Below are positions 1 to 64,000 of a stretch of 64,000 nucleotides of DNA, in pieces. Origin of the DNA: an uncultured bacterium (lineage in GTDB: Bacteria; Oederibacteriota; Oederibacteriia; Oederibacteriales; Oederibacteriaceae); assembly GCA_965112635.1 (NCBI GenBank), contig OZ218778.1, positions 1,152,001 to 1,216,000 on the forward strand. Direction: 5' to 3'. The notes below the pieces were generated by a model, which worked only from the letters and a program-made list of their open reading frames with translations, was not told where the DNA came from and searched no databases. Made by a program: the position numbers and the translations under genes. Every line of letters starts with the position of its first letter. The first letter of the stretch is position 1.

Positions 1-70
1 CCAATAAGATATTCCCTGGCTAATTATGGGTTATGTTTTTAGAATAATTTTTAGAAAGGGAGGCTGGAGC

Positions 71-2494
71 ATGGTAAGAAAGTTTTCGCTAGGTTTAATT
101 GGAAAAGGCATTCTTTTTACGCTATTTCTAGGTATTGCTCTGGAGGGGAAGGTCTCCCGGATATACGCTCAAGATGCAGGCTCTTATCTGCTTAAAGTCT
201 CGGCGATCGACCTTATAAAATCAGAAGAACCAAAAACCCAGCAGTGGTCTCCTGTCCAGTCGTTGGATGGGAAAAAGGTTGTGAAAGTGTTAGCTGGGAA
301 TAGGGGCGTTTTTTTGCTGCCTGCCTGGTGGGGAGATTCTCCCAGACCCAATGAAGGCGAACTGTACACCATGGAGATCGATTACAGGGATGATGTTTCC
401 AAGCTGGTGGTGGTTTCCTGTTTTGGCAATAACGCTGCAAACAACTATCTTAGGGAGGTTCATCGGATCGGCGGAGAGGGTACGGGACAGTGGAAAACGG
501 CCTATATCCCATTGTCCTGGGATTATCTCTATGCTGGTCCCGGTATGGCGGTAAGCCAAGGCCAGCAACAGATCGGCCTAGAAGTAGCCGGGAAAGACAA
601 AGACCTGCCTATTGCGGAAGTGCGCGTACGAAGAGCTGCTTTACCAGGCGATGCCGTGCGCTATGGTCAAGAGACCCGTACGTGGGTCCGTAAGTTGCAA
701 TCCCGCCATCCGGCCACCAGGATCGTCACGGTTGTTCCGCAAACCGTAGATCTGCCCGATGAATATAAAAGCAAGCCTTTAGTTCCTTTTGCCCAGACTT
801 ACTTGAAGCTGATCTTTAACACAGATGTTCCCGCTAAGCAATCGGTGGGAGTGCCTGTGCAAGTCCGCATGGCCTTGAATCAGCAATCAGCGGTACAGTT
901 CGGAGTTTACGCCAATGGCATAAACTTGAATAATGTGACTTACTCCTTGGGGGCCTTGAAAGACAGTGACGGCAATCCTCTAAAGTCTAAAGCAAAGCTT
1001 TATGCTGCCGAATATGACCTAGTCCAGGCAGACAATAATATGCTGCAATGGTATCCCCACCGTCTTTGGCCGTCTTTTCCCCTCACTATCAAGTCAGGAC
1101 AATCCCAGTGTTTCTGGATGACTTTGGAAACAAGAGCGGATACGACCAAGGCGGGGAGTTATAAGGGTGAGATCACCATTGTGGCTGAACAAGCGACGGA
1201 TTTGCAGAAGATAACTGAGAAAATACCTATCGAGGTGGATGTCCTGCCTATCAAGCTGTTGACCATGGAAGAGGCCGGGTTGACCATGGGTGGTTGCGTA
1301 TATGGTTTAACCACGTTCGGCGATATATCTTACGCTGCCAAAAATAATAACAATAGTGTGGACTTGTGGTGCTTTTCTTCCAGGCCAGCCATGTCCATCA
1401 GCGACGGCAAATTGGCCATTGATTTCACTCTGTTGGACGAATGGATGAAAGAAGCGAAGCGCCGGGGATGGCAAAAAGTGATGTATTTTATGGGAGAAGA
1501 TCCCCTTGGGTTTCCCCTGTTCATGGGCCTGGAAAAAGCTCTTTATGTCGCCCTTAGAACCGGTGCAAGAAAAACGATCACACCGCAGGAACACGACTCT
1601 TATATTGACGAGTATTGCCGGCTGGCCGGCGCCAAAGATTCGCGGGGCAAAGTGATCGATGAGATCAGACCTTATTTTATCCAGTGGGTCAAACAGATGA
1701 CCGAACATGGAAAGGCCAACGATTGGCCTGACCTTATCCTTACCCCCTTTGATGAGCCTGCCAAATATGTATGGGCTGGGAAAAAAGATGAGGTCAAGAG
1801 CGATCCGCGGGTGATCGGCTCGGGGATGTGGACCAAGGACCACTTCGAAGATTCGTGCAACTTGATCCGCGAGAACATGGCTCCCGGCACCTTGATCAGC
1901 GGGGATATCCACCACGCCTTTGGCACTATTTTCCTGCCAGACCTGGATATCTTCTGCACCAATGCCTGTGATGAGGATGTTTCTCTGGGCGATTCGGTCA
2001 GGGACGCAGAAAAAATACTCTGGCAATATTCGGGCGCAGGAGGTTCTCCTTTCGTTATCAGGATGTATTATGGGTTCCATTTCGCCAATTTTGACTCCCG
2101 GGGTTCTTTAGCCTGGGCCTATAACTGGAGCAACGCCAATTGGTTCGACCTTTCAGAAGGGGATAACTCCACGGTCGAGTGGCCTACGCCCATCGGCACG
2201 ATCGTCGACCCCTCTTATGAAGCTATCCGTGAAGGGCTGGATGACCGGCGCTATATCGAGACCCTGCGCGCCCTGGCTAAAGCCAAAGGGGTCTCCCCGG
2301 ATGTGGAAGCTTTTTTGAAAACTGTTTTTGATGATGCGGTGCGGACCCATAATGCCACGCCCCAAGACCGCAATCCACAGGCAATCATAGCCGACCCGGT
2401 GAAGCCTGAAACCTGGCCGGACGACAAAGAAGCGGTGCTGGATAAATGGCGTGGACAGATCGCGGATAAAATTGTGGAATTAATGGCTCGATAA
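71..2494 (+). CDS. Secreted glycoside hydrolase-like protein (GH123/DUF4091-like TIM barrel)
   Basis: Long ORF 26..2494; ATG at 71 follows GGAG; signal-peptide-like N-terminus (MVRKFSLGLIGKGILFTLFLGIAL); FDEP motif and C-terminal EAIREGLDDRRY resemble DUF4091-type hydrolases. Confidence 0.6.
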   Translation: MVRKFSLGLIGKGILFTLFLGIALEGKVSRIYAQDAGSYLLKVSAIDLIKSEEPKTQQWSPVQSLDGKKVVKVLAGNRGVFLLPAWWGDSPRPNEGELYTMEIDYRDDVSKLVVVSCFGNNAANNYLREVHRIGGEGTGQWKTAYIPLSWDYLYAGPGMAVSQGQQQIGLEVAGKDKDLPIAEVRVRRAALPGDAVRYGQETRTWVRKLQSRHPATRIVTVVPQTVDLPDEYKSKPLVPFAQTYLKLIFNTDVPAKQSVGVPVQVRMALNQQSAVQFGVYANGINLNNVTYSLGALKDSDGNPLKSKAKLYAAEYDLVQADNNMLQWYPHRLWPSFPLTIKSGQSQCFWMTLETRADTTKAGSYKGEITIVAEQATDLQKITEKIPIEVDVLPIKLLTMEEAGLTMGGCVYGLTTFGDISYAAKNNNNSVDLWCFSSRPAMSISDGKLAIDFTLLDEWMKEAKRRGWQKVMYFMGEDPLGFPLFMGLEKALYVALRTGARKTITPQEHDSYIDEYCRLAGAKDSRGKVIDEIRPYFIQWVKQMTEHGKANDWPDLILTPFDEPAKYVWAGKKDEVKSDPRVIGSGMWTKDHFEDSCNLIRENMAPGTLISGDIHHAFGTIFLPDLDIFCTNACDEDVSLGDSVRDAEKILWQYSGAGGSPFVIRMYYGFHFANFDSRGSLAWAYNWSNANWFDLSEGDNSTVEWPTPIGTIVDPSYEAIREGLDDRRYIETLRALAKAKGVSPDVEAFLKTVFDDAVRTHNATPQDRNPQAIIADPVKPETWPDDKEAVLDKWRGQIADKIVELMAR

Positions 2495-2509
2495 AAAACA
2501 AAATTTAAT

Positions 2510-2585
2510 CCTCGCAATTCCCTGGGGATTTGCGAGGTAACAGGCTACTAAAGGACTGTTATTAAGGTTTTTCAGTAGCCTGTTA
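2510..2585. repeat. Double-hairpin miniature inverted-repeat element, copy 1 (copy 2 at 39186-39256)
   Basis: Hairpin CCTCGCAATTCCC/GGGATTTGCGAGG abuts TAACAGGCTACT...AGTAGCCTGTTA; loop AAGGACTGTTATTA is shared with copy 2. Confidence 0.75.
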
Positions 2586-2631
2586 AAAAATAAAACCCTT
2601 CTGGGGTCATTCCGGAAGGGTTTTTATTTTT
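2586..2631. terminator. Bidirectional intrinsic terminator between convergent genes
   Basis: AAAAATAAAACCCTTCTGG...CCGGAAGGGTTTTTATTTTT stem with A/T runs on both sides. Confidence 0.8.
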
Positions 2632-2661
2632 AAACCACCCTTTAAAACCTTTGGGTGGCAA

Positions 2662-5600
2662 TCATTGTTTAGCAGCAGCCTCTTCGTGGTCCACTTCCCT
2701 CAAGGCCGGCCTGCCTAGCACTTTGCGCGTCCAGACGCGGAACCGGTCGACCCAGCTGAACATGGAGGGGATGACGATCAAGGTCAGGAGCGTGGAACTG
2801 ACCAGGCCCCCGATGACCGCAATACCCATGGACTGACGGAAGCGGCTGACCTCGGACAGGGCCATGGCCAGCGGGGTCATGCCGGCGATCAGGGCAAAAG
2901 TGGTCATAAGGATGGGGCGCAGACGGATCTTGCCGGCTTCAATGATGGCGTCATCCCTGGACCTTCCCCGGCGCATGAGCTGGTAGGTATAATCCACGAG
3001 CAGGATGGAGTTTTTCGCCACCAGGCCCATGAGCATAATCAGGGCGATCATGGACATGATGCTTAGAACCTGGCCGGTGAAAAGCAGGGCGCCGAAAGCA
3101 CCCAGCCCGGCCAGCGGTAGGGCGGTCATGATCAAGAGCGGCATGATGATAGATTCATACAGCGTGGCGAGGATTAAATACATAAAGATGAGGCCCAACA
3201 CCATGGCGATGACCATGTTGACGACCAGTTCCTGGAAGTCCTCGGCTTGCCCGATGAAGTCATACGTGATCCCGGCAGGGATCTTGCCTTCCTTTTCAAG
3301 CCCCTTCATGATCTTCCTGGCATCGTCCTCGATATTCCCCAGGGCCCCCAAACCGCCAAGCTGTCCGCCAACCTGGATGTAGCGGATCCGGTCGCGACGG
3401 TCGATCCGGGTGGGGCCCAGCGTGTTCTTGGGCGTGGCGACATTGGCCAGGCGCACCAGCTGATTGTTCATATTAGGGATGTAGTACGAACCGTAGGCCT
3501 GGGAGAGGTCGCGCTGGTCCTCCTGCAGGCGGACGCGGATATCATATTCCAGGCCGTTCTCCCTGAATTTGGCTGGCACGATGCCGTCCACCATGCCGCG
3601 GAGCTCAGAGCCAGCCATGACCGTGGAAACGCCCAAGCTTTTGATCCTGTCCGGCTCCATGATGATCTGGAATTCCGGCTTACCGGTCTTGTAACTGATG
3701 TCCAGGTCCTTCAGATCCCTGATGCTCTTAAAAGATTCTCCGGCCATTTTGGCGACCTGGTCCATTTTTTCCAGGTCATCCCCCATCACGATCATGGTAA
3801 AAGGAGGTCTGTTGTCACCGCCCATCTGCACATTGCCCACCTGGGGGCTGAAATTTGCGAAGACCTTGAACTCATCCCTGAGAACTTCCTGCATATGGGT
3901 CGTAGTCATTTTAGGACGGAGCCTGTAATTGGTCATCTCCACGAAAATGCTGGCCACATTGGTTTCTCCCTCATCGTTGCCCACCTGCAAGGCCACATTG
4001 AGGTTCTCCGGATGGGACCGGATGACTGATTCGACCTTCTTGGAAGTGGCCAGCATAGCTTCCAGGGAGGTGCCCGGAGGGCCCTCCAGGCTGATCAAAT
4101 AAAAACCCACGTCCGGTTGGGTCATAAAAGTGCGCGGGAGCAAAATGAAAAAGATGACACCAATTACAAGGAACACAACGGTGCTGAGGAGGACCACCCA
4201 GCGGTGACGCAGGCAAAAACGCATGACCCGTTCATAAAAATCAACGAGCCAGGTTTGAAAGTGGCCGAAATAATAGGCCAGGGTGTGCAATGGCCAGAAA
4301 ATATAATAGAAGGTCTTCTTGATGGCGTTCCAGACCACCCGCCCAAAGCCAGGGGTTGTATTGTCCTGCCCGGACAGTTTATCTTTTTCGGCGGAGCTGC
4401 TCCTGGCCAGGTAGGCGGACAACATGGGAGCCACGGTCATGGCGTCAAAGAGGGAGATGGCCATGGTGAATACCACGGTGAATCCCATCTGCTTGAAAAA
4501 CTGGCCGATGGTGCCGTGCAAAAAACCGATGGGCATAAAAACAGAGATGACGGTGAGCGTGGTGGCCACCACGGCCATAGTGACCTCGTTGGTCCCGTGG
4601 ATGGCCGCGTCCTTGGGTGATTCGCCGTGCTCCAGGTGCCTCCAGATATTTTCACGGACCACGATAGCGTCGTCAATGAGCAAACCCACGGCCAGGGACA
4701 GGGACATCAGGGTGATCATGTTGATGGTAAAGCCCATCATATACATCAGGATGAAGGAGCCGATCAGGCTGTCGGGCAGGGCCATGCCCGTGATGAAGGT
4801 GGAGCGGAAGTTGCCCAAAAAGAGGTAGACGACAAAGACCGTGAGCAAGATGCCCAGGAGAATGGTGTTGCGCATATCCTCGATATCTATCTTGATGAAC
4901 TTGGCGTTATCCAGGGTCGTATTGAGCTGGGGCTTGCCTTTGGCTGACGAGAATTTATTGTTTATCTCCCTTATTTTGTTCTGCACAGCGTCGGCCACCT
5001 GTACCGTGTTGCTTCCCGACTGGCGGTAGATGTCCATGAAAAGGGATTTCTCGCCGTTATAAAAAGCCAGGTTCTTGGTGTCCTCGACCGTATCTTCCAC
5101 CGAGCCCACGTCCTGGAGGGTGACCGGGATATCGGAGCCGTAAAAGTTCACGACGGTCTTCCTGATCTTGTCCAGAGCATCGTATTCCCCGAGGGTCCGG
5201 AACGCCGTGCGCTTGTCCTTCCTGGATATCTCGCCTACCGGGATGTTCTGGCTGTTGGCCGCCAGGCGGTCGCTCACCATGCTCACGGACAGCTCGTGGG
5301 ATTTGAGGCGGTCCTTGTCCAGGGACACCTTGATCTCACGGCGCGTACCGCCCAGTATCTGCACCAGCGCCACATTCGGAACCTGTTCCAGCAGGGGTTT
5401 GATGGTTTCGTGGGCCAGGTCGTAGATCTGGGCCGGGGTCAGGTCCGCGGACAGGGAGACGCGGACGATGGGCTGGTCCGCGGGGTCGAAACGGCGGATG
5501 ACGGGCTCGTCTATTTCATTGGGCATGTTGGGCCGGGCCAGGGTGACCTTCTCGCGGACCTGCTGCTCGGCGTCCTTGACGTCGGTGCCGAGATAAAATT

Positions 5601-5880
5601 CGGCGAGCACCATGGAATAGCCGTCATGGTTCTCGGAGGTCAGGTGCTTGAGACCCGAAATAGCGCTGATCTGCTCTTCCAGAGGCTTGGAGACCAGGGT
5701 CTCTATTTCATGGGGTCCGGCGCCGCGGTAGGTGGTGACTACCGAGATCATGGGAAAGGATACATCGGGGAATTGGTCCACGCCGATGCGGAAATAGCAC
5801 AGGCTTCCCACCACCAGGATCAAAGCCACAAAGCTCATAATCAGGGTGGGTCTTCTGACCGAAAGTGCTGCTAGGTTCAT
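2662..5880 (-). CDS. RND efflux transporter permease (AcrB/HAE1 family)
   Basis: 1072 aa; VRRP N-terminus, GLLIDDAIVVRENI, GLVAKNSILLVD and RLRPILMTT are RND signature motifs. Confidence 0.95.
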   Translation of the reverse strand: MNLAALSVRRPTLIMSFVALILVVGSLCYFRIGVDQFPDVSFPMISVVTTYRGAGPHEIETLVSKPLEEQISAISGLKHLTSENHDGYSMVLAEFYLGTDVKDAEQQVREKVTLARPNMPNEIDEPVIRRFDPADQPIVRVSLSADLTPAQIYDLAHETIKPLLEQVPNVALVQILGGTRREIKVSLDKDRLKSHELSVSMVSDRLAANSQNIPVGEISRKDKRTAFRTLGEYDALDKIRKTVVNFYGSDIPVTLQDVGSVEDTVEDTKNLAFYNGEKSLFMDIYRQSGSNTVQVADAVQNKIREINNKFSSAKGKPQLNTTLDNAKFIKIDIEDMRNTILLGILLTVFVVYLFLGNFRSTFITGMALPDSLIGSFILMYMMGFTINMITLMSLSLAVGLLIDDAIVVRENIWRHLEHGESPKDAAIHGTNEVTMAVVATTLTVISVFMPIGFLHGTIGQFFKQMGFTVVFTMAISLFDAMTVAPMLSAYLARSSSAEKDKLSGQDNTTPGFGRVVWNAIKKTFYYIFWPLHTLAYYFGHFQTWLVDFYERVMRFCLRHRWVVLLSTVVFLVIGVIFFILLPRTFMTQPDVGFYLISLEGPPGTSLEAMLATSKKVESVIRSHPENLNVALQVGNDEGETNVASIFVEMTNYRLRPKMTTTHMQEVLRDEFKVFANFSPQVGNVQMGGDNRPPFTMIVMGDDLEKMDQVAKMAGESFKSIRDLKDLDISYKTGKPEFQIIMEPDRIKSLGVSTVMAGSELRGMVDGIVPAKFRENGLEYDIRVRLQEDQRDLSQAYGSYYIPNMNNQLVRLANVATPKNTLGPTRIDRRDRIRYIQVGGQLGGLGALGNIEDDARKIMKGLEKEGKIPAGITYDFIGQAEDFQELVVNMVIAMVLGLIFMYLILATLYESIIMPLLIMTALPLAGLGAFGALLFTGQVLSIMSMIALIMLMGLVAKNSILLVDYTYQLMRRGRSRDDAIIEAGKIRLRPILMTTFALIAGMTPLAMALSEVSRFRQSMGIAVIGGLVSSTLLTLIVIPSMFSWVDRFRVWTRKVLGRPALREVDHEEAAAKQ

Positions 5881-5892
5881 TATTAACCTTTC

Positions 5893-7977
5893 CTAATTTG
5901 CGTTGTAAAGCTTGGCCTGGGCCAGGATGGACAGTTTTTCCACCCCCAGCCTCAGGGTGTTCAATTGGGCTTGGTCAAAGTCGTCCTCGAAAGATAACAA
6001 CTGGAATGTCGTGGTCCGGCCGTTGTTAAAGCGTTCCGTCTCGTTCTTCAGTTTTTCCTCCTGGAGGTCCTGGATCTCCTTAGCCAGGGACAGGCGGGTG
6101 TTCACGTCCTCCCAGCTTTTCAAAAGGTTCCGCCAGTCCTGGGATTCGTTGAGTTTGGCGCTGTCCAGGTTGCGCTGGGCGGCCGCGTAGTCCGAATCAT
6201 AGCCCTGCTGGATCTGGTTCAGGGTGAAAAAATCCAGGGGCGCAATAAAGGTCAGGCCCACCGTGTAGGTAGGCTGGCCACCGCTCAACGAGGTGTCGTA
6301 GGCGGCCAGGGCGCCGTAGTCGTGGCCGTTGTAAACCACGGTGCCGAAGGCGTTGAGGTCGGGCAGGGATTTGTAGAACGTCTCTGTGACCTCGTACCGG
6401 GCGCTTTGCATCATCAGGCCGGAGGCCTGGACGTCCAACCGGTCATTCTGTTTTTTGATCTCGGCGTTCTGGAAAGAGGGGTCGCTCAAACGGTGGTTCA
6501 GGTCCTCCAGGTTTTCCGGCACCTCGTCGCCGCTCCGGCCCCGGAAGGTGTTGAAATTGCGCTGCTGGGTGAGCAGGTCCTGCTGGGCCATTTTAAGGTT
6601 CAGCTCCTTGAGCTTGTAGGCCGCCTGCGTCTGATAAAGGTCGGAGCGGTCCGCCAGGTTGAGGTTGACGCGCCTTTGGCTCCATTCCAAAAGTTTGGCC
6701 GTGCGGGAAAGGGATTCCTGGTCGTAGGCCACCACGGCGCGGGCCAGGGAAAGCTGCCAGTAGGCCATTTCAGCCTGGGATTTCAAAGTTTCCGCCCGCA
6801 GGTGTTCGGCCTTTTCCGCTGCGTTGGCCTGGGCTTTGGTCTTGCTGACGGTGGACCCGGTCAGGCCGCACATGAAATCGCGGAGCAGGGACTGGGACAC
6901 CGTCAAACTGGGTGCCACGTCGTAGTACGGTATGGAGGGGACCAGGCTGTCCAAAAGGCTGGGTGGAAACCCCGGTATGCCGGTCAAGGAAGGGAACATG
7001 AGGTTCGTGTAGTTCAGCCCGTAGTTCAGAGAGATCGTGGTCCCGGTGAACCATTTTTTGGAAAGCCCCAAGTTCCAAGAATAGGCCTGTGTCTCGCTGG
7101 GGCTTAACAGGGAGGTGGGCTGCTTTTTGTCGTCCACCGCCGTATAGTTTGCGTTAAACAGAGGAGAAAATTCCATATCCACTTCCTTGGCTTTGAGGGT
7201 GTAGCCTTTTTGGGTCTGGCTGGAGGCCTGGAGGGCTGGATTGTTGTCCTGCACCTGGGATAAATAATCATCCACGTTAAGCACTGCCTGGGCGCCGGTC
7301 CACACGGGAGCGAACAAGAAGGAAAGACCCAAGAACAAAAGCGGCATGGCTTTTTTACCAGTCTTATAAAGTTTTTTCATGCCTTCCGCAAAGATGGTTG
7401 CGAGCGAATGGACATACTCTTTGTCCGAAAATTCTAGGGAGGGTCCTGTTTTCCACATTTTCTTTTCCGTGGCGTAGCGGATGAGCGAACCTATGAACTG
7501 GTGCAGGAACATGAACTGGGATTTTTTGCCAACTTTATTGTGCAGTAAACGGCCATGACAATGGTTGAAATCCATGTCGTGGGTCTGTTCTTTTGAAATG
7601 GTTAGAAAGATTTTACGCATGAAGGGGTCGGTATAGGCGTTCCTTAACATTAATTGCATAAATTCCTGGCTTTCCTTTTTCTCCATGTCGTTCAAAAAAC
7701 TCATGCCTATCTGGTTAAGCATCTCAAAGGGGCCTTTGGCGATGGGGAAAGCGTTGATCTGTGAATGGATGACCTTGATCCTCCAGCGGACCAGCTCGTG
7801 CAGGACCTGTTCTTTGCTTTTGAAATAGTGGTAGAGGCTGGCCTTTTGCATTTTACAGGCCTGCGCGATAGCGCTCATGCTGGTCTCGCCGTAGCCTTTG
7901 ACCGCGAAAAGGTGCATGGCGATCTTGAAGATACGCTCCCTTTGTTTGTTGTGTATCACTGGGTTAAGGGTTTTCAT
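5893..7977 (-). CDS. In-frame fusion: TetR/AcrR-family regulator (aa ~1-199), Sec signal peptide, TolC-family outer membrane efflux protein
   Basis: N-terminal HTH (AMHLFAVKGYGETSMSAIAQACKMQKASLYHYFKSKEQ); internal MKKLYKTGKKAMPLLFLGLSFLFAPVWTGAQA; outer-membrane-efflux motif ERFNNGRTTTFQLLSFEDD. Confidence 0.85.
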   Translation of the reverse strand: MKTLNPVIHNKQRERIFKIAMHLFAVKGYGETSMSAIAQACKMQKASLYHYFKSKEQVLHELVRWRIKVIHSQINAFPIAKGPFEMLNQIGMSFLNDMEKKESQEFMQLMLRNAYTDPFMRKIFLTISKEQTHDMDFNHCHGRLLHNKVGKKSQFMFLHQFIGSLIRYATEKKMWKTGPSLEFSDKEYVHSLATIFAEGMKKLYKTGKKAMPLLFLGLSFLFAPVWTGAQAVLNVDDYLSQVQDNNPALQASSQTQKGYTLKAKEVDMEFSPLFNANYTAVDDKKQPTSLLSPSETQAYSWNLGLSKKWFTGTTISLNYGLNYTNLMFPSLTGIPGFPPSLLDSLVPSIPYYDVAPSLTVSQSLLRDFMCGLTGSTVSKTKAQANAAEKAEHLRAETLKSQAEMAYWQLSLARAVVAYDQESLSRTAKLLEWSQRRVNLNLADRSDLYQTQAAYKLKELNLKMAQQDLLTQQRNFNTFRGRSGDEVPENLEDLNHRLSDPSFQNAEIKKQNDRLDVQASGLMMQSARYEVTETFYKSLPDLNAFGTVVYNGHDYGALAAYDTSLSGGQPTYTVGLTFIAPLDFFTLNQIQQGYDSDYAAAQRNLDSAKLNESQDWRNLLKSWEDVNTRLSLAKEIQDLQEEKLKNETERFNNGRTTTFQLLSFEDDFDQAQLNTLRLGVEKLSILAQAKLYNAN

Positions 7978-7982
7978 GGTCT

Positions 7983-8015
7983 AATTAACCTACCGCTTGG
8001 TAGGTTAATTGTCAA
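7983..8015 (-). promoter_or_regulatory. Sigma70-type promoter overlapped by a TetR-type operator palindrome
   Basis: Minus strand TTGACA-17 nt-TAGGTT, then 9 nt to the ATG; perfect 12-bp inverted repeat AATTAACCTACC-GCTT-GGTAGGTTAATT (7983-8010). Confidence 0.8.
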
Positions 8016-8033
8016 GGTTAGTGTTTCATTAAA

Positions 8034-8047
8034 CTACCGGGGGGTAG
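8034..8047. promoter_or_regulatory. Second operator-like site CTACC-N4-GGTAG
   Basis: Same core and spacing as the 7990-8003 operator core, 44 bp away. Confidence 0.5.
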
Positions 8048-8063
8048 GGCAATGGCAAAGCGG

Positions 8064-9311
8064 TCATTTTAACCTATGGAGTATCTCTCCGGCGTGGTCC
8101 ACGACTAATTTATCCTTATCCTCACCATTTCTCCATTCAGAAAGAATAATATGGGCGGGATTTTTATAGCCGAGGTTGATCTTGTGGCAGCGTTCTGGCG
8201 GGATAGCGGTGGCCAGGGTCACTTTGATACGGGGTTTTTCTATCCCGTTATCAAAAGTGCCGACCCCGCGGACATGGGTGGAATGGGCCATGACCGAGCG
8301 GGAGACGCCTTTAAATCTGTTCTTTTGCATGAGGAAATAGTCCCGCACATGGTAACCGATCTTATCCAAAGTTTTACCATGGGTATAGGAGACCTCGGTG
8401 ATGTGCGGGGCATAGATGATGAGCTCGCCGCCGTCCGCGACGATAGGCTCAAGCTTATACATGACCTTGCCGGCTGTCCAAATATCATCGTACATCTTGG
8501 GGGCGATCCCCAAGACCTGGCGGTACTGGCGCCGCAAATAGACCATGTGCAGTTTGGAGGAGAGGTTGGCGGCTTTGGGCCAAGCTTCCCCATGCGAACC
8601 CGTGAAAAGGCCTTTGACCTGACCGTCTTTGATAACACTGCAGAGGAATAAGCAGGGTTTTTTGATGAAAGAAGCGGATTTGTTGATGACCCGGCGGACC
8701 GGCGTGTTTTTCCTGCCAATGATACCCATGTTGGTGATAACCGCGCCCAGCCAATGGAAAAAGTTCAGCACTTCCGGCCCTGCTACGCCCGGGAAAAAAT
8801 ACTTATTACCTCCTGAAAAACCTGCTACCTCGTGCGGGAAAACCGGGCCGTAAACAATAAGGTGATCGTATTCCAGCACTCTTTTGTTGATGGAAACTTT
8901 TACTTTTTCTTTGAAAAGACCGTTGGATAGTTTGTATATCTCATTGGCTGAAATAGTGCCGATAGTCTTGAGGTTCCTGGGGTTGTTCCAGCAGTGATTG
9001 AATATCCGACTTTTAGGGAATTCTTTCCGGCGCTGGGCAATGGACATCTGGAGATGCTCGGATATTTTGGATTCAGGCATGGGAGGGTGAGTGCCCAGGG
9101 CCAGCATGAAGTCCACTTGTTTGGCTTTTTTGGTCAGCAGTTCTGCCAGAGTTTTGTAAAAAAAGTGTGTCGGTCCGGAGCGAGAGTGATCTGGCAGGAT
9201 GACCAGGACGCGTTTGCCGGCCAAAGGCACGTGGTCTATGGCCTGGCAGCAAACTTTCCGGATTTCATTCTTTGAAAGGAATCTCTTCCCGGCTTTCTTG
9301 CCAAAGTACAT
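8064..9311 (-). CDS. LarA-like (lactate racemase superfamily, DUF2088) nickel-pincer epimerase/racemase
   Basis: PDHSR, ALGTH and FPHEVAGFSGGNK motifs; start placed at ATG 9311 (MYFGKK) just after the pfp stop. Confidence 0.8.
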   Translation of the reverse strand: MYFGKKAGKRFLSKNEIRKVCCQAIDHVPLAGKRVLVILPDHSRSGPTHFFYKTLAELLTKKAKQVDFMLALGTHPPMPESKISEHLQMSIAQRRKEFPKSRIFNHCWNNPRNLKTIGTISANEIYKLSNGLFKEKVKVSINKRVLEYDHLIVYGPVFPHEVAGFSGGNKYFFPGVAGPEVLNFFHWLGAVITNMGIIGRKNTPVRRVINKSASFIKKPCLFLCSVIKDGQVKGLFTGSHGEAWPKAANLSSKLHMVYLRRQYRQVLGIAPKMYDDIWTAGKVMYKLEPIVADGGELIIYAPHITEVSYTHGKTLDKIGYHVRDYFLMQKNRFKGVSRSVMAHSTHVRGVGTFDNGIEKPRIKVTLATAIPPERCHKINLGYKNPAHIILSEWRNGEDKDKLVVDHAGEILHRLK

Positions 9312-9318
9312 AATGACT

Positions 9319-10608
9319 CTACTTCCTATGTGCCTGTGGAACATAAGGTTTGCATTTTTTATCGGCAAAAATTGGTTTAAACCGGGTGAATCTCTGCAAA
9401 CCGTTCTCAAGAGGTATCTGCGCCCAGTCGTTGCCGATAAGCGGACGGGCGTACTGGATAAAGTCGTCGGTCACATCGAACTTGTTCTTGGTCAGCCATT
9501 TTTCCGGGAATTTCCGTTCAGAATTGGCGACTTTTTCAAGAGAGACTTTGTCATAGGTCACCGCGTATTGGTTGCCGGGCTTGCGCAGGATGGTGGACAT
9601 GTAGCCATTGCCGTCCTTGACGGCGATTTCCGCGGCTTTTTTACCCAGTTCGTAAGCCTCATCCAGGTCCACATTGGAAGCATAGAGGATAGCATTGCGT
9701 TGGTCTGTGCCAGAAACATTGCCCCGGGCAGCGCCGCGGGCTTTTAGGCCCACCTTGTTCAAATGGTTGACCACCACCTGGCCGACGGTGATCTGGCTAG
9801 CGCTGAATTTCACATGGCCAAAGCTGTCCTTGACCTCGCCTATATCGCCTACGGGAAATCCTTCGCTCACCACCACGATCACCCGGCCTCTTTTGACCAG
9901 TTCGGCGTTAACATTGTCGGTGAGCTGGTCGAGGTTCAAGCCGGACTCCACGAGATAAATCTGCAGGGGCATTTCATGGTTGGGGTCAGCGAGACGCGCC
10001 GCAGCCGGGATATAGCCGATCTTCCTGCCCATGGCCTGCACCACCAGGACAGGGTCGTCCGGGCAGGAACCGTTGTTCTCTTCATTGGCGTTCTGGATAT
10101 AGCAGGCCCAATATCTGGCCACGCTGCCGTAACCCGGGGTATGGTCGATGAGTTTGAATTCTGAATCTCCGACATCATTATCAATAGTTTTAGGGCCGCC
10201 GACCGCCACCAAGTCCAGGCCTTTTTGGCGGGCCAGGAGGCTGATCTTGTGGGCTGTGTCCATGGAGTCGTTGCCGCCTATATAAAAGAGGTAGCCGATA
10301 TCGTGCGCTTTAAAAACTTCGATGACGCGGTCAAAATCTTCGGTCTGTTTTTCTTTCAATTTATAGCGGCAGGTGCCGATGGAACCGGCTGCCGGAGTGG
10401 TCCTTAGAAGTTTGATCTCTTTTTCGTCCTGGCTGGAAATGTCTAATAGTTCTTCCCTTAAAATCCCTTCAACGCCGTGAAATCCAGCGTAGATCTTGCC
10501 GAATTTGTCAGGAGATTGCTTGCAGGCGTCGATAATGCCCCGCAGGGTATTGTTGATGACCGCGGAAGGGCCTCCGGATTGGGCGACGATAACATTCTTT
10601 GAAGACAT
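9319..10608 (-). CDS. pfp: Pyrophosphate-dependent phosphofructokinase
   Basis: AQSGGPSAVIN, GGNDS, PKTIDND and MGR motifs (Asp/Lys of PPi-type PFKs); GGAGG RBS before ATG 10608. Confidence 0.85.
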   Translation of the reverse strand: MSSKNVIVAQSGGPSAVINNTLRGIIDACKQSPDKFGKIYAGFHGVEGILREELLDISSQDEKEIKLLRTTPAAGSIGTCRYKLKEKQTEDFDRVIEVFKAHDIGYLFYIGGNDSMDTAHKISLLARQKGLDLVAVGGPKTIDNDVGDSEFKLIDHTPGYGSVARYWACYIQNANEENNGSCPDDPVLVVQAMGRKIGYIPAAARLADPNHEMPLQIYLVESGLNLDQLTDNVNAELVKRGRVIVVVSEGFPVGDIGEVKDSFGHVKFSASQITVGQVVVNHLNKVGLKARGAARGNVSGTDQRNAILYASNVDLDEAYELGKKAAEIAVKDGNGYMSTILRKPGNQYAVTYDKVSLEKVANSERKFPEKWLTKNKFDVTDDFIQYARPLIGNDWAQIPLENGLQRFTRFKPIFADKKCKPYVPQAHRK

Positions 10609-10635
10609 GAAGACCTCCATTATAAATTTCTTCCG

Positions 10636-10697
10636 GGGAGAATTCTTTTTAGGATTTAAGGAATTCTCCCGTCAAATGACCGTTCAGGTCATTTGAC
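10636..10697. repeat. Two abutting intra-operonic hairpins
   Basis: GGGAGAATTC...GAATTCTCCC directly followed by GTCAAATGACC...GGTCATTTGAC. Confidence 0.6.
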
Positions 10698-10699
10698 CC

Positions 10700-11587
10700 C
10701 TATTTCCAGGACGGAGTCGAGGGTAAAATAGACTCGAACTCATGGATCATTTTTTTCTCACAGTCCCCGGCATACTGGCCGTTCAGAAATTTCGCCAAGC
10801 CTTCATTATAAAAAAGCTCCCAGGATTTTTCTTCCTGGCCGGGATTGATGGGGAAATATAAAGCGTTATTAGCCTTGGCGGCCTTGTGGTCACCAGGGGC
10901 GTCACCGATCATCAAGATATGGTCTTTTTCATATTTACCTTCAGTAGCCAGCTTCAGGTGTTCCTTTTTAGTGCCCATTTCCTGGCCCGCGATCAGGGTC
11001 ACGTATTGTGCCAGACCGTGTTCTTCCCATTCTCTTTCCAGGGCCGGGGTGGGAGTGGCAGAAACCACCATGATGTCAGCGGATTTGGCAGCAGTTTCAA
11101 TGCTCTCTTTGACGAAAGGGAAAGGATAGGCGCCGTGCACCATGGCATCTACGTCGGCATTGACCGCCTTGCTCCAGGCCAGGGTCTTGGCCAGCAAGGG
11201 GTCCTTGGTTTCGTTGACCACTTTTTCCAGGCCGGGATTGCCCAAAGCAACACCTGATTCAATGAATTTTTTTAAAGGAGTGAGATCAGGAATCTTAACC
11301 TTAGATTTTTTGATCTCAGGCCTTTCGCGGAGCATTTCTAAAGTCATAAGCAAGGCGGGGAAGCGGTTGATACCTCGATGCACGGAATAAAGGTTGACCC
11401 ACTCGGCAACTTCGCGGCCGTATTTGGAGACCGCCTGTAAATCCCAATATTTGATGATGTTGGGGATAAAGCACTCTTTATGTTTGAGCTCCATAGTGGG
11501 GAAAGCGCAGCCGTCGGAATCGATACCGATAAAGAATTTTTTAGTTGGTTGGAGGGCTTTTAATCTTTCCTGCGAATATTTATCCAT
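10700..11587 (-). CDS. HAD-superfamily hydrolase (phosphatase)
   Basis: Motif I DSDG, motif II VVSAT, motif IV GDAPGD. Confidence 0.85.
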   Translation of the reverse strand: MDKYSQERLKALQPTKKFFIGIDSDGCAFPTMELKHKECFIPNIIKYWDLQAVSKYGREVAEWVNLYSVHRGINRFPALLMTLEMLRERPEIKKSKVKIPDLTPLKKFIESGVALGNPGLEKVVNETKDPLLAKTLAWSKAVNADVDAMVHGAYPFPFVKESIETAAKSADIMVVSATPTPALEREWEEHGLAQYVTLIAGQEMGTKKEHLKLATEGKYEKDHILMIGDAPGDHKAAKANNALYFPINPGQEEKSWELFYNEGLAKFLNGQYAGDCEKKMIHEFESILPSTPSWK

Positions 11588-11623
11588 TTGTTCTCCTAAT
11601 TTCTTATTAAAACTCCGTAAGGG

Positions 11624-13039
11624 TCACTCTGCTAGCCATTCAGTATGGAACGAACCTTTTTTGTCCACTCGCTCATAGGTATGGGCGCCGAAATAGTCGC
11701 GCTGGGCCTGCAAGAGATTGGCCGGGAGCTGCTTGCTGCGGTAGCTGTCATAGTAGGTGATGGCCGAGCTAAAAGCCGTGGAAGGGATGCCCAGGTCCAC
11801 GGCGGTTTTGACCACGGTCCTCCAATCCTCCTGGCCTTTGGTGATGACGGCCTTGAAAAAGGGGTCCAGCAGGAGGTTGGCCAGTTTGGGATTGCGGCCA
11901 TAGGCCTTGCGGATGCTTTCCAAAAATCTGGCCCGGATGATGCACCCGGCCCTCCAGAGCATGGCTATCTCGCCTAATTTCAGGTTCCATTGATATTCCT
12001 TGGAGGCGGCGTCCATGATGGCAAAACCCTGGGCATAAGAGCAGATCTTGGAGGCATACAATGCGTGGTAAATGGCTTTGATGAACTTTTTCTTGTCGCC
12101 TTTGAATTTTTTCCTGGTGCCCGGCAAGATTTTGGCGGCATTGACGCGTTCTTTTTTCAGGGCAGAAATACAACGGGCGAACACGGCCTCAGCCATGGTC
12201 GGAGCCGGGACGCCCAGGTCCAAGGCTACCTGGGAGGTCCATTTGCCCGTGCCTTTTTGCTCAGCGCGGTCGAGGATGACTTCGACCATAGGTTTGCCCG
12301 TTATCTTATCTTTTTTAGCCAGAATATCGGTGGTAATGGCGATGAGGTAGGAATCCAACTCGCTTTTGTTCCACTCGGCGAAGATCTCATGCATCTCCTG
12401 GTAGGAGAGACCGAGGGCCTGTTTCATCAGATGGAAAGCCTCGGTAATGAGCTGCATGTCACCGTACTCAATGCCGTTGTGCACCATTTTGACCAAATGG
12501 CCGGCACCGTCCGGGCCGATCCAGGCGCAGCAAGGAGTGCCGTCCGGAGCTTTGGCCGCGATTTTGGTGAAAATATCCTTGACCAGGGGCCAGGCCTTTT
12601 TAGAGCCGCCGGGCATGATGGCCGGGCCTTTGAGGGCGCCTTCCTCTCCTCCGGAAACGCCGGTACCGATAAAGAGAAGGCCATTGCTTTCCACATAAGC
12701 GGTGCGGCGGATGGAGTCGCGGAAATGGGAATTCCCCGCGTCAATAATAAGGTCGCCTTTGGCTAAAAAGGGGATAAGGTCATCAATGTTCTGGTCCACG
12801 GCCTTGCCTGCCGGCACCATCAGGATGATCTTGCGGGGTTTCTCCAGCTGACGGCATAGTTCTTGGAGAGAGTGCGCGATGGTGATGTTCTTGAAGGGCG
12901 CTTTTTCCTTTTTAAAAGCCTCTGCTTTGGCGATATCGCGGCGGTAACCTACGACCGAAAAGCCCCGGCTTTCTATATTAAGAGCCAGGTTCTCGCCCAT
13001 GACCCCCAGACCTATCATTCCGACATCAGATTTGGCCAT
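11624..13039 (-). CDS. gnd: 6-phosphogluconate dehydrogenase (decarboxylating)
   Basis: GLGVMG, GVSGGEEGA, KMVHNGIEYGDMQ, QKGTGKW, QAQRDYFGAHTY. Confidence 0.97.
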   Translation of the reverse strand: MAKSDVGMIGLGVMGENLALNIESRGFSVVGYRRDIAKAEAFKKEKAPFKNITIAHSLQELCRQLEKPRKIILMVPAGKAVDQNIDDLIPFLAKGDLIIDAGNSHFRDSIRRTAYVESNGLLFIGTGVSGGEEGALKGPAIMPGGSKKAWPLVKDIFTKIAAKAPDGTPCCAWIGPDGAGHLVKMVHNGIEYGDMQLITEAFHLMKQALGLSYQEMHEIFAEWNKSELDSYLIAITTDILAKKDKITGKPMVEVILDRAEQKGTGKWTSQVALDLGVPAPTMAEAVFARCISALKKERVNAAKILPGTRKKFKGDKKKFIKAIYHALYASKICSYAQGFAIMDAASKEYQWNLKLGEIAMLWRAGCIIRARFLESIRKAYGRNPKLANLLLDPFFKAVITKGQEDWRTVVKTAVDLGIPSTAFSSAITYYDSYRSKQLPANLLQAQRDYFGAHTYERVDKKGSFHTEWLAE

Positions 13040-13223
13040 TAAAATCCCCCTTTTGACTTTTTTTCGTTAGGAGAGTTTCTTGCTCAGGTGAAAACAAAAA
13101 AATTATACATCATTCACAAAGTAAAATCATGCCCTGATTTAGGAAGTTGGTTGTAGTTTAAAAAGAAAGCGAGAGAGGTTAAAATAAGGCTTTGTTCAGA
13201 AGCTCGTTTGTAAGGGAGGTAAT

Positions 13224-13814
13224 ATGTCAATCCAGGAATCTCTGATAGACAAGTCAAAGACAGCTCTGGTGGTCATCGACCTCCAAAAAGGGATAGCGGG
13301 CAGGCAGACAGCACCTTATCCGGCAGAGGTGGTTATCAAGAATGCGTCGCTTATCGCTGACGCCTTTAGAAAAAACAGCATGCCGGTCTTTCTCGTGCGG
13401 GTGACCCCGTCCCCGGACGGCAAAGATTCTTTGCGCCCCATAGCTGACGTGGCCATACCTTTCCCAACTCCTCAGCCGGGCTGGGCGGAGATCGTTCCGG
13501 CCATGGGGCCGAAACCAGGGGACTTTATCATCACCAAGCACCAATGGGGCGCTTTTTACGGCACAGAGCTGGACCTGGAGTTCAGGAGGCGGGGTATCAC
13601 GACCATGGTGCTGTGCGGCATTTCCACCAACATCGGCGTGGAGAGCACGGCCAGATTCGCCTACGAATACGGCTACCAGCAAATTTTCGCGGAGGACGCC
13701 ATGACCTCCATGTCCGCCGAGGAGCACCAGCACACCGTGACCAAAATTTTTCCCCGCATGGGCAGGGTGAGAAAAACAAAAGATATCTTGGACGGCCTTA
13801 GCCGTCCTGCTTGA
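13224..13814 (+). CDS. yecD: Isochorismatase-family hydrolase (YecD-like)
   Basis: ALVVIDLQ, KHQWGAFYGTELD, GISTNIGVESTAR; GGAGG RBS. Confidence 0.8.
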   Translation: MSIQESLIDKSKTALVVIDLQKGIAGRQTAPYPAEVVIKNASLIADAFRKNSMPVFLVRVTPSPDGKDSLRPIADVAIPFPTPQPGWAEIVPAMGPKPGDFIITKHQWGAFYGTELDLEFRRRGITTMVLCGISTNIGVESTARFAYEYGYQQIFAEDAMTSMSAEEHQHTVTKIFPRMGRVRKTKDILDGLSRPA

Positions 13815-13824
13815 GGGAGAGTTA

Positions 13825-14349
13825 GTGGACCAGGAAAAACTGCACAGGGATTTTCACTATGCGATGAAGCACACTAAGATCGTGGTGCCGGTCAAGCAGA
13901 CCCTTTTTACCTTTGCGCCAACAGACATCCGTTATTTTCTTGTTACAGGACTCGTATCCAAGGCCAGTGTGGAGATGCGCAAGGGCAAGTTGACCGTGGA
14001 GCGACCGGGTATTATCACGCCTTCCGTTATTTTTGAACGCTTTTTCGAGGGGTTTGACCAGGACCAGAGGGAATATCTTGAAGGCATGCTCCAGGAGAGC
14101 GGATTCAGGGGACTCCAGTATAAATACAAGAATGAGACCGAGACCGTGGAGGTACTGAGTAATGACCTGGAAAGCCTGCTCAAAAACCTTAAACAGGAAG
14201 CCTTGTCCAAGCCCTTGTCCCGGACAACCGTCATACAGGGCGTGCCAGACATGTGGAGCCTCTCTCTGATGAAATGCGTGATGGAGTTGACCTCTGGGTC
14301 GTTCCCAGGCAACATCAAAGACCTGGAAGAACACGGGTGGTATCAGTAA
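13825..14349 (+). CDS. Hypothetical protein
   Basis: 174-aa ORF, GTG start with GGAG RBS right after the upstream gene; no motif recognised. Confidence 0.65.
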   Translation: MDQEKLHRDFHYAMKHTKIVVPVKQTLFTFAPTDIRYFLVTGLVSKASVEMRKGKLTVERPGIITPSVIFERFFEGFDQDQREYLEGMLQESGFRGLQYKYKNETETVEVLSNDLESLLKNLKQEALSKPLSRTTVIQGVPDMWSLSLMKCVMELTSGSFPGNIKDLEEHGWYQ

Positions 14350-14481
14350 TTTATTTTAAAAAAGTCCTGAAAATATGGCAGACTGCTGTTTTGTTTGTTA
14401 AAATCCTCTCGAAGTTCAAAAACGATCGCCTAGTCTAATCCAATATTTTCTAGAATATCAAAATACAAGGGATGTGGTCTC

Positions 14482-17052
14482 ATGCCTAACGGCGGAAATA
14501 ATCAACAGCCCAAAACACCTACGCTGAACCTGGACGATGTTGCCTGCCCCCTGCCGGAACTTTTCGCCAAACTAAAGACAACCGAGAACGGCTTGTCCGA
14601 TAAGGCGGCCCGCCAAAAGCTTTTGGAGGACGGACCGAATGAAGCGGTGGTGGAAAAAAAGCACGGAGTCCTTTTCCAATTCTTTTCCAAATTTCTCCAT
14701 CCCCTGGTGATCCTTTTACTGGTCATCGGGACCTTTTCTTTCATTTTTGACGAAAAAATCAGCGCCTCTATCGTCCTTCTTTTGGCGGTCATCAGCGTAT
14801 TCCTGACTTTTATCCAGGAGTACCGCTCCGGCAAGGAAGCGGAGAAGTTAAAACGTATGGTGCGGACCACGGCGACCGTATACCGGAACAACAAACAGCG
14901 GGAGATCCAGATACGGGATATAGTCCGGGGAGACGTGATCTATCTTTCCGCGGGCGATATGGTGCCGGCCGACCTGAGGATCATTTCATGCAAGGACCTG
15001 TTCATCAACCACTCGGCCCTGACCGGTGAATCGTTCCAGGTGGAAAAGACGGCAACGCCGCCGGCTGACCCCAAAAAACTTTCCCTGTCCGAATTAAATA
15101 ATATGGTGTTCATGGGCTCGAGCGTGGTGAGCGGGACCGCCAATGCCGTGGTGGTCAGCGCAGGGGCGTCCACGCAGTTCGGGGAGGTTTCCAGGCGCGT
15201 CTCGGCCACCGCTGTCCAGACCAGTTTTGACAAAGGGGTCAGGAAGTTCACCTGGGTCATGATACGCATCATGTCGGTCCTGGTCGTATTCATCTTTGGC
15301 GCCAATATGTTCCTCAAGGGAAACTTCAAGGATTCCCTCCTGTTCGCGCTTTGCGTGGCCGTAGGGCTGACGCCGGAGATGCTGCCCATGCTGGTCGCGC
15401 TGTGCCTGTCCAAAGGCGCCATCGCCATGTCGCGAAAAAGCGTGATCGTCAAGCGGCTGAACTCCATCCAGAATTTCGGGGCCATGGACGTGCTGTGCAC
15501 CGATAAAACAGGGACCCTGACGGAAGACAAGATCATCCTGGAAAAACACTGCGACGTGGTGCGGGAACAAAGCGACAATGTCCTGACCTACGCTTACCTC
15601 AACAGCTATTACCAGACGGGCTTGAAGAACATTTTGGACCGGGCCATCCTAAAATACGCCAAGCTGGCCCTGGAACAATACAAAAAGGTCGATGAAATTC
15701 CTTTTGATTTCGCCCGCCGGATCATGTCCGTGGTCGTGGAAAAGGACGGGCAGCACATTTTGATCGCCAAGGGGGCGCCTGAGGAGATCATCAAGAGATG
15801 CACTCATTATGAATTGGATAAAGAGGTCTTTGAAAAAGAGGAGCTGGTGCTGGCCGACCTTATCAAGGAGTGCGACTCCTTAAGCGCGGATGGGTTCAGG
15901 GTTTTGGCGATAGCCTATAAAAATTTCAAAGAAAAGAAAGAGGCATACTCCCGCAACGATGAAAGCGAAATGGTCCTGTTCGGCTACGTGGCTTTCCTGG
16001 ACCCTCCCAAGCTTAGCACCAAAAAGGCCATCCTGGGCCTGCAAAAGCTGGGCGTCCAGGTCAAGGTCCTGACCGGCGACAATGACCTGGTGACCCGTAA
16101 GATATGCGGCGAGGTAGGCCTCGATGTCCAGGGACTTCTCACGGGCCAGCAGATCGAGGGGATGACCGACCAGGAACTGCAGGAAAAGGTCAAAACGACC
16201 ACGGTTTTTGCCCGGTTGTCGCCTTTTCAAAAGGAAAAGGTCATCCACGCGCTTCATGCCAACAACCACATCGTGGGTTTTTTGGGGGACGGGATCAATG
16301 ACGCTCCGGCTTTAAAGACCGCGGACGTGGGCATCTCGGTCAATAACGCCGTAGATATCGCCAAGGAATCGGCGGATTTCATCCTCCTTAAAAAGAGCCT
16401 TATGGTCCTGCAGGACGGCGTCATCGAAGGCCGGAGGACATTCGGGAATATCGTCAAATACGTTCGTATGGGTGCCAGCTCCAATTTTGGGAATATGTTC
16501 AGTATGACCGGTTCCACTATGGTCCTGCCTTTCCTGCCCATGCTGCCCATCCAAATATTGTTGAATAATTTCTTGTACGACCTTTCACAGGCCCCTATCC
16601 CGACGGACCATGTGGATGATGTCTATGTCACTAAACCAAGACCATGGAACATAAAATCAATAAGAAATTTCATGTTCTGGTTCGGGCCGCTAAGCTCGAT
16701 TTTCGACTACGTGACCTTTGGTTTTCTGATGCTTATTGTCCATGCGCCGCAAGACCTGTTCCACACCACCTGGTTCCTGGAATCGTTATGCACCCAAACC
16801 ATGGTCATCTTCGTGATACGCACCACCGAGACGCCTTTTGTAAAAAGCTGGCCCAGCCTTCCTCTTTTAATTTCTTCGCTTGCGATCGTTTCTTTTGGGT
16901 TCTGGTTGCCTTTTTCGCCCTTTGCCAATGTTTTTGGGTTTGTCCAGCCGCCTTTGTTTTATATTGGAGCCATCCTTTTGATCACTCTCATTTACCTTGT
17001 ATTGGCGGAAATTTTGAAAAGGATATTTGCTAAGAAATACGGAGTAAATTGA
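14482..17052 (+). CDS. mgtA: Magnesium-translocating P-type ATPase
   Basis: TGES, AVGLTPEMLP, DKTGTLT, GDGIND, SSNFGNMFS. Confidence 0.93.
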   Translation: MPNGGNNQQPKTPTLNLDDVACPLPELFAKLKTTENGLSDKAARQKLLEDGPNEAVVEKKHGVLFQFFSKFLHPLVILLLVIGTFSFIFDEKISASIVLLLAVISVFLTFIQEYRSGKEAEKLKRMVRTTATVYRNNKQREIQIRDIVRGDVIYLSAGDMVPADLRIISCKDLFINHSALTGESFQVEKTATPPADPKKLSLSELNNMVFMGSSVVSGTANAVVVSAGASTQFGEVSRRVSATAVQTSFDKGVRKFTWVMIRIMSVLVVFIFGANMFLKGNFKDSLLFALCVAVGLTPEMLPMLVALCLSKGAIAMSRKSVIVKRLNSIQNFGAMDVLCTDKTGTLTEDKIILEKHCDVVREQSDNVLTYAYLNSYYQTGLKNILDRAILKYAKLALEQYKKVDEIPFDFARRIMSVVVEKDGQHILIAKGAPEEIIKRCTHYELDKEVFEKEELVLADLIKECDSLSADGFRVLAIAYKNFKEKKEAYSRNDESEMVLFGYVAFLDPPKLSTKKAILGLQKLGVQVKVLTGDNDLVTRKICGEVGLDVQGLLTGQQIEGMTDQELQEKVKTTTVFARLSPFQKEKVIHALHANNHIVGFLGDGINDAPALKTADVGISVNNAVDIAKESADFILLKKSLMVLQDGVIEGRRTFGNIVKYVRMGASSNFGNMFSMTGSTMVLPFLPMLPIQILLNNFLYDLSQAPIPTDHVDDVYVTKPRPWNIKSIRNFMFWFGPLSSIFDYVTFGFLMLIVHAPQDLFHTTWFLESLCTQTMVIFVIRTTETPFVKSWPSLPLLISSLAIVSFGFWLPFSPFANVFGFVQPPLFYIGAILLITLIYLVLAEILKRIFAKKYGVN

Positions 17053-17085
17053 TACAACAAAAAAACAGAGGGAGGGGTCTTTAAA

Positions 17086-18162
17086 ATGAAACAGGTTTAT
17101 TTCTTGCCGCTGCTTGTTTTCGGATTGGTGGGTACTGGGTTTGGGCAGGGAACCGAAAGCCCCAAAGAACTTCCTGCAGCCACCAGCGCAAAACTTCCCC
17201 GCTGGAGAGGTTTTAATCTTTTAAATAAATTCACCTTGCGTGATAACAAACCTTTTGAAGAGTCTGATTTCCAGATTGTTTCCGAGCTGGGATTTAACTT
17301 TGTCAGGCTGCCCATGGATTACCGCTGCTGGATAGTCAAGGGGGACTGGGACCAGTTCAACGAGCAAGCCTTTAAGGAGATCGACCAGACCGTTACCTGG
17401 GGAAAGAAGTATCATGTCCATGTCAGCCTCAATTTCCACCGGGGGCCGGGTTACTGCGTCAACTCGCCCAAAGAGCCAACGGATCTATGGACCGATCCTG
17501 AATCCCAAGAAATATTCGCCAAGCACTGGGCTTTTTTTGCCAAAAGGTACCGCGGGATTCCCAATAGCCAATTGAGTTTTGACCTGCTCAATGAGCCGGG
17601 GGATATTGATGAAAAGTCCTATGTCCAGGCCATGACCAAGGCGGTCGAGGCCATCCGGCGTGAAGATCCGAGCCGGCTGATCATTGTGGAAGGAATAAAG
17701 TGGGGCAACCAGCCTGTGCCTGAATTGGCAGGGTTGGGTGTGGCCCAAAGCACGCGGGGTTACAATCCCATGAGCGTCAGCCACTACCGCGCTTCTTGGA
17801 TCAAAGGGTCGGACACCTGGACCGTGCCTAGCTGGCCGGTCCAGCCGGTCCATCCCGGCCCAACCTTTGACCGGAAAGCCCTGTGGAAACAGCAGATAGA
17901 GCCTTGGAAAAAGCTCGAAGCTCTAGGAGTTGGGGTCCATGTGGGGGAGTGGGGAGCTTTTAATAAAACACCGCACGAGGTTGTGCTGGCCTGGATGCGC
18001 GACTGTTTAGATAACTGGAAAAAGGCCGGATGGGGCTGGGCTCTATGGAACCTGCGGGGCAGTTTCGGCATCCTGGACAGCGAGCGGGCTGATGTGCAAT
18101 ACGAAGATTTTCATGGACATAAGCTGGACAGGAAGATGCTGGAACTGTTGCAGGCTTATTGA
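17086..18162 (+). CDS. GH5 family glycoside hydrolase, secreted
   Basis: Signal peptide; RGFNL, GFNFVRLP, catalytic NEP and VGEWG motifs. Confidence 0.9.
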   Translation: MKQVYFLPLLVFGLVGTGFGQGTESPKELPAATSAKLPRWRGFNLLNKFTLRDNKPFEESDFQIVSELGFNFVRLPMDYRCWIVKGDWDQFNEQAFKEIDQTVTWGKKYHVHVSLNFHRGPGYCVNSPKEPTDLWTDPESQEIFAKHWAFFAKRYRGIPNSQLSFDLLNEPGDIDEKSYVQAMTKAVEAIRREDPSRLIIVEGIKWGNQPVPELAGLGVAQSTRGYNPMSVSHYRASWIKGSDTWTVPSWPVQPVHPGPTFDRKALWKQQIEPWKKLEALGVGVHVGEWGAFNKTPHEVVLAWMRDCLDNWKKAGWGWALWNLRGSFGILDSERADVQYEDFHGHKLDRKMLELLQAY

Positions 18163-18192
18163 CCGCTCTATTTGATCCGGTTCCGTATTAAT

Positions 18193-19326
18193 TCAAAAGG
18201 TAAAGCCTAGATCAAGAAGTCTTTGTTTCTGGTTGTCCACCAAGCCTTGGGTCCTCAGCCGTGTGTTAAAGAATTCCCTGCGCCGGTAATTTTTTCGCAG
18301 GCCGTCGAAATATTTGGCTCTTTCTTCTTGAGGCAGGCTGGCCTGCTTGCGCAAGTTGGAGTCGTCATTTTCTATGTTATATAGTTTTTGGACAACCTCC
18401 CCGACCTTTTCCAAAAAATTTTCCTTATTTAAAGAGATATCCAAAGAGGGGATGTCGACGGGGGGGAGTTGTGGTTGCCAGGATGGCGAAGTTCCCAAAA
18501 ACTTGCACAGGGCCTGATAGATCAATGAGGTGCCATTAGTTTTACCTTCCAAAGAAAGGCCCGCGATGTGAGCGGTCCCTAGTTCAACCAGCGATAAAAG
18601 TTCCAAGTCGATCAGGGGTTCAGTAAACCATACGTCGAGCATGGCCGCGGAAAGCTGGCCGGATCTAAGCGCCTGCTTGAGGGACGGCTCTTCCACGACC
18701 TGGCCGCGGCAAGAGTTGATGAGGATACTCCCTCGTTTCATTTTGGCGAGCCGCTGGCTGTCAAAGAAAAGCCGGGTGGCGTCCGGTCCGTCCGTGTTTA
18801 AGGGGACATGCAAAGTGATGATATCGCAGTTCATCAGGTCATCCAAAGGCAGGAATTCCGGGTCATGAGTTTGGCGGGCCAGCGGGGGGTCGTTGCAAAG
18901 GACTTTGATACCCAGGGCCCGCGCTTTTTTTACGACCTTGTTCCCCACATTGCCAACTCCGACCACACCCAAAGTTATTTGGGGGATGTTTGTCCTGCCC
19001 CTGCGGTGCAACGCCAACAGGCCGGCTACAATATATTCAGCGACCGAGTTGGAGTTGCCTCCGGCCGCGTGGGCAAAACCGATATTTTTTGATCGTAAAT
19101 AAGTCATATCCACATGTTCGAAACCGGCTGTCGCCGTGCCGACGAACTTGACCTTGCTGTTATCCAGCAAACCTTTGTTGACCTTGGTCACGTGGCGGCA
19201 TATCAAGATGTCGGTATCCCGGACGGTTTCCGGGGTAATCTCCCGCCCCGGAAGGATGCGGATATCGCCAAACGAACGAAATGCTTCTTTGGCCAAAGGA
19301 ATGTTTTCGTCGATGAGCAGCTTTAT
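18193..19326 (-). CDS. pdxB: 4-phosphoerythronate dehydrogenase
   Basis: (I)KLLIDENIPLAKEAF N-terminus, TATAGFEH, NSNSVAEY, GVGNVG, LDVW, HIAG, RKNYRRREF; family-like sequence extends to an ATA codon at 19326. Confidence 0.88.
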   Translation of the reverse strand: MKLLIDENIPLAKEAFRSFGDIRILPGREITPETVRDTDILICRHVTKVNKGLLDNSKVKFVGTATAGFEHVDMTYLRSKNIGFAHAAGGNSNSVAEYIVAGLLALHRRGRTNIPQITLGVVGVGNVGNKVVKKARALGIKVLCNDPPLARQTHDPEFLPLDDLMNCDIITLHVPLNTDGPDATRLFFDSQRLAKMKRGSILINSCRGQVVEEPSLKQALRSGQLSAAMLDVWFTEPLIDLELLSLVELGTAHIAGLSLEGKTNGTSLIYQALCKFLGTSPSWQPQLPPVDIPSLDISLNKENFLEKVGEVVQKLYNIENDDSNLRKQASLPQEERAKYFDGLRKNYRRREFFNTRLRTQGLVDNQKQRLLDLGFTF

Positions 19327-19564
19327 GTTATTTACCTCTCTTGTCTTAAAATAAACTCAGGATAAGTAAAACCCCAAAGACCTCTAAGCGGATTATATAG
19401 TATTTCTTATTACCTATCTCTTGCGCAGGGGAAAAAATATGATACACTCTTTGAAAATTACGGCAGGAAATTTTCTGCCAAGAAGAAAGGGAACACGCCA
19501 CTATAATCGTTTGGGGAGCCAAGGAACACTTAAGTTTCATTGTTAAAATTAAAAGGTTTTCTCG

Positions 19565-19626
19565 AAAAAGCCAACGCAGGGGGGTTTTTGTTTCCGAAAG
19601 GGAACAAAATGCTGCGCTGGCTTTTT
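19565..19626 (+). promoter_or_regulatory. Long hairpin with GAAA tetraloop and T-tail upstream of pckG (terminator/attenuator-like)
   Basis: AAAAAGCCAACGCAG...TTTTGTTTCC-GAAA-GGGAACAAAA...CTGCGCTGGCTTTTTT. Confidence 0.5.
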
Positions 19627-19653
19627 TAATTTATACAGATTGAGGAGGTCGAA

Positions 19654-21420
19654 ATGGCCACACCTGTAGAAAAATGGGTCGAAGAGCAAGCGGCCTTAGC
19701 CAAGCCGAAGAAGATTCATTGGTGCGACGGCTCCGAGGAAGAAGCCCGCAAGCTGATCGAAATCGGGATGAACGAAGAGAAGATCAATGGGGTTCCGATT
19801 TTCCAGAAGCTCAACCAGGAGAAATGGCCCAATGCTTATTATCACCAGAGCCATCCGACGGATGTTGCCCGGACTGAACATTTAACTTTTATCTGCCATC
19901 CTGATAAAGAATCCGCGGGCCCTAACAACAACTGGATGGAACCGGGAGAAGCCAAAAAGGTACTGACCGGATTGACGGATGGATGCATGAAAGACAGGAC
20001 CATGTATGTCCTTCCTTATATGATGGGAAATCCGGATTCTCCGTATGCTAAACCTACGGTCCAGCTGACCGATGTCAGTTATGTTGCTGTCAGCATGAGG
20101 ATCATGACCCGCAAAGGCAAAGCGGTCACGGAAAAGATCGGGCACAGTGACTATTTTTATAAAGGGATCCATTCGGTCGGCGATCTAGACCCTAATAGGC
20201 GCTATATCATGCATTTCCCCCAGGAAAATTTGGTATGGAGCATTGGTTCGGGCTACGGAGGAAATGCTTTGCTGGGCAAAAAATGTTTTTCCCTGCGCAT
20301 CGCTTCATGGGAAGGGTCCCAGCAGGGATGGCTGGCCGAACATATGGTGATCTTGGGAATCGAGGACCCTCAAGGCAAGGTCACCTATGTCACCGCGGCG
20401 CTGCCCTCGGCTTGCGGCAAAACCAATCTCGCCATGATGCAATCGGCTCTGCCGGGTTACAAGATCTGGACCCTGGGCGATGATATAGCCTGGCTGAATG
20501 TGGGGCCAGACGGCAGATTATACGCCATTAATCCAGAGCTTGGATTTTTTGGCGTAGCCCCAGGCACTTCGATGAAGACCAACCCTAATATGATGCGGAC
20601 TTTAAAAGCCACTAAATTTTATCCCACGCTTTACACCAATACGGCCATCAATCTCGATACCAATGAGCCGTGGTGGGAGGGTCTTGACGGGGATATCCCC
20701 AAAAATTTGAAAGACTGGCAAGGCAAACCTTGGAATGCCTCAGGGGGCACCAAGGCCGCTCATCCTAATTCACGATTCACGGTCTCCATCTATAACGCGC
20801 CCACGCTTTCGCCGGAGTTCGACAACCCCAGGGGTGTGCCCATATCCGCCATGCTGTTCGGATGCAAACGCACCCAGCTTATTCCCCTGGTCATGGAGGC
20901 TTTTAACTGGCAGAACGGGGTTTTTGCCGGGGCTCGTGTGGGGTCGGAAACAACCGCGGCGGCAGCTGGACAAGTTGGCGTTTTACGGAAGGACCCCATG
21001 TCCATGATTCCGTTCTGCGGTTACAACATGGGGGATTACTTCGGGCATTGGTTAGCCATGGGCGCTAAAATGAAGCACCCACCCAAGATCTATTCTGTCA
21101 ACTGGTTCAGGACCGACGAGCAAGGCCAGTATATTTGGCCGGGTTTTGGCGAGAACATCCGCGTGTTGAAATGGATCGTGGACAGGGTCAACGGCAAGGT
21201 GGGCGCGAGGGAAACTGCTTTGGGTTTGGTCCCCGAATTGAAGGACCTTGATCTGGGAGGCCTTAAGATCACGGCTGATAAAATGACAAAATTGCTTGAG
21301 GTCAACCCTGCTGACTGGCGCCAGGAATTAGATGATACCGAGAAATTTTTCAGCCAGTTTGGAGGCCATTTGCCTCCAGAGATGCAGCAAGAGCTGAGAA
21401 AAGCTAAAGGGATAAAGTAA
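19654..21420 (+). CDS. pckG: Phosphoenolpyruvate carboxykinase (GTP)
   Basis: GSGYGGNALLGKKC, WLAEHM, PSACGKTN, GDDIAW, AHPNSRF, WPGFGEN. Confidence 0.96.
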   Translation: MATPVEKWVEEQAALAKPKKIHWCDGSEEEARKLIEIGMNEEKINGVPIFQKLNQEKWPNAYYHQSHPTDVARTEHLTFICHPDKESAGPNNNWMEPGEAKKVLTGLTDGCMKDRTMYVLPYMMGNPDSPYAKPTVQLTDVSYVAVSMRIMTRKGKAVTEKIGHSDYFYKGIHSVGDLDPNRRYIMHFPQENLVWSIGSGYGGNALLGKKCFSLRIASWEGSQQGWLAEHMVILGIEDPQGKVTYVTAALPSACGKTNLAMMQSALPGYKIWTLGDDIAWLNVGPDGRLYAINPELGFFGVAPGTSMKTNPNMMRTLKATKFYPTLYTNTAINLDTNEPWWEGLDGDIPKNLKDWQGKPWNASGGTKAAHPNSRFTVSIYNAPTLSPEFDNPRGVPISAMLFGCKRTQLIPLVMEAFNWQNGVFAGARVGSETTAAAAGQVGVLRKDPMSMIPFCGYNMGDYFGHWLAMGAKMKHPPKIYSVNWFRTDEQGQYIWPGFGENIRVLKWIVDRVNGKVGARETALGLVPELKDLDLGGLKITADKMTKLLEVNPADWRQELDDTEKFFSQFGGHLPPEMQQELRKAKGIK

Positions 21421-21439
21421 CCAAACAGTCTTTATCTTG

Positions 21440-21476
21440 AAAAAGGCAGCTATCACTTATGAGGGCTGCCTTTTTT
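21440..21476 (+). terminator. Intrinsic terminator after pckG
   Basis: AAAAAGGCAGC...GCTGCCTTTTTT. Confidence 0.8.
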
Positions 21477-21582
21477 GTTTTGTAAACTATTTAGAGCTTT
21501 AAAAAAACAGGAAAAAGGCATATTATTGGCTCGTTTGCGTAGATTTTCACCATATTTACATAAGGGGTAGTTCTGTTCTGGG

Positions 21583-21659
21583 GCGCCCATAGCTCAGTTG
21601 GATAGAGCGAATGACTACGAATCATTAGGCCAGAGGTTCGAATCCTCTTGGGCGCACCA
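21583..21659 (+). tRNA. tRNA-Arg(ACG)
   Basis: Acceptor GCGCCCA/TGGGCGC, anticodon arm AATGA-CTACGAA-TCATT, GGTTCGAATCC T-arm, 3' CCA. Confidence 0.96.
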
Positions 21660-21730
21660 TAAAGGTCTTTATAAGAAATATAATTTTATGTTATACTTGT
21701 TTTACTATTATTATATCTGAGGAGGAAAGC

Positions 21731-21898
21731 ATGCCAGTCGTTGAAGAGTCGGAATACAAAGGCAGCCCTGTTTTAATTTTGAAAGTCAGTGAGGAAGACA
21801 GGTTCCCTTTTAATTTTGGCTTAAGGAAAGCCAAGCTTATTCTGGACCACATCGAAGATATCAAGCGTTTTGTCCAAAAGCATAACAAAACCAAGTAA
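21731..21898 (+). CDS. Small 55-aa protein absent from the ORF track (MPVVEESEYKGSPVLILKVSEEDRFPFNFGLRKAKLILDHIEDIKRFVQKHNKTK)
   Basis: Strong GAGGAGG RBS, ATG...TAA, protein-like composition with an amphipathic C-terminal helix. Confidence 0.75.
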   Translation: MPVVEESEYKGSPVLILKVSEEDRFPFNFGLRKAKLILDHIEDIKRFVQKHNKTK

Positions 21899-22093
21899 TA
21901 ACCGGTCTCCTCAAATTAAAGCTCCGGGTCTTCTTAGGCCTTAATACAAAGCTATGGCCGTTCCTTTATTGTTGTCATGCCCAAGCCTTGAATTTGCTGC
22001 CTCTTATTGCCCCTTTTTATCTGATTGCTATTCGGCTTGATTTTTTCCCAACACTCCATTATTTTTACAACATCCTTGGATAGGAGGTTTGTC

Positions 22094-22414
22094 ATGGAGG
22101 AAGCATCCAGTCTGATCCCTTTGGGGAACAGCCTTTATTTTGATTCTCACCGCAAATTGATCGTAGAAAAAAAAGGTGAGGTAATGAAGGTCGTCGAGAC
22201 GGATCGCAGGCGCCAAAACAGGCCTGTTACCGTTGAAAAAAGGGTTTTACCTTCCGAAGATAACTCGCAATGGGTATCCCTGGGCCAGGGGCTGTATTTT
22301 GACAAGCAGCAAAAAGTGCTCATGAAAAAGATGGGTTCCAGGATGGTGCTTTATAGCCGGGACAGAAGGAAAGAACGCCGTCCCATCTCTCAGGAGAGAA
22401 GAAAGCAGTCTTAA
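22094..22414 (+). CDS. Hypothetical protein made of two internal repeats, each ending in Arg-rich DRR...E[KR]R
   Basis: AGGAGG RBS before ATG 22094; LGNSLYFD...DRRRQNRPVTVEKR versus LGQGLYFD...DRRKERRPISQERR. Confidence 0.75.
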   Translation: MEEASSLIPLGNSLYFDSHRKLIVEKKGEVMKVVETDRRRQNRPVTVEKRVLPSEDNSQWVSLGQGLYFDKQQKVLMKKMGSRMVLYSRDRRKERRPISQERRKQS

Positions 22415-22430
22415 TTTCAAGTTCGTTGAT

Positions 22431-22506
22431 GGGGCAGTAGCTCAGTTGGGAGAGCGCCGCGTTCGCAACGCGGAGGCCGGCGGTTCGATCCCGCTCTGCT
22501 CCACCA
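22431..22506 (+). tRNA. tRNA-Ala(CGC)
   Basis: GGGGCAG acceptor, anticodon arm CCGCG-TTCGCAA-CGCGG, GGTTCGATCCC, CCA. Confidence 0.96.
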
Positions 22507-22577
22507 TTTTTCTGTTTTTAGCCGCGGGATCTTTTGGTCCGGGCTTGATCTGTTGCAATGGAATCTTGGTTCATTGG

Positions 22578-22667
<90 letters not shown>

Positions 22668-22731
22668 CTTTTTGCCTTGCAAAAAGTGGCGAGACCTCGT
22701 TATTTTAAAAAAATGACGGGTCCGCCATTTT
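22668..22731 (+). repeat. tRNA-Ser trailer repeat, copy 1
   Basis: AAAAAGTGGCGAGACCTCGTTATTTTAAAAAAATGACGGGTCCGCCATTTT aligns with 22866-22934. Confidence 0.65.
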
Positions 22732-22775
22732 CTCGTAACGCATTCATGCTGGGATGTTGGGCTCAAAGTTGGGAT

Positions 22776-22865
22776 GGAGAGATGGCCGAGTGGTCGAAGG
22801 CGGCAGACTCGAAATCTGTTATACCCGCAAGGGTATCGGGGGTTCAAATCCCTCTCTCTCCGCCA
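22776..22865 (+). tRNA. tRNA-Ser(CGA)
   Basis: GGAGAGA/TCTCTCC acceptor, GCAGA-CTCGAAA-TCTGT, long variable arm, CCA. Confidence 0.96.
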
Positions 22866-22934
22866 CTTTATGCAAAACAAAAAGTTGCGGGATCTCGTCA
22901 TGTTAAAAAGTGAAATGGCAGACCCGCCATTTTT
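22866..22934 (+). repeat. tRNA-Ser trailer repeat, copy 2
   Basis: AAAAAGTTGCGGGATCTCGTCATGTTAAAAAGTGAAATGGCAGACCCGCCATTTT. Confidence 0.65.
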
Positions 22935-23012
22935 CATTGCTTATTAATCTATGGGGATTTCAAAAAATATTTACGGAATTTATGGAGCCTAACGAGGGAT
23001 GGGAGAATAGTC

Positions 23013-24011
23013 GTGCCGGTTGGAAGCGACAGTAATGCCAATCCCGCTAGTTTTCATGAAGCGGGCGGAGATGCCGAAAAAGTATTATTAGAGCAGCTCA
23101 AGCAAGTCGCTGGGGTGAAAACGCAGGAGCGGCGCCTGACCTCGGTTCTTCACAACCTGGCCGAATTCTACCGGATAGGTAGCCGGTTTGCAGAGGCTGA
23201 GCCATTGTATGCCAGGGCATTGGAGATCAGGGTTAGGATCCTGGGGCCCAAACATCCTGATGTTGCTTCCATTTGGCACAATCTAGCCCTTCTGTATCAA
23301 TCCCAAGGAAAATATAACGAAGCGGAAAAGATGTTCAATAAGGCCCTTGTCATCAGGGAAAAAGCCTTGGGGTCAAAGCATGAGGAAGTCGCTTCTGTAT
23401 TGAACAACATGGCCTTGCTTTATAAAGCCCAGGGCAAATACTCCGTAGCTGAAAAATTGTTCAAAAGGGCCCTGGATATTTACGAGCGGGCCTTGGGGGC
23501 GGAGCATCCCAAAGCTATTACAACCTTGAATAATCTGGTAGCTTTATATCATGCTGATGGAAAATATGCGCAGGCAGAGCCGCTTTACAGGCAGCTTTTA
23601 GAGGTCCGGCAAAAGACCCTGGGCAGGGATCATCCCGAGGTCGCCACGGTTTTAAATAACCTGGCAGGTTTGTACCGTACCAAGCGAAAGTTCCTGGAAG
23701 CCGAACCTTTATACAGGCGGGCACTCAGTATCTATGAGCGGTTATTAGGCCGGGAACATCCGGACACAGCCACTATTCTCAATAATCTTGCAGGGCTTTA
23801 TAATGATCAAGGCAAGCATGCGGAGGCCGAACCTCTTTATCGACGAGCTTTGACCATCCGGGAAAGGGTTCTAGGGAAAGACCACTTGGATGTGGCTATC
23901 ACCTTGGAGCAGTACGCATCCCTTTTAAAGGCAACGAACCGCGAGGATAAAGCGGAAATTTTGGAAAAGAAAGCTCAGGAAATCCAGTTAAGATACTCGC
24001 AGCTGAAGTAA
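23013..24011 (+). CDS. TPR protein with 42-aa kinesin-light-chain-like repeats
   Basis: Repeated LG.[KE]HP.VA..LNNLA.LY..QGKY.EAEPLY.RAL. Confidence 0.92.
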   Translation: MPVGSDSNANPASFHEAGGDAEKVLLEQLKQVAGVKTQERRLTSVLHNLAEFYRIGSRFAEAEPLYARALEIRVRILGPKHPDVASIWHNLALLYQSQGKYNEAEKMFNKALVIREKALGSKHEEVASVLNNMALLYKAQGKYSVAEKLFKRALDIYERALGAEHPKAITTLNNLVALYHADGKYAQAEPLYRQLLEVRQKTLGRDHPEVATVLNNLAGLYRTKRKFLEAEPLYRRALSIYERLLGREHPDTATILNNLAGLYNDQGKHAEAEPLYRRALTIRERVLGKDHLDVAITLEQYASLLKATNREDKAEILEKKAQEIQLRYSQLK

Positions 24012-24029
24012 CAGGTTTAAAGGTGGAAA

Positions 24030-25124
24030 ATGGGAGTTAAAGTCAAACCTATCGTCTTTCTATTGTCTTTAATTTTATTAGCAGCATCTTTTGCGGCTGT
24101 TGAGGCCGTGGTCGTTTCGGATGACGTGCCAGGTGGTGTGGAAATGACCACGACTGCTTCAACGGCAACTCCAACCCTTGTTCCAGTCCTTACCGCTGTT
24201 CCTTCGACCAAAAACGTTGTGGTTTCCACTCCTGTTGGACCGATATTAACCCCTGTGGTGCAATCCGTTGCGGTCACTCCTTTGCCGACTCCTTTGTCGC
24301 CAACCGCACCCAAGTTCCAAAAGATCTATTTTGTCTCCAATGTAGACGGCCAATGGTCGGTCTACAGCGTGAACCTGGATGGGACAGGCCAGATAAAGAT
24401 CACCAAGACCGACCTGTCCCTGAACCGCTGGAGCTATTATTCCCCGGTGGTTTCTCCCGACGGGAAAAATATGCTGTTGGTCATGACACGCAACGTCCGT
24501 TCTTATCTTTATCTTAGGGATATGGCTACTTCCAAAGGCAAACGCATTTCCGCGAGCACTGATTACGAGCTGGATCCGGCCTGGTCGGCGGACAACCAAG
24601 AGATGGCTTTTGTTTCCCTGAGGAACCGCAATATCCCGCAGGTCTTTGCGGCCCCTCGCCGAGGCTGGCCCGAAAAGCAGATCACCGAGGGGGACTGGCC
24701 TTGCACGCATCCTTGTTTTTCTCCTGACGGCAAAAGCATATGTTTTGTTTCCAAAAGGGACAACGTGGAATCCATCTATACGATGACTCTGGACGGCAAG
24801 GGCCTCAAGCGTTTGACCAATGCCGACTCCGCCGATTTTTATCCCTGCTGGTCCCCTGACGGCAAAGATGTCTTGTTCGTTTCTACGAGGGACAAAAAGT
24901 ACCAGATCTATACGACCGATGCGGCGACCGGAGTCCAAGCCACCAAGCTTTCTGATGGCCAAAGCAATGATAAGGACCCCTGCTATTCTCCCGATGGCCA
25001 GAGCATTGTTTTTGTTTCCGACAGGGACGGCAACGACGAGATCTACATGATGGATAAAGATGGAAAGAACCGGCGCCGTGTTACTTTTAATCATGCCAGT
25101 TCGAGGCAGCCCTGCTGGAGATGA
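24030..25124 (+). CDS. Secreted TolB-like (PD40) beta-propeller with Pro/Thr-rich linker
   Basis: Signal peptide, PT-rich stretch, repeated P.WSPDG..I.FVS.RDG. Confidence 0.85.
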   Translation: MGVKVKPIVFLLSLILLAASFAAVEAVVVSDDVPGGVEMTTTASTATPTLVPVLTAVPSTKNVVVSTPVGPILTPVVQSVAVTPLPTPLSPTAPKFQKIYFVSNVDGQWSVYSVNLDGTGQIKITKTDLSLNRWSYYSPVVSPDGKNMLLVMTRNVRSYLYLRDMATSKGKRISASTDYELDPAWSADNQEMAFVSLRNRNIPQVFAAPRRGWPEKQITEGDWPCTHPCFSPDGKSICFVSKRDNVESIYTMTLDGKGLKRLTNADSADFYPCWSPDGKDVLFVSTRDKKYQIYTTDAATGVQATKLSDGQSNDKDPCYSPDGQSIVFVSDRDGNDEIYMMDKDGKNRRRVTFNHASSRQPCWR

Positions 25125-25639
25125 GCAAGCACGTCCTTTTGATCCTGCTGTTATTCAACTCTTTGGTCCTGTGGAGCGCAGACCAGGAGCTGGCCTCCTA
25201 TCGTTGCAGCCGGCAGACGGCGCCGCAGGGGGAGGGGTTTTACAACGCGCGGCTGGCCTGCCGGCTGCTGCATCTGGCAGTCATCAAAAAGGGCGAAGTT
25301 TTTTCCTTTAACGACACGGTCAGCAGGGTCCGGCGTTATTATAAGCCAGGGCCTTCCGTGGAAGGGCAGCAAACGGTGTTGAGCCTGGGCGGGGGGATCT
25401 GCCAGGTTTCGACAGCCTTGTACCAGGCAGCTTTAAAAGCCGGGCTGGAGATCGTCGAAAGCCATCATCATTCCAATTTTTTGCCCACTATTGATTACTG
25501 CAAGCCTGGTGAAGACGCCGCCATCAGCAGGCCTTATAAAGACTTGAGGATCAGGAATAACAAGGATTTTCCTATACAACTACAGGCGTTCACCGAGGAA
25601 AATAAGACCGTCATCATCAAGATCATGAGAAAAGAATAG
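25121..25639 (+). CDS. VanW-family protein
   Basis: GEVFSFN, GGGICQVSTALY, HHHS, DLRIRNN. Confidence 0.85.
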   Translation: MSKHVLLILLLFNSLVLWSADQELASYRCSRQTAPQGEGFYNARLACRLLHLAVIKKGEVFSFNDTVSRVRRYYKPGPSVEGQQTVLSLGGGICQVSTALYQAALKAGLEIVESHHHSNFLPTIDYCKPGEDAAISRPYKDLRIRNNKDFPIQLQAFTEENKTVIIKIMRKE

Positions 25640-25786
25640 ATTATCAGCGGGCCGGTGCGACCGCGGCTTCCTTGCTTGACAGGCTGATGATTTTTATATT
25701 ATATTACAGCCCTTAACCTAACTGTCCTGTTCGCTTCTATCCCGAGCGCAGGCCTGTTAAACCTTATTTATAGATAGGAAAGGAAA

Positions 25787-26230
25787 ATGTTAAAAAGTAA
25801 GTCGACCTTAGCCAAGAATTCTGAAGTCATAAGGAAATGGTGGCTTGTGGATGGGACCGACCAGGTCCTGGGCAGGCTGAGCAGCAGAGTGGCCAGTTTG
25901 TTGCGCGGGAAACATAAACCGACCTATACTCCTTCCGTGGACACCGGCGACCACGTGGTCATCATCAACGCAAGCAAGATCCGTTTGACCGGAAAGAAAG
26001 CAGAACAAAAACTGGATTACAGGCATTCCGGTTACCCCGGTGGACAGCATTTTACCTTATACAAAGATTTACTGGCCAAAGATCCCGAGAAGATGGTGCT
26101 CTTGGCGGTCAAAGGGATGCTGCCCAAGAATTCCCTGGGCAGGAAAATGATCACCAAGCTCAGGGTGTATCGCGATGCCACCAATCCCCACGGCGCGCAA
26201 AAGCTGGAGCCTTATTCCTTAGTTAAATAA
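25787..26230 (+). CDS. rplM: 50S ribosomal protein L13
   Basis: [36 protein letters not shown]. Confidence 0.98.
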
Positions 26231-26246
26231 CAGGCCTTAGGGGGCA

Positions 26247-26636
26247 GTGATGGGACAGGGATGGGGCGGCCAGGAAAGAAGAGAGTCTCCCCGGGTCAAG
26301 GAAGCGGTCGGTATCCATTACCGGGTGCTGGAAAAAGATGAAGGAGCGGTCTCAGAAAGGTTCCTGCAGGCAGAGACCATCAATATCAGCGCGAACGGCT
26401 TGCTCCTGGTGACCAAGACGAGGCTGAGCGAGAACCAGAGCCTTATCATGGAAATAATTTTCGAGAAGCCGGAACAGCTGATCCAATGCCACGGCAGGGT
26501 GGTCTGGGTGAAGAAGGCCGAGGATCCTTATTATCATGTCGGCGTCGAGTTCATCCGGATGGAAGCGAAGACCAGCGAGTTGTTCAAGAAATATGTGCAG
26601 GAGATATTAGAAAAGGATTCTCCGACCCAAAGCTAA
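26247..26636 (+). CDS. Single-domain PilZ protein (c-di-GMP receptor)
   Basis: ERRESPR (RxxxR) and NISANG (D/NxSxxG) motifs, GRVVW, GVEF. Confidence 0.88.
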   Translation: MMGQGWGGQERRESPRVKEAVGIHYRVLEKDEGAVSERFLQAETINISANGLLLVTKTRLSENQSLIMEIIFEKPEQLIQCHGRVVWVKKAEDPYYHVGVEFIRMEAKTSELFKKYVQEILEKDSPTQS

Positions 26637-26666
26637 AGCCGGGCCGGACCAATCGGTAAAGGAGAC

Positions 26667-27065
26667 ATGATGGCAGAAAGTTCATTTTTAGGCACCGGTA
26701 GGCGTAAAACCTCGCTGGCCCGCGTCATCCTGAGCAAAGGCGAGGGGAATCTCGTGATCAACGGGAAACCATCCGAGGATTACTTCAAAGGGCATGATTC
26801 CCTGGCCAAGGTGGTGAAAGGTCCTCTGGTCCTCACGGAGACTGGCAACCAATATGATATTTTAGTGAGCGCGAGCGGCGGAGGGAAAAGCAGTCAGGCT
26901 GGAGCAGTATCCTTGGGCATCGCCCGGGCCCTCATCCAGGTCAATCCGGAATTACGTCCGGTCTTGAGCAAAGCCGGGCTTTTACGCAGAGACCCGCGCA
27001 TGGTGGAGCGGAAGAAATACGGACAGCCGGGAGCCAGGAAAAGATTCCAGTTCTCCAAACGCTAG
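26667..27065 (+). CDS. rpsI: 30S ribosomal protein S9
   Basis: GTGRRK, GGGKSSQAGA, RDPRMVERKKYG, QFSKR. Confidence 0.98.
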   Translation: MMAESSFLGTGRRKTSLARVILSKGEGNLVINGKPSEDYFKGHDSLAKVVKGPLVLTETGNQYDILVSASGGGKSSQAGAVSLGIARALIQVNPELRPVLSKAGLLRRDPRMVERKKYGQPGARKRFQFSKR

Positions 27066-27080
27066 TCCTGAGGAGCATGT

Positions 27081-28517
27081 ATGTTCAGGGCAGAAAAGCT
27101 GCAAAAAACAGTTTTTCTGCCCTTTTTATTTACACTCTTCCTTTGGCTGGGTCTTGGTCCGGCCGTTCTGGCCGAAGATGTGGTGGACGTCACCGCCCAG
27201 CAGGAAGGCGACCGCTACGCGATCTATGGTGAAAACCGCGATCCCTGGGCCCCCTACCATGTTGTGGTCACTTTGCCCAAACTGGAAAATTTAAAAACTT
27301 CGGCCTCCTTGCCTTTTCCAGCCGTCCTTTCACCGACCTCCAAGGCGGTTTTGTTCTATCTGGACCCGGTAGACCCGCAGCAGAGCACCAATTTTTCCAC
27401 CAGCTTCACTTACGGCGTGGGAGACCCCAACATCGTTCCCGACGGTTACAAATACCTCCTTCCTTACGCGCATGGGACCAAGCACAACGTGTGTCAGGGG
27501 TATTTCGGCAGGCAAACCCATCAAAACTGCTATTGCCTGGATTTTGAAATGGACGAGGGGACCAACATTTGCGCCGCCAGGGACGGGATGGTCATCCGGG
27601 TCAAAGACGATTCCGACCGGGGCGGGCCCTCGCCGAGCTTCGAGCAAGACGCTAATGTGATAGAGGTCCTCCAGACGGACGGCACCCTGGCCGAGTATGC
27701 CCATCTCAAATACAAAGGGGTCTTGGTCAAGGTCGGCGACCATGTCGCCGCCGGCCAGATCATCGGCCTGAGCGGCAACACGGGCTATAGCTCTGGTCCG
27801 CACCTCCATTTCGTGGTAGAAAAGCCGGATTGGGGAGATCCCAAATCCATGGCCACGCAGTTTTTATCCAAGGACAACCAGGGGATATCCCTGGAGGAGG
27901 GCCGCGCCTATTATTCCTACCACCCGGATGGCCAGCCTTTTGAGGAAGTCTTGGCCGAGAAAATAAAGGAAGTCGAGCTGGAAAAGATACGAAAACAAGT
28001 GCCTCTGGACAATGAGCTCAAGATCCGGGAAGAGACCGTGGACTACAGGGTCTATATTTACTGCAGCAATGGGACTGCCAGTGCCCGGAGATTGACCTTG
28101 TCCTTCCCGGAAATGCAAAACTGTGTCAGCTCCAAGCCCGTCCCCTGCACCCTGGAGGTTCCCAACGGCAAAGAGATCTATTTTTTATATATGACCAGAC
28201 AGGATTTTGAGGATCCCTTTAGTTATTCCTCGCAGGTAGAGGCCACGGATAAGGAACTGGATACCCCGGCGATGGATGCCCAATATGCCCTGACCAAGGG
28301 TGATGCGGCTTATTTGAGTGAAAAGTATTCCGTAGCTAGGGATTGGTATAGTCTGGCCTTGGACAAAGGCAGCGCCGAGGCCATGTACCATATGGGATTG
28401 ATGTATGAAAAAGGCCAGGGCGTGCAGGCCGATGTTGATCAGGCCAAGCAGTGGTACCAAAAAGCCGTGGACGCGGGTTTTGTCGGCGCGCAGATGGAAT
28501 TGGACCGTTTAAAGTAA
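27081..28517 (+). CDS. Secreted M23 metallopeptidase with C-terminal Sel1 repeats
   Basis: Signal peptide; YAHL and SGNTGYSSGPHLHF; Sel1-like AMYHMGLMYEKGQGV...AKQWYQKA. Confidence 0.88.
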   Translation: MFRAEKLQKTVFLPFLFTLFLWLGLGPAVLAEDVVDVTAQQEGDRYAIYGENRDPWAPYHVVVTLPKLENLKTSASLPFPAVLSPTSKAVLFYLDPVDPQQSTNFSTSFTYGVGDPNIVPDGYKYLLPYAHGTKHNVCQGYFGRQTHQNCYCLDFEMDEGTNICAARDGMVIRVKDDSDRGGPSPSFEQDANVIEVLQTDGTLAEYAHLKYKGVLVKVGDHVAAGQIIGLSGNTGYSSGPHLHFVVEKPDWGDPKSMATQFLSKDNQGISLEEGRAYYSYHPDGQPFEEVLAEKIKEVELEKIRKQVPLDNELKIREETVDYRVYIYCSNGTASARRLTLSFPEMQNCVSSKPVPCTLEVPNGKEIYFLYMTRQDFEDPFSYSSQVEATDKELDTPAMDAQYALTKGDAAYLSEKYSVARDWYSLALDKGSAEAMYHMGLMYEKGQGVQADVDQAKQWYQKAVDAGFVGAQMELDRLK

Positions 28518-28545
28518 TCATGAGTCCTATTGTTTTCCCTGTGCC

Positions 28546-28574
28546 TTGACAGTTTTTAAGGCAAGTGCTATATT
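28546..28574 (+). promoter_or_regulatory. pyr operon promoter
   Basis: TTGACA-17 nt-TATATT with an extended TG. Confidence 0.75.
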
Positions 28575-28596
28575 CACTCAGGTTCAGAAACAAATA

Positions 28597-28693
28597 CCCT
28601 TTAAACTAGTTCAGAGAAACTAGGAAGGGAATAAAAAATGAAAAATATAAACCATGTCAGCCTTCTTGCAAATCATGCGGGAAGGCTTTTTTT
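28597..28693 (+). promoter_or_regulatory. PyrR-binding loop and attenuator terminator
   Basis: CCCTTTAAACTAGTTCAGAGAAACTAGGAAGGG fits the PyrR anti-antiterminator pattern (UUUAA...AGUCCNGNGAGGCU); terminator AGCCTTCTTGCA...TGCGGGAAGGCTTTTTTT at 28659-28693. Confidence 0.85.
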
Positions 28694-28740
28694 ATGCCTG
28701 CAACCCTATTTTTTCACCAGAGAACCCCAAAGGAGTTACC

Positions 28741-29277
28741 ATGGAAACCACTAAGATTATGGACGAGAGCAGTTTACAGAGGACCATCACCCGCATGGCC
28801 CACGAGATGGTGGAGCGCAACAAGGGCGTCAAGGACATGGTTTTGGTGGGCATCCATACCCACGGTGTGTTCCTGGCCAGGAGATTGGCCGCTGAGATTG
28901 AAAAGATAGAAAAGACCAGCCTGCCTGTCGGGACTCTGGACATCAGTTTTTACCGCGACGACACTTCCAAGGTCATCAAGGCCGAAGTGCAAAAGACCGA
29001 CATCCCCTTTGACATCAACGACAAGCGGGTCATCCTGGTGGACGACGTGCTTTACACGGGCCGTTCCACCCGGGCCGGCCTGGACGCTTTGATCGACCTG
29101 GGACGGCCCAAGGTCATTCAGCTGGCGGTTCTCATTGACCGGGGGCACCGGGAACTGCCCATCCGCGCGGATTATGTGGGTAAGAACATCCCCACGGCCT
29201 ACCCGGAGGAGGTCAAAGTGCGGTTCAAGGACGCGGGCGAGGAAGAAGGAGTCTTTATCCAGAAAGGAAAGAGCTGA
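28741..29277 (+). CDS. pyrR: Bifunctional pyr regulator / uracil phosphoribosyltransferase
   Basis: [39 protein letters not shown]; AAGGAG RBS before ATG 28741. Confidence 0.96.
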
Positions 29278-30269
29278 TGGAGTGGACCAGGAAAAATCTC
29301 TTGACGCTTGAGGAACTTTCCAGCGAAGAGATACAGCTCATTTTGGACACGGCCGAATCTTTCAAAGAGGTCACCCAGAGGGAGATCAAAAAAGTCCCCA
29401 CCCTGCGGGGCAAGACCATGGTCAACCTTTTCTACGAACCCAGCACCCGCACCCGGACCTCCTTTGAGCTGGCGGGCAAGAGATTATCCGCCGACGTCAT
29501 CAACATCGCGGTGCAATCGAGCAGCGTGGTCAAAGGCGAGACGCTTCTGGACACCGCGAGGACCTTGCTGGCCATGAACGTGGATATGATTATCATGCGG
29601 CATTCCTGCGCCGGAGCCCCTTATTTTCTGTCACAAAACGTGAAAGCTTCCATTATCAATGCCGGCGACGGCCGGCATGAGCATCCCACGCAGGGACTGC
29701 TTGACCTTTTTACCCTGAGGGAAAAAAAGAAAACCATCAAAGGTTTGAAAGTCGCCATCGTGGGCGATATCGCCCACAGCCGAGTGGCGCGCTCCAACAT
29801 GTGGGGCCTGTTAAAGATGGGCGCGGAGGTCAGGATGGTCGGGCCGGCCACCCTGGTGCCGGAGTGGATGAAAGATTTCGGGGTCAAGATATTCCACGAC
29901 CTTAAAAAAGGTTTGGAAGGCGTGGACGCGGTCAATGTCCTGCGCCTGCAGCTGGAGCGCCAGCAAAAAGGCCTGTTCCCGACCGTGCGAGAGTACGCCA
30001 AGCTCTACGGCATCAACTCCCGGGTCATGCAGGTGTGCCATCCGGATTGCGTGGTCCTGCATCCAGGGCCCATGAACAGGGGAGTGGAGATCTCCTCCGG
30101 GGTCGCGGACGCCCCTTATTCGGTCATCACCGAGCAGGTCACCAACGGCGTGGCGGTCAGGATGGCGGCCCTTTACCTCATCGGCGGGGGCCGGATCAGC
30201 GAGGAACAGTCCAGCGCAGCTCCGGCCGGCCAGAGCATCACCCAGCCTGCGGCAAAGGGGGTGGCCTGA
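29277..30269 (+). CDS. pyrB: Aspartate carbamoyltransferase
   Basis: [19 protein letters not shown]. Confidence 0.97.
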
Positions 30270-31561
30270 TGAAAATCCTCATCCAGCAAGCCAGGGTCAT
30301 TGACCCGTCCCAGAAGATCGACGGGGTGATGGACCTGCTCCTTGACCAGGGCAAGATCGTCAAGGTGGGAGGCCAGATCGCCGAGAATGGGGCCAAGATC
30401 CTCAAGGCCAAAGGACTGGTGGTTTGCCCCGGTTTGATCGATATGCACGTGCATTTACGCGAACCCGGTCAGGAGCACAAAGAGACCATTGCCAGCGGCA
30501 CCCGGGCGGCGGCCAACGGAGGGTTCACCTCGGTGGCCTGCATGCCCAACACCGACCCGGTCACGGACAACCAGTCCGTGGTGGAGTTCATCCTGTCCAA
30601 GGCTGAATTAGAGGGCGCGGTCCATGTATTCCCCATAGGTGCTATCACCAAAAAGTCCGAGGGAGAGGAGCTGGCCGAGATCGGCGAGCTCAAACAGGCC
30701 GGGGCCGTTGCCATTTCGGACGACGGCAAGCCGGTGATGAGCGCGGAGATCATGCGCCGGGCCATGCAATACGCCAAGATGTTCGACCTGGCCGTCATCG
30801 ACCACTGCGAGGACAAGACTCTGACCGTGGACGGGGTGATGAACGAGGGGGTTGTTTCCACCAAGCTGGGACTGCCGGGCATGCCCTCGGTGGCCGAGGA
30901 GATCATGGTCCGCAGGGACATCGCCCTGGCCCAGGCCACGGGCGCCAGGTTTCACGCGTGCCATGTGACCACCCGGGAGGCCGTAGAAGCCATCCGCCAG
31001 GCCAAAAAGCAGGGCATCAAGGTCACGGCAGAGACCGCCCCGCACTATTTCATCCTGGACCAGGAGGCTCTGCTGACCTATTCCACGTTCGCCAAGATGA
31101 ACCCGCCCTTGCGGACCAAGCAGGATGTCGAGGCTGTCCGGCAGGGTTTGGCGGACGGCACCATTGACAGCATCGCCACGGACCACGCGCCGCACAGCTC
31201 CCTGGACAAGGAGCTGGAGTTCCAGTACGCGGCCTTTGGCATCGTGGGTTTGGAGACCGCCTTGGCCTTATCGCTGACCTTTTTGGTCCAGCCGAAGATA
31301 TTGACCCTGAGCCAGCTCATAGAAAAATACACGACTGGCCCGGCGGGGATCCTCAACCTGGACCGAGGCACTCTGCGGCCTGGAGCGCCGGGGGATGTGA
31401 CGGTCTTTGACCCGGAGGCGGAGTGGGTCGTGGACAAGGAGAAATTTTTAAGCCGCAGCCGCAACACGCCCTTCCATGGCTGGAAGCTCAAAGGCAAGGT
31501 CATCCACACTATCGTGGACGGCGAGATGGTCATCGAGGACGGGGCGCTAAAGAAAGCTTAA
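30269..31561 (+). CDS. pyrC: Dihydroorotase
   Basis: DMHVHLREPG, KMNPPLR, IATDHAPH; ATG overlaps the pyrB stop (TGATG). Confidence 0.96.
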   Translation: MKILIQQARVIDPSQKIDGVMDLLLDQGKIVKVGGQIAENGAKILKAKGLVVCPGLIDMHVHLREPGQEHKETIASGTRAAANGGFTSVACMPNTDPVTDNQSVVEFILSKAELEGAVHVFPIGAITKKSEGEELAEIGELKQAGAVAISDDGKPVMSAEIMRRAMQYAKMFDLAVIDHCEDKTLTVDGVMNEGVVSTKLGLPGMPSVAEEIMVRRDIALAQATGARFHACHVTTREAVEAIRQAKKQGIKVTAETAPHYFILDQEALLTYSTFAKMNPPLRTKQDVEAVRQGLADGTIDSIATDHAPHSSLDKELEFQYAAFGIVGLETALALSLTFLVQPKILTLSQLIEKYTTGPAGILNLDRGTLRPGAPGDVTVFDPEAEWVVDKEKFLSRSRNTPFHGWKLKGKVIHTIVDGEMVIEDGALKKA

Positions 31562-31567
31562 GGTTCA

Positions 31568-31665
31568 CGTCAAACATGCTGTATGACGCAATCGCCTTCG
31601 CCCTCAAGGTGCGCGTCCATGAGGACGTGAGCGGGAACGCATTATCACAAAGGCGATTGAAGTTT
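31568..31665. repeat. Structured intergenic element in the pyr operon, copy 1 (copy 2 at 36986-37060)
   Basis: Small hairpin, then CAATCGCCTT...AAGGCGATTG stem enclosing GGGAACGCATTAT. Confidence 0.55.
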
Positions 31666-31691
31666 AAAATTTCAATAATCGGAGTGAGTGG

Positions 31692-32838
31692 TTGAAACAG
31701 AATAAAAAAGCAATACTGGTCCTGGAAGACGGCAGGCTGTTCGAGGGCCGTTCTTTCGGGGCAACAGGCGAAACCTACGGAGAAGTAGTTTTTAACACCA
31801 GCATCACGGGTTACCAGGAGATTTTGACCGACCCTTCCTATCATGGCCAGATCGTGACCATGACCTATACCCAGATAGGCAATTACGGCACCAATAGTCT
31901 GGACGAGGAGTCCACCAGGCCGTGGGTGGCCGGGTTCGTGGTCAAGGAATGTTCTTCCTGGACCAGCAATTACAGGGCCCAGGCCAGCCTGGACGATTAT
32001 CTTAAACAAAAGAAAATATGCGGTATCGAGGGCATTGATACGCGGGCCCTGACCCGTCATCTGCGGAGCCGTGGGGCCATGAAAGGCGCGCTTTCCACGG
32101 TCCTACTGGACCCCAAAAAGCTTTTAGCCAAGGTCAAGGCCTATCCCGGACTGGTGGGCAGGGACCTGGTCAAAGAGGTTACCTGCAAAAATCCCTACCC
32201 ATTCGACGAACCCCTGGTGGACCTGCATACCAGCCAGGAAGCCCAGCAGCTGCCCCTCCAGCCAGTTAGCCCCAAATTCCGGGTGGTGGTGGTGGACTGC
32301 GGGGTCAAAAAGAACATCTTGCGCGAACTGGTGAGCGCGGGATGCCAGGTCACTGTGGTGCCGGCCATGGCCACAGCTGAAAATATCCTGGGCAGCCATC
32401 CCGACGGCGTCATGCTTTCCAACGGCCCGGGCGACCCGGCCGCGGTCACCTATACCATCGCAACCGTACGGCAGCTCATCGGTAAAGTACCTATTTTCGG
32501 CATCTGCCTGGGCCAGCAGATCTTGGGGCTGGCCATGGGCGGCAAGACCTACAAGCTCAAGTTCGGCCACAGGGGCGCTAACCAGCCGGTCATGGACCTG
32601 ACCACCCGCAAGGTGGAGATCACCTCGCACAACCACGGCTTTGCCGTGGACCTGGATTCCTTGGCGGGCAAGGACGTCGAACTGACCCATATCAACCTCA
32701 ATGATAAATGCGTGGAAGGCTTTAGGCACAAGACCCTGCCGGTCTTTTGCGTGCAATACCACCCCGAAGCCTCGCCGGGCCCCCACGACGCATCCTACCT
32801 GTTCCAGAGGTTCATCGGCCTGATGAAGGGAGGCCGGC

Positions 32839-32846
<8 letters not shown>
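31692..32846 (+). CDS. carA: Carbamoyl-phosphate synthase small subunit
   Basis: GEVVFNT, GYQE..TDPSY, SNGPGDP, GICLG, QYHPE. Confidence 0.97.
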
Positions 32847-36081
<3,235 letters not shown>

Positions 36082-36136
36082 AAATCAGTAGAATAGGCGT
36101 TATTAAACAGATCGTTCAAAGAGAACGGGAGACATA

Positions 36137-36970
36137 GTGGAACTGACCGGAGAGGTCCTCACCAATCAAAAGATAACCCTGGATTTTTACCATATGAAAT
36201 TGAAAGTGCCGCGGGCTTTCCGGTCGGCCCGGCCGGGCCAGTTCCTCCACGCCCGGATCGATTTCCACGCCACAGATCCCCTGATGCGCCGCCCTATCTC
36301 CCTTTACCGCGTCCACAAACAGGGCAAGGACTGGCTGGCCGAGATCCTTTACCGGGCCGTGGGACACGGCACCGAGATCCTGTCCACCCTGAAACCCGGT
36401 GATTTGCTCAACTTTTTAGGGCCCCAGGGCAACGGTTATCAGGTCCGTTCGCAGGACAGGACCGCCATCATGGTCGCGGGCGGATACGGGGTAGGGCCGC
36501 TATATTTCCTCAGCGAAAGGCTGCTAAAGAGCAAGCGGAGCAGGGTCAAGGACATCCACGTGATCATCGGGGCGCGCAATAAGGAACACCTGCTGTGCGT
36601 CAAGGAGTTCCAGGACCTGGGCGTGCAAGTGCATGTCACCACCAATGACGGCAGTATGGGGCTCAAGGGCGTAGTCACGGACTATTTATCCAAGCTTTTG
36701 TCCTCCAAAAAACTCAAAAAAACAAAAACCTGCGTTTATGCTTGCGGGCCCGAGGCTATGCTCAAAAAAGTAGCTGAGGTGAGCGGAAAACATGAGGTGC
36801 TTTGCCAGATCTCCATGGAAGAGCGCATGGGCTGCAGCCTGGGGGTGTGCATGGGCTGTATTTGCAAGATAAAAAAAGACAGGCCGGCCAAAGGCAGCCT
36901 TCCTTACCGGTTCTTGAGGGTGTGCACCGATGGCCCGGTGTTTGAGGGGAGTAAAATAGAATTCGAATGA
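36137..36970 (+). CDS. pyrK: Dihydroorotate dehydrogenase electron transfer subunit
   Basis: RRPIS, GPQGNG, CGPE, EERMGCSLGVCMGC, CTDGPVF. Confidence 0.93.
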   Translation: MELTGEVLTNQKITLDFYHMKLKVPRAFRSARPGQFLHARIDFHATDPLMRRPISLYRVHKQGKDWLAEILYRAVGHGTEILSTLKPGDLLNFLGPQGNGYQVRSQDRTAIMVAGGYGVGPLYFLSERLLKSKRSRVKDIHVIIGARNKEHLLCVKEFQDLGVQVHVTTNDGSMGLKGVVTDYLSKLLSSKKLKKTKTCVYACGPEAMLKKVAEVSGKHEVLCQISMEERMGCSLGVCMGCICKIKKDRPAKGSLPYRFLRVCTDGPVFEGSKIEFE

Positions 36971-36985
36971 AGAAAAAAGTAAACT

Positions 36986-37060
36986 TCGAAAGGGCTTTTC
37001 GACGCGATCGAACCTGAAAGGGAACGCATAATTTGTAAAGCAGGTTCGATCGAAAGTTTT
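36986..37060. repeat. Structured intergenic element in the pyr operon, copy 2
   Basis: Small hairpin, then CGATCGAACCTG...CAGGTTCGATCG stem enclosing GGGAACGCATAAT. Confidence 0.55.
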
Positions 37061-37086
37061 GGTTAAATTTAAAGAAGGATAGATTC

Positions 37087-38067
37087 ATGAGAAAAAAGGT
37101 TAAAAAACTCAAAAAACAACTGATAGAAAATGTGGAGCAGGTGAGGCCTTACCTGGGCGTGAAGCTGGGCGGGGTCAATATGAAAAATCCCGTGATGGTG
37201 GCTTCCGGGACCTTTGGCTACGCCGAAGAGTTCTCCAAGCTGATGGATCTCAGCAAGCTGGGCGCTCTGGTGGTCAAATCCGTGACCCTCAAAGAGACCA
37301 TGGGTAACCCCGCTCCCCGGTTGTGGGAGACGCCTTCGGGCCTTTTGAACGCCATTGGCCTGCAGAATATCGGCGTCAAGAAATTCATCAAGGAAAAGAT
37401 GCCCTTTTTGAGGAAGCTGGACACGGCCATTATCGTCAATATCGCGGGCAAGTCTGTCCGGGAATATATTGAGTTGGCCGACCGATTGGACGATGTTCCC
37501 GGGATCGCCGGGCTGGAGCTCAATATTTCCTGTCCTAATGTCAAAGAAGGCATGTTCGCTTTTGGCAGCAACCCGCGGGCCACGCATGACCTGGTGTCCG
37601 GGGTGCGGCAGGTCACCGATCTGCCCCTCATCACCAAGCTGTCGCCCAATGTGACCGATGTGGCCATGATGGCCAAGGTCGCCGAGGAAGCCGGGACCAG
37701 CGTGATCTCGCTGGTCAACACCTTCCTGGCTATGGCCATTGACCCGGAAACGCGCAGGACCAAGCTGGCCAACGGGTTCGGGGGATTGTCCGGACCGGCC
37801 ATCCGGCCTATCGCGGTCAGGATGGTTTACCAGACCAAAAAAGTGGTCCGGGTCCCTGTGGTGGGCATGGGCGGTATCATGAACACTTCGGACGCTCTGG
37901 AGTTCATCCTGGCCGGAGCCAGCGCGGTGTCCATCGGCACGGCCAATTTCGTGGATCCCAAGGCCAGCCTCAAGATCATCAACGGCATTGAAGAGTATCT
38001 TATCCGGCACAACATGGCCGACTTCCATGACCTGGTCGGTAAGGTCATTTTCACCAGACGGGACTAG
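37087..38067 (+). CDS. pyrD: Dihydroorotate dehydrogenase (class 1B catalytic subunit)
   Basis: [37 protein letters not shown]. Confidence 0.96.
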
Positions 38068-38069
38068 CC

Positions 38070-38462
38070 ATGAAGGCCTGGCCTTTTATTGTCCTCGGCC
38101 TTTGCCTGCTGCAGGGTTGCGCGTCGCTGTCCCAAAAGGTGGGGAACAGGGATTTTGCTCCGGAGGAGGGCCTGGCCTCCTGGTATGGCGCGGATAAGAG
38201 CCATATCATCGAGGACGGAGGGCCGACGGCCAGCGGCGAGCGTTATGACATGTATGACCTGACCGCGGCCCATAAGACCCTGCCTATGGGCACCATGGTC
38301 AAAGTGACCAACCTGGAGAACGGCAGGACCGTTATCGTGCGCATCAACGACCGCGGGCCTTATATCAAAGGCCGTATCATTGACCTGTCCCTCAAAGCCG
38401 CCCGCATCATCGGCATCGAGGGCAAGGGCACGGCCAAAGTCAGGATAGAGCCAGCGGGTTAA
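38070..38462 (+). CDS. rlpA: RlpA-family lipoprotein (DPBB domain only)
   Basis: Lipobox [32 protein letters not shown]. Confidence 0.9.
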
Positions 38463-38474
38463 CAGAGGAGATAA

Positions 38475-39176
38475 ATGGATAACCGAGAAAGATTGATCGT
38501 GGCCCTGGATGTAGCGAGTCCAGACGAGGGGCTTGTTTGGGCCAATAAATTAAAGGGGAAAGTGGGCGTTTTTAAGGTCGGCCTGCAGCTTTTCACGGCA
38601 GGCGGGCCAAAGCTGGTCAAGGATATGCAGGCAACCGGAGCCAAAATATTTTTGGATCTGAAGTTTCACGATATCCCCAACACCGTGGCCAAGGCTGTGG
38701 AGCAGGCGGTTGCCTTAAAAGTAGAGATGGTCACCCTGCACACCAGCGGCGGGAGCGAGATGATGAAAGCCGCGGTGCAGGCTAGAGGTAAAGCTAAGAA
38801 ACCTTTGCTCCTGGGCGTCACTGTTTTGACCAGTTTGCATCCTGAAGTTCTCAAGCAGGAGCTGTTCGTCGCCCAATCTTTGCCAGACCAGGTGGTATCT
38901 CTGGCCAAACTGGCCCAGCAGTCCGGTCTGGACGGGGTGGTGGCCTCAGCGCAGGAAGCTTCGCTCATCCGACAGGCCTGCGGCAAGGAATTTTTGATAG
39001 TAACTCCTGGCATCCGTTTGCCGGAGAACAAAGTACAGGACCAGAAAAGAGTTCTAGGCCCCAAACAGGCGCTGGAAGCAGGGGCGGATTATCTGGTGGT
39101 CGGCCGACCCATTCTTGGTGTTGAAAACCCGGTGGCCGCGGCGGATAAGATGGTTGAAGAGATGAGCAAGAGTTAA
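38475..39176 (+). CDS. pyrF: Orotidine-5'-phosphate decarboxylase
   Basis: LIVALD, FLDLKFHDIPNTV, VTPGIR, VVGRPI. Confidence 0.97.
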   Translation: MDNRERLIVALDVASPDEGLVWANKLKGKVGVFKVGLQLFTAGGPKLVKDMQATGAKIFLDLKFHDIPNTVAKAVEQAVALKVEMVTLHTSGGSEMMKAAVQARGKAKKPLLLGVTVLTSLHPEVLKQELFVAQSLPDQVVSLAKLAQQSGLDGVVASAQEASLIRQACGKEFLIVTPGIRLPENKVQDQKRVLGPKQALEAGADYLVVGRPILGVENPVAAADKMVEEMSKS

Positions 39177-39185
39177 ATGGTAATC

Positions 39186-39256
39186 CGCCAGTCCTGTGGA
39201 CTGGCGAGATAACAGGCTGCTGAAGGACTGTTATTAGGTGAGGCAGCAGCCTATTA
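39186..39256. repeat. Double-hairpin miniature inverted-repeat element, copy 2
   Basis: CGCCAGTCC-TGT-GGACTGGCG then TAACAGGCTGCTG-AAGGACTGTTATTA...CAGCAGCCTATTA. Confidence 0.75.
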
Positions 39257-39267
39257 GGAGGATTTTG

Positions 39268-39840
39268 ATGACTTCAGAGCAGGTTTATGAGCTGCTGAAA
39301 AAGTGCGGGGCAATTTTAGAGGGGCATTTTCTGCTGACTTCGGGCAAGCACAGCGGGCTCTATGTGGAGAAATTCCGGGTCTTGCAGTATCCGGACTACA
39401 CAGAGAAGCTTTGTCAAGAGATAGCCCGCAGGTTCAAGGACGACAAGATAGAGGTGGTGGTCGGGCCCATGACCGGAGGCATTATCCTGTCCCATGTGAC
39501 GGCAAAGATACTGGGATGCCGTTCCATCTTTACCGAGCGGGAGAACGGCGTGATGGCCCTGCGCCGGGGCTTTGAGATCAAAGAAGGCGAGAGGGTGCTG
39601 GTGGTGGAGGACATTGTGACCACGGGCGGTTCGGTCGTGGAGGTCCTCAAGGCCATCGAGAAGTTCAAGCCCAACCTCATCGGAGTCGGGCTGCTGGTGG
39701 AACGCTCCAAAACGGACATCGATTTCGGCGTGCGCAAAGAGCCTCTGCTCAAACTGAGCATCGAGGCCTGGGAAAAGGGCGAGTGCCCCCTATGCGCCAA
39801 AGGAACTCCGGCCATCAAGCCGGGCAGCCGGTCGCTTTGA
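39268..39840 (+). CDS. pyrE: Orotate phosphoribosyltransferase
   Basis: GHFLLTSGKHS, VVEDIVTTGGS, KPGSR; AGGAGG RBS before ATG 39268. Confidence 0.95.
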   Translation: MTSEQVYELLKKCGAILEGHFLLTSGKHSGLYVEKFRVLQYPDYTEKLCQEIARRFKDDKIEVVVGPMTGGIILSHVTAKILGCRSIFTERENGVMALRRGFEIKEGERVLVVEDIVTTGGSVVEVLKAIEKFKPNLIGVGLLVERSKTDIDFGVRKEPLLKLSIEAWEKGECPLCAKGTPAIKPGSRSL

Positions 39841-39864
39841 CAACGCCGGGCCATTCGGTATAAT
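39837..39864 (+). promoter_or_regulatory. Consensus sigma70 promoter
   Basis: TTGACA-16 nt-TATAAT overlapping the pyrE stop. Confidence 0.7.
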
Positions 39865-39934
39865 TTAAAAAAAAGACGCACAGGAGAGTATTTTAAGTGG
39901 ACGCAGGCGGTTGTTGTTCCAGGTAGAAAATCTG

Positions 39935-39966
39935 ACCCGGTCTCCCTTGGGAAGACCGGGTTTTTT
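39935..39966 (+). terminator. Intrinsic terminator
   Basis: ACCCGGTCTCCC-TT-GGGAAGACCGGGT followed by a T run. Confidence 0.85.
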
Positions 39967-39989
39967 GCGGAATGGTGAAAGGAGAAAAG

Positions 39990-40706
39990 GTGGGCAGTTC
40001 AGCCGGAGACGGCGACGGGTCGAGTAAACCAAACGGATTCGTTGAAATAGCGGGAGTGCTGGTCCAGGAAAAAATCCTGAAGGAATCGTTCCAATGCGAC
40101 CCCCTGAAATACCGATGCCAGGCGGGCTGCTGCAGCCGGGGATGCCTGATGCACCCTCATGAGATCAAGAAGATCAGGCAGTACTGGGACACCATCAAAA
40201 AATACATCGAACCGGAGCGCCGGGCCTATACCCACCAGGAGGGAGACAAGACCTTTTTTGAGGAGTGCCGGCCCAACTGCCCGTGCGGGTTCATCCTGGG
40301 AGAGCACGAAACCCGCTACGTCAAGGCGCACGTGCCCAAAGGCGCCGCCCTGAGGACCTTTTGCACCCGCAACATCGGCCCCATGTGTTTTTTCGCCTAC
40401 CACAAGGATGGGGAGCAGTGGTGCGCGCTCCATTCGGCGGCCCTGGAGCTCAAGATCCCCCTGCAGGATATCAAACCTTTGGATTGCATTCAGTTCCCTC
40501 TGGCCGTCACCCATGAGCAGGATAAGACCCACCTGGTCTTCCAGGACACCAAGGAGTTCTGCGGCCTGCCCTGCGAGGGGAAGGAAAGCCCGGCAAAGAT
40601 GTTCGTCACGCTCAAGGACTCCATTGTCCTGCTCCTGGGGGAACAGTTCTACGCTGAGCTGGCCCGTTACGCCAAGCTAAAGGAGAAGCAAAGCATTGCC
40701 GCATAA
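39990..40706 (+). CDS. Cys-rich DUF3109-like (putative Zn/Fe-S) protein
   Basis: FQCD...CQAGCCSRG, CALHSAALE, KPLDCIQFPL; GTG 39990 has an AAGGAG RBS, whereas ATG 39972 has none. Confidence 0.7.
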   Translation: MGSSAGDGDGSSKPNGFVEIAGVLVQEKILKESFQCDPLKYRCQAGCCSRGCLMHPHEIKKIRQYWDTIKKYIEPERRAYTHQEGDKTFFEECRPNCPCGFILGEHETRYVKAHVPKGAALRTFCTRNIGPMCFFAYHKDGEQWCALHSAALELKIPLQDIKPLDCIQFPLAVTHEQDKTHLVFQDTKEFCGLPCEGKESPAKMFVTLKDSIVLLLGEQFYAELARYAKLKEKQSIAA

Positions 40707-41490
40707 TTCGCCGTTCTCGCTGAAATTTCTGGCTAGGGTCCGTAATACCGTAGGCCTTTTGCTCGTGTTCTGCCTGGCCGGAGAGGGGGTCGTCCCTGTT
40801 TACGCCGCCAAGGCCGCTGCCACGCCCACCCTGGAGTTCGAGGAAAATATCCAGACCCCTACGCCCCAGGCTGTCCTGACCGCGACCCCGGCGGACACCG
40901 CGACGCCCGTGCCCACGGCCACGCGGACCATGACGCCGGTGCCAGGAGTATCCAAGTCCGAGTTCCAGCAAGTCCGCAAAGAGGTGGACGAGCTTTCCGA
41001 CAAGATGCCCGACATGAAGACCAGGCTGGCCAAGCAGGAGGAGGCCGCCAAGGACCTGTCCCAGGCTTTGGACAGCCTCAAGGACAAGCTGGATAACCTG
41101 GATAAAAAGCTCGGCAGCCTCAGGGAGGACTGGCAAACGGCTGACGCGGGCAATGTCAAAAAGATGGACCTCAAGAACATGGAAGACCTGACCCGGGAGC
41201 TCAAGCAGAGCGCGGAGGCTTCCCAGACCAAGGTCAATGACTTTGAGAACGAGATCAAGAAGGACCAGGACCAGCTCAACGGCCTGAACGACATGGTCAC
41301 GGTCCTGCGCAAGGACAGCCAGGACAACGCCCTGGAAGTGGCCGGGGTGAAAAAGGACATGGAGGCCATCAAGAACCCGGCTCCGGCCAAATCCCCTGAA
41401 ATGACCGATATGCTCAACTGGCCCTACTGGGGCGTCACGGCCGCCGGCCTGGCGGTCGTGGCCATTGTCCTGGCCGTGACCGTCCATTGA
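40696..41490 (+). CDS. Exported coiled-coil protein with Pro/Thr linker and C-terminal membrane anchor
   Basis: Hydrophobic N-terminus ending VYA, PT-rich stretch, heptad K/E/D/L region, C-terminal transmembrane helix; start uncertain. Confidence 0.7.
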   Translation: MPHNSPFSLKFLARVRNTVGLLLVFCLAGEGVVPVYAAKAAATPTLEFEENIQTPTPQAVLTATPADTATPVPTATRTMTPVPGVSKSEFQQVRKEVDELSDKMPDMKTRLAKQEEAAKDLSQALDSLKDKLDNLDKKLGSLREDWQTADAGNVKKMDLKNMEDLTRELKQSAEASQTKVNDFENEIKKDQDQLNGLNDMVTVLRKDSQDNALEVAGVKKDMEAIKNPAPAKSPEMTDMLNWPYWGVTAAGLAVVAIVLAVTVH

Positions 41491-41540
41491 TTTTCCACCC
41501 GCTAAAAAACCGCTGAACAGAACCCCCCGGTGTTATACAA

Positions 41541-41682
41541 TAACCCTGCGAGAGTGCCACGGCCTTCCCAATTCGAAGATTAAAAAGAGTTTGGCCGTGG
41601 GTGAATCGCAGCCCGTAGTGAGCGTTAGCGAGCGTAGGGGTTACTTCGCATGCTCCCCTCCAATATTGCGGCGCATGCGAAG
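41541..41682. other. Multi-hairpin intergenic element upstream of mutM
   Basis: Stems CCACGGCC/GGCCGTGG, CTGCGA/TCGCAG and CTTCGCATGC/GCATGCGAAG. Confidence 0.45.
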
Positions 41683-41712
41683 GGAACAGAACCATAGACC
41701 ATAAGGAGCGAA

Positions 41713-42531
41713 ATGCCTGAATTACCCGAAGTTGAAGTCATCCGCAGGCAGGCCCACAAGGCCCTCGCGGGAAAGAAGATAGACAGGATCGAGGTTTACA
41801 CCCGGTCGCTCGTCCGCACGCCTTTGCCCGCGTTCAAAAGGTCCCTCAAGGGCGCCGTGGTCAAAAGCGTCAGCCGGAGGGCCAAGTACCTGCTTTTTGA
41901 GTTCGTCCAGCCCCTGGTCCTGCTGGTGCACCTCAAGATGACCGGCCAGCTGCTCTACAGCCCAACAAGGAAAAAAGACAAGCATACGCATGTCATCTTC
42001 AGGTTCAGCGACGGCACTTACCTGCATTATTCCGATGTCAGGAAATTCGGGTCTTTGTGGCTCTACAGCCAGGACAGCCTGGCCAAAGTGAAGGAGCTCA
42101 AAGCCCTGGGCCTGGAGCCTCTGGGCCCGGAGTGCAACTGGGACAAGTTCCAGGGAATGCTCTCCGAGAAAAAGGGCAGGATCAAGCCCCTCCTGATGGA
42201 CCAGAGCTTCATCAGCGGCATCGGCAACATCTATTCCGACGAGGTCCTGTTCCAGGCGCGGGTGCATCCCTTGCGAAAAGTGGAAAGCTTGAAACCCGGG
42301 GAATGCAAAGAGATCTTTCACGCCATCAAGGACAAGCTGGAGGAAGGGATACGGCGCGGAGGCAGTTCGGTGGACGATTACCGGGACCTTTTTGGGGATA
42401 AGGGGACCATGCAGGACCATCTCGAGGTCTACGGCCGCAAGGGCCAGAAATGCCTGCGCTGCGGCCTGGCCATCAAGACAGCCCGCTTGAGCGGCCGCAC
42501 CACCCATTTTTGCGACTACTGCCAGAAGTAG
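41713..42531 (+). CDS. mutM: Formamidopyrimidine-DNA glycosylase
   Basis: [24 protein letters not shown]-terminal zinc finger CLRC...FCDYCQ. Confidence 0.97.
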
Positions 42532-42556
42532 TTATTCTGATCAAAGGAACTTTCCC

Positions 42557-44686
42557 ATGCCTTTCCAATTAGTCTCTGATTTCAAACCCAAAGGCGACCA
42601 GCCCCAGGCCATCAAGGCCCTGGTGGACCAGTGCCAAAAAGGCGCTCCCCGTCAGACCCTGCTGGGCGTGACCGGCTCGGGCAAGACCTTTACCATGGCC
42701 TGCGTCATCGAGGCTTTGCAGAGGCCGGCCCTGGTCATCTCGCACAATAAAACATTAGCAGCCCAGCTCTACAGCGAGTTCAAGGATTTTTTCCCCAAGA
42801 ATGCCGTGGAGTATTTCGTGAGCTATTACGACTACTACCAGCCCGAAGCCTACATCCCGCAGACCGACACCTATATCGCCAAGGACGCTTCCATCAACCA
42901 GGAACTGGACCGTCTGCGGTTGTCCGCGACCCACTCCCTGCTGACCCGCAGGGACACCGTGGTGGTGGCTTCGGTCTCCTGCATCTACGGCATCGGTTCG
43001 CCGACGACCTGGCAGAACATGCTCGTGTTCCTCAAAGAGGGCGAGGAATACCCCCGCGACCGGTTTTTCAAGAGCCTGGTGGACATGCAGTACAGCCGCA
43101 ACGACATCGACTTTTTCAGGGGCAACTTCCGGGTGCGGGGCGACACCGTGGAGATCTATCCCTCCTACGGCGACACGGCCTTCCGGCTGGAATTTTTCGG
43201 CGACAAGCTGGAAAAACTGACGGAGATAGACACGCTTACGGCCACCAAGATACGGGGCCACCGTTCCCTGGCCGTTTATCCGGCCAAGCACTATGTCATG
43301 CCGCAGGACGAGATGAAAAAGTCCCTGCAGAACATCGAGGACGAACTGCAGGAACGCCTGGCCGAGCTGAAAAAAGACAACAAGCTGGTGGAATTCCAGC
43401 GCCTGGAGCAGCGCACGCATTTTGACCTGGAAATGATGCAGGAGATAGGGTACTGCAGCGGCATCGAGAACTATTCCAGGCATCTGGACGGCCGCAAACC
43501 CGGGGAACCGCCCTACACCCTGCTGGATTATCTGCCGCAGGACGCCCTTATCTTCATCGATGAGTCCCATGTGACCCTCCCCCAGCTCCACGGGATGTAC
43601 AAGGGCGACCGGTCGCGCAAGGATTCGCTGGTGGAATACGGGTTCAGGCTAAGGTCAGCCTATGACAACCGGCCTTTGTATTTCGAGGAGTTTGAACAGC
43701 GCGCCAAGCAGGTCGTGTTCGTGTCCGCCACGCCCGCCGAATACGAGCTGAAACAAAGCAAAAAGCTGGTGGCCGAGCAGATCATCAGGCCGACGGGCCT
43801 GTCCGACCCGCAGGTCATCCTCAAAAAATCAACAGGCCAGATCGACGATGTGATGGCTGAGATACGCCGGCGCGCCGGCGACAAGGAACGGACCCTGGTG
43901 ACCACCCTGACCAAACGCATGGCCGAAGACCTGACCGAGTATTTAAAAGGGGTGGGCATCAAGGTCCAGTACCTGCATTCGGACGTGGAAACATTGGAAC
44001 GGGTCAAGATCATCCGGGAATTGCGCCTGGGGACCTACGACGTGCTGGTGGGCATCAACCTCCTGCGGGAAGGTTTGGACATCCCCGAGGTGTCCCTGGT
44101 GGCCATCCTGGACGCGGACAAGGAAGGGTTCCTCAGGTCCGAGCGGTCGCTCATCCAGACCATGGGCCGGGCGGCCCGCCATATCAAGGGCACGGTCATC
44201 CTTTACGCGGACAAGCTCACGGACTCCATCAAAAAAGCCATAGCCGAGACCAGCCGCCGCCGCGACATCCAGCTGGAATACAACAAAAAGAACCACATCA
44301 CGCCGGAGTCCGTCAAAAAAGCCATTCGGGAGGATATCAGCACGGTTTACGAGGCCGATTACTACACGGTGCCGCTGACCGGAGGCGTGGTGGCTGCCGA
44401 GGACAAGGCTGCCTACATCCCGCCGGACGAACTACCCAAGATCATCGTGGGGCTGGAGCAGAAGATGAGGGAAGCGGCCCGCAGGCTGGAGTTCGAAAAG
44501 GCCGCGCTCATCCGCGACCGCATCAAGAGCCTGCGCGAACACATGCAGGGCATCGCACCGTCAGAAAAGGAAGTGCTGGAACTGCTGGGATTGTCCGCGA
44601 AAAAAGGACGTGAAATCGTCCAGCAGAACAAAAAGTTAAAATCTAAAAGAGCCAAGCTGAAAATTAGAAAAACAGATGTAAAATAA
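42557..44686 (+). CDS. uvrB: Excinuclease ABC subunit B
   Basis: [44 protein letters not shown]-terminal UVR domain. Confidence 0.98.
44592..44650 (+). repeat. Direct repeat of the uvrB 3' end, copy 1 (inside the gene)
   Basis: TGTCCGCGAAAAAAGGACGTGAAATCGTCCAGCA matches 46487-46520 at 32 of 34 positions. Confidence 0.85.
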
Positions 44687-44693
44687 GACTAAA

Positions 44694-44739
44694 TGTATAC
44701 CTAAGGTAGACAAATTATAGTAAATGCAAACTAATAATT
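44694..44739. promoter_or_regulatory. Inverted repeats upstream of abiEi (putative autoregulatory operators)
   Basis: TGTATACCT-A-AGGTAGACA and AATTATAGT...ACTAATAATT; AbiEi antitoxins are known to bind promoter inverted repeats. Confidence 0.5.
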
Positions 44740-44773
44740 GATGTTTGTTTTAATAAATGCTAATATGTAAACC

Positions 44774-45574
44774 ATGAGTATACAAAATAGAGGAAAAATA
44801 AACAAACTTATAAGGATTTGGCCTCATGGGACAGTGGCGGTATCTTCCTGGCTCAATAAACAGGGAGTTTCCCGGCAACTGGTGAAAAAATATCTTAAGT
44901 CAAAATGGCTGACCCGGATAGGCAGTGGGGCCTATGCTCGTAACGGAGAATCTCCTGATTGGACGGGGGGCCTTTATGCGATACAGAGTCATACTGGCCT
45001 GCCCATCCATGCCGCAGGCAAAACAGCTCTTCAACTGCAAGGATATGCCCACTTTCTTTCTCTAAACAAAACAGGGGATATCTGGTTATTTGGGAACACT
45101 GGCCAAAAACTTCCCAATTGGTTCAAAGCTTTTGATTGGGGGCCAAAAATAAATTATGCAGCTGTAAACCTATTTGGTAGTGCTAGATCTCTTAGTTTTA
45201 CTACTAAGGATTTTGGCGACTATCTCATCCGAATATCTTCTCCTGAAAGAGCTGTGATGGAGCTTTTACATTTAGCTCCACAGGACCAGTCACTGGAAGA
45301 AGCCAGGCTCATAATGGATGGACTGGCAACATTGCGGCCTGATCTTATGCAAGAGCTTTTGAAGGAATGTCAATCCATAAAAGTAAAGAGGTTATTCCTG
45401 GTGCTAGCTGAAGCTAGCGGTCACGAATGGGTGCCACGGTTGGACCTGAAAAAGATTGATCTCGGAAAGGGGAAAAGGTTGGTAGAAAAGAACGGTAAAA
45501 TGCATCCTAAATATCAGGTTACCGTCCCGGAGTCTCTGATGCCGGCCAGGTCAGGCGGAAAGGAAACGGCGTGA
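44774..45574 (+). CDS. abiEi: Type IV toxin-antitoxin antitoxin, AbiEi family
   Basis: N-terminal wHTH-like region, H.AGKTALQLQG, SSPERAVMELL, CQSIKVKRLFL, LGKGKR; 4-nt overlap with the toxin gene. Confidence 0.85.
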   Translation: MSIQNRGKINKLIRIWPHGTVAVSSWLNKQGVSRQLVKKYLKSKWLTRIGSGAYARNGESPDWTGGLYAIQSHTGLPIHAAGKTALQLQGYAHFLSLNKTGDIWLFGNTGQKLPNWFKAFDWGPKINYAAVNLFGSARSLSFTTKDFGDYLIRISSPERAVMELLHLAPQDQSLEEARLIMDGLATLRPDLMQELLKECQSIKVKRLFLVLAEASGHEWVPRLDLKKIDLGKGKRLVEKNGKMHPKYQVTVPESLMPARSGGKETA

Positions 45575-46485
45575 AAGAAACATCCTACACTAAACAGGCA
45601 CGCCTCCTTCTGCGATTTATGCCGCTTATTGCACGTGAAAAATGTTTTGGTTTGAAAGGCGGTACAGCCATCAATCTGTTCGTCAGGGATATGCCTCGTC
45701 TTTCCGTGGATATAGATTTGACCTATCTGCCGATAGAATCCCGTGAAATTTCTCTGACCAATATGAATGCGGTTCTTAAAAGGATTGCTGCGGGATCCAG
45801 CAGGATTGTTCCTGGAGCTAAGGTGGATATCAACAATCCGGACGACCAAGGAACCCGATTATATGTACGGGAACCAGATGCGGTGATCAAAGTAGAGGCC
45901 AACGAGGTTCTGCGGGGCACGGTTTATCCTTCAAGAGAAATGGAGTTGTGCCCTAAAGCAAAAAAGTTGTTTGAATTGACGGTCAAGACCACAGTTGTGT
46001 CTTTTGCTGATCTTTACGGTGGAAAGATTTGTGCGGCGCTGGATCGTCAGCATCCCAGGGACCTGTTTGATGTAAAACTACTCCTTGATAACGAAGGGAT
46101 GACCAAGGAGGTCCGAAAAGCTTTTGTTGTTTATCTGGCCAGTCATAACCGCCCCATGCATGAATTGATCAGCCCCACCAGATTGGATTTTAGGAGAGAT
46201 TTTGACAGCGATTTCAGTGGTATGACGCAGGAACCGGTTACTTATGAGGAGCTGGCGGAGACAAGGGAAAAACTTATTAAAGGAATTGCCAAAGGTCTAA
46301 CACAGGATGAAAAAAGATTTTTAGTTTCATTGAAGGCGGGTGAACCAGAATGGAATCTTCTGGGAATAGATAATGTCGAAAGGCTTCCTGCTTTGCAGTG
46401 GAAAATGCTCAATATCCGAAACATGAATAAAGCCAAGCAGAACAGGATGCTGGAGCTTTTGAAGGAGAAGCTGGAGTTAGTTTAA
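45571..46485 (+). CDS. abiEii: Type IV TA toxin, AbiEii/AbiGii nucleotidyltransferase
   Basis: LKGGTAINLF...RLSVDIDL, GGKICAALDRQHPRDLFD. Confidence 0.9.
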   Translation: MKETSYTKQARLLLRFMPLIAREKCFGLKGGTAINLFVRDMPRLSVDIDLTYLPIESREISLTNMNAVLKRIAAGSSRIVPGAKVDINNPDDQGTRLYVREPDAVIKVEANEVLRGTVYPSREMELCPKAKKLFELTVKTTVVSFADLYGGKICAALDRQHPRDLFDVKLLLDNEGMTKEVRKAFVVYLASHNRPMHELISPTRLDFRRDFDSDFSGMTQEPVTYEELAETREKLIKGIAKGLTQDEKRFLVSLKAGEPEWNLLGIDNVERLPALQWKMLNIRNMNKAKQNRMLELLKEKLELV

Positions 46486-46486
46486 C

Positions 46487-46563
46487 TGTCCGCCAAAAAA
46501 GGCCGTGAAATCGTCCAGCAAAATGCTAAATTAAAACCAAAGAGAATATCCTTAAAGAAATGA
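46487..46563 (+). repeat. Direct repeat of the uvrB 3' end, copy 2 (orphan tail [25 protein letters not shown])
   Basis: Begins right after the abiEii stop; mostly synonymous differences from the uvrB tail; own stop at 46561-46563. Confidence 0.85.
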
Positions 46564-46564
46564 A

Positions 46565-48283
46565 GTGAGGCTCATTCTGTCAACACAACGGAGCTTTTCA
46601 ATGTTGCAAATTGAATTAGACAGGACAAATATAAGCAGCACTCCTGCGGGGGCAAACGCTGTGAATATTTCCTATAGTTATTGGGGCAACGGCCTCAGGC
46701 TATCCATGAACGACAGCGGGGGCGTCAAAACCTACCACTATGACGAGTTAAACCGGCTGACGCAACTCAGCAATTCCTCTTCCGCCTATTCCTTGTTCTA
46801 TGCCTATGACCCCAGCCACAATAAGGTCACCAAAACCAACACGCTGCCCAATACGGGATCAACGGTTTACGACTATTATGAGAACGGGTTGCTGAGGTCA
46901 GTGACGGACGCTGATAACCAGACCACGGCGTATTATTATGACAGCGTGAAAAACCTGACGGAGGTGGTCTATCCGGGAAACATAGCCACAGCCAATTATA
47001 CCTATGACCCTTCCACTAACCGTTTGACCCTTTTGCAGAACTTAAATGCCAAAGGGTCGGTCATCTCCCAGTTTGCCTATGACTACGACAATGTGGGTAA
47101 CAAGAAGCACATGAAGGATAATGTGGAAACAGTAGGTTATGGTTATGATCCCCTTAACCAGCTCCAGACCGTGACGCACCAGACCACCAGGGGTACGATC
47201 AGCTATGGGTATGACGCGGCGGGGAACAGGAATAAATTCAATTCTCAGGCGATCAATGTTTATTATAACAATGACAACTCGATCCAGAGCGGGTATGGGG
47301 AAACTTTTACGCCTGACGGGGCCGGGAATATGATACAGAGGACAACAGGCTCATCAACGACGACGTACGGCTGGGACAGCCTGAACCGGCTCTGTCAGGT
47401 CACTCTGCCAGGGAACAAAACAGTCAGCTATGTATATGACGGAGATAATCACAGAGTAAAGAAAACAGTGGGCAGTGCCGTGACCAATTATATTTATGAC
47501 GGGAACTCGGTGGTTTTTGAGACGGATGGGAGCAGCAACCCTACTGCCAGGACTTATAACCCTGGGATTAGCGTTAAGGATAATAAGGGCAATAAATTCT
47601 TTTATCTCTATGACGGGCTAGGGTCAGTGGTTAATCTTATTGATAGAAAAGGTCAGATAATTCAGTCCTACTCTTATGACGCATACGGTCAGGCTTTTGG
47701 TGTGATTAAAGACCTGATGAATAACTACAGGTTTATCGGGGCAGGCGATGTTTATTCGGATGATGATGTAAATTTGCAATTTATGTTGAACAGGTGGTTT
47801 GACCCAAAGCTGGGAAGGTTTATATCCAGAGATCCTATTGAAATTAGATCAAGTCCAAATCTTTATGGTTATGTGAACAATAACCCAATAAATAATATGG
47901 ATATAATGGGACTATATACTTCGCTTCAACATGTACAACAAGAATATAATGCATTGGATTATAGGGTATCAAAAGGCAAGCTACCAACTTCTGTTGAAAT
48001 ATTGATAGCAGAAAGTGATCTTGATGAATGTCAAATAGATTTAATGCAAGTTCGTGTACGTATGTTTGGAGTAACCGGAGCTGGCTTTGTCCTTGGAGAA
48101 TTTACAGAGGGTCTTGGTGCACCTGGTTTACAAGCGTTGGCGATGTTTTTGGAATCCGCGGGTTTGATTGGGGAAGGATATGATTTAATTTCAGGAATGG
48201 CTGAGTTGTCCAATGATGAAGATGTAATTAAATATTTAGAAGAGAAAATAAAGGAGTTAGAGAAAAAATGTCATACCAAATAA
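46565..48283 (+). CDS. RHS/YD-repeat protein (apparently 5'-truncated) with RHS core and a C-terminal toxin-like domain
   Basis: YDELNRL and YDAAGNR repeats, YLYDGLGSV, YSYDAYG, RWFDPKLGRFISRDP, NLYGYVNNNPINNMDIMG, then a divergent C-terminus. Confidence 0.88.
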   Translation: MRLILSTQRSFSMLQIELDRTNISSTPAGANAVNISYSYWGNGLRLSMNDSGGVKTYHYDELNRLTQLSNSSSAYSLFYAYDPSHNKVTKTNTLPNTGSTVYDYYENGLLRSVTDADNQTTAYYYDSVKNLTEVVYPGNIATANYTYDPSTNRLTLLQNLNAKGSVISQFAYDYDNVGNKKHMKDNVETVGYGYDPLNQLQTVTHQTTRGTISYGYDAAGNRNKFNSQAINVYYNNDNSIQSGYGETFTPDGAGNMIQRTTGSSTTTYGWDSLNRLCQVTLPGNKTVSYVYDGDNHRVKKTVGSAVTNYIYDGNSVVFETDGSSNPTARTYNPGISVKDNKGNKFFYLYDGLGSVVNLIDRKGQIIQSYSYDAYGQAFGVIKDLMNNYRFIGAGDVYSDDDVNLQFMLNRWFDPKLGRFISRDPIEIRSSPNLYGYVNNNPINNMDIMGLYTSLQHVQQEYNALDYRVSKGKLPTSVEILIAESDLDECQIDLMQVRVRMFGVTGAGFVLGEFTEGLGAPGLQALAMFLESAGLIGEGYDLISGMAELSNDEDVIKYLEEKIKELEKKCHTK

Positions 48284-48705
48284 GAAAACTGTTTTCATTT
48301 AAAACAATTTTCAGGTCACTTTTATTATTTGTTATTTTGCCTACCTTTTGGATTTTTATTTATAAATTAATTTATCCTAAATTAATTGGTCATTCAGATA
48401 AGCTTAATAAGTGTACTAATATTATATCTGTCCTTCTGCTGTGGTTTTGCTTTATTGTTTTAAGGATTTACTTTACGCCGCTCAGAAATCTGCAGATGGG
48501 GAGTTTTTTTGAAAAATCAAAAAAACATTTTGGCTTCGTTATTATATATTTTGCTGTGGTTTCGATTCTAACTTTCTTAATGTATTTTTATTTCCTAATA
48601 GATCTTATTGACAATAATTTTTATAATTTTCTTTATACGATATTTATGGTTGGATCATCCATTTTTGTTTTAGAACACTTACTTAGAAATACTAACAAGG
48701 AATGA
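48268..48705 (+). CDS. Putative immunity protein (about 4 transmembrane helices)
   Basis: AT-rich hydrophobic ORF overlapping the toxin stop, with its AAGGAG RBS inside the toxin gene. Confidence 0.7.
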   Translation: MSYQIRKLFSFKTIFRSLLLFVILPTFWIFIYKLIYPKLIGHSDKLNKCTNIISVLLLWFCFIVLRIYFTPLRNLQMGSFFEKSKKHFGFVIIYFAVVSILTFLMYFYFLIDLIDNNFYNFLYTIFMVGSSIFVLEHLLRNTNKE

Positions 48706-48781
48706 TAGTGAATATTAATCACGCAATGTACAAATATTCAGCGCATGTTTTAATCTGCTTTTCTGTAATAGAAGGTAAACA

Positions 48782-48950
48782 CAGCGTGGCAGGAGAAGAA
48801 TAAACAACTATGACCAATACTCAAATTTCATTTACGATTCAAAGCCTAGCGTTACTTAGCGAAACTGGAGACAAAATGCAGGTTTGTGAGAAAGGGTCTG
48901 AGAACATACGATTTAGGATGATTGATTTCAAAACACTGCAACGGATTATT
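48782..48950 (+). repeat. Inter-module repeat, copy A (uninterrupted)
   Basis: Aligns with 50121-50577 once two inserts are removed; ends where RHS homology begins (48951). Confidence 0.85.
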
Positions 48951-49844
48951 GACGGAAACAACCTGCGGGTCAGGAAGACGGGGAACGGTCAGACTACGAA
49001 CTATCTCTATGATGGTCTTTCCGTGGTGTTTGAGACCGATGGGACAACAGGGGCGATAACCAAAACCTATAATCCTGGAATTAGTGCGACGGATAAGAAG
49101 ACAGGTTACAAGTTTTTCTATCTTTATGATGGGTTGGGGTCAGTGGTGAATCTGATTGATAAGAAGGGACAGATTATTCAGTCCTACTCTTATGACGCCT
49201 TCGGACAGGCTCTAGGCGTTACCAAAGACCCGATGAATAATTATAGGTTCGTAGGATCATATGGGGTGTTTTCCGATGACGATGTTCAGGCTCAATATAT
49301 GATGAACAGATGGTATGACAGCAAGCTTGGTAGTTTTTTATCACGGGACGCAACTCCGATGGGAGAGTTAAACCTTTATCGTTATGCGAGCAACAATGGT
49401 GTCAATTTAATTGATCCTTATGGATTATATGACTGGTGGCAAGGCGGTTGGGGCGTTGAGGGCGTGATAGGGGGTGGAGCTGGGATTGTTGCTGCGATTG
49501 CCGCAATACCTGCAACAGGGGGATTAAGTCTGGTGGGTGCTGCGATACTAACTGGTGCAATTGCTGGGGGAGGAGTTACAACTGCAGTAGGCGCAGTGAA
49601 TGTTATTGCCGCAGGAACTGATCAGGCTGGAAGTATCATTGATCCTGTTGGGCAGATTACAAATGCACTGGTCGGGCAAAACATAGGAGGCGATATTGTT
49701 ACAGCTCAAGAATTACAGGATGCATATAAGATAGTCATGGGAGAGAACCCTGCGGAAAAAATTGAGGGTGCTGCGGATTTAGTTCAGAAAGTTATTGAAA
49801 AAATAAAGGAAAAAAGGAATAAGAAAAAGCAATGTCAAAAATAA
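48810..49844 (+). CDS. Orphan RHS core fragment plus glycine-rich hydrophobic C-terminal toxin-like domain
   Basis: 48951-49424 is homologous to 47438-47911 (FFYLYDGLGSVVNLID, RWYD...LSRD, NLYRY...DPYG). Confidence 0.85.
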   Translation: MTNTQISFTIQSLALLSETGDKMQVCEKGSENIRFRMIDFKTLQRIIDGNNLRVRKTGNGQTTNYLYDGLSVVFETDGTTGAITKTYNPGISATDKKTGYKFFYLYDGLGSVVNLIDKKGQIIQSYSYDAFGQALGVTKDPMNNYRFVGSYGVFSDDDVQAQYMMNRWYDSKLGSFLSRDATPMGELNLYRYASNNGVNLIDPYGLYDWWQGGWGVEGVIGGGAGIVAAIAAIPATGGLSLVGAAILTGAIAGGGVTTAVGAVNVIAAGTDQAGSIIDPVGQITNALVGQNIGGDIVTAQELQDAYKIVMGENPAEKIEGAADLVQKVIEKIKEKRNKKKQCQK

Positions 49845-50095
49845 GTATTACAACCCTTTTAATATCAATTTTATTTTTTTGCCTTGGGATTATAACAATA
49901 TTTTTTCCAACATTTTTTGGAAGGCTTCGAGTCTTTAGTCTTAGGTATGAGAAGTTCATTACACCCATTTGGTATTTTATAAATAAATGGAGACGTGTAA
50001 AACGTCCTCCAACAAGAAGGAGCGATGTAATTAGCGGTCTAATTCTATTAATTTTTTCCGTAATATTTTTTTATCTTTATTTGGCAGGCAGGTAG
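49832..50095 (+). CDS. Putative immunity protein (2 transmembrane helices)
   Basis: AT-rich, overlaps the toxin stop, two hydrophobic helices. Confidence 0.7.
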   Translation: MSKISITTLLISILFFCLGIITIFFPTFFGRLRVFSLRYEKFITPIWYFINKWRRVKRPPTRRSDVISGLILLIFSVIFFYLYLAGR

Positions 50096-50198
50096 TTCCA
50101 GTTGGAGATTGTGAAATGTTCAGCATGTCAGGAGAAGGGTTGAAGGATATGACCGACACTCGAATTTCATCTACGATTCAAAACCTAGCGGTACTTAG

Positions 50199-50358
50199 AA
50201 GTCCGCTGAAAAAGTCCCCATGCGGGGACTGCAAAGAGCCCAGCAGGGTCTTTTTCAGCTCACGAAGAAGGATGAAACTCCTCGATGCTGATTGCATACC
50301 CCTCAAGGGGGTACTAAAAAGAGTCTCGGAGTGGCAGTCTGCTGAGGCAGACTGCCAG
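50199..50358. mobile_element. Miniature non-autonomous insertion (MITE-like, ~160 bp)
   Basis: Absent from repeat copy A; starts after TTAG with AAGTCCGCTGAAAAAG and ends GCAGACTGCCAG; several internal hairpins. Confidence 0.7.
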
Positions 50359-50422
50359 CGACCCTGGAGACAAAATGCAGGTTTGTGAGAAATCGTCTGA
50401 GAACATACGATTTAGGGTGATA

Positions 50423-50547
50423 AACATCCCTGCGCTAGAGCGCAGGGTATTTCAGAGGAAGAATCTATTTTGTTTGTTCCCCCTCCGCTTCGCTGCGGGC
50501 TGGCATTTATCCCCGCTAAAAGACTGCGGGGGTTTCTGCCAGAGGTC
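50423..50547. mobile_element. Miniature insertion with subterminal hairpins (IS200/IS605-like or REP-like)
   Basis: Absent from copy A; ATA on both sides; hairpins CCCTGCGCT-AG-AGCGCAGGG and CCCCGC...GCGGGG. Confidence 0.7.
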
Positions 50548-50638
50548 ATAGATTTCAAAATACTGTAAAGATTTTGAGCAGGATGGTAACGGAAGCGGAA
50601 AAAAGTAGGGTGTTATTAAGCTAAGGTGGAGCTAAGTT

Positions 50639-51649
50639 ATGAGGAAAAAAATCATACTGCATGTAATTTTTCTGGCAATGATTTTAGCTCCTGTTTTGGT
50701 GTCGGCAGGTTCATGGCCATTTTTTAAGAATAACATGGTTAGGTCAGGCAGTGTTTCGTCCTCTAATTTAACCCCTCCCTTGATATTGAAATGGGCTTTT
50801 AGGGCCGCCAATAATGCGACTGTAGAGTATTCCTCGCCGGTAGTTTCAACCAATCATTATGTTTATATTAGCGCGAGTAATGGGATAGTGTATGCCTTTG
50901 ACAGCAGTGAGACCCCAACGAAAGGCCTGATTAATAATGTTATTACCTCAGTGATTAATCCGAAAAGGGTCTATCAGACCGAAGGTCAGATCTATAGCAC
51001 TCCGGCTGTAGTTAACACAAGCAGTGATACAAGGATTTTTGTGGCATGCACGGATGGTTTTTTATACTGTTTAAAAGAAGGCACTAGTCCAGATTTCCTA
51101 TGGAAGTCTCCCATTGGAAACGCGGGGTTTTCTTCGCCCGTGGCTTACACTACGCTCTCTTCTTATCAAGTAGTTGCCTGCGGATCCAATGACGGGTCAG
51201 TGCATGTTTTCAGCGTGAGCGGCACTCCGGTTCCATCGGTTTACCAAACCAATGGTTATGTGATCGGTTCCCCGGCAATATCCGGATACAATAATTTATA
51301 TTTCTCTTCCCTGGACGGGAGTTTTAATTCCATTAATGCCACGAACGGGGGCCCTCTCCAATGGACCAAAATCCAGAGTCCGACAAGAGCCACGCAGGTG
51401 GCCAGCGGGAATGTCGTGTTTGTCGGGGACAGCGGCCTTAACGGCTATTATTATGGCGGTTCCTATACAGGACAAAAGCTTTACTCCACCTATGGATTTG
51501 GCGCGGGAGTGGCCATGTCGTCATCCCCCGTGGCTGTACAGGGCAGTTCCGGTACTATAGTTATAGTTTGTCTGGATAACGCTACCATTGTTGCGCTGAA
51601 TTATCCTATTGTCGTGAATTGGGTCCAGGTCTTCACAAATAAGGGCTAG
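50639..51649 (+). CDS. Secreted PQQ/BamB-like beta-propeller protein (possibly truncated)
   Basis: Signal peptide, WPFFKNN..RSG, repeated SSP[VA]V and DG..Y..[DN] blade motifs. Confidence 0.75.
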   Translation: MRKKIILHVIFLAMILAPVLVSAGSWPFFKNNMVRSGSVSSSNLTPPLILKWAFRAANNATVEYSSPVVSTNHYVYISASNGIVYAFDSSETPTKGLINNVITSVINPKRVYQTEGQIYSTPAVVNTSSDTRIFVACTDGFLYCLKEGTSPDFLWKSPIGNAGFSSPVAYTTLSSYQVVACGSNDGSVHVFSVSGTPVPSVYQTNGYVIGSPAISGYNNLYFSSLDGSFNSINATNGGPLQWTKIQSPTRATQVASGNVVFVGDSGLNGYYYGGSYTGQKLYSTYGFGAGVAMSSSPVAVQGSSGTIVIVCLDNATIVALNYPIVVNWVQVFTNKG

Positions 51650-51667
51650 CTGCCGACTCATCCCCAA

Positions 51668-51702
51668 AAGCACCACGGACTTCATACCCGTGGTGTTTTT
51701 TT
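51668..51702. terminator. Hairpin/terminator at the right edge of the island
   Basis: CACCACGG-ACTTCATAC-CCGTGGTG followed by TTTTTTT, between convergent genes. Confidence 0.65.
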
Positions 51703-51710
51703 GTTTTAGG

Positions 51711-53783
51711 TCAGTCCTTGGCCAAGTTGAAAAATTCCGGCTTGCGCTGGGTGCGGCTGAACACGGTTTTGCCCGCCACCTTTAGATAGCTGGCGTCCAG
51801 GACATAGCCTTTCACAGGCTTGCCTTTAGCGGTGGTCCTGAGCCAGATAAAACTCGCGTCCGTGGAATATAACGGCTGGTCGTCCACAGCCTGCTCCAGC
51901 CGTCCAGACCAGCAATAGTGATCGATCTGGCCGTCCGGCAGGACTATATCCAGGTGGTAGAGGCCGCTGTATTTGCGGTCTTCGGGAGTGCCGGGGCTCA
52001 GCGAATAGTCCGGTTTTTTGTCCTTTAAAAAGGGCGCTATCAGGACGGCGGAAACATCGCCCCTGGCCAGGCTGGGATAGGAATAATCCACCTGCGGAGC
52101 GGGAACAGCGTCGATCTCGTTGCCTCCCACCCATCCACGGAGGGGCTTTTGGCTGCCCTCATAAACCTGCATGGTTGCACCGTCCGGCACCTTCAAAAGC
52201 TTGACCAGGAGGTTCACATCCTCGTTTTGGGACCACCAGGAAAAGCCGGCCGGGTCAGAGGACCATTTGGCCATGGGAGCCATCTGCCAGGGGTTGTGGA
52301 CGGTGTGCTCCGCGTCCGTTTCCATCTTGTCCAAAGCGACGATGTATTCGCCCTTGACCCAGAAAAGGATGCGGCTGTGGTCCCCTTTGACGCCCTGGCC
52401 CAGGCCTTTATCAAAATTCCAGCCAAAGGTGCCGGACCAGTAGCCGCCCTGGTACCGGGCGTGGATGAACGCGCAAGCGGAGTTAAAATCGGCGCGTTCC
52501 AGCCTGGCGTCCACCGGAGCCTGGTTCCAGCCGTCCACGTTGAGCGTGTTGTGGGCCGGAGTGGATTTCCCGTAGGGGGCCATCGGGTTGGACATTTCAT
52601 AGCTGATGATGCCCGGGTCAGCCAGGAGCATCCTGCCAGCGGAGCGGAAACAAAAAGAAAGCCTCCCTAGATGATTGTGGCCTCCGCCCCAGGTCCCGGC
52701 GTCAAAAGCAATATAGTCGGCTCCGGGTTTCCAGGCTGAACGCATAAAGATTTGGCCCGCCGCGGGAAAGACCTGGTCCAGAGGAGGATTTTGGAGAGCC
52801 TGGTCGGGGGGCAGGCATTTTTTAAGGATGGCGTTCCTGGTTTCCAGTTCATTCAATTTAGCGCCATCTCTGGGGACAAAGGGCGAATCGTTCAAGCTGG
52901 CCAGATAGCACTGGGCCACGTAGTCCAGGCTCTTGGCCACTATGTCAGGGTTGACCTTGGCGTCCGCTTCAGGGAACAGCTTGGGCAGGAGCAGGTATTT
53001 GGCGGCTACCTGGGCCATCCAGGCGGAATAGTCGGGAGTGCGTTCTATGTGGACACCGTCGGACAGGAATTGGTTGGACAGTTCCTGGCGCAGGCCCTCA
53101 ATGCCTATCCGCAGGACCGAGGGGGCGTCCTTCATAAAGGGATACCTTAAAGAGGTCATGACCAGGGCGTCCAGTCCGGCGATCCTCCAATTACCCACAG
53201 CGGCTATACGGGTGGACAGATATTTGACCTGGTGGTCCGCGGAGTCGGTGACTTTGTCGATGAACTTGTCGTCAAAGGACGGGCTTTTGAGGAAATAGGG
53301 CAGGGTCTCGCCCCAGGTTTTCATCCTTTCGGCCAGGTCCAGGCTGCGGTCGCCGGGCCGCCAATCGCCTTCATTTTCATAGCTGCCGCCGTGGTCGATC
53401 CAGTCCTCGATATAGGAACGGGCCGCCTGGGCGTATTTTTCATCCTTGGTCGCTTCATAAGCCGCGGCAAGAGCGTTGAGCTGGTAAAACCGGTTGAGCT
53501 GGGCCGGCCATTCCTGATGGGCTATGTTCTTGCCGCTCCAGTCGATATTGCTCAGGCCTATTTTCACGGGTTGGTCGTAGAAAAAAATGGTCCCGGAAGC
53601 CATCAGGTCGGCCTTGTCCAAAGTCTTTTTGTCGGCGGCCGGGATGCCTCCCTCGAACATGACCTGGCGGAGCTGGCGGTATTGCTCGAGGATGACCGCT
53701 TTTTTGTCCAGGGCGCGGGCATGCAGCTGCGTGGCCAGGCCTCCCAAGGCCGCGAATAATAAAATAATTCCAATGATCTTCAT
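51711..53783 (-). CDS. Heparinase II/III-family polysaccharide lyase, secreted
   Basis: Signal peptide, EWPAQLNRF, GNW, DGVHIERTPDY, GHNHLGRLSF, DPG, STPAHNTL. Confidence 0.85.
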   Translation of the reverse strand: MKIIGIILLFAALGGLATQLHARALDKKAVILEQYRQLRQVMFEGGIPAADKKTLDKADLMASGTIFFYDQPVKIGLSNIDWSGKNIAHQEWPAQLNRFYQLNALAAAYEATKDEKYAQAARSYIEDWIDHGGSYENEGDWRPGDRSLDLAERMKTWGETLPYFLKSPSFDDKFIDKVTDSADHQVKYLSTRIAAVGNWRIAGLDALVMTSLRYPFMKDAPSVLRIGIEGLRQELSNQFLSDGVHIERTPDYSAWMAQVAAKYLLLPKLFPEADAKVNPDIVAKSLDYVAQCYLASLNDSPFVPRDGAKLNELETRNAILKKCLPPDQALQNPPLDQVFPAAGQIFMRSAWKPGADYIAFDAGTWGGGHNHLGRLSFCFRSAGRMLLADPGIISYEMSNPMAPYGKSTPAHNTLNVDGWNQAPVDARLERADFNSACAFIHARYQGGYWSGTFGWNFDKGLGQGVKGDHSRILFWVKGEYIVALDKMETDAEHTVHNPWQMAPMAKWSSDPAGFSWWSQNEDVNLLVKLLKVPDGATMQVYEGSQKPLRGWVGGNEIDAVPAPQVDYSYPSLARGDVSAVLIAPFLKDKKPDYSLSPGTPEDRKYSGLYHLDIVLPDGQIDHYCWSGRLEQAVDDQPLYSTDASFIWLRTTAKGKPVKGYVLDASYLKVAGKTVFSRTQRKPEFFNLAKD

Positions 53784-53813
53784 AAAACCCTCCTTTTTCC
53801 GGTCTAAGCCAAC

Positions 53814-54368
53814 CTACTTTGCCTTGGCCATGACCCTGGCGAATTTTTGGTAGCGCTTAAAAAAGTCTCTGCCCAGTTCCTGGTCCACTTTGGCAAAGCG
53901 TTCCTCCAGGACGATCAGCTCAGGGGCCTTGAGGACTTTCATGGTCATGGGGAAAAGCAGGTAATCCTCTTTCCAGATGTGGTTTTGGTAGAGGGCGATG
54001 AGGGCTTGCAGGGTTTCGATGAGGGCCTTTTTAGTTCCTGCCGGGTCTTTGGCCAGGCTGTCCGCGCTTTCTTCAATTTTTTTGACCCACTCGCGGCCTT
54101 TGATGTGTTCGGCCAATAAGGCATGGATAGGGCAACCCTGCCCTGGCACGCCATGCTCCACCAGATAGGGGAACAAGATGGCTTCTTCCTTGCCGTGGTG
54201 GCATTTGTCCGCGTAGGTCCGCATGAAATCCACAATGCTCCGGAGGAGCTCCGGGTCAGGCAGGCTGCCTGCCTCGATCTTTTTCAAAAGCCCGGGGAAA
54301 GAATCCACCACTTTGTGGATGTAAACGTGCTCTTTTTCCAGTTTGGCCACCGACTTTCTGCTTTTCAT
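53814..54368 (-). CDS. Hemerythrin (HHE) domain protein
   Basis: EKEH, CHHGKEE, LAEH, HIWKED. Confidence 0.88.
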   Translation of the reverse strand: MKSRKSVAKLEKEHVYIHKVVDSFPGLLKKIEAGSLPDPELLRSIVDFMRTYADKCHHGKEEAILFPYLVEHGVPGQGCPIHALLAEHIKGREWVKKIEESADSLAKDPAGTKKALIETLQALIALYQNHIWKEDYLLFPMTMKVLKAPELIVLEERFAKVDQELGRDFFKRYQKFARVMAKAK

Positions 54369-54841
54369 ATATTGCTCACTACTTGGAAAAAATTTGACAA
54401 TTCTTTTTCTTCTTCGGGCGACAACAGGCTGTCCGCCATGTTATAGAGGAAGTTTTCCTCCTTATCTATATGGGGCCGCAGGAGCTGGGCATAGGATCTT
54501 AAATGGCCGGCCAGGGCGTTCACTTTCGGAGCCAGGCCTTGTTTGGCCTTGGGCAGGACGGAAAGCATGGACTTCACCAGGCTCCGGCCCGCGACATGTT
54601 CCCGGAGCAGTTCGGAGACCGGGCCTGACTGGCCTTTTTCCACGAGTTTGGGGAAAAGGTATTTTTCTTCCTTGAGGTGGTGCGACTTTTCCAGGAAGTT
54701 GTCGAAGTAATCCATGATCAGGCCGATGCTCTTTTCATTGACCTTTTGGCGGGATTCCATTTCCTTGATCTCCCGGTCCACACCCTCCAGGAAGTTCAGG
54801 ATGAGCTTGTGTTCAACCCGCAGAGTCTGCGTGGAATGCAC
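54365..54841 (-). CDS. Hemerythrin (HHE) domain protein
   Basis: RVEH, SHHLKEE, LREH, HIDKEE; overlaps the downstream paralog by 4 nt. Confidence 0.85.
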   Translation of the reverse strand: MHSTQTLRVEHKLILNFLEGVDREIKEMESRQKVNEKSIGLIMDYFDNFLEKSHHLKEEKYLFPKLVEKGQSGPVSELLREHVAGRSLVKSMLSVLPKAKQGLAPKVNALAGHLRSYAQLLRPHIDKEENFLYNMADSLLSPEEEKELSNFFQVVSNI

Positions 54842-54938
54842 GCTAATATCCCCCTTGGCCGGGCGATTTTAACTTTTCACCCGAACCCTTCTTTTTGCTA
54901 ATATCAAAGCAAACCATTATGTCACAAAAGAGAAGGCC

Positions 54939-56390
54939 GTGGATATACAGAAAAAGCTGAAGGATCTGCCGGAAAAACCGGGCGTTTACCTGATGAAAGA
55001 CGGGCAGGGCCTGGTCATTTACGTGGGCAAGGCCGTGTCGCTCAAGCGCCGGGTGCGTTCGTATTTCCAAAAGGATTTCAGCGACTCTCCCAAGACCGCG
55101 GCCATGGTCTCCAAGGTCAGGGACCTCGAATGGCGCCTGGCCGACTCGGAACAAGGCGCCATCCTGATGGAGAGCAACCTCATCAAGAAGCTCCGTCCGC
55201 GTTACAATATCGAGCTAAAGGATGACAAGAGCTATCCCTACCTGATGTTCACGGACGAGGACTATCCGAGGCTCTGCGGGGTCCGCAGGCCTTACCACGG
55301 CCGGGGGGAATATTTCGGGCCTTTTACCGCCACGGTCATGAAGGCCACCCTGCGTTTCATCCACGAGCTTTTCCCTCTGCGTTACTGCGAGGGGTCGCTG
55401 AAGACCAAGAAGCCCTGCCTCTATTACGAAATGAAAAGCTGTCTGGCTCCCTGCCTTCCCGGCAAGGTTCCCGTGGAGGAGTACGCGAAGATAGTCCGAG
55501 AGGTCAAACTATTTCTCCTGGGCAAAAAGACCGCCTTGCTGGCGGGCCTGGAAAAGGGGATGTGGGAGGAGTCGGACCGGGGGCATTACGAGACCGCGGC
55601 CAAACTCAGGGACAAGCTGGCCAAGGCGCGGGAATTCATCGCCCAACAGCAGGCGGCCAGCCGGCTTATCCGCAAGGAAGGCGACATGGTGGACCGGCCC
55701 GCGGCCACCAAGGGGCTGGAGGAACTGCAGCGGTCCTGCTCCCTGGCCAAACTGCCCCGGCACATCGAGGCCTTCGACATTTCCCATCTCAGCGGCAGCC
55801 AGACCGTGGCCTCCCTGGTCGTTTTCAAGGACGGATTTCCCAGCAAAAAGGACTACCGCAAATTCAAGATCAAGACCGTGCCAGGCATCGATGATTTTGC
55901 CAGCATGGCCGAAGTGGTGGGCAGGCGTTACCGCCGGGTGCTCGCCGAAAAAGGGGAGCTTCCTGACCTGGTGCTGGTGGACGGCGGCAGGGGACAGCTG
56001 GACGCGGCTCTCAGGTCGCTGCGCCGGACCGGCTTGGACAGCCTGCCGGTCATCAGCCTGGCCAAAAGGGAAGAGCATATTTTCACGACCGCCGATCCCG
56101 GCCCGGTCATCCTGCAGAAGAACTCGGCCGGACTGCACCTGGTGCAGTGGATACGGGACGAGGCGCACCGTTTCGCGGTCAAGTACCACAAGGTTTTGCG
56201 GGGCAGGGAGGTCAGCGCGTCCGCTCTGGACAGGCTCAGCGGCATCGGCCCCAAGCGCAAGCAGGAGCTATTAAGACGCTTTGGCAGCGTGGATAAGCTG
56301 GAGCGGGCCAGCCTGGAGGAGATCCAGGCGATGCGCGGGTTTTCAGAGAAAATGGCCAGAAAAGTGAAAGGATTCCTGGGAGGAAAATGA
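54939..56390 (+). CDS. uvrC: Excinuclease ABC subunit C
   Basis: PGVY...IYVGKA, RPRYN, IEAFDISH, DGGRGQ, RDEAHRFA, HhH motif GIGPKR. Confidence 0.95.
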   Translation: MDIQKKLKDLPEKPGVYLMKDGQGLVIYVGKAVSLKRRVRSYFQKDFSDSPKTAAMVSKVRDLEWRLADSEQGAILMESNLIKKLRPRYNIELKDDKSYPYLMFTDEDYPRLCGVRRPYHGRGEYFGPFTATVMKATLRFIHELFPLRYCEGSLKTKKPCLYYEMKSCLAPCLPGKVPVEEYAKIVREVKLFLLGKKTALLAGLEKGMWEESDRGHYETAAKLRDKLAKAREFIAQQQAASRLIRKEGDMVDRPAATKGLEELQRSCSLAKLPRHIEAFDISHLSGSQTVASLVVFKDGFPSKKDYRKFKIKTVPGIDDFASMAEVVGRRYRRVLAEKGELPDLVLVDGGRGQLDAALRSLRRTGLDSLPVISLAKREEHIFTTADPGPVILQKNSAGLHLVQWIRDEAHRFAVKYHKVLRGREVSASALDRLSGIGPKRKQELLRRFGSVDKLERASLEEIQAMRGFSEKMARKVKGFLGGK

Positions 56391-58984
56391 AAAAAGCGCT
56401 GGTCAGCCTGATCGGATTAGGGTGGGTTTGTTTTGTTTCTTTCTATTACTTGAGCTACAACCCCATCCATCCCAGCTTGATCTGGCAGGCCTGGGGCCAG
56501 CCTCTGTGGCTGAGCCGGGCGAATTATCTGGGCCTTTGCCCTCAATTTTTGAAAATGGTCTGGACCCTCTGCCTGGTGCTGGGCTGCGTGGCGCTGGCTT
56601 ACAGCTTGGGCAGGAAAACAATCAACGGATTGCTGGGTTATGCCCCGAGTTCCAGCCGGGAAGAGCTGGTCATTTTTACAGGCGCGGGATTCGGCGTCCT
56701 GTCCTTCCTGATGCTGGGGCTGGGATTGTGCGGCCTGTATTTTACCTGGCTCTTTTATCTTGTGCCATTGGCTGGCCTGGCCGTGCTGGTCATGGGTTGG
56801 CACAAGGGAGAGGCGCAGGAGCTGGTTGGGGGTTTCAGCTTTTCCCTGGGACAGGAAAAAACCTGGAGCCGCTGGCTGATGGTTTTGGTCTGCCTGACTT
56901 TAGCCATTTCCTTCCTGTGCGTGTTCGTGCCGGACACTGAATTCGACGCCCTCAATTACCACCTGGCCGGGCCGCAGGACTACCTGATGCACCACAAGAT
57001 ATACAACAAGGCCTACCTCTTTTATATGTTCAATCCCTTTTTTTCGGAGATGCTCAATACCCTGGGCCAGGGGCTCTACGGCCAGACCTGCGCCAAAGGA
57101 TTTAATTTTGTTTTTTACCTCCTGCTTTTCCTCCTCCTGGCCGAGATGGGAGAAAATGTCCTGGGCCGGTCCTGGGCCTTTTTGCCGGGCCTGTTCTTTA
57201 CCATCCCGCTGTGCGCCGACATCTCCAGCCGCGCTTTCACGGACATGAACCTGGTGTTCTGGGAGACCCTGCTTTTGTGGAAACTCTACGGGTTTTTCTG
57301 GGCTGAGGACGGGCAAGAAGAGGCTGAACCTGTCCAGGCAGGGCTGCTGCTGGCCCTGTTCGCCGGTTTTGCCATGTCGGCCAAATATACAGGCGCAGTT
57401 TCCTTTGTCCTGGCCGCGGCAGGCCTGGCCCTAGCCGGTCTGGCCAGCCCGGTAAGGAAAAAGATGCTGGCCGGCCTGCTGGTATTTTTGGCCGTCAGCC
57501 TGGCCATTGTCTCTCCGTGGCTCATAAAAAATTATGTGTGGAGCGGCAACCCGGTATTTATCTTCCTTTACGACAAGCTCGGAGGAATGCCCTGGTCGGC
57601 AACCGCGGAAAATATCCTCAAACACAGCGAATACGCCGACCCGCGGGCCAGCTATAATACCTGGACCGACTACCTGACCGCTCCCTGGCAATTCATCATC
57701 CACCAGAGAGGCACCACGGACAGGTCCAGCCAGGCTTTGGCTTTCCTGGCTTTCCTGCCCTTGTTGTTCTTTGTCCGAAGCAAAAAGCGGATATTTTATT
57801 TTTCCCTGGTGGCAGGCGCGGTCTTCCTCTCGGCCTGGTTCGTGACCTACCAAAACGCCAGGATCCTGCTGCCCGCTTTTCCGTGGCTGTGCCTGGCCTG
57901 CGCTTACCTAATTCACAGGCTCCAGGAGCCGGGCGGAGCGGTCCAAAAAATATGGGGAGCGGTCTTGGTACTGCTCATCTGTGTTTCCGTTGTCTTGAGC
58001 TGGCAGGAAACGGGCCAGGCCCTGGTCAGCCCCGGGGCTGTTTGGGCCGGAGCGGAGCCTATGTCAGCCTATTTGAGCCGGGCCCTGCCTTTCCATTATT
58101 ACGACGCCATGGCCAATGCCAACGAAATGGTGCCGCCCGACAAAAAAATCCTGGTCCTGGGAGATGACCGCAGTTTTTATCTGGACCGCCTGCATTGCAA
58201 CAGTTCCATCTATTACCCGTTCTTCAGCGACTTACTTGGTAGTTGCGCGGACAAAAAAGAACTCGGCGCGAGGCTGAAGCAGTACGGGGCGGCTTACCTT
58301 CTCTATAACCGGCGGAGCATGGAGCAGCTGCAAAGGCAGCTGGGGTCCTCTGAAATGCTGGACGAGCGGTCCATCAAGCTTTGGGCGGATTTTTGGAGGG
58401 AGAGCGTCCGGGTCGTCTGGTCTCTGGACGGCGAATGGTGCCTGGCCGAGATATTGGAAGAGCCCGGCGAGCCGGCAAAGGGTTTAGTATTCCTGCCCGG
58501 GGCCGAAGAAAAACTCTGCCAAGAGGCCATGGACCTGGAACAAGAGGGCCACAGGGGCAAGGCGAGTCTGCTTTACGAAAAGGCGTTGCAGACCGTGCCC
58601 GACCTGGTGCTTCCCCAGGAAAGGCTTGTTTTTTACTACCTGCAGGAGGGGGAGCTGGCCAAGGCCCGGGAGCACGCCGGCCTGGCCGTCAAATACGGTT
58701 CAACGCAGTGGCAGATCTGGCATGACCAGGCCTTGTTCCTGCTCAAAGACAAAAAGTTCAGCGAGGCCCTGGCCGCGGCCAAGAGGGTCACGGAACTTGC
58801 CCCCCAAGGGGCCGACGGGTATTATGATCTGGGTCTGGTTTTTCAGCGCCTGGGCCGGTTTCCTGAGGCCAGGGAAGCGTTCTTCCGGGCCATCCAGTGG
58901 GACCCCAACAGGCCGGAGTTCAAGGAAAGGTTCAAAGAGGTTTCAGTCCCAAAGGCTAAACAAGCGGGGAGCGGAGCAAAGTGA
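56387..58984 (+). CDS. Multi-pass GT-C-type (PMT/ArnT-like) glycosyltransferase with C-terminal TPRs
   Basis: Many transmembrane helices, DALNYHL loop, PWLIKN..WSGNP, C-terminal TPR motifs. Confidence 0.7.
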   Translation: MKKALVSLIGLGWVCFVSFYYLSYNPIHPSLIWQAWGQPLWLSRANYLGLCPQFLKMVWTLCLVLGCVALAYSLGRKTINGLLGYAPSSSREELVIFTGAGFGVLSFLMLGLGLCGLYFTWLFYLVPLAGLAVLVMGWHKGEAQELVGGFSFSLGQEKTWSRWLMVLVCLTLAISFLCVFVPDTEFDALNYHLAGPQDYLMHHKIYNKAYLFYMFNPFFSEMLNTLGQGLYGQTCAKGFNFVFYLLLFLLLAEMGENVLGRSWAFLPGLFFTIPLCADISSRAFTDMNLVFWETLLLWKLYGFFWAEDGQEEAEPVQAGLLLALFAGFAMSAKYTGAVSFVLAAAGLALAGLASPVRKKMLAGLLVFLAVSLAIVSPWLIKNYVWSGNPVFIFLYDKLGGMPWSATAENILKHSEYADPRASYNTWTDYLTAPWQFIIHQRGTTDRSSQALAFLAFLPLLFFVRSKKRIFYFSLVAGAVFLSAWFVTYQNARILLPAFPWLCLACAYLIHRLQEPGGAVQKIWGAVLVLLICVSVVLSWQETGQALVSPGAVWAGAEPMSAYLSRALPFHYYDAMANANEMVPPDKKILVLGDDRSFYLDRLHCNSSIYYPFFSDLLGSCADKKELGARLKQYGAAYLLYNRRSMEQLQRQLGSSEMLDERSIKLWADFWRESVRVVWSLDGEWCLAEILEEPGEPAKGLVFLPGAEEKLCQEAMDLEQEGHRGKASLLYEKALQTVPDLVLPQERLVFYYLQEGELAKAREHAGLAVKYGSTQWQIWHDQALFLLKDKKFSEALAAAKRVTELAPQGADGYYDLGLVFQRLGRFPEAREAFFRAIQWDPNRPEFKERFKEVSVPKAKQAGSGAK

Positions 58985-61606
58985 AAGAAAGGTTCCTGAA
59001 AGGTTGGGTTTGGGCTGTCGCGGCGGTATCCGTGGGCTGGCTGGCCTTCGCCGGTTTCTTCTATTACAAACATAACCCCTTGTCCAAGGATATGCTGATC
59101 TACCCCTGGACCAGGCCCTTCATGGGTTTTTTCGTGGGGCCGGAACAGCTGGTGGCCCAAGCCGGGAGAATAGCCTGGGCCAGTCTCATTCTCATCCTTC
59201 TGACCATCCTGGCCTACAGTGTGGGCAGGGTCCTGCTGGTCAAACTGCTTCGTATGGATTTTGTCACCTGGAAAAGCCGGCTGGTCTTTGGCGTGGCCAT
59301 TGGTTATGGCACGCTGGCTTACCTGATCCTGGGGCTGGGGCTGTGCGGGCTCCTCTATCCCGCGGTGATGGCTGTGCTGGCCGGCGCCGGATTGGTCAGC
59401 CTGGTTTGGCTGAAGGCGTGGAAGAACATCCCGGACCTCTGGAAATGCGCCAGGCAGGATGTTGGACAGCTCTGGAAAACCTCCCGCTGGCTTTGCCTGG
59501 CCCTGACCATGGTTTTCCTGCTCAATTTCCTGGCCGTCTTTATCCCGGACTCCGAATACGACGCCCTGGTCTACCATCTTTCCGCCCCGCAGGTCTATCT
59601 GATGAACCACAAGATCGTCAATATGCCGCTCCAATTCTCCACCTTCACGCCCATGCTCTCGGAAATGCTTTACTGCCTCGGCCTGGGTGTGTCGCAGCAG
59701 GCGGTCACGCAGGGCATGGACTTCATTTTTTACTTTTTGCTCTTCCTGCTTTTCCTGGAGATCGGGGAAAGGGTCTCCCTAAGACTTGCGCTTTTGGCCT
59801 GCGTCCTGTTCTTCACCAACCCCTTTACGGCCATGGTGGCCAGCCGGGTCTATATTGACGTGAACCTGGCTTTTTGGACCACGCTGTGCCTGTGGGTCTT
59901 TTTCAAGGGATGGGTGGACAAGTCGGTCCATCTGGACAGCCGGGGAAGGGTCCAGGCCGTTGTCCTGTTGTCGTTGTGCCTGGCCTTCGCTATGGGGACC
60001 AAACTGACCGGCGTGTTCACAGGCCTGGGTCTGGGTCTGGCCATGCTCTACCTGGGAGTCCGTCGCCGGGAAGGCGCCAAAGCCATGGTCCGCGACCTTG
60101 TCCTGTTCAGCGTGCTGGCCGGCCTCATTTTTTCGCCCTGGCTCATCCGCAACTACGCCTGGACCGGCAATCCGGTCTTCCATTTCCTTTACGCGAAGCT
60201 GGGAGGCGTGCCCTGGACCGAATTCAGCGAAAAGCTGGTGCAAAGGGAATACAGCCAATACAACCAGGGATACCAAAACCTGGCGGATTACCTTGTGGCA
60301 CCCTGGCAGTTCCTGGTGCTCAAAAAAGGGACCTCGGACAACTCCGGCCAGGGGCTGGGACTGCTCATTTTCCTGGGGCTGGGCCTGTTTTTCCTGGCCA
60401 GGCAGAACCGGTTCTATTACTTCAACCTGGGGGCAGGGCTTTTTCTGGGGATCGTCTGGTTCGTGACCTGCCAGCACGTGCGGTTCCTGCTGCCGGCTTT
60501 CCCGGCCCTGTGTTTTGTAGGGGCCGTGTCCTTCCAATCCGTGGAAAGCCTGGATTTCAGCTGGCAGCCCTGGTGGAAAAAGGCCTGGGGCGCGGTTTTC
60601 AGCATCATCGCCCTTTTGAGCGCGGTCCAGTGCTGGCAGCAGGTGGGTTACGGGTTGGGCGGGCCGGGCGGAGTTTGCGCTGGAGTGGAAACCAGGGAAA
60701 GCTATCTCAAGAGAGTTTTGAGGAATCATTTTTACGAAGCCTATGAGCGTGCCAGCCAATACACGGAAGAGGGGAAACGGATCCTGATCCTGGGCGATGA
60801 CCGGGGATTCTATCTGGATAAACCCTATGTCCTCATCTCCCTTTATTACCCTTACCTCAAACTGATGCTGGATGAGAGCAAGGACCAGGACGACATTTAC
60901 AAAAAATTAAAAGAGCTGCACGCGGACTATATCCTCTATGACCGGAGACTTTGTTTACCAGATCCAGGACCAGTACCATACCTATGACCTGGACCCAAGG
61001 GCGATCAAGCTCTGGGAGGGATTTTGGAGGCAGAGGGTCAAGGTCCTGTGGAGCATCGGCCACGACTGGAGCATGGGCCAGGTGCTGGAGGAAAAGCAGC
61101 CGGCGGCCGTTGGAATGGCCGTCCTGCCGGGGGCCGAGGAAAAACTGTGCGCGCCCTGCGTCAAACTGGAGGACCAGCAAAAGTTTGAAGAAGCCAGAGC
61201 CTGTTACGAAGCGGCGGCCAAGCAGATCCCGGACCTGGTCTTCCCCCATGAACGGCTGGCGCAGTACTATCTGCAACGGAAAGATTACAAAAAAGCGCGG
61301 GCCGAGATCAATGTGGCGATCAAGTACGGCTCCAACACGCCGGAGGTGCACCACTACCTGGCGTATTTTGACCTGATGGACCGTAAGTTCGACGAGGCCA
61401 TCAAGGAGTGCGAGAAAACTTTGGAGGGAAAGCCGGATATGGCCGAAGCTTATTACCTGATGGGCCTGGCGCAGGAGCAGATGGGCCAGATGAACAGCGC
61501 TTACATGTCCTTGCGCCGCGCCGCGGCCATGGACCCGGCCAGGACGGAGTTCGGCCAGGCCGTGAACGAGCTGGAAGGCGTGATGAAAAGAACCGGAGGC
61601 CAGTAG
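58981..61606 (+). pseudogene. Paralogous GT-C/TPR gene split by one extra base near 60943-60946 (ORFs 58981..60987 and 60938..61606)
   Basis: Removing one base gives YDRDFVYQIQDQ, which aligns with the paralog's YNRRSMEQLQRQ; the second frame continues the homology (IKLW..FW, LPGAEEKLC, DLV.P.ERL). Confidence 0.75.
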
Positions 61607-61641
61607 TTGGGCAGGGGACCGGCCGGGAGAAGAGCGGGAAG

Positions 61642-62661
61642 ATGAGCAACTCGAGAAAACGAATGCTGGATTGCCTGGGATTCCAAGGGCCGGATAAGAT
61701 CCCGGTGGTGTACCATCCATCCACAGCCGGGCTTTACGTGCACGGGCAAAAGCTTTTGGACCTTTTCCGGCAATTCCCTCCGGACAATAATGTGGAGTTC
61801 GGGCCTTTGCCGGTCCCCAAGCCGGGGACCATAGACCAAGACGGACGCTATCATGAGATCAGTAAGAACGAATGGGGCACCACTTGGGAATACCTGATTT
61901 TCGGCATAGCCGGTCACCCCAAAACCTATCCTATAAATTCCTGGGAGCAGGCGCCGGCTTACCAGTTCCCGCCCGTTCCCGTGCTGGCCGCGGAGGCCAG
62001 GCAGCGGATCCGGGATAAGGCCAAGGACCATCTGGTCATAGACGGGTGGATCACCCTGTTCGAGAAAATGCAGGAGCTTTGTCCCATCGACGAGGTTTTG
62101 GCAGGGCTGGGCACCGAAGAGCCGGGTTTGATGGGCCTGCTGGACCGGCTGGTGGAGTACCGGGAAAAAGAGATCAGGGAGTGGATGGACGCCGGGGTGG
62201 ACGGCATCATGTTCGCCGATGACTGGGGGACGCAGACCTCGACGCTGGTTTCGCCCAAACTGTTCACCAAAGTGTTCAAGTCCCGTTACCAAAGGCTCAT
62301 GGCCCCTTTAAAAGCGGCCGGTAAAAAGATCTATTTCCACTCCTGCGGTTTTCTGGGAAAAATATTTGACGAGGTTTTAGATTTAGGCGTGGACTGCCTC
62401 TGGCCGCAGATCGTGATCTTTGAAAGCGACCCGCGGTTCAGCCAGGCCTGCCTGGAACACCGGGTGTCCATCTATATCCATCCGGACAGGCAAAGGCTCA
62501 TTCCCCTGGGCACACCCCGCGAGATCGAGGATACGGTAAAAAGATACGCGGACAAATACCGCAGCCAGGCTGGAGGCGGGATATTCTACGTGGAAATGGA
62601 GAACGACGCGTCTTTTGAAAATGTGGAGGCGCTCATCCGGTCCATCCATAAATACCGGTAA
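61642..62661 (+). CDS. Uroporphyrinogen decarboxylase / MtaA-CmuA superfamily protein
   Basis: PDKIP N-terminus, DDWGTQ, FHSCG, GTPREI, GGI...ENVEA. Confidence 0.75.
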   Translation: MSNSRKRMLDCLGFQGPDKIPVVYHPSTAGLYVHGQKLLDLFRQFPPDNNVEFGPLPVPKPGTIDQDGRYHEISKNEWGTTWEYLIFGIAGHPKTYPINSWEQAPAYQFPPVPVLAAEARQRIRDKAKDHLVIDGWITLFEKMQELCPIDEVLAGLGTEEPGLMGLLDRLVEYREKEIREWMDAGVDGIMFADDWGTQTSTLVSPKLFTKVFKSRYQRLMAPLKAAGKKIYFHSCGFLGKIFDEVLDLGVDCLWPQIVIFESDPRFSQACLEHRVSIYIHPDRQRLIPLGTPREIEDTVKRYADKYRSQAGGGIFYVEMENDASFENVEALIRSIHKYR

Positions 62662-62670
62662 GGAGAACAG

Positions 62671-63504
62671 GTGAGAAAGAAACTGCTGGTCTTATTTTTA
62701 TTGTTCTGGCCTTTCCTGGTTGCAGGGGCCGGAGCAGATAATTTGTCCGGGGTGACCCTGACCGCAACCTCTCAGGACTACGGTTTGAGGGGCTGGGGCC
62801 TGGCCGGAGACATCGTGGGAGACTGGGGGGATATGGGCATGAGTCCCCTGGGTGTCAGGTTGGAGCATATTCCAATGTTGGCCCTGTGTGGGGGGGCGCT
62901 CTGGGTCACTATGAACAACGATCTGGCCCTTTACCAAAACATTCAAAGCATCCGGAATGGGGCAGGGGGCAATGACGGCCTGATGAACGGCTGGACCGAA
63001 CTGGGCGACGGTTACGTGGATGTGGCCGGATGCGGTCTGCTCTATGTGCTCGGAGGCAACAGGGATAAAAGGACAGCGGAGTTGAGCCTGGAGGGGCTGG
63101 CGGACACGGGCGTTGCCGTGCTGGTCCTGAAAAATGTTTTCGGGGCCACCCGGCCCAGCCAATTGTCCGGAAAAAGGGACTGGTTCAATGACGGCGAGGC
63201 CCAGTATGACGCCGGTTTTCCCTCAGGGCACACGGCCGCGGCGTTCTGCCTGGGGACCGTGCTCGGCAGGGCCTACCATCTGGAATGGCTGACCTATCCC
63301 CTGGCCACGGGCGTGGCTTTTTCACGGGTGTATCTTTCAGAACACTGGCCTTCGGACACGCTGGCCGGAGCCCTGCTGGGATATTGGATCGGCGACATGG
63401 TCTGGCAAAAAAGAGGGGGAACCTTGCGCCAGGGGCTTTCCCTGGGGGTTAGTTTGAGGGAAGAAACCCCTGTGCTCGTTTTAAGCGGTGATTTCAGCAT
63501 TTAA
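62671..63504 (+). CDS. PAP2-family phosphatase
   Basis: K..FGATRP, FPSGH, SRVYLSEHWPSD. Confidence 0.88.
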   Translation: MRKKLLVLFLLFWPFLVAGAGADNLSGVTLTATSQDYGLRGWGLAGDIVGDWGDMGMSPLGVRLEHIPMLALCGGALWVTMNNDLALYQNIQSIRNGAGGNDGLMNGWTELGDGYVDVAGCGLLYVLGGNRDKRTAELSLEGLADTGVAVLVLKNVFGATRPSQLSGKRDWFNDGEAQYDAGFPSGHTAAAFCLGTVLGRAYHLEWLTYPLATGVAFSRVYLSEHWPSDTLAGALLGYWIGDMVWQKRGGTLRQGLSLGVSLREETPVLVLSGDFSI

Positions 63505-63598
63505 AAGGTGTAGAATACACCTTATTCCAAAGTTTCGCATATACCCGTTTTGCCTTTTGTATCGTTCCTGAAAGCCAAGGCGGATGAGGGAGGATCCT

Positions 63599-64000
63599 TT
63601 GAAAAACAAAAAGATCTGGGTAGGGTTACTCGTCCTGCTTCTGATATTGCCCACCTTTTTCACGGTGCCGGCCCTATGGAAGGTCAGCAGGGCTGTAGGC
63701 AGCAGTATCTACGACAACCTGGAACCTTTCAGCCAGGCCCTCACCCTGATCCAGAGCGACTATGTCGACAAGGACAAAACGGATTCCAAGAAGCTCATCT
63801 ACGGCGCCATCAAGGGCATGGTGGACACCCTGGATCCGTTCAGCCAGTTCATGGACCCGGATGCCTATAAGGACCTGATGTCCGAGACCAAGGGTTCTTT
63901 CGGGGGGATAGGCATCGAGATCGCTGTCCGGGAAAGCATCTTGACCGTCATCGCCCCCATCGACGGCACTCCGGCTGACAAGGCCGGGATCAAGGCCGGC
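63599..64000 (+). CDS. ctpA: S41 carboxy-terminal protease (CtpA/Prc-like), partial; runs off the window
   Basis: GGAGG RBS and TTG start; translates to MKNKKIW...YGAIKGMVDTLDPFSQF...FGGIGIEI...IAPIDGTPADKAGIKAG; not in the ORF track. Confidence 0.88.
   Translation, partial: MKNKKIWVGLLVLLLILPTFFTVPALWKVSRAVGSSIYDNLEPFSQALTLIQSDYVDKDKTDSKKLIYGAIKGMVDTLDPFSQFMDPDAYKDLMSETKGSFGGIGIEIAVRESILTVIAPIDGTPADKAGIKAG

Follow-up and report, generated by a model that had tools for sequence, protein, structure and literature searches.

A TetR-type repressor and a TolC-type channel encoded in one reading frame across a predicted internal signal peptide

Textbook repressors of efflux operons are soluble proteins, and textbook channels of the TolC type are substrates of the Sec pathway. 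If both are joined in one polypeptide, its halves belong on different sides of the inner membrane, so that the cell has to direct each to its place and sever the two. Such a layout, with TetR, signal and TolC in a single reading frame, is rare; in the literature searched, which included part of the review PMC8277102, no fusion of a regulator, TetR or MarR, to TolC was described. Here we analyse one such gene in a window from an uncultured bacterium, the window being the whole stretch of 64,000 nucleotides studied. Its repressor half shares with AcrR, MtrR and CmeR, and by fold with FadR, the N-terminal TetR HTH and the all-helical regulatory core of about 200 aa. As for local repressors of the AcrR, MtrR and CmeR type, a palindrome lies over its own putative promoter, and the gene holds the first place in an RND/TolC operon. 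Unlike these, the TetR of the window is not a free cytoplasmic protein, as its C-terminus runs stop-free into an export signal and TolC. The channel half shares with TolC, OprM, CusC and VceC a pair of OEP repeats together with the complete fold of alpha-barrel and beta-barrel. As in unfused relatives, the predicted signal peptide has an AxA site just ahead of the conserved mature start. In TolC and OprM, however, it is not internal, whereas in the window it lies 199 residues from the N-terminus.

The ORF listing gives a single ORF at 5893..7977 on the minus strand, started by ATG, 694 aa long and stop-free throughout. As read, this 694-codon ORF is real, and its TetR and TolC folds are both complete, because the Pfam and the AlphaFold2/Foldseek matches span each of them (Table 1). 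For the first half, Pfam TetR_N scored 56.3 bits on aa 17-62 against a cut-off of 24, and all 49 matches of a PDB sequence search were TetR-family proteins, with none to TolC. The AlphaFold2 model has nine helices in the TetR domain, the core being helical through aa 185-221, and Foldseek placed this half with FadR (3whc, 3whb) and MtrR (6of0, 8fw3) at TM-scores by target of 0.69-0.75, over 193-198 columns. For the second half, Pfam OEP matched in two stretches (80.6 bits, cut-off 22), and Foldseek returned TolC, OprM, CusC, OprN, VceC, CmeC and MtrE, with E-values from 3e-15 to 2e-12 and TM-scores by target of 0.60-0.73; TolC, OprM, CusC and VceC were matched over about 470 columns, at TM-scores by target of 0.63-0.73. 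The mean pLDDT was 91.5 for the whole protein, and values of 93-98 prevailed across most of the mature TolC part. None of the NCBIfam TolC models reached its cut-off on the fused protein (56.5 versus 225 bits). The original prediction, a stop-free ORF of 694 codons encoding TetR and then a TolC-like domain, is thus borne out by the ORF listing, Pfam and the fold matches. The span given with it, 5893..8047, covers the ORF but ends 70 nt beyond the start codon, and so includes the putative promoter and operator.

Table 1. Positions of the fused gene, its junction and its surroundings in the window.
Feature	Position	Strand	Evidence
TetR repressor domain, aa 1-199 (HTH aa 17-62)	7381..7977	-	Pfam TetR_N, PDB sequence matches, Foldseek, model
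Internal signal peptide / signal anchor (predicted), aa 200-231	7285..7380	-	sequence, hydrophobicity, alignment to unfused TolC relatives
Mature TolC-like outer-membrane factor, aa 232-694, with stop codon	5893..7284	-	Pfam OEP, Foldseek, pLDDT
A6 run directly after the internal ATG	7372..7377	-	three-frame reading
Second A6 run	7351-7356	-	three-frame reading
Operator-like perfect inverted repeat, 12-nt arms, 4 nt between	7983..8010	.	repeat search
Putative promoter: TTGACA 8015-8010, 17-nt spacer, TAGGTT 7992-7987	7987..8015	-	sequence reading
RND permease gene, 1072 aa	2662..5880	-	Pfam ACR_tran 811 bits
Hairpin then T-run after the RND gene	2592..2624	.	terminator-like site, 15 pairs, read on both strands

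Independent genomes carrying TetR_N and OEP in one protein, which the original prediction had named as support for a real architecture, were found in a separate metagenomic clade. Among 34 homologues at E<=0.001, six have TetR_N plus OEP across 100% of the query; they are the window's own protein and P0002-P0006. The latter five full proteins, together with one partial locus, L025, make up the clade, and in the DNA of L021, L022 and L025 the fusion lies in one frame. Judging from substitution patterns, both halves are under purifying selection after fusion in this clade (L021 versus L022, dN/dS of 0.24 in the TetR half and 0.20 in the TolC half; dS >1.2). The layout thus recurs, twice with TetR in this analysis and also with MarR, as MarR-signal-TolC proteins are present in Candidatus Firestonebacteria records; members of the MarR/winged-helix-signal peptide-TolC kind are P0040, P0199, P0181, P0203 and P0205. 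The hydrophobicity maximum falls at the junction in all eight fused proteins examined, six with TetR and two with MarR. After the hydrophobic core, shortly ahead of the conserved mature start, P0181 and all six TetR fusions have an Ala-rich stretch of small residues; the MarR fusion P0040 has Gly/Ser in its place.

Closer to the window, whose lineage is known from one genome, the fusion was present in none of the 40 same-phylum genomes searched. A scan of species-representative genomes with the fused alignment gave no fused locus, its best matches being TetR-only and in Elusimicrobiota MAG records. The worry that relatives would all turn out unfused therefore holds within these 40 genomes, but not for the independent metagenomic lineages. 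Three long frames of relatives were considered as fusions and rejected, because OEP is the only one of the two domains that they carry: G023:C175 (713 aa), G003:C8 (736 aa) and G032:C90 (686 aa) are open frames of high-GC DNA or include unrelated upstream sequence. A second long TolC frame in the genome of the window, of 571 aa, belongs to a TolC of the usual kind; this frame and the gene upstream overlap.

The segment that joins the two halves was judged by the rule of thumb of hydrophobicity, charge and AxA pattern. It comprises a Lys-rich n-region (aa 200-210), an h-region of 15-16 residues (aa 211-226) and AQA (aa 229-231), immediately followed by V232 of VLNVDD. Over the whole protein, 15-residue Kyte-Doolittle values peak at aa 211-225, with 2.06. 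The junction, which has no lipobox Cys, can be aligned to the signal peptides at the N-termini of unfused TolC relatives. The AlphaFold2 model is uninformative here, aa 185-221 being predicted as one low-confidence helix with a pLDDT of about 50-67 at aa 201-230.

Two methionines of this segment could serve as starts, Met200 (ATG at 7380-7378) and M211 (7347-7345). It is unlikely, though conceivable, that TolC is made mostly from one of them as an ordinary precursor, read-through from TetR being a recent, tolerated by-product through which some TetR gains a useless or mildly harmful tail. The window does keep the in-frame ATG, the Lys-rich n-region and the complete signal peptide, and in P0002/L022 an ATG is retained at the corresponding position. 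The junction sequence, the Met200 ATG and the purine-rich word GGAAGG ahead of it are as had been quoted when two overlapping translation starts were proposed. However, GGAAGG (7387-7382) ends just 1 nt ahead of the ATG, which is a poor and atypical spacing here, because Shine-Dalgarno-like words start at -16 to -8 in 21 of the 31 window ORFs of >=300 aa. In the unfused L023 and L029, GAAGG-like words stand very near the starts, and close spacing may work in this family. With no stop before the signal, on the other hand, every ribosome that translates TetR enters TolC, so that all TetR would still be made as a fusion. RNA structure at the junction, moreover, is not unusual (z = +1.0; of 200 shuffles, 173 gave an equally good or better fold). 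Finally, an internal start is unneeded in the clade of L021 and L025. These two have no in-frame ATG, GTG or TTG able to begin the signal peptide, and without a canonical internal start TolC can therefore be made there solely as the fusion.

The two A6 runs of Table 1 bear on two other explanations. One added A at 7372-7377 ends TetR two codons further on, and a -1 shift there does likewise. A programmed -1 frameshift on the run after Met200, giving a free soluble TetR while unshifted ribosomes yield the TolC precursor in a dnaX-like manner, seems to us highly improbable. The -1 frame beyond the first run indeed holds two codons and then TAA, and a purine-rich word lies just upstream. However, a G precedes the run, which does not form a full X XXY YYZ heptamer, and the shuffling comparison above indicates that a stable downstream structure is absent. 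L021 and L022 have no A-run at their junctions, so that the run is not a feature of the architecture, and the Lys codons of an n-region yield A-runs by chance.

The same runs could hide a sequencing or assembly error, the true tetR and tolC being separate, for example with A7 at 7372-7377 and TolC starting from Met211; we hold this to be quite unlikely. Both runs are exactly at the junction, the relatives have separate genes, and the source assembly is a single closed 2.88-Mb contig, a kind of assembly in which, we infer, homopolymer indels can survive. Parts of the stretch were present in four of the seven listed runs, and 12 contig pieces from these four showed 0 differences from the window; all of 7237-7531, with both A6 runs, is outside the coverage of these pieces. 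No RNA data set was among the holders of the stretch; samples with this lineage came from peat and sediment. The earlier suggestion of an error or a lost stop may still apply within this interval, where one extra A at 7372-7377 would give separate genes. Against an error, contigs of other runs span ten of the 14 homopolymer runs of >=5 in 5800-8100 and agree there without gaps or mismatches, the identical 694-aa protein is recorded from three sources on 2 contigs, completeness is 96.9%, and long intact ORFs are numerous in the window. The A7 reading would also start TolC at Met211, without a charged n-region or a Shine-Dalgarno word, whereas an Arg or Lys is present at this place in those relatives whose start coincides with the hydrophobic core or shortly precedes it. 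Such fusions, besides, demonstrably exist elsewhere. In this genome, the fusion is nevertheless a provisional call, as it turns on the exact length of a homopolymer at the junction.

The stop codon of tetR and the start codon of tolC share nucleotides in unfused relatives (GTGA in L023, L027 and L029, ATGA in L026). With such an overlap in the closest of them, a small indel is enough to fuse the two genes. Comparison of these sequences makes a translationally coupled tetR-tolC pair with overlapping stop and start the best explanation of where the fusion probably came from. In trees of both TolC and TetR, the window fell outside the clade uniting the other fused proteins with unfused ones, and the fewest changes were two; the unfused state of P0007-P0016 was read from gene-call lengths alone. 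Holding all fused rows together cost 32.2 lnL (p-AU 0.037, quick tree) and 7.35 lnL (p-AU 0.054), in tests run after a first tree had been seen. Both trees thus favour two independent TetR fusions, with marginal support. The repeated independent appearance suggests that the layout is tolerated or favoured, rather than a one-off accident.

In the window itself, TetR is joined directly to an intact ATG with the full n-region and signal peptide, as expected from a small indel in an overlap of this kind. Because these elements are retained, the junction looks young, and the fusion may be an accident that the cell tolerates. A stronger version of this, a real but recent damaging mutation that disabled the repressor, the channel or both, with other outer-membrane factors and pumps compensating, is in our view very unlikely. 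It agrees with the apparent youth of the junction, with a lineage represented by one genome, and with the five further OEP loci and two further RND genes found elsewhere in that genome; given the five other OEP loci, selection on the fused TolC copy could be weak. However, both domains are intact with high-confidence folds, neither the 694 fusion codons nor the RND gene contain stops or frameshifts, the operator-like repeat is a perfect 12+12 palindrome, and the same layout appears selectively maintained elsewhere.

This palindrome ends 5 nt ahead of the start codon and overlaps the likely promoter. The same motif is found behind TTGACA upstream of L021, L022 (1 mismatch), L025, L027, L028 and L029. 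Being perfect in the window and conserved in both fused and unfused relatives, it argues that the fused TetR may still bind DNA. A consensus promoter scan did not call the TTGACA/TAGGTT pair, because its second hexamer matches at 3 of 6 positions. Among eight relatives compared, TTGACA is kept upstream in seven, L028 being the exception. The ATG lies 9 nt past the putative promoter, and the mRNA is therefore predicted to be nearly leaderless. Downstream, the RND gene begins 12 nt past the stop of the fused ORF, with GGAAAGG 6 nt ahead of its ATG; on the NCBIfam multidrug RND models, the permease scored under their cut-offs. The hairpin that follows is the likely end of the operon. No adaptor gene is present in the operon, and the genome has three HlyD_D23 matches outside it. 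As candidate processing machinery, the genome has genes for two signal peptidases I, for proteases of the M50 (RseP-like) and S49 (SppA-like) families, and for BamA.

With moderate confidence, we favour a genuine in-frame fusion whose product is a polyprotein that would insert with the N-terminus inside, after which signal peptidase I would separate TolC from a TetR with a membrane tail. The single product would be a three-part precursor. Its TetR domain would fold in the cytoplasm, and the former TolC signal peptide, aa 200-231, would act as an internal signal anchor with the N-terminus inside and the C-terminus outside, the TolC part being translocated by Sec. A cut by signal peptidase I after AQA(231) would release mature TolC, with VLNVDD as its N-terminus, for outer-membrane assembly, and would leave a TetR of about 26 kDa with a short C-terminal membrane tail. 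We infer that this tailed TetR would still dimerise and bind the palindrome over its own promoter, and would thereby keep the tetR-tolC-RND operon repressed until released by a ligand. It might be active at the membrane, or once a protease of the RseP or SppA type has removed its tail. Repressor and channel would be made one-to-one, and each repressor molecule would begin its life at the membrane. Of the possibilities raised in the original prediction, cleavage of a polyprotein by signal peptidase has the strongest support, from the signs of selection in the independent clade and from L021 and L025, which have no canonical internal start; the link from repression to export, which it also proposed, remains at the level of a suggestion.

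That link can be spelled out, tentatively, as an export-coupled, stoichiometric feedback loop on the efflux operon, in which the signal-peptide cut of TolC leaves the repressor of the operon in the inner membrane; we consider it doubtful. Each exported channel would deposit one membrane-tethered TetR, and the release of this TetR by a protease, either intramembrane or acting on signal peptides, or its activity while tethered, would report the amount of channel that has passed through Sec. On this reading, the design would have at least three independent origins, two with TetR and one or more with a MarR-type regulator.

If the polyprotein reading is true, a transcription factor of about 200 residues serves as the leader of an exported protein. 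This would link gene regulation to secretion, and set the repressor-to-channel ratio, in a new way; it would also be one more case in bacteria of a polyprotein processed by signal peptidase. For annotation, genes of this kind are labelled just 'TolC' or are split by gene callers.

Among known systems, the MarR/winged-helix-signal peptide-TolC fusions share with the window the order of cytoplasmic repressor, export signal and TolC; they differ in that the DNA-binding family of the window is TetR, and in its probable origin from a tetR/tolC stop-start overlap. The FbcH cytochrome b-c1 precursor of Bradyrhizobium is reportedly a polyprotein processed at an internal signal peptide. It has in common with the window one ORF, an internal signal peptide between two mature proteins and a presumed signal peptidase cut, but its products are envelope proteins of one complex, whereas the N-terminal product of the window is a transcription factor. 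ToxR, CadC and TcpP share the topology predicted for the window after the cut, that is, an N-terminal cytoplasmic DNA-binding domain and one membrane segment, and regulators of this kind do find their DNA target, as PMC6320335 reports for CadC. In those regulators, however, the DNA-binding domain is an OmpR-type winged helix and the periplasmic sensor domain is retained, whereas the window has a TetR-type domain, its periplasmic part would be cut off as a channel, and the tail would be a signal-peptide remnant. A release route for a membrane-held regulator is offered by RseP, which clears signal peptides and cleaves RseA and FecR (PMC8144685). The genome of the window has an M50 protease gene, whose action on the fused protein would be conjecture. 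In RseA and FecR, by contrast, the part that is released controls a sigma factor rather than being a repressor itself.

The fused ORF occupies 5893..7977 on the minus strand, with an ATG start and 694 codons that are stop-free throughout. The original prediction had read TetR and TolC as one single frame, which is confirmed by this ORF, by both Pfam domains and by both folds; its end coordinate, 8047, took in the upstream control region. In an AlphaFold2 model of the fused protein (78-row alignment), mean pLDDT is 91.5, and low confidence is limited to the junction (about 50-67 at aa 201-230). Foldseek matched the C-terminal part to TolC, OprM, CusC, OprN, VceC, CmeC and MtrE (E about 1e-15, TM-score by target 0.60-0.73), and the N-terminal part to TetR-family FadR and MtrR (0.69-0.75). 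As modelled, each of the two domains is whole.

Features of the fused gene, its control region and its operon
Feature	Position	Strand	Basis and remarks
TetR_N domain	aa 17-62	minus	Pfam, 56.3 bits (cut-off 24)
OEP (TolC-type outer-membrane factor repeat), two stretches	C-terminal part	minus	Pfam, 80.6 bits (cut-off 22)
Met200, head of Lys-rich stretch	ATG 7380-7378	minus	sequence
Second Met, M211	7347-7345	minus	sequence
Perfect inverted repeat, 12-nt arms, 4 nt between	7983-7994 / 7999-8010		repeat search; ends 5 nt before start codon of fused ORF
Putative promoter, TTGACA abutting the repeat, 17-nt gap, TAGGTT inside the repeat	TTGACA 8015-8010		read by eye
RND permease gene, 1072 aa	2662..5880	minus	ACR_tran, 811 bits; starts 12 nt past stop of fused ORF
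Strong hairpin and T-run beyond RND gene	2592-2624		terminator-like site scan

Hydrophobicity over 15 residues peaks, for the entire fused protein, at aa 211-225, and AQA at aa 229-231 is followed by VLNVDD. This hydrophobic junction with its small-x-small site aligns with the signal peptides of relatives. Contigs of four metagenomic runs gave 12 perfectly matching pieces that covered 1869 of 2301 bases and missed 7237-7531; they confirmed 10 of the 14 homopolymer runs of at least 5 nt in the region, both junction A6 runs being among the rest. A sequencing or assembly error, tetR and tolC being really separate genes, could sit in this gap. With an A7 at 7372-7377, TetR would stop two codons further on and TolC would have to start at Met211, with neither a charged n-region nor a Shine-Dalgarno word. 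However, three sources record the exact 694-aa protein, on two contigs, and the assembly appears clean; we consider such an error improbable.

Homologues were searched among 5.8 billion proteins (E<=0.001). Six of the 34 found carry both TetR_N and OEP and cover the full query (100%), namely the protein of the window itself plus P0002-P0006, of 680-690 aa, which are 41-43% (BLASTP) or 42-44% (alignment) identical to it; the other 28 are TolC-only. Among the best 150 matches in 1.84 billion representatives, only P0002 spanned both halves. The original prediction had proposed looking for other proteins with TetR_N and outer-membrane-efflux domains, and P0002-P0006 are such proteins. It had also held that separate genes in all close relatives would speak against the fusion: none of 40 same-phylum genomes searched has it, but the metagenomic P0002-P0006 do. 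Three long open frames in same-phylum genomes proved to be OEP only.

At the DNA level, TetR and TolC lie in a single frame in L021 (encoding P0005), L022 (P0002) and the partial L025. In unfused loci the tetR stop and the tolC start share nucleotides, GTGA in L023, L027 and L029 and ATGA in L026, and in L028 the two genes are likewise in different, overlapping frames. These overlaps indicate that the ancestral state is a translationally coupled pair, fusible by a 1- or 2-nt indel. L016, from a more distantly related genome of the phylum, has the identical gene order with a 51-nt spacer. In L014 (G032:C90), another same-phylum relative, an ORF at 983-1537 between the TetR and TolC genes, judged only by eye, resembles an ECF-type sigma factor.

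Trees were built from 41 TolC rows (26 of them, mature parts only, for the topology test) and from 27 and 25 TetR rows. In both, P0002-P0006 group as a single clade, with unfused rows as its closest neighbours (P0007, L023/L026 and L028/P0009; for TetR, L023/L026/L027 and L028/L029), and the window branches outside that entire group. The minimum number of state changes is two in either tree, P0007-P0016 being scored unfused from gene-call length. Constraining all fused rows as one group cost 32.2 lnL for TolC (quick tree, p-AU 0.037) and 7.35 lnL for TetR (careful tree, p-AU 0.054); neither test included the long-branched rows L016 and L058, and the first tree had been inspected beforehand. 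Two separate origins of the fusion are thus favoured but not proven. In the window, TetR runs straight into an intact ATG with a complete signal peptide behind it, a GCATGA word being still recognisable, and by these retained features its fusion looks young. The other fused clade has lost the n-region, and Met, Ile, Val or Leu stands where TolC used to start. Neither L021 nor L025 offers an in-frame ATG, GTG or TTG able to begin a signal peptide; as read from their DNA, TolC can only be obtained there via the fusion. A comparison of the fused L021 and L022 gives dN/dS values of 0.24 (TetR) and 0.20 (TolC), at dS >1.2: selection has maintained both halves in this clade since they were joined.

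P0040, from the search of representatives, proved to be a fusion of MarR with TolC. Such MarR-signal-TolC proteins, 639-650 aa long, are present in several assemblies (P0040/P0199, 639 aa; P0181/P0203/P0205, 650 aa and 70% identical to P0040); some of these assemblies, and related partial records, carry the label Candidatus Firestonebacteria. P0201 is >90% identical in the mature part, yet is unfused with a different signal peptide, which suggests recent gain or loss of that fusion.

Behind TTGACA, the operator motif is kept in the window, L021, L022 (one mismatch), L025, L027, L028 and L029, which argues that the fused TetR retains DNA binding. A consensus promoter scan did not call the TTGACA/TAGGTT site. 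Because about 9 nt separate the putative -10 from the tetR start codon, which lacks a Shine-Dalgarno word (7975-8015), the mRNA may be almost leaderless if the promoter reading is correct. In relatives the leader is longer and carries a second operator-like palindrome, with an ATG where the window's start codon lies. The RND gene has a well-spaced GGAAAGG ahead of its start. No periplasmic adaptor gene is present in the operon (2662-7977), and the genome's three HlyD_D23 matches are all at other loci. L016, L021 and L023 likewise show the adaptor-less order, and a second TolC-then-RND pair of the window's genome (L184, G000:C1:1375000-1382500) has no adaptor between its genes either. At another OEP locus of that genome (G000:C1:306820-308017) the matches are split over 340- and 178-aa frames; a TolC gene may be broken or frameshifted there.

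Because no stop codon separates TetR from TolC, all TetR must, on this reading of the gene, be born as fusion, whatever else happens. The junction segment would insert N-in/C-out, signal peptidase I would cleave after A231, and the TolC part would travel on to the outer membrane; TetR would keep a short membrane tail, or be freed by an RseP/SppA-type protease, and repress the operon via the palindrome. The genome encodes two signal peptidases I, one M50 protease, one S49 protease and BamA. Internal initiation at Met200 may add TolC. The GGAAGG of the original prediction is indeed there, but it ends 1 nt from the ATG, whereas Shine-Dalgarno-like words begin at -16 to -8 in 21 of the window's 31 long ORFs. 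At 7366-7380, the -1 frame after the A6 run behind Met200 reads two codons, then TAA, and a slip there would yield free TetR without the hydrophobic tail. Nothing supports such a frameshift: no stimulating RNA structure was found at the window's junction, and the feature is missing from L021 and L022.

We found no regulator-TolC fusion described in the literature searched. The interest of the fusion lies chiefly in a layout that recurs independently, and in a transcription factor that would serve as leader of an exported protein. By domain and fold the TetR part is ordinary, but it is not a free soluble protein; the TolC part is equally ordinary, but its signal peptide is internal. The predicted product is like the ToxR/CadC-type membrane-bound regulators in topology, without being a member. 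The cytochrome b-c1 precursor FbcH is a signal-peptide-processed polyprotein, and the predicted biogenesis of the fused protein is alike.
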